The position numbers and the translations under genes were made by a program. 10,270 nucleotides of DNA from Nitrososphaerota archaeon (GTDB lineage: Archaea; Thermoproteota; Nitrososphaeria; Nitrososphaerales; UBA57): the NCBI GenBank assembly GCA_013378385.1, contig JACAFS010000035.1, positions 1-10,270 of the forward strand. The letters run 5' to 3'. Positions within the stretch are counted from its first letter, which is position 1. Every line of letters begins with the position of its first letter. A model generated the notes under the pieces. The model was not told the DNA's origin, did not search any database, and saw only the letters and a list, made by a program, of their open reading frames with translations. Positions 1 to 10,270 of the stretch are shown here, piece by piece.

Positions 1-2
1 CA

Positions 3-155
3 TATCAAGTTAGTAAAGGAATGACAATCTTAGGAAGTTTTCCTGATGTAAACACGTCAATATTGAACATAATAGGTCTATGTGTAGTTGCAGTATTGCT
101 AGTAGTAGCGCACTTTACATTTTATGATAAAGAGATTTACACAACACAATTATAA
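3..155 (+). CDS. 3' end of a CDS entering from upstream (or a 44-aa small ORF from ATG 21); the C-terminus carries one hydrophobic helix
   Basis: Frame 3 is open from the window edge to TAA 153-155: YQVSKGMTILGSFPDVNTSILNIIGLCVVAVLLVVAHFTFYDKEIYTTQL. ILNIIGLCVVAVLLVVAHF looks like a C-terminal transmembrane anchor. It is not in the ORF track because it is short or partial. No family was recognised. Confidence 0.3.
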   Translation, partial: YQVSKGMTILGSFPDVNTSILNIIGLCVVAVLLVVAHFTFYDKEIYTTQL

Positions 156-181
156 AATAATAAGAAAATATCCTAATGCAG

Positions 182-1075
182 CTATTTGACTCGGTAATTT
201 TTGTAATGAATTATCGATTCTTCAGGAGTATTTTCGGCAAATTTATAACCTGAATCAAGTAATTTTTTAGGGAAAACTTTACTACTGCCATATAGAAGAT
301 TTGCAATTTCTCGTCCTAGAACCAATCTGGGAAGAATTTCTGGAATAGATAATATTGCAGGGCGGCGATAAACCTTACTTAACGCTTGATTAAACATGTG
401 ATTGGTTATGGGCTGAGGAGACACTAAATTAACTGGACCGTTAATATTGTCGTTCTGTATTACATGGAGAAGAATATTATTTAATTCATGCATTGAGATA
501 AATGGATAATACTGACGGCCATTACCAAAATCTGAGAATATTGGAAGTTTTAACAATATTAGATTCATTACCTTATCAATAACATTGCCAATACGAAGAT
601 TTACTGTTCTTATGCCAAGTTCTTTTACAGGCATAGTGGCAGTTTCCCAATCACTGCACATATCCGACCAGAATCCATTTCCTGCATTAGAAGACTCGTA
701 TAAATCAGTATTTCCCTGATCGCCGTAGTAACCTGTAGCTGACGCACAGAGAAAAACGTCGGGAGGTTTTTTTAATTTAGTTATCACATTAACTAAATTT
801 TTTGTTGTTTCGACTCGACTTGAATACAAAGCCTGTTTTACATTTTGAGTAATTCGTGTTATAGGAGAACGTCCTGACAGATGAATTATTACATCAAAAT
901 CTTCGAATTTATCTATGTTTAATACGTCCTCATATGGATTCCAAAATATACTAGAATCATCAACATGATCATTTTTTCTTACTAATTTTATTACGGAAAA
1001 TGATTCGCGTGTGATAAAATTTACAAAATTCTGGCCAATGAATCCAGTAGATCCGCTAATTAGTATTTTCTTCAT
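182..1075 (-). CDS. YfcH/TIGR01777-type NAD-dependent epimerase family protein (SDR39U1-like, epimerase domain plus DUF1731-like C-terminus)
   Basis: An N-terminal Rossmann motif MKKILISGSTGFIGQ is present. Family-typical blocks are FWNPYE, DVIIHLSGR, SRVETTKNLV, SATGYYG, WETAT, RTVNLRIG and GPVNLVSPQP. I place the start at M9 of the tracked ORF (ATG at 1075). That puts GxxGxxG at the N-terminus, and a TATA-like box lies about 26 nt upstream. Confidence 0.85.
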   Translation of the reverse strand: MKKILISGSTGFIGQNFVNFITRESFSVIKLVRKNDHVDDSSIFWNPYEDVLNIDKFEDFDVIIHLSGRSPITRITQNVKQALYSSRVETTKNLVNVITKLKKPPDVFLCASATGYYGDQGNTDLYESSNAGNGFWSDMCSDWETATMPVKELGIRTVNLRIGNVIDKVMNLILLKLPIFSDFGNGRQYYPFISMHELNNILLHVIQNDNINGPVNLVSPQPITNHMFNQALSKVYRRPAILSIPEILPRLVLGREIANLLYGSSKVFPKKLLDSGYKFAENTPEESIIHYKNYRVK

Positions 1076-1097
1076 ATGTAAAATATTTTTTATTATC

Positions 1098-1105
1098 ATT
1101 TATAA
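1098..1105 (-). promoter_or_regulatory. TATA-like box (TTATAAAT on the minus strand) for the epimerase gene; implies a leaderless mRNA
   Basis: The box is centred about 26 nt upstream of ATG 1075. This is the archaeal TATA-to-TSS spacing, so transcription would start at or near the start codon. Confidence 0.4.
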
Positions 1106-1133
1106 TACATATAGAAAATTCTTCATGGTGCCA

Positions 1134-1145
1134 AGAATTAATTCT
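1134..1145. promoter_or_regulatory. Perfect 12-bp palindrome AGAATTAATTCT in the divergent promoter region; candidate operator
   Basis: The sequence is its own reverse complement. A third AATTCT half-site lies at 1117-1122. Also, aattctt (1117-1123) and aagaatt (1133-1139) form a 7-bp inverted repeat with a 9-nt spacer. The palindrome sits between the two TATA boxes. Confidence 0.3.
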
Positions 1146-1157
1146 AGTGCTAAATAC

Positions 1158-1168
1158 TATATATATTA
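1158..1168 (+). promoter_or_regulatory. TATA box (TATATATATTA) for the B12-binding protein gene; leaderless
   Basis: The box is centred about 26 nt upstream of ATG 1189. There is no Shine-Dalgarno-like sequence in between. Confidence 0.5.
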
Positions 1169-1188
1169 GAATATGATTTAGTGTCTCA

Positions 1189-2046
1189 ATGGTCTACATA
1201 AGAAATAAACGAGTAAAAGGAATGAATTATTCGTACCTAGTAAGAAGCATCTGGGATAAGAAGAAAAAGGCATCAAAACAAGAAACGATAAAATATCTTG
1301 GGAGAACTGAGAAAATTACATTAGATAATATTCCAGAAGATTATAAAGATGACAAGAATGTAATTAAATTTTTTGCCAAGGATCAGAACTTATCAGGTAA
1401 AAATTATAATAAATATGTTGAAAAGGTGCGTAAAGATTTATTCAAAAAATTAGCAGGTCCTGGACCTGTTAACTTATCTATTGTATATGATGAATACAGT
1501 GATGATTTTTCAATACTAGAATTTTATGATAAAATAATGAAACACATTCTATATGACGTAGGTGATCTTTGGAGGCGAAATGAATTGATGATAGGAACAG
1601 AACACGTTGTGAGTAATAGATTACTTGGAATAATTAGTGATATGAATAAGAAAGACAAGAAGAAGAAGAAAAGATCTAAATTATTGATATGTAATCCTTC
1701 TGGTGAACGTCATAATATTGTATGTAATATGCTTGAATCGATATTAACTAACAAGGGTTATAATGTATACAACATATCTCCGTCGACTCCAAGCAAGGAT
1801 GTGATAAAATACGTAGAAAATATCGAACCAGATATGGTATTAGTATCTATAACACTGCCTGCAAATGTACAAAGTGGTATAAATCTTGTTAAGAACATAT
1901 CCAAAGAATATGACAAACCGATAGTAGTAGGAGGTCAGGCATTAACAGAAACCACCTCAAAGAGATTTCTACCAGCCATAGTAATGCCGAATGAAAATAC
2001 GTTAGAAGATAATTTGAAGGAAATTAAATATTTAGTTCCTGCTTAA
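1189..2046 (+). CDS. Cobalamin (B12)-binding domain protein with CarH-like sensor motifs and a basic N-terminal putative DNA-binding module
   Basis: The helical-cap motif is W128-x9-E138-H139 (DLWRRNELMIGTEHV). A K-rich linker follows (NKKDKKKKKRSK). The Rossmann B12 motif is E173-R-H175-N-I-V178, then x41, S220-I-T222, x25, G248-G249. N-terminal aa 1-40 are VYIRNKRVKGMNYSYLVRSIWDKKKKASKQETIKYLG. Confidence 0.8.
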   Translation: MVYIRNKRVKGMNYSYLVRSIWDKKKKASKQETIKYLGRTEKITLDNIPEDYKDDKNVIKFFAKDQNLSGKNYNKYVEKVRKDLFKKLAGPGPVNLSIVYDEYSDDFSILEFYDKIMKHILYDVGDLWRRNELMIGTEHVVSNRLLGIISDMNKKDKKKKKRSKLLICNPSGERHNIVCNMLESILTNKGYNVYNISPSTPSKDVIKYVENIEPDMVLVSITLPANVQSGINLVKNISKEYDKPIVVGGQALTETTSKRFLPAIVMPNENTLEDNLKEIKYLVPA

Positions 2047-2093
2047 CATAATCAGATTACGAAATACGTATACCATTAAGAAAGAGGAAGAAA

Positions 2094-2251
2094 TGGGGAC
2101 GGCAGGATTTGAACCCACGATCTCCCGGTCACTGCTGCTCCAAAGGTACATCATCCATTAAGTCAGTTTTACCTAAATTATACTATTAGCTTCTGGAGCC
2201 GTTAGCGGCACAACAAGTGCTGACGCCATAACCGAGCTAGGCTACGTCCCC
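2094..2251 (-). tRNA. tRNA-Trp (anticodon CCA) interrupted by two introns (20 nt at 2202..2221; 63 nt at 2130..2192); no encoded CCA tail
   Basis: The reverse complement folds as follows. Acceptor stem GGGGACG/CGTCCCC plus discriminator A. D arm GCCT-AGCTCGGTTA-TGGC. Anticodon stem TC+CGG / CCGGG, loop CTCCAGA with anticodon CCA = complement of tgg 2194-2196. Variable loop AGATC. T arm GTGGG-TTCAAAT-CCTGC. The spliced length is 75 nt. It closely resembles the Haloferax tRNA-Trp I recall (identical CUCCAGA loop). Both introns sit in bulge-helix-bulge contexts. Confidence 0.88.
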
Positions 2252-2276
2252 CCCTACTTCTTGAATTAATATTCAA

Positions 2277-2292
2277 GTTATAATATATATCG
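2277..2292 (-). promoter_or_regulatory. TATA-rich box (minus-strand CGATATATATTATAAC) upstream of tRNA-Trp
   Basis: The box is centred about 33 nt upstream of the tRNA 5' end (2251). That is consistent with a TSS giving a short 5' leader. Confidence 0.35.
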
Positions 2293-2304
2293 AATGTACC
2301 TATT

Positions 2305-2775
2305 TTAAATTAAAGAATTGCCATTGGAATCAATTATTCCTTTCTTAATACGAGTTGTTGAGATAGGAAGGCCATCTTTTGCATTAAGAAGTTCGATAAT
2401 TTCTCCATTAAGTCGAATTAAACCCCGAGATTTTCTTTCATCGTTTAAGGAGTTTAAACGATGAGAATTCTCAGAGGTTAGAACGATTACATCTATATTG
2501 TCTAGAAAACTTGCAGGTCCAAAGTAATCGTCGAGTTTATAGATATTATATGGAATATTTGGAAATGTGGATTTTATGAAATATTCTATACTCTTTGTTC
2601 GATTTTCGTAGTTATTAATGACAGTTTTATTTAATTTATTTACAAAATTATCAGAACTGACTCCGATTATTACTTCATCAGATATTCGAAATGTTGTTTC
2701 TAATAGATGTTTATGACCGATATGTAAAATATCAAATGTCCCGCCTACTGCGCCACGTTTGTATTTACTCATCAT
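2305..2775 (-). CDS. coaD: Archaeal-type phosphopantetheine adenylyltransferase (cytidylyltransferase superfamily, COG1019-like)
   Basis: The nucleotidyltransferase motif GGTFDILHIGHKHLL (HxGH) lies near the N-terminus. IGVSSD and the C-terminal ISTTRIKKGIIDSNGN resemble the archaeal PPAT sequences I recall. I place the start at the MM pair (ATG 2775), giving about 156 aa, the family-typical size. The 21-aa upstream extension in the track would leave only 23 bp for two divergent promoters. An RibL-type FMN adenylyltransferase is the alternative but fits less well. Confidence 0.75.
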   Translation of the reverse strand: MMSKYKRGAVGGTFDILHIGHKHLLETTFRISDEVIIGVSSDNFVNKLNKTVINNYENRTKSIEYFIKSTFPNIPYNIYKLDDYFGPASFLDNIDVIVLTSENSHRLNSLNDERKSRGLIRLNGEIIELLNAKDGLPISTTRIKKGIIDSNGNSLI

Positions 2776-2861
2776 GATATATACGACATGATTGGGATTT
2801 AGATGTATCTTAAGAATGTGAATAGATTTTATATTCAAGAAAATAAATTTAGAATCAAATA

Positions 2862-3767
2862 ATGGATAAACTGGAGATAGATGAAAGATTCGTTACGGCG
2901 GGAAAAATAGCGGCAACTGTTAGAGAACATTTTAAGAAAAAAGATTTAGTCGGAATGACAGTAAATCAAGTTTGTGAAGAAGTAGAATCAATGACAAGAA
3001 GATTGGGAGCGGAACCGGGTTTTCCATGTGGCGTATCAATCAATAGTGTTACTGCGCATTATAGTGGAGAATTATTTGACGATCAGACAATAAGAGATGA
3101 TGCCGTAATTAAATTAGATTTAGGAGCACATATTGATGGCTATGTAGCAGATACAGCTACAACAATCTGTTATGATCCAGATTATCAAGAATTAACATTA
3201 GCGACCGAAACAGCACTGAACAATGCGATAAAAGCTGTAAAGGATAAGATTTCTTCTTCCAATATAGGAAAAGTAATTTCTGATACGGCAGATAAATTTG
3301 GATTCATACCAATATCAAATCTTTCAGGTCATTCGATTGAGAGATTCAAAGTTCATGCAGGAGTTTCCATACCTAATGTATGGACGCCAGTAGGTTCAAG
3401 TTTAATAATAGGAAACGTATATGCAATCGAACCATTTCTTACCGTTAAAGATGGATCAGGACATGTTGTAGATGGTAAAACAAAAACAATTTACATGTTG
3501 ATAAAAAGAAAGAAGACCGGTGATAAGAAAATAGATGAATTTACAAAAAAGATTTGGGATAGCAGAAACACTCTACCATTTTCACCAAGATGGTATCTGG
3601 ACGATTATAAAAAGGAGGAATTGGATGCGATGTTGAATAAACTTGTAGCAAAGAAAATCATGCGCGTATATCCTGATTTATTAGAAGCAAATAATCAAAC
3701 GGTTGCCCAATTTGAACATACAATAACGCCTACAGAGAATGGGGCAGTAATTCTAACAAAGACTTAG
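2862..3767 (+). CDS. map: Methionine aminopeptidase, type 2 (archaeal MetAP)
   Basis: Metal-ligand blocks are KLDLGAHIDGYVADTATT, SGHSIERFKVHAG, YAIEPFLT and AQFEHTI. The protein has the inserted helical subdomain typical of type-2 enzymes and is 301 aa long. Confidence 0.9.
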   Translation: MDKLEIDERFVTAGKIAATVREHFKKKDLVGMTVNQVCEEVESMTRRLGAEPGFPCGVSINSVTAHYSGELFDDQTIRDDAVIKLDLGAHIDGYVADTATTICYDPDYQELTLATETALNNAIKAVKDKISSSNIGKVISDTADKFGFIPISNLSGHSIERFKVHAGVSIPNVWTPVGSSLIIGNVYAIEPFLTVKDGSGHVVDGKTKTIYMLIKRKKTGDKKIDEFTKKIWDSRNTLPFSPRWYLDDYKKEELDAMLNKLVAKKIMRVYPDLLEANNQTVAQFEHTITPTENGAVILTKT

Positions 3768-3976
3768 TTCTTTTTCTTTTTTATTTCTTCGCCGTATATT
3801 AAAGAAATCATAATGTTATTGTCGCAATCTTTGCATTTATCGAGAATTTTATGAACCAAATCTCCGTCTTTAAATTCTCTTTTAGTTGGTTTTTTACAGT
3901 TAATACATTCTTCAATTGTGTAGACTGTGAGTTTTTTTTGTTTCTTGTCGGGCGCGCCCATTATTGGTAATGACAT
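3764..3976 (-). CDS. Small (70 aa) zinc-ribbon protein, uncharacterised
   Basis: There are two CxxC knuckles (CINC at aa 25-28, CKDC at aa 48-51) and basic termini. The start codon directly abuts the stop of the upstream gene (minus strand ...CAG TAG ATG TCA...), which suggests translational coupling. Confidence 0.6.
   Translation of the reverse strand: MSLPIMGAPDKKQKKLTVYTIEECINCKKPTKREFKDGDLVHKILDKCKDCDNNIMISLIYGEEIKKKKN
3768..3790 (+). terminator. Oligo-T tract (ttctttttcttttttatttcttc) immediately after the map stop codon; candidate archaeal intrinsic terminator
   Basis: Runs of T5 and T6 start 1 nt after TAG 3765-3767. Archaeal termination is known to use oligo-T. On the opposite strand the same bases encode the lysine-rich tail (EEIKKKKN) of the zinc-ribbon protein. 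Confidence 0.35.
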
Positions 3977-5095
3977 CTACTGAATCACTCCTATGGTATT
4001 ACCAACGCCTACAATTATTACTTTATCGTTAGGCTTGGTTCTTTCGTCAATAATTCTATTAATAATATCATGAACAGAATCAACACTTTCTGCAATATCT
4101 TTGGTCATGATAGAGATCGCTTCAACAAGAGTCTGTTTTATAACTATTGCATAAACAGGGATGTTATTATTTGTAGCAGCCTCTTCAATTTTGAATTTAT
4201 CTACTCCAATTCCTCCTATTGCAGCTCCTATCCCTTCGGCAACTTCTCCTGTTTTTTCACCTTCTAGTCTCAGGGCAGCATCAATCATGATTAAAAGAGA
4301 TGGATTTTCTTTCTGAATTAACTCTTGAACCGCATTACCAGGTTGACCTACAGTTCCAGCAGGTCCTTTAGCAGTAACAAGAATTGCTTTACGTCCCGAT
4401 ATATCAGATTCGGCATAAACGGTATCTACAGCGATGTCATGTTTTTCATGCTGTAACATTAATTTACCAACAATCATAGGTCCAATCGCATCGCCGACAG
4501 GCTGATTCTTTTTGAATGTAGTCATTGCTTGGTTTAGTGCATCAGCTTGTAACATAAGAAATGGTATAATCATTTGTAATTGTGCGAGAAGAATAAAATT
4601 ATTTGTCTTTTTACCAACTAAATAGAAATGACGAACAATTTTATACACAAAGTTAAATGACGTGGCAATTTCAATAACATTCTCGACAGAGTTTGCCTTA
4701 AGTTCATCTAAATCAGGAAACAGTTGTTTGATTTCACTTTTCATTCGCATGTCTCGACTAGTCATGATATGATCAAGTTTATTTATCACACCGGCGGGAT
4801 CTAAATCAACAGGCATAATGGTAAAATATTCAAGAAATGAATCTAAGCGTTTTATTGTTTCTTCTTTGTTATCTATTCCTTCAGTAATATGATCAATAGT
4901 TTCTTGTCTTGACTTATCTCTCATTTCCTTTAGACGTCCAACAGTTTTGGATAAGTCATTAGTAATAAGCCAAGTTTGTAATTTTTGTCCGTATAAAATT
5001 AAAAGAGCTAACGGAAGATAAACAATTGCAAGATTAATAATTGGATTACTTGTTATTTGCGCGTTTCCTGCTCCAATTATAAATATTAGATCCAT
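3977..5095 (-). CDS. Conserved archaeal membrane-anchored protein of unknown function (DUF1512-like by recollection)
   Basis: The 372-aa ORF has an N-terminal hydrophobic helix (PIINLAIVYLPLALLILYG) and a charged helical region. The C-terminal alpha/beta-looking domain has glycine-rich segments (GPAGTVGQPGN, GIGAAIGGIGVD). Size and layout match my memory of Pfam DUF1512 (archaeal, about 370 aa). This was not verified. Confidence 0.7.
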   Translation of the reverse strand: MDLIFIIGAGNAQITSNPIINLAIVYLPLALLILYGQKLQTWLITNDLSKTVGRLKEMRDKSRQETIDHITEGIDNKEETIKRLDSFLEYFTIMPVDLDPAGVINKLDHIMTSRDMRMKSEIKQLFPDLDELKANSVENVIEIATSFNFVYKIVRHFYLVGKKTNNFILLAQLQMIIPFLMLQADALNQAMTTFKKNQPVGDAIGPMIVGKLMLQHEKHDIAVDTVYAESDISGRKAILVTAKGPAGTVGQPGNAVQELIQKENPSLLIMIDAALRLEGEKTGEVAEGIGAAIGGIGVDKFKIEEAATNNNIPVYAIVIKQTLVEAISIMTKDIAESVDSVHDIINRIIDERTKPNDKVIIVGVGNTIGVIQ

Positions 5096-5158
5096 AAAAT
5101 CAACTCAATTAAGACAGTTATGTTATCACTAGAAAATAAGCATTATCAGATAGAATAA

Positions 5159-5277
5159 AGTGCCGGCACCATTGCTTCACGAGACCGTTAGGACCTCACT
5201 AACACACTGGCGTCGACGGTCTTAACTTCTGGGTTCGGAATGGGACCAGGTGGAACCCCGTCGCTATGGCCGGCAAC
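5159..5277 (-). rRNA. 5S ribosomal RNA (stand-alone, not linked to 16S/23S in this window)
   Basis: The reverse complement reads TGCCGGCCATAGCGACGGGGTTCCACCTGGTCCCATTCCGAACCCAGAAGTTAAGACCGTCGACGCC...AATGGTGCCGGCA. It has the universal 5S blocks CCCAUUCCGAACC and GAAGUUAAG. The terminal helix I pairs TGCCGGC/GCCGGCA. It is a GC-rich island in AT-rich DNA. The ends are accurate to about +/-3 nt. Confidence 0.9.
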
Positions 5278-5373
5278 AATACATTATAAAAATTACACAT
5301 ACATTAACTTTTTCATTATTCACACGATAAAATCATATTAACGAAAGATAACTTATTAAATGCAGGTATAAAA

Positions 5374-6492
5374 TTGGCAGATTATTCAGTAACTCCATGG
5401 GAAGTAAAAGGAGACGTAGATTACGATAGATTAGTAAGGGATTTTGGAACGTCGTACATTGACCAATCTTTAATGAATAGGGTGGAAAAGCATACTGGAA
5501 AACCGCATTTTATGTTAAAAAGAAAGGTATTTTTTAGCCATAGAGATTTCAACTGGATTCTTGACAAATATGAAAAAGACGAAAAATTCTTTTTATACAC
5601 GGGAAGAGGACCTTCAGGAGATACACATTTAGGGCATTTACTACCTTGGATTTTTACCCAATATTTACAAGAAAAATTTGGTGTAGAATTATATTTTCAG
5701 ATTACTGATGACGAGAAATATATGCATGATAGGTCATTAACAAGGAAACAAGTATCGGATTTCTCTTATGAAAATATATTAGACATAATAGCATTGGGTT
5801 TTGATCCAGATAAAACATTCATTTTCAAGAATACTGAATACATAAAAACGATGTATAAAATTTCAACAGATATAGCAAAACATGTAACATTTTCCACGGC
5901 AAAAAGTATCTTTGGTTTCCAGAACAGTTCAAATATTGGAATGATTTTTTTCCCGTCGTTACAAGCTGCGACTTGTTTTTTGCCTTCAGAATTAAAAGGA
6001 AAGAATATTCCATGTTTGATTCCAGCAGCAATAGATCAAGATGATTATTGGAGAGGAATTGCTAGAGAGATTGCACCAAAACTTGGTTATTATAAGCCAG
6101 CTCAGATACACTCGAAATTTTTACCAGCGTTGCAGAGGGGAGAGAAAATGAGTGCGTCAAAACCAAACACTGCAATATTCACAACTGATGAACCAGAAGT
6201 AGCTGAGAAAAAAATAAAAAGTGCGTTTACAGGAGGTAGGGATACTGTAGAAGAGCATAGAAAACATGGGGGTAATCCAGATATAGATAGCGCATTCCAA
6301 TACCTTTACATGATTTTAGAGGAGGATGACAAGAAAATAGAAGAGATTGAGAGAGATTATAGAGCAGGTAATCTATTATCAGGAGAATTAAAACAAATAG
6401 CTGCAGAAAAAATCAAGATATTTTTAAAAGAACATCAAAGAAAAAGAGAGTCTGCAAAGAAAACTTTCGATAAATTTATTTTGAGAGATTAG
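5374..6492 (+). CDS. trpS: Tryptophan--tRNA ligase (archaeal/eukaryal type), TTG start
   Basis: Class I motifs are present: HIGH-like GDTHLGH and KMSKS-like KMSAS. The N-terminus (M)ADYSVTPWEVKGDVDYDRLVRDFGT matches the conserved archaeal TrpRS N-terminus I recall (…VTPWEV.G.VDY.KL…). The next in-frame ATG would delete it. TTG 5374 is the first canonical start after the in-frame stop at 5305. Confidence 0.9.
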   Translation: MADYSVTPWEVKGDVDYDRLVRDFGTSYIDQSLMNRVEKHTGKPHFMLKRKVFFSHRDFNWILDKYEKDEKFFLYTGRGPSGDTHLGHLLPWIFTQYLQEKFGVELYFQITDDEKYMHDRSLTRKQVSDFSYENILDIIALGFDPDKTFIFKNTEYIKTMYKISTDIAKHVTFSTAKSIFGFQNSSNIGMIFFPSLQAATCFLPSELKGKNIPCLIPAAIDQDDYWRGIAREIAPKLGYYKPAQIHSKFLPALQRGEKMSASKPNTAIFTTDEPEVAEKKIKSAFTGGRDTVEEHRKHGGNPDIDSAFQYLYMILEEDDKKIEEIERDYRAGNLLSGELKQIAAEKIKIFLKEHQRKRESAKKTFDKFILRD

Positions 6493-6497
6493 GTGAT
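6491..6497 (+). promoter_or_regulatory. Shine-Dalgarno-like AGGTGAT upstream of pheS (overlaps the trpS stop codon)
   Basis: AGGTGAT is complementary to the AUCACCU near the 3' end of archaeal 16S rRNA (established). It lies 5 nt before TTG 6503 and 14 nt before ATG 6512. This is the expected arrangement for an operon-internal gene. Confidence 0.45.
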
Positions 6498-6502
6498 TAA
6501 GA

Positions 6503-8020
6503 TTGGCGGATATGAACACAAATAACTTGCATTTATTAGAAAGAAAATTATTGCAAGTGATGTCTGGTAGGAATGAGACTGAGCTTGAGGATTTAGTTAG
6601 TGATTCTGGGCTTACTTTAGACCAGATAAGAAGATCAGTAGAATGGTTGAAAGAGAAGAATCTGATTGAGGTAAAAGTGAATGAAATTAAATTAATCACT
6701 CTTGGGAGAGAAGGGGAAAGTGTAAAGCAGAAAGGATTACCTGAAAAAAGACTTGTAAATAAATTAAAAACTGGAGAAGATATTGAATTATCGGAATTAC
6801 CAAAAAAGATAGATTTGAATCAAGATGAATTATCAGCGGCATTAGGATATGCAAGGTCAGAGAAATGGATCAAGATTTTCAAGAAAGATAACAGAGTCAT
6901 GATACGAAAGGAGGGCAATAGTACAGCGTCAAGAGTGGAAGAGTTATTAAATAAAATTTCCGGACCTACAGAACTTTCGAATTTTGCCTCGGAAGAACAG
7001 GAAATACTACGTTCGCTAGTAAAAAGACCTGATTATATTGCATATGAAATAGTAAAGAAAACACGTATAAAGATTACAAAAGATGGTTTAGAGATCGCAA
7101 GAAATATTAAAGATGATAATTACATCGATGTGCTAACGCCGAAGATGTTAGAATCAGGAGAATGGAGAAACAATACTTTAAGACCATTAAATGTAGAATC
7201 GCCAGCTCCAACAATATATTCTGGAAAGAAACATCCGGTAAGGATATTCATAGATGAAGTAAGAGAGATTTTTGTATCGTTAGGTTTTCAAGAAGTAGAA
7301 GGGTCAATTGTTCAATCTTCGTTTTGGAATTTTGATGCTTTATTTACACCTCAAGATCATCCTGCAAGAGAGATTCAGGATACTTTTTACATTGCAAATG
7401 AGAGATCGTCACTTAATGTAGACAAACAAATATTGAAAAATGTAGAAGGTGTACATAAAAATGGTGCAGATACGGGCTCAAAAGGTTGGGGGTATCAATG
7501 GAACATCGAACAAGCACGAAGAATGGTCATGAGAACACATACAACTTGTGTATCAGTAAAGAACTTAGCAGATAACAAACCAGATGAGGCGAGAGTATTT
7601 TCAGTTGGAAGAGTATTTCGTAATGAGAAAGTTACTTTCAAGAACTTGGTTGAATTTCATCAGATTGAAGGAATTGTAGTAGGCAAAGATGTAACACTTA
7701 GAGATTTAATGGGATTATTAACAAAATTCTATAAAAAATTAGGATTTGATAAGATAAAGTTTTGGCCTTCATTTTTCCCTTATACTGAACCGTCGCTACA
7801 GTCAATGGTATATCATGAAGGTCTAGGTAAGTGGATAGAATTGGGAGGTATGGGAATATTTAGACCTGAAGTTACTAAGCCGCTTGGTGTAGACAATCCA
7901 GTTCTTGCATGGGGAAGCGGATTAGAACGACTTGTTATGTTAAGATATGGAATAGATGATGTTAGAAAGCTATATGAGAATGATCTTGATTGGTTAAGGG
8001 GGGTTCCATCATGCCCGTAG
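6503..8020 (+). CDS. pheS: Phenylalanine--tRNA ligase alpha subunit (archaeal/eukaryal type)
   Basis: Class II motifs are present: motif 2 GRVFRNE, and motif 3 GMGIFRPEV...GSGLERLVMLRYG. There is a long N-terminal winged-helix-like extension. The start is either TTG 6503 (better SD spacing) or ATG 6512. Confidence 0.9.
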   Translation: MADMNTNNLHLLERKLLQVMSGRNETELEDLVSDSGLTLDQIRRSVEWLKEKNLIEVKVNEIKLITLGREGESVKQKGLPEKRLVNKLKTGEDIELSELPKKIDLNQDELSAALGYARSEKWIKIFKKDNRVMIRKEGNSTASRVEELLNKISGPTELSNFASEEQEILRSLVKRPDYIAYEIVKKTRIKITKDGLEIARNIKDDNYIDVLTPKMLESGEWRNNTLRPLNVESPAPTIYSGKKHPVRIFIDEVREIFVSLGFQEVEGSIVQSSFWNFDALFTPQDHPAREIQDTFYIANERSSLNVDKQILKNVEGVHKNGADTGSKGWGYQWNIEQARRMVMRTHTTCVSVKNLADNKPDEARVFSVGRVFRNEKVTFKNLVEFHQIEGIVVGKDVTLRDLMGLLTKFYKKLGFDKIKFWPSFFPYTEPSLQSMVYHEGLGKWIELGGMGIFRPEVTKPLGVDNPVLAWGSGLERLVMLRYGIDDVRKLYENDLDWLRGVPSCP

Positions 8021-9654
8021 TCACAGTCTATTATGATAGAATATTTTCGATGTTGAAAGGTGATATATCGAAGGATGAATTAATTGATAAGATTCCGTAC
8101 CTAGGTTTGGATATTGAAGAACAAACTGAGGAATACATAAAGATAGAATATAATCCGAATCGTCCAGATTATTCTACTGATTATGGACTAGCAAGATCTT
8201 TGAATAGTTTTTTAGATTTTGAGACTCAATATTCAAAATATGATGTATATGAAAGTGATTTAGTGATTAATATTGATAAATCAACTAAAGATGTTAGGCC
8301 GTATATTGTTGCAGCAGTAATAAAAGATATCAAATTAGATGATGAAACAATAAGGCAGATCATCACAATGCAGGAGGATTTGCACAACGGTATTGGAAGA
8401 AAAAGGAAGAAAGTTGCAATAGGAATTCATAATTTGGATGTTATAAAATCACCGTTGGAATACATCACGGTAGATGATTCATTTTCATTTATTCCTTTAA
8501 ACAAGGATTCAGATATGACGGTAAAAGAAATATTGGATTCAGAAATAGGGAATCAATATGCAAGTATACTTGCAGGGAATAATCTATATCCTATTATCAG
8601 GGATGCAAACAAACAAGTTTTGTCTTTTCCTCCAATAATTAATGGAGATTTAACTCGATTAGATTCGAAAACAACTAATTTGTTTATAGATGTAACAGGA
8701 ACTGATTTAGATTCAGTGTGTAATGCATTATCGGTAATTTTCACAACTCTACATGATGCAGGTGGAAAGGTTCACGCAGTAGAGATTAATTCGGATAATT
8801 CCAAGATTAAGACACCGCAAATCAAAGAAGAGGTAATAGAAGTTGAGTTAGAATATGTAAGATCGCTTCTGGGATTGGAATTATCAGAAAAGGAGGTTAT
8901 TACATATTTACGTCGATGTAGGATTTCAGCAAATATAGAAAATAATAAGGTAAGAGTAAAAACAGAGCCGTTCAGATTTGATTTGATTCATCCCGTAGAT
9001 GTAATCGAAGAAATTGTATTAGGCTATGGCATACACAACCTAAAACCAACACTGCCAGGTTCGGATATGACTGGTGGATTTGATAAAAATCAACAATTCT
9101 TGGATAAAGCAAGAGATGTTCTTACAGGATTAGGATTAATTGAGATAATGACAATTGGGCTAATCAGTGAAGATATGCTAAAAAAGTCTGAAATGAGTAC
9201 AGATAATTTGTTAAAAGTTGTTGATACAAAGAGTATTGAACATGAAGTACTGAAGAATTCTAATGTGCCAGCTATTCTCAAAACATTTTCAAAAAATATA
9301 CATAAAAAATATCCTCAAAGAATCTTTGAGATTTCTAGAGTGTTTAACAAAACCGATAATGAAATACAGGAACATTATCAGCTTACGGTAGGGTTAGCAC
9401 ATGCAACAGTGAATTTTACAGAGGCAAATTCATATCTAAATGCATTTGGTAAACAGTTACTTGGCATGAATCTGTCGACAAGAGCTAATGAAAGTGAATT
9501 ATTTGTAAAAGGACGAGGAGCCGAAATAATTAATGGGAAGGGAATAAAAATCGGAATAGTGGGAGAAATTAATCCACAAGTTTTAGAGAATTTTGCATTA
9601 CGAACACCAATATCATTGTTTGATATAGATTTAGATGAATTAATGAAGAGATAG
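8011..9654 (+). CDS. pheT: Phenylalanine--tRNA ligase beta subunit (archaeal type)
   Basis: The protein is 547 aa from ATG 8011 (MPVVTVYYDRIFSML...), the typical archaeal PheT N-terminus and size. B3/4-like and B5-like regions are present (PYIVAAVIKD, QEDLHNGIGRKRKKVAIGIHNLD, FPPIINGD). It overlaps the pheS stop by 10 nt (ATGCCCGTAG). The TTG 7990 start in the track is unlikely. Confidence 0.9.
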   Translation: MPVVTVYYDRIFSMLKGDISKDELIDKIPYLGLDIEEQTEEYIKIEYNPNRPDYSTDYGLARSLNSFLDFETQYSKYDVYESDLVINIDKSTKDVRPYIVAAVIKDIKLDDETIRQIITMQEDLHNGIGRKRKKVAIGIHNLDVIKSPLEYITVDDSFSFIPLNKDSDMTVKEILDSEIGNQYASILAGNNLYPIIRDANKQVLSFPPIINGDLTRLDSKTTNLFIDVTGTDLDSVCNALSVIFTTLHDAGGKVHAVEINSDNSKIKTPQIKEEVIEVELEYVRSLLGLELSEKEVITYLRRCRISANIENNKVRVKTEPFRFDLIHPVDVIEEIVLGYGIHNLKPTLPGSDMTGGFDKNQQFLDKARDVLTGLGLIEIMTIGLISEDMLKKSEMSTDNLLKVVDTKSIEHEVLKNSNVPAILKTFSKNIHKKYPQRIFEISRVFNKTDNEIQEHYQLTVGLAHATVNFTEANSYLNAFGKQLLGMNLSTRANESELFVKGRGAEIINGKGIKIGIVGEINPQVLENFALRTPISLFDIDLDELMKR

Positions 9655-9658
9655 ATTT

Positions 9659-10153
9659 CTAGGATCTGATTGTAACTTTCATTGTAACTTTATCGAAAGG
9701 ATTGTCCGCAGAATCTTTTTTAACATTTACAATTTTATCGGCAACGTCCATACCTTCGATTACTTCACCAAATATAGAATACTGTCCATCTAAGAAATTA
9801 GAATCTGTAACAACAATAAAGAATTGAGAACCTGCGGAATTAGGGTTCTGTGCTCGGGCCATCGATAATATACCTCGTTTATGTGTCAAGGTTTGGCTAA
9901 ATTCAGCCTTTATAGAATATCCAGGGCCTCCCACACCATGAGACTTTCGATCTTCATTTTTAGAATTAGGGTCTCCTCCTTGAATCATAAAATCAGGCAT
10001 TACACGATGGAAAGTAGTTCCATCATAAAATCCATCCTGAGCTAATTTAACGAAATTTTCAACATGTCCTGAAGCTACGTCAGGAAACAATTGAATTTTT
10101 ATATCACCGAATTTAGTTTTAATAACTGCAATTGGTCCAGAACTATTATTCAT
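9659..10153 (-). CDS. Cyclophilin-type peptidyl-prolyl cis-trans isomerase
   Basis: Hallmark blocks are FHRVMPDFMIQGGDP, GILSMARAQNPNSAGSQFFIV, LDGQYSIFGEVIEGMDV. The protein is 164 aa. Confidence 0.92.
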   Translation of the reverse strand: MNNSSGPIAVIKTKFGDIKIQLFPDVASGHVENFVKLAQDGFYDGTTFHRVMPDFMIQGGDPNSKNEDRKSHGVGGPGYSIKAEFSQTLTHKRGILSMARAQNPNSAGSQFFIVVTDSNFLDGQYSIFGEVIEGMDVADKIVNVKKDSADNPFDKVTMKVTIRS

Positions 10154-10176
10154 AATATCTGATGAGTCAGAGTTAC

Positions 10177-10186
10177 TATTAAATAA
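10177..10186 (-). promoter_or_regulatory. TATA box (minus-strand TTATTTAATA) for the cyclophilin gene; leaderless
   Basis: The box is centred about 28 nt upstream of ATG 10153. Confidence 0.4.
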
Positions 10187-10221
10187 GAAGAATCCAATTA
10201 CGATTTTGAAAAAGATAATTT

Positions 10222-10270
10222 CTAAGAACGAATAGTAACCTTCATGGTAACTTTATCGAGAGGATTATCC
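10222..10270 (-). CDS. 3' end of a second, tandem cyclophilin-type PPIase paralog (5' part lies outside the window)
   Basis: The minus strand reads ...DNPLDKVTMKVTIRS* (stop = cta 10222-10224). This is nearly identical to the C-terminus DNPFDKVTMKVTIRS* of the 9659..10153 gene. By my hand alignment, about 44 of 53 nt are identical to 9655..9707. It is absent from the ORF track because it is truncated. Confidence 0.75.
   Translation of the reverse strand, partial: DNPLDKVTMKVTIRS

Follow-up and report, generated by a model that had tools for sequence, protein, structure and literature searches.

A putative coenzyme B12-dependent transcription factor in Nitrososphaerota archaea, with a non-MerR candidate DNA-binding head

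The window analyzed here is a stretch of 10,270 nucleotides from a Nitrososphaerota archaeon (assembly GCA_013378385.1, contig JACAFS010000035.1, positions 1 to 10,270). It contains an open reading frame for a protein of 285 amino acids with a B12-binding domain, separated by an 89-bp spacer from a divergently transcribed epimerase gene. The features of the locus are collected in Table 1. The regulator gene has 153 full-length homologues, and it was located at 239 loci in species-representative genomes, all with Nitrososphaerota/Thermoproteota MAG titles. A tRNA-like gene downstream was missed by both ARAGORN and Rfam.

Table 1. Features of the regulator gene, its protein product and the adjoining spacer (positions are those of the window; structural elements are AlphaFold2 predictions)
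Positions	Strand	Feature	Residues or sequence	Remarks
182..1099	-	Divergent NAD-dependent epimerase/DUF1731 gene; candidate co-regulated target		Pfam Epimerase E=1.3e-10, DUF1731 E=1.2e-09; real start probably Met9 at 1075
1100..1107	-	TATA-like box of the epimerase gene (function inferred)	TATTATAA on the minus strand	About 28 nt before the ATG of Met9 at 1075
1100-1114 / 1157-1171		Inverted repeat I1
1125..1153	-	Predicted operator, two direct repeats 19 bp apart	TTAGCACTAG-N9-TTGGCACCAT	Half-sites 1153->1144 and 1134->1125
1134-1145		12-bp palindrome	AGAATTAATTCT	Only the spacer plus the edges of the two direct repeats
1157..1166	+	TATA-like box of the regulator gene (function inferred)	CTATATATAT	Centered about 28 nt before the ATG at 1189; operator ends 3 nt upstream, over the BRE position
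1179-1188		Sequence resembling a third half-site	GAGACACTAA	Out of register (35 nt); not conserved
1189..2046	+	Gene for the B12-binding regulator, ATG start, stop codon included	285 aa
1189..1308	+	N-terminal basic beta module, presumed DNA-binding head	aa 1-40; residues 2-38 are VYIRNKRVKGMNYSYLVRSIWDKKKKASKQETIKYLG	Predicted strands 2-9, 12-23, 28-39
1309..1374	+	Conserved extension of the head	aa 41-62	Invariant I48-P49, nearly invariant F61; helix 56-64
1399..1653	+	Helical bundle, cap over the upper face of the cofactor	aa 71-155	Helices 71-89, 96-103, 109-129, 135-155
1561..1605	+	GxxW and Wx9EH/EH signature elements	G125-x-x-W128-x9-E138-H139	W128-RRNELMIGT-E138-H139 is nt 1570-1605
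1645..1680	+	Lysine-rich linker	aa 153-164, NKKDKKKKKRSK	Poorly conserved; residues 156-163 are coil in the model
1678..2034	+	Rossmann-type B12-binding domain	aa 164-282	Pfam PF02310
1702..1722	+	GxxH/ExHxxG element with the presumed lower axial His175	G172-E173-R-H175-N-I-V178	Followed by 41 residues
1777..1791	+	Counterpart of the GxxxP signature element	S197-P-S-T-P201	G replaced by S
1846..1854	+	SxT of the classical B12-binding motif	S220-I-T222	Followed by 25 residues
1930..1935	+	GG of the classical B12-binding motif	G248-G249

The assignment of the C-terminal two thirds of the protein to the B12 sensors rests on more than chance agreement of motifs. Pfam B12-binding PF02310 is matched with E=1.2e-10 (41.8 bits against a cut-off of 32.1), while the match to B12-binding_2 at aa 108-144 is weak (E=0.021), although the same family is precomputed for many homologues. 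The best sequence match in PDB is the photoreceptor domain of CtMerR from Chloracidobacterium thermophilum (8JBS, E=5.5e-12), whose ungapped alignment places G125, W128, E138 and H139 on CtMerR G153, W156, E166 and H167, and G172 and H175 on G201 and H204, the last of these being the lower axial ligand of CtMerR. In solved photoreceptors the residues corresponding to W128, E138 and H139 cap the 5'-deoxyadenosyl group, and those corresponding to H175 supply the lower axial His; these roles have been defined experimentally (PMC11796333, PMC8156234). In 61 homologues down to 35% identity, G125, W128, H139, G172, E173, H175, P201, S220, T222, G248 and G249 are invariant (61/61) and E138 is conserved in 60/61.

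Two positions deviate from the canonical signatures. The V at position 178, where the classical motif has G, is a family-typical replacement (A34/V12/G11/S3/P1), and S197, conserved in 56/61 homologues, aligns with the glycine of CtMerR G226-P-N-T-P230, for which no contact with AdoCbl is reported (PMC11796333). The residue following W128 is not His, so a bis-His light state like that of CarH cannot form; CtMerR shares this feature, with an Arg following the Trp (WRR) in both proteins. AlphaFold2 predicts the whole protein with a pLDDT of 87.7, and comparison of the model with Foldseek ranks first CtMerR (8JBS/8JBT, about 18–20% identity in the structural alignment), the photocobilins (8J2W/8J2X/8J2Y), AerR (7TE2) and Thermus thermophilus CarH (5C8D), with E from 6e-11 to 2e-9.

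Some automatic annotations suggest instead that such proteins are corrinoid carriers of methyltransferase systems: JGI names several homologues "methanogenic corrinoid protein MtbC1", and there are weak NCBIfam matches to MtgC, MtaC and MtbC (E from 1e-8 to 6e-6). However, these matches are far below the curated cut-offs (25–35 bits against 310–450), the photoreceptor structures outrank the corrinoid proteins in both sequence and fold comparisons, the Wx9EH cap is conserved, the protein has an extra basic N-terminal domain, and no methyltransferase gene occurs in about 200 neighborhoods. We therefore regard this reading as very unlikely. The best NCBIfam model is CarH, although here too the score is low (NF052513, 49.2 bits against a cut-off of 400), with the match covering only aa 114-267.

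In contrast to CarH and CtMerR, the protein lacks a MerR domain: no MerR or HTH hit was obtained in Pfam or NCBIfam, even at E<=10, and searches with aa 1-90 and with two orthologous heads gave nothing meaningful. The N-terminal module is instead predicted with confidence to form a three-stranded beta-sheet (pLDDT about 90 in the full model and 91.6 for the domain alone). It is strongly basic, with 13 K/R against 3 D/E in aa 1-42 and a net charge of about +10, and is the most conserved region of the protein (top-residue frequency 0.79). The same module occurs alone and fused to HNH nuclease and AbiEii nucleotidyltransferase domains. As the head has no significant structural neighbor in PDB or BFVD, its designation as a DNA-binding fold is an argument from charge, fusions and context.

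The earlier note on this locus proposed a CarH-like sensor module joined to a non-MerR, beta-hairpin-type N-terminal domain, a reading that our computational analyses support. Its suggestion that aa 1-40 resemble the N-termini of IS1634/IS4-type transposases was, however, not reproduced. No support came from a profile search of 1.8 billion representatives or from a word-indexed search; NCBIfam and Pfam, including NCBIfam scans of eight module-bearing proteins, give no IS family; and tblastn against plasmids found nothing, although a relationship below these sensitivities is not excluded.

The spacer between the two divergent genes, which the earlier note had proposed as a probe for DNA binding (1100..1188), contains a direct-repeat motif lying between two TATA-like boxes. 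It is the only match in the window, against 0.06 expected by chance. The same motif lies next to orthologues across Nitrosopumilaceae and Nitrososphaeraceae: it is found within 150 bp in 50 of 78 loci, as against 77 of 701 other ORFs (11%) and 1 of 3900 shuffles (0.03%), and 97 of 98 strict matches are intergenic. Sites consist of 2–4 copies of TTAGCACTAG with a period of 18–20 bp, the half-site spacing being 19 bp in 114 of 158 sites, and the TATA box follows directly. The short distance from TATA-like box to ATG implies a leaderless mRNA, and the same motif–TATA–ATG layout occurs at about 150 other promoters, with the same architecture appearing in about 100 independent metagenome contigs. 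The layout at the epimerase side is conserved in loci L001–L005, with a DUF6789-like membrane protein gene occupying the position of the epimerase in L002–L005. The palindrome at 1134-1145 is not conserved in L002–L005.

The other apparently leaderless genes marked by the motif include a CrtI-like amine (flavin) oxidase, with a site 30 or about 306–309 nt upstream in 24 of 28 contigs, TspO, an NDH-2-like enzyme, an SDR/NmrA-membrane protein and a class III cyclase. DUF1722 and photolyase genes lie in the same islands, which parallels the phrB-litR-DUF1722 light operons of Pseudomonas. At the photolyase genes, however, the link to the motif is indirect, as they are the third gene of a motif-headed string in loci L062 and L158, and only one clear half-site lies in the spacer in L118, L141 and L200.

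Taken together, the protein is more likely than not a one-component, AdoCbl-dependent transcription factor of the CarH functional type, built on a different DNA-binding head, although cofactor binding, photolysis, oligomerization and DNA binding are all inferred rather than shown by experiment. In this model, the beta module reads one half-site, and the AdoCbl-loaded protein oligomerizes through its B12 domains, head to tail as in CarH, placing several heads on the tandem repeats and covering the BRE/TATA region, which would block TFB/TBP and repress transcription. Photolysis of the Co–C bond, or lack of AdoCbl, would break up the oligomer and release the promoters. In the window, the single predicted operator would control both the regulator gene and the leftward epimerase operon. 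An operator that abuts the TATA box from upstream could, however, also serve activation.

The link between the motif and this particular protein rests on co-location and autoregulatory position, and another factor could bind the motif. The B12 domain might then be the sensor of an AerR-like antirepressor or co-regulator, with the N-terminal module acting as a protein- or RNA-interaction domain. In favor of this, AerR is among the closest folds, the head has no detectable similarity to any known DNA-binding fold, and small Zn-ribbon proteins and a wHTH gene recur in the same islands. We nevertheless consider it unlikely, as the head is basic, highly conserved and fused elsewhere to nucleases, the motif follows this gene even where the Zn-ribbon and wHTH neighbors are absent, as in the window and L001–L005, and tandem direct repeats suit a head-to-tail oligomer of the CarH type (PMC8156234). 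AerR/PpaA of Rhodobacter shares the fold of the B12-binding unit, but probably has no DNA-binding head and seems to work as a partner of CrtJ, while here an extra conserved basic domain and an autoregulatory DNA motif are present.

With CarH/class I LitR of Thermus thermophilus, Myxococcus xanthus and Bacillus megaterium, the protein shares the order of a (here presumed) DNA-binding head, a linker, a helical bundle with Wx9EH and a Rossmann B12 domain with ExH...SxT...GG, tandem direct repeats (here a predicted operator) overlapping the promoter, and a location beside photoprotection-type genes. It differs in its predicted beta-sheet head in place of a MerR winged helix, in a repeat period of 18–20 bp rather than 11 bp, in an archaeal (TATA/BRE) rather than a sigma-70 promoter, in the V/A that replaces G after the axial His, and in its archaeal hosts. 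Photocobilins and other light-responsive B12 domains predicted by SignatureFinder likewise use the photoreceptor domain as a module attached to varied output domains, but this protein has no biliverdin-binding or GGDEF domain, and the paper describing those proteins lists HTH, DGC, BBD, GAF and MEDS partners but not this beta module, and does not mention archaea.

The physiological signal may differ between lineages. In ammonia-oxidizing relatives, the operator-marked genes resemble a photoprotection regulon, so light is the likely signal there. The earlier note argued from the cobalamin synthesis and photoinhibition of ammonia-oxidizing archaea, but this argument applies to the protein family in AOA and not to the window, which is syntenic with the MAGs UBA223 (85% identical protein) and SAT139, both listed as heterotrophic marine Nitrososphaerota (HMN). 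This group lacks B12 and heme biosynthesis and lives mainly in the deep sea, which weakens light as the physiological signal in this organism. All cofactor-binding residues are conserved in the HMN clade, and the pduO/MMAB adenosyltransferase and mcmA1, of the AdoCbl-dependent methylmalonyl-CoA mutase, are present in nearly all of the 45 HMN genomes tabulated. It is possible, though we consider it less likely, that the signal is B12 availability rather than light, with the regulator binding DNA only when loaded with AdoCbl salvaged from neighbors such as ammonia oxidizers; CarH repression in M. xanthus needs exogenous B12 (PMC8156234). However, no B12 uptake, salvage or B12-dependent enzyme gene was found next to the regulator or behind the motif in about 200 loci, nor any link to B12 biosynthesis near the gene, the Wx9EH cap marks photoreceptor-type domains, the regulon in AOA looks photoprotective, and HMN abundance peaks in the upper mesopelagic, where dim blue-green light may persist. 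In the deep-sea host, the supply of exogenous B12 may matter as much as light. More speculatively, and in our view improbably, the vitamin released by co-occurring AOA would act as an interspecies signal switching a small regulon in this genome-streamlined auxotroph, while the same ancient factor would serve as the first archaeal B12 photoreceptor in the AOA themselves.

B12-based photoreceptor-regulators are described for bacteria, with none reported for archaea or for Nitrososphaerota in the papers we could search. Compact green-light switches with a new DNA-binding specificity are also of interest for optogenetics. This family would introduce a new small DNA-binding fold that is widespread in archaea, and would show how a bacterial-style sensor module is wired to an archaeal TATA/BRE promoter. 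It would give ammonia-oxidizing archaea, abundant nitrifiers that appear to be light sensitive, a concrete light-response pathway with a sensor, a 29-bp operator, and a candidate regulon with photolyase, DUF1722, a CrtI-like oxidase, TspO and SDR genes. In the deep-sea heterotrophs from which the window comes, it raises the possibility of vitamin sensing between species.

The ATG-started ORF for the putative regulator encodes a protein of 285 aa, and its translation contains every element listed in the earlier note: an exact Wx9EH motif, the stretch G172-E173-R-H175-N-I-V178 followed by 41 residues, S220-I-T222, 25 residues and G248-G249, a lysine-rich stretch, and a basic N-terminus, VYIRNKRVKGMNYSYLVRSIWDKKKKASKQETIKYLG. 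The B12-binding Rossmann domain is found by Pfam above its curated threshold, while the hit to the helical cap domain is weak. No MerR or other helix-turn-helix family is found in Pfam or NCBIfam, even at E<=10.

Coordinates of the features in the window and in related loci (L numbers denote individual loci; aa, residues of the regulator)
Locus	Feature	Position	Strand	Basis or remark
Window	ORF of the regulator	1189..2046	+	ATG start
Window	W128-RRNELMIGT-E138-H139	nt 1570-1605	+	Translation
Window	Predicted antiparallel strands of the N-terminal domain	aa 2-9, 12-23, 28-39		AlphaFold2
Window	Predicted helical bundle	aa 71-155		AlphaFold2
Window	Helical cap domain, weak hit	aa 108-144		PF02607, E=0.021
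Window	Lysine-rich stretch	aa 153-164		Translation
Window	Predicted Rossmann domain	aa 164-282		AlphaFold2
Window	B12-binding domain	aa 166-255		PF02310, E=1.2e-10
Window	Direct-repeat motif (predicted operator)	1125-1153	-	Single occurrence
Window	TATA-like boxes forming an inverted repeat	1100-1114 and 1157-1171
Window	Divergent epimerase ORF	182-1099	-	Probable start at Met9 (ATG at 1075)
Window	tRNA-like gene	about 2094-2251	-	Missed by ARAGORN and Rfam
Window	5S rRNA gene, complete	5158-5277	-	RF00001, 75.5 bits, E=5.6e-15
L064	Small protein with four Cys pairs	599-832
L134	Small protein with four Cys pairs	1291-1524
L070-L079 (Nitrosopelagicus)	MEDS-domain protein and small winged-helix protein	5002-5911		PF14417, E=2.5e-8; HTH_45, E=1e-12
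L135, L198	Unrelated G+C-rich tandem array	9137-9850 (L198)		19-bp unit

Among the NCBIfam models, the best match is the CarH equivalog (E=4.3e-13), although the score is only 49 bits against a cut-off of 400 bits and the match covers only aa 114-267. MetH and the methanogen corrinoid proteins score lower, and all are far below their cut-offs. Against all PDB sequences, the top hit is 8JBS, the B12-binding domain of the Chloracidobacterium MerR-family photoreceptor CtMerR (E=5.5e-12), followed by MetH, the photocobilins 8J2W/X/Y and TtCarH. In this alignment, G125, W128, E138 and H139 fall without gaps on CtMerR G153, W156, E166 and H167, and G172 and H175 fall on G201 and H204. The paper that solved 8JBS identifies these residues as contacts of AdoCbl and as the lower axial ligand, and proposes GxxW, EH, GxxH and GxxxP as the signature of light-responsive domains (PMC11796333). 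The fourth element reads SxxxP here (S197...P201), a position at which the authors saw no contact between the glycine and the cofactor. A review of CarH defines the family by Wx9EH together with ExHx2Gx41SxV/Tx22-27GG (PMC8156234), both of which are present in the window protein, with V in place of the G.

An AlphaFold2 model built on 61 homologues (pLDDT 87.7, pTM 0.77) predicts a helical bundle and a Rossmann domain. Its best Foldseek matches in the PDB are, in order, the CtMerR dark and light states, the photocobilins, AerR and TtCarH (E from 6e-11 to 2e-9), with the corrinoid methyl carriers and MetH ranking below them. Some JGI records of homologues carry the automatic label 'MtbC1', but a methyl-carrier role is very unlikely. 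Others are already labelled 'MerR family ... light-induced transcriptional regulator'. We found no paper that discusses the family.

A search of 5.8 billion proteins returned 153 homologues, nearly all of them full length, and every one that carries a name is from Nitrososphaerota. A scan of one genome per species found 239 loci, in Nitrosopumilaceae, Nitrosopelagicus, Nitrosotenuis, Nitrososphaeraceae, Nitrosopolaris and unnamed Thermoproteota MAGs. In an alignment of 61 members reaching 35% identity, G125, W128, H139, G172, E173, H175, P201, S220, T222, G248 and G249 are invariant and E138 is conserved in 60 of 61, while position 178 is A, V or G. The residue after the Trp is K, E or R and never His, so the bis-His light state of TtCarH is not available, as in CtMerR. 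Several Nitrososphaeraceae MAGs carry two paralogous copies of the regulator on different contigs, and their own promoters have somewhat different half-site variants of the motif described below, such as TAGTCATTAG-N9-TTAGCACGAG and TTAGCACCAG-N9-GTACCACTAA.

Residues 1-40 are the most conserved part of the protein, with a mean top-residue frequency of 0.79 as compared with 0.64-0.65 for the B12 subdomains, and they carry 13 Lys/Arg against 3 Asp/Glu. AlphaFold2 predicts three long antiparallel strands followed by a short helix, with high confidence both in the full model and in a model of residues 1-65 alone (pLDDT 91.6). A profile of this module searched against 1.84 billion representatives found 556 proteins. 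Besides the B12 regulators, these include fusions to HNH endonucleases and to an AbiEii toxin-type nucleotidyltransferase, a roughly 170-aa family, and a protein in which the module is duplicated in tandem. A second search found many stand-alone proteins of 45-90 aa from DPANN and Thermoproteota genomes, including proteins of 45-60 aa on long DPANN contigs. The module is a mobile archaeal domain with no family assignment. A 126-aa Arg/Ala-rich fragment, whose composition suggests a high-G+C source, has the same head followed by a CarH-like helical bundle cut off at the Trp (NCBIfam CarH E=5e-5), which hints that the architecture exists outside the low-G+C marine and soil lineages. No transposase was seen among those of these proteins that were examined and no IS family model matched, so the likeness to IS1634-type transposases suggested in the earlier note is unconfirmed. 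The charge, the conservation and the nuclease fusions argue for a nucleic-acid-binding module. A role as an AerR-like partner without direct DNA binding is unlikely.

Aligning the 160 bp upstream of the gene in 80 loci exposed a shared bipartite direct repeat, TTAGCACTAG-N9-TT(A/G)(C/G)CAC(T/C)A(G/T). In the window it occurs as TTAGCACTAG aattaattc TTGGCACCAT, where a degenerate version of the pattern is expected 0.06 times in shuffled sequence. With a looser score, a site lies within 150 bp upstream of the regulator gene in 50 of 78 loci, as compared with 77 of 701 other ORFs in the same loci and 1 of 3900 shuffled upstream regions. Most of the remaining loci have weaker copies, or carry the gene behind another gene whose promoter has the site. 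Of 98 strict matches, 97 are intergenic. Half-site spacing is 19 bp in 114 of 158 sites and 18-21 bp in the rest, and some promoters carry three or four repeats in register. The metagenome scan also picked up an unrelated tandem array with the unit GGCTTAGCACTAGGTGCTT, which contains the half-site by chance and is not a promoter.

In the typical layout, the second repeat is followed directly by TTTAAATA or TTTATATA, with an ATG about 30 nt after the repeat. This appears to be an archaeal TATA box in front of a leaderless mRNA, with the repeat on the BRE position. In the window, the predicted operator lies between two TATA-like boxes, one centred about 28 nt before the ATG of the regulator, and the other about 28 nt before Met9 of the divergent epimerase gene; it ends 3 nt from the first box and 17 nt from the second. 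Met9 is the probable start of the epimerase ORF, in which case the SDR glycine motif begins at residue 7.

Nearly all of the other genes carrying the motif show the same motif-TATA-ATG layout. Clustering the genes behind about 150 sites gave a secreted repeat protein (38 cases), a 78-aa Zn-ribbon protein (24 cases), a flavin amine-oxidase/CrtI-like enzyme that follows the Zn-ribbon gene (site 30 or about 306-309 nt upstream in 24 of 28 contigs), a 66-aa membrane protein, the regulator itself, DUF6789-like membrane proteins, TspO (PF03073, E=7e-51; site 29 nt upstream), an NDH-2-like flavoprotein, a class III nucleotide cyclase, and an NmrA/SDR protein with a membrane tail. A family of 78-83-aa proteins with four Cys pairs (MGASCRGVC...CPCCK...), found in L064, L134 and about 20 metagenome loci, always heads the amine-oxidase operon behind the motif. 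A related small gene lies directly upstream of the regulator in some Nitrosopumilaceae. It could be a second regulatory component. In the Nitrosopelagicus loci, a MEDS-domain protein and a small winged-helix protein are encoded directly upstream of the regulator on the same strand, behind the SDR-membrane gene; MEDS is listed among the partners of light-responsive B12 domains (PMC11796333).

In Nitrosopumilaceae, the regulator sits inside an island with up to nine sites in 12 kb, which also holds a DUF1722 gene (E=1.6e-32) and a DNA photolyase (FAD_binding_7, E=1.4e-82). Photolyase is the third gene of a motif-headed, co-directional string in two loci (L062 and L158), whereas in three others (L118, L141 and L200) only one clear half-site lies in its spacer. 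Thus, its membership in the regulon is probable, but not shown. One LitR-controlled Pseudomonas operon encodes PhrB, LitR and the DUF1722 protein RudS (PMC11417400), and TspO, SDR and amine-oxidase genes probably also belong to bacterial photo-oxidative stress regulons. No B12 synthesis, transport or methyltransferase gene was seen near the regulator or behind the motif.

The whole window is collinear with five MAG contigs at 78-99% protein identity, one of them from UBA223, whose regulator is 85% identical, and it is partly collinear with SAT139. Both MAGs are listed as heterotrophic marine Nitrososphaerota (HMN) in Table S2 of PMC13374868, and the G+C content of the window, 33.3%, fits the HMN mean of 32.6%. 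The window belongs to the HMN and not to the ammonia oxidisers, to which the earlier note referred. The HMN are described as obligate heterotrophs of the deep sea that lack complete pathways for B12 and several other vitamins, lack hemABCD, and co-occur with ammonia oxidisers. Table S5 of the same paper shows the PduO/MMAB adenosyltransferase and methylmalonyl-CoA mutase in nearly all of the 45 HMN genomes tabulated; AdoCbl can therefore be made from salvaged corrinoid.

In this lineage the locus is minimal, with one predicted operator between the regulator and a leftward operon. In the window and the related locus L001, that operon is the epimerase plus two DUF6789-like genes, while in the closest relatives, L002-L005, it is the DUF6789-like genes alone. 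The epimerase gene thus looks like a recent insertion at the head of the DUF6789 operon. The SDR-membrane gene lies a few kb away. Elsewhere in the window, the 5S rRNA gene lies alone between the DUF1512 gene and the TrpRS gene, apparently unlinked to 16S/23S genes. The tRNA-like gene, which was not detected by Rfam even at E<=1, has a 5' GGGGACG that pairs with the 3' CGTCCCC, and a T-arm-like GGTTCAAATCC; at about 158 nt in total, it would hold about 80 nt of intron(s).

The protein shares the sensor signature of CarH and is inferred to work like it, but it lacks two defining features of that family, the MerR head and a score above the family cut-off, and it differs from CarH in repeat period, promoter type and host domain. 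It is best placed among the B12 photoreceptor-regulators, but not as a CarH family member. The SignatureFinder survey lists HTH, DGC, BBD, GAF and MEDS partners for such domains, but does not list this head and does not mention archaea.

By analogy with CarH (PMC8156234), we infer that the AdoCbl-loaded protein oligomerizes through its B12 domains, and that its heads occupy the repeats and cover the BRE/TATA region, so that transcription is blocked. When light cleaves the Co-C bond, or when AdoCbl is lacking, the oligomer would fall apart and the promoters open. Resting as it does on sequence, predicted structure and comparative genomics, this model as a whole seems to us more likely than not. 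B12 binding is its most secure component and is very likely. That this protein is the factor that reads the motif is probable, the link between them being by association, and we are less sure of the sign of regulation, as an operator upstream of the TATA box can also activate. For ammonia oxidisers, light is the better-supported signal because of the content of the regulon. For the deep-sea, B12-auxotrophic host of the window, B12 supply, although the less likely reading, is a serious alternative.
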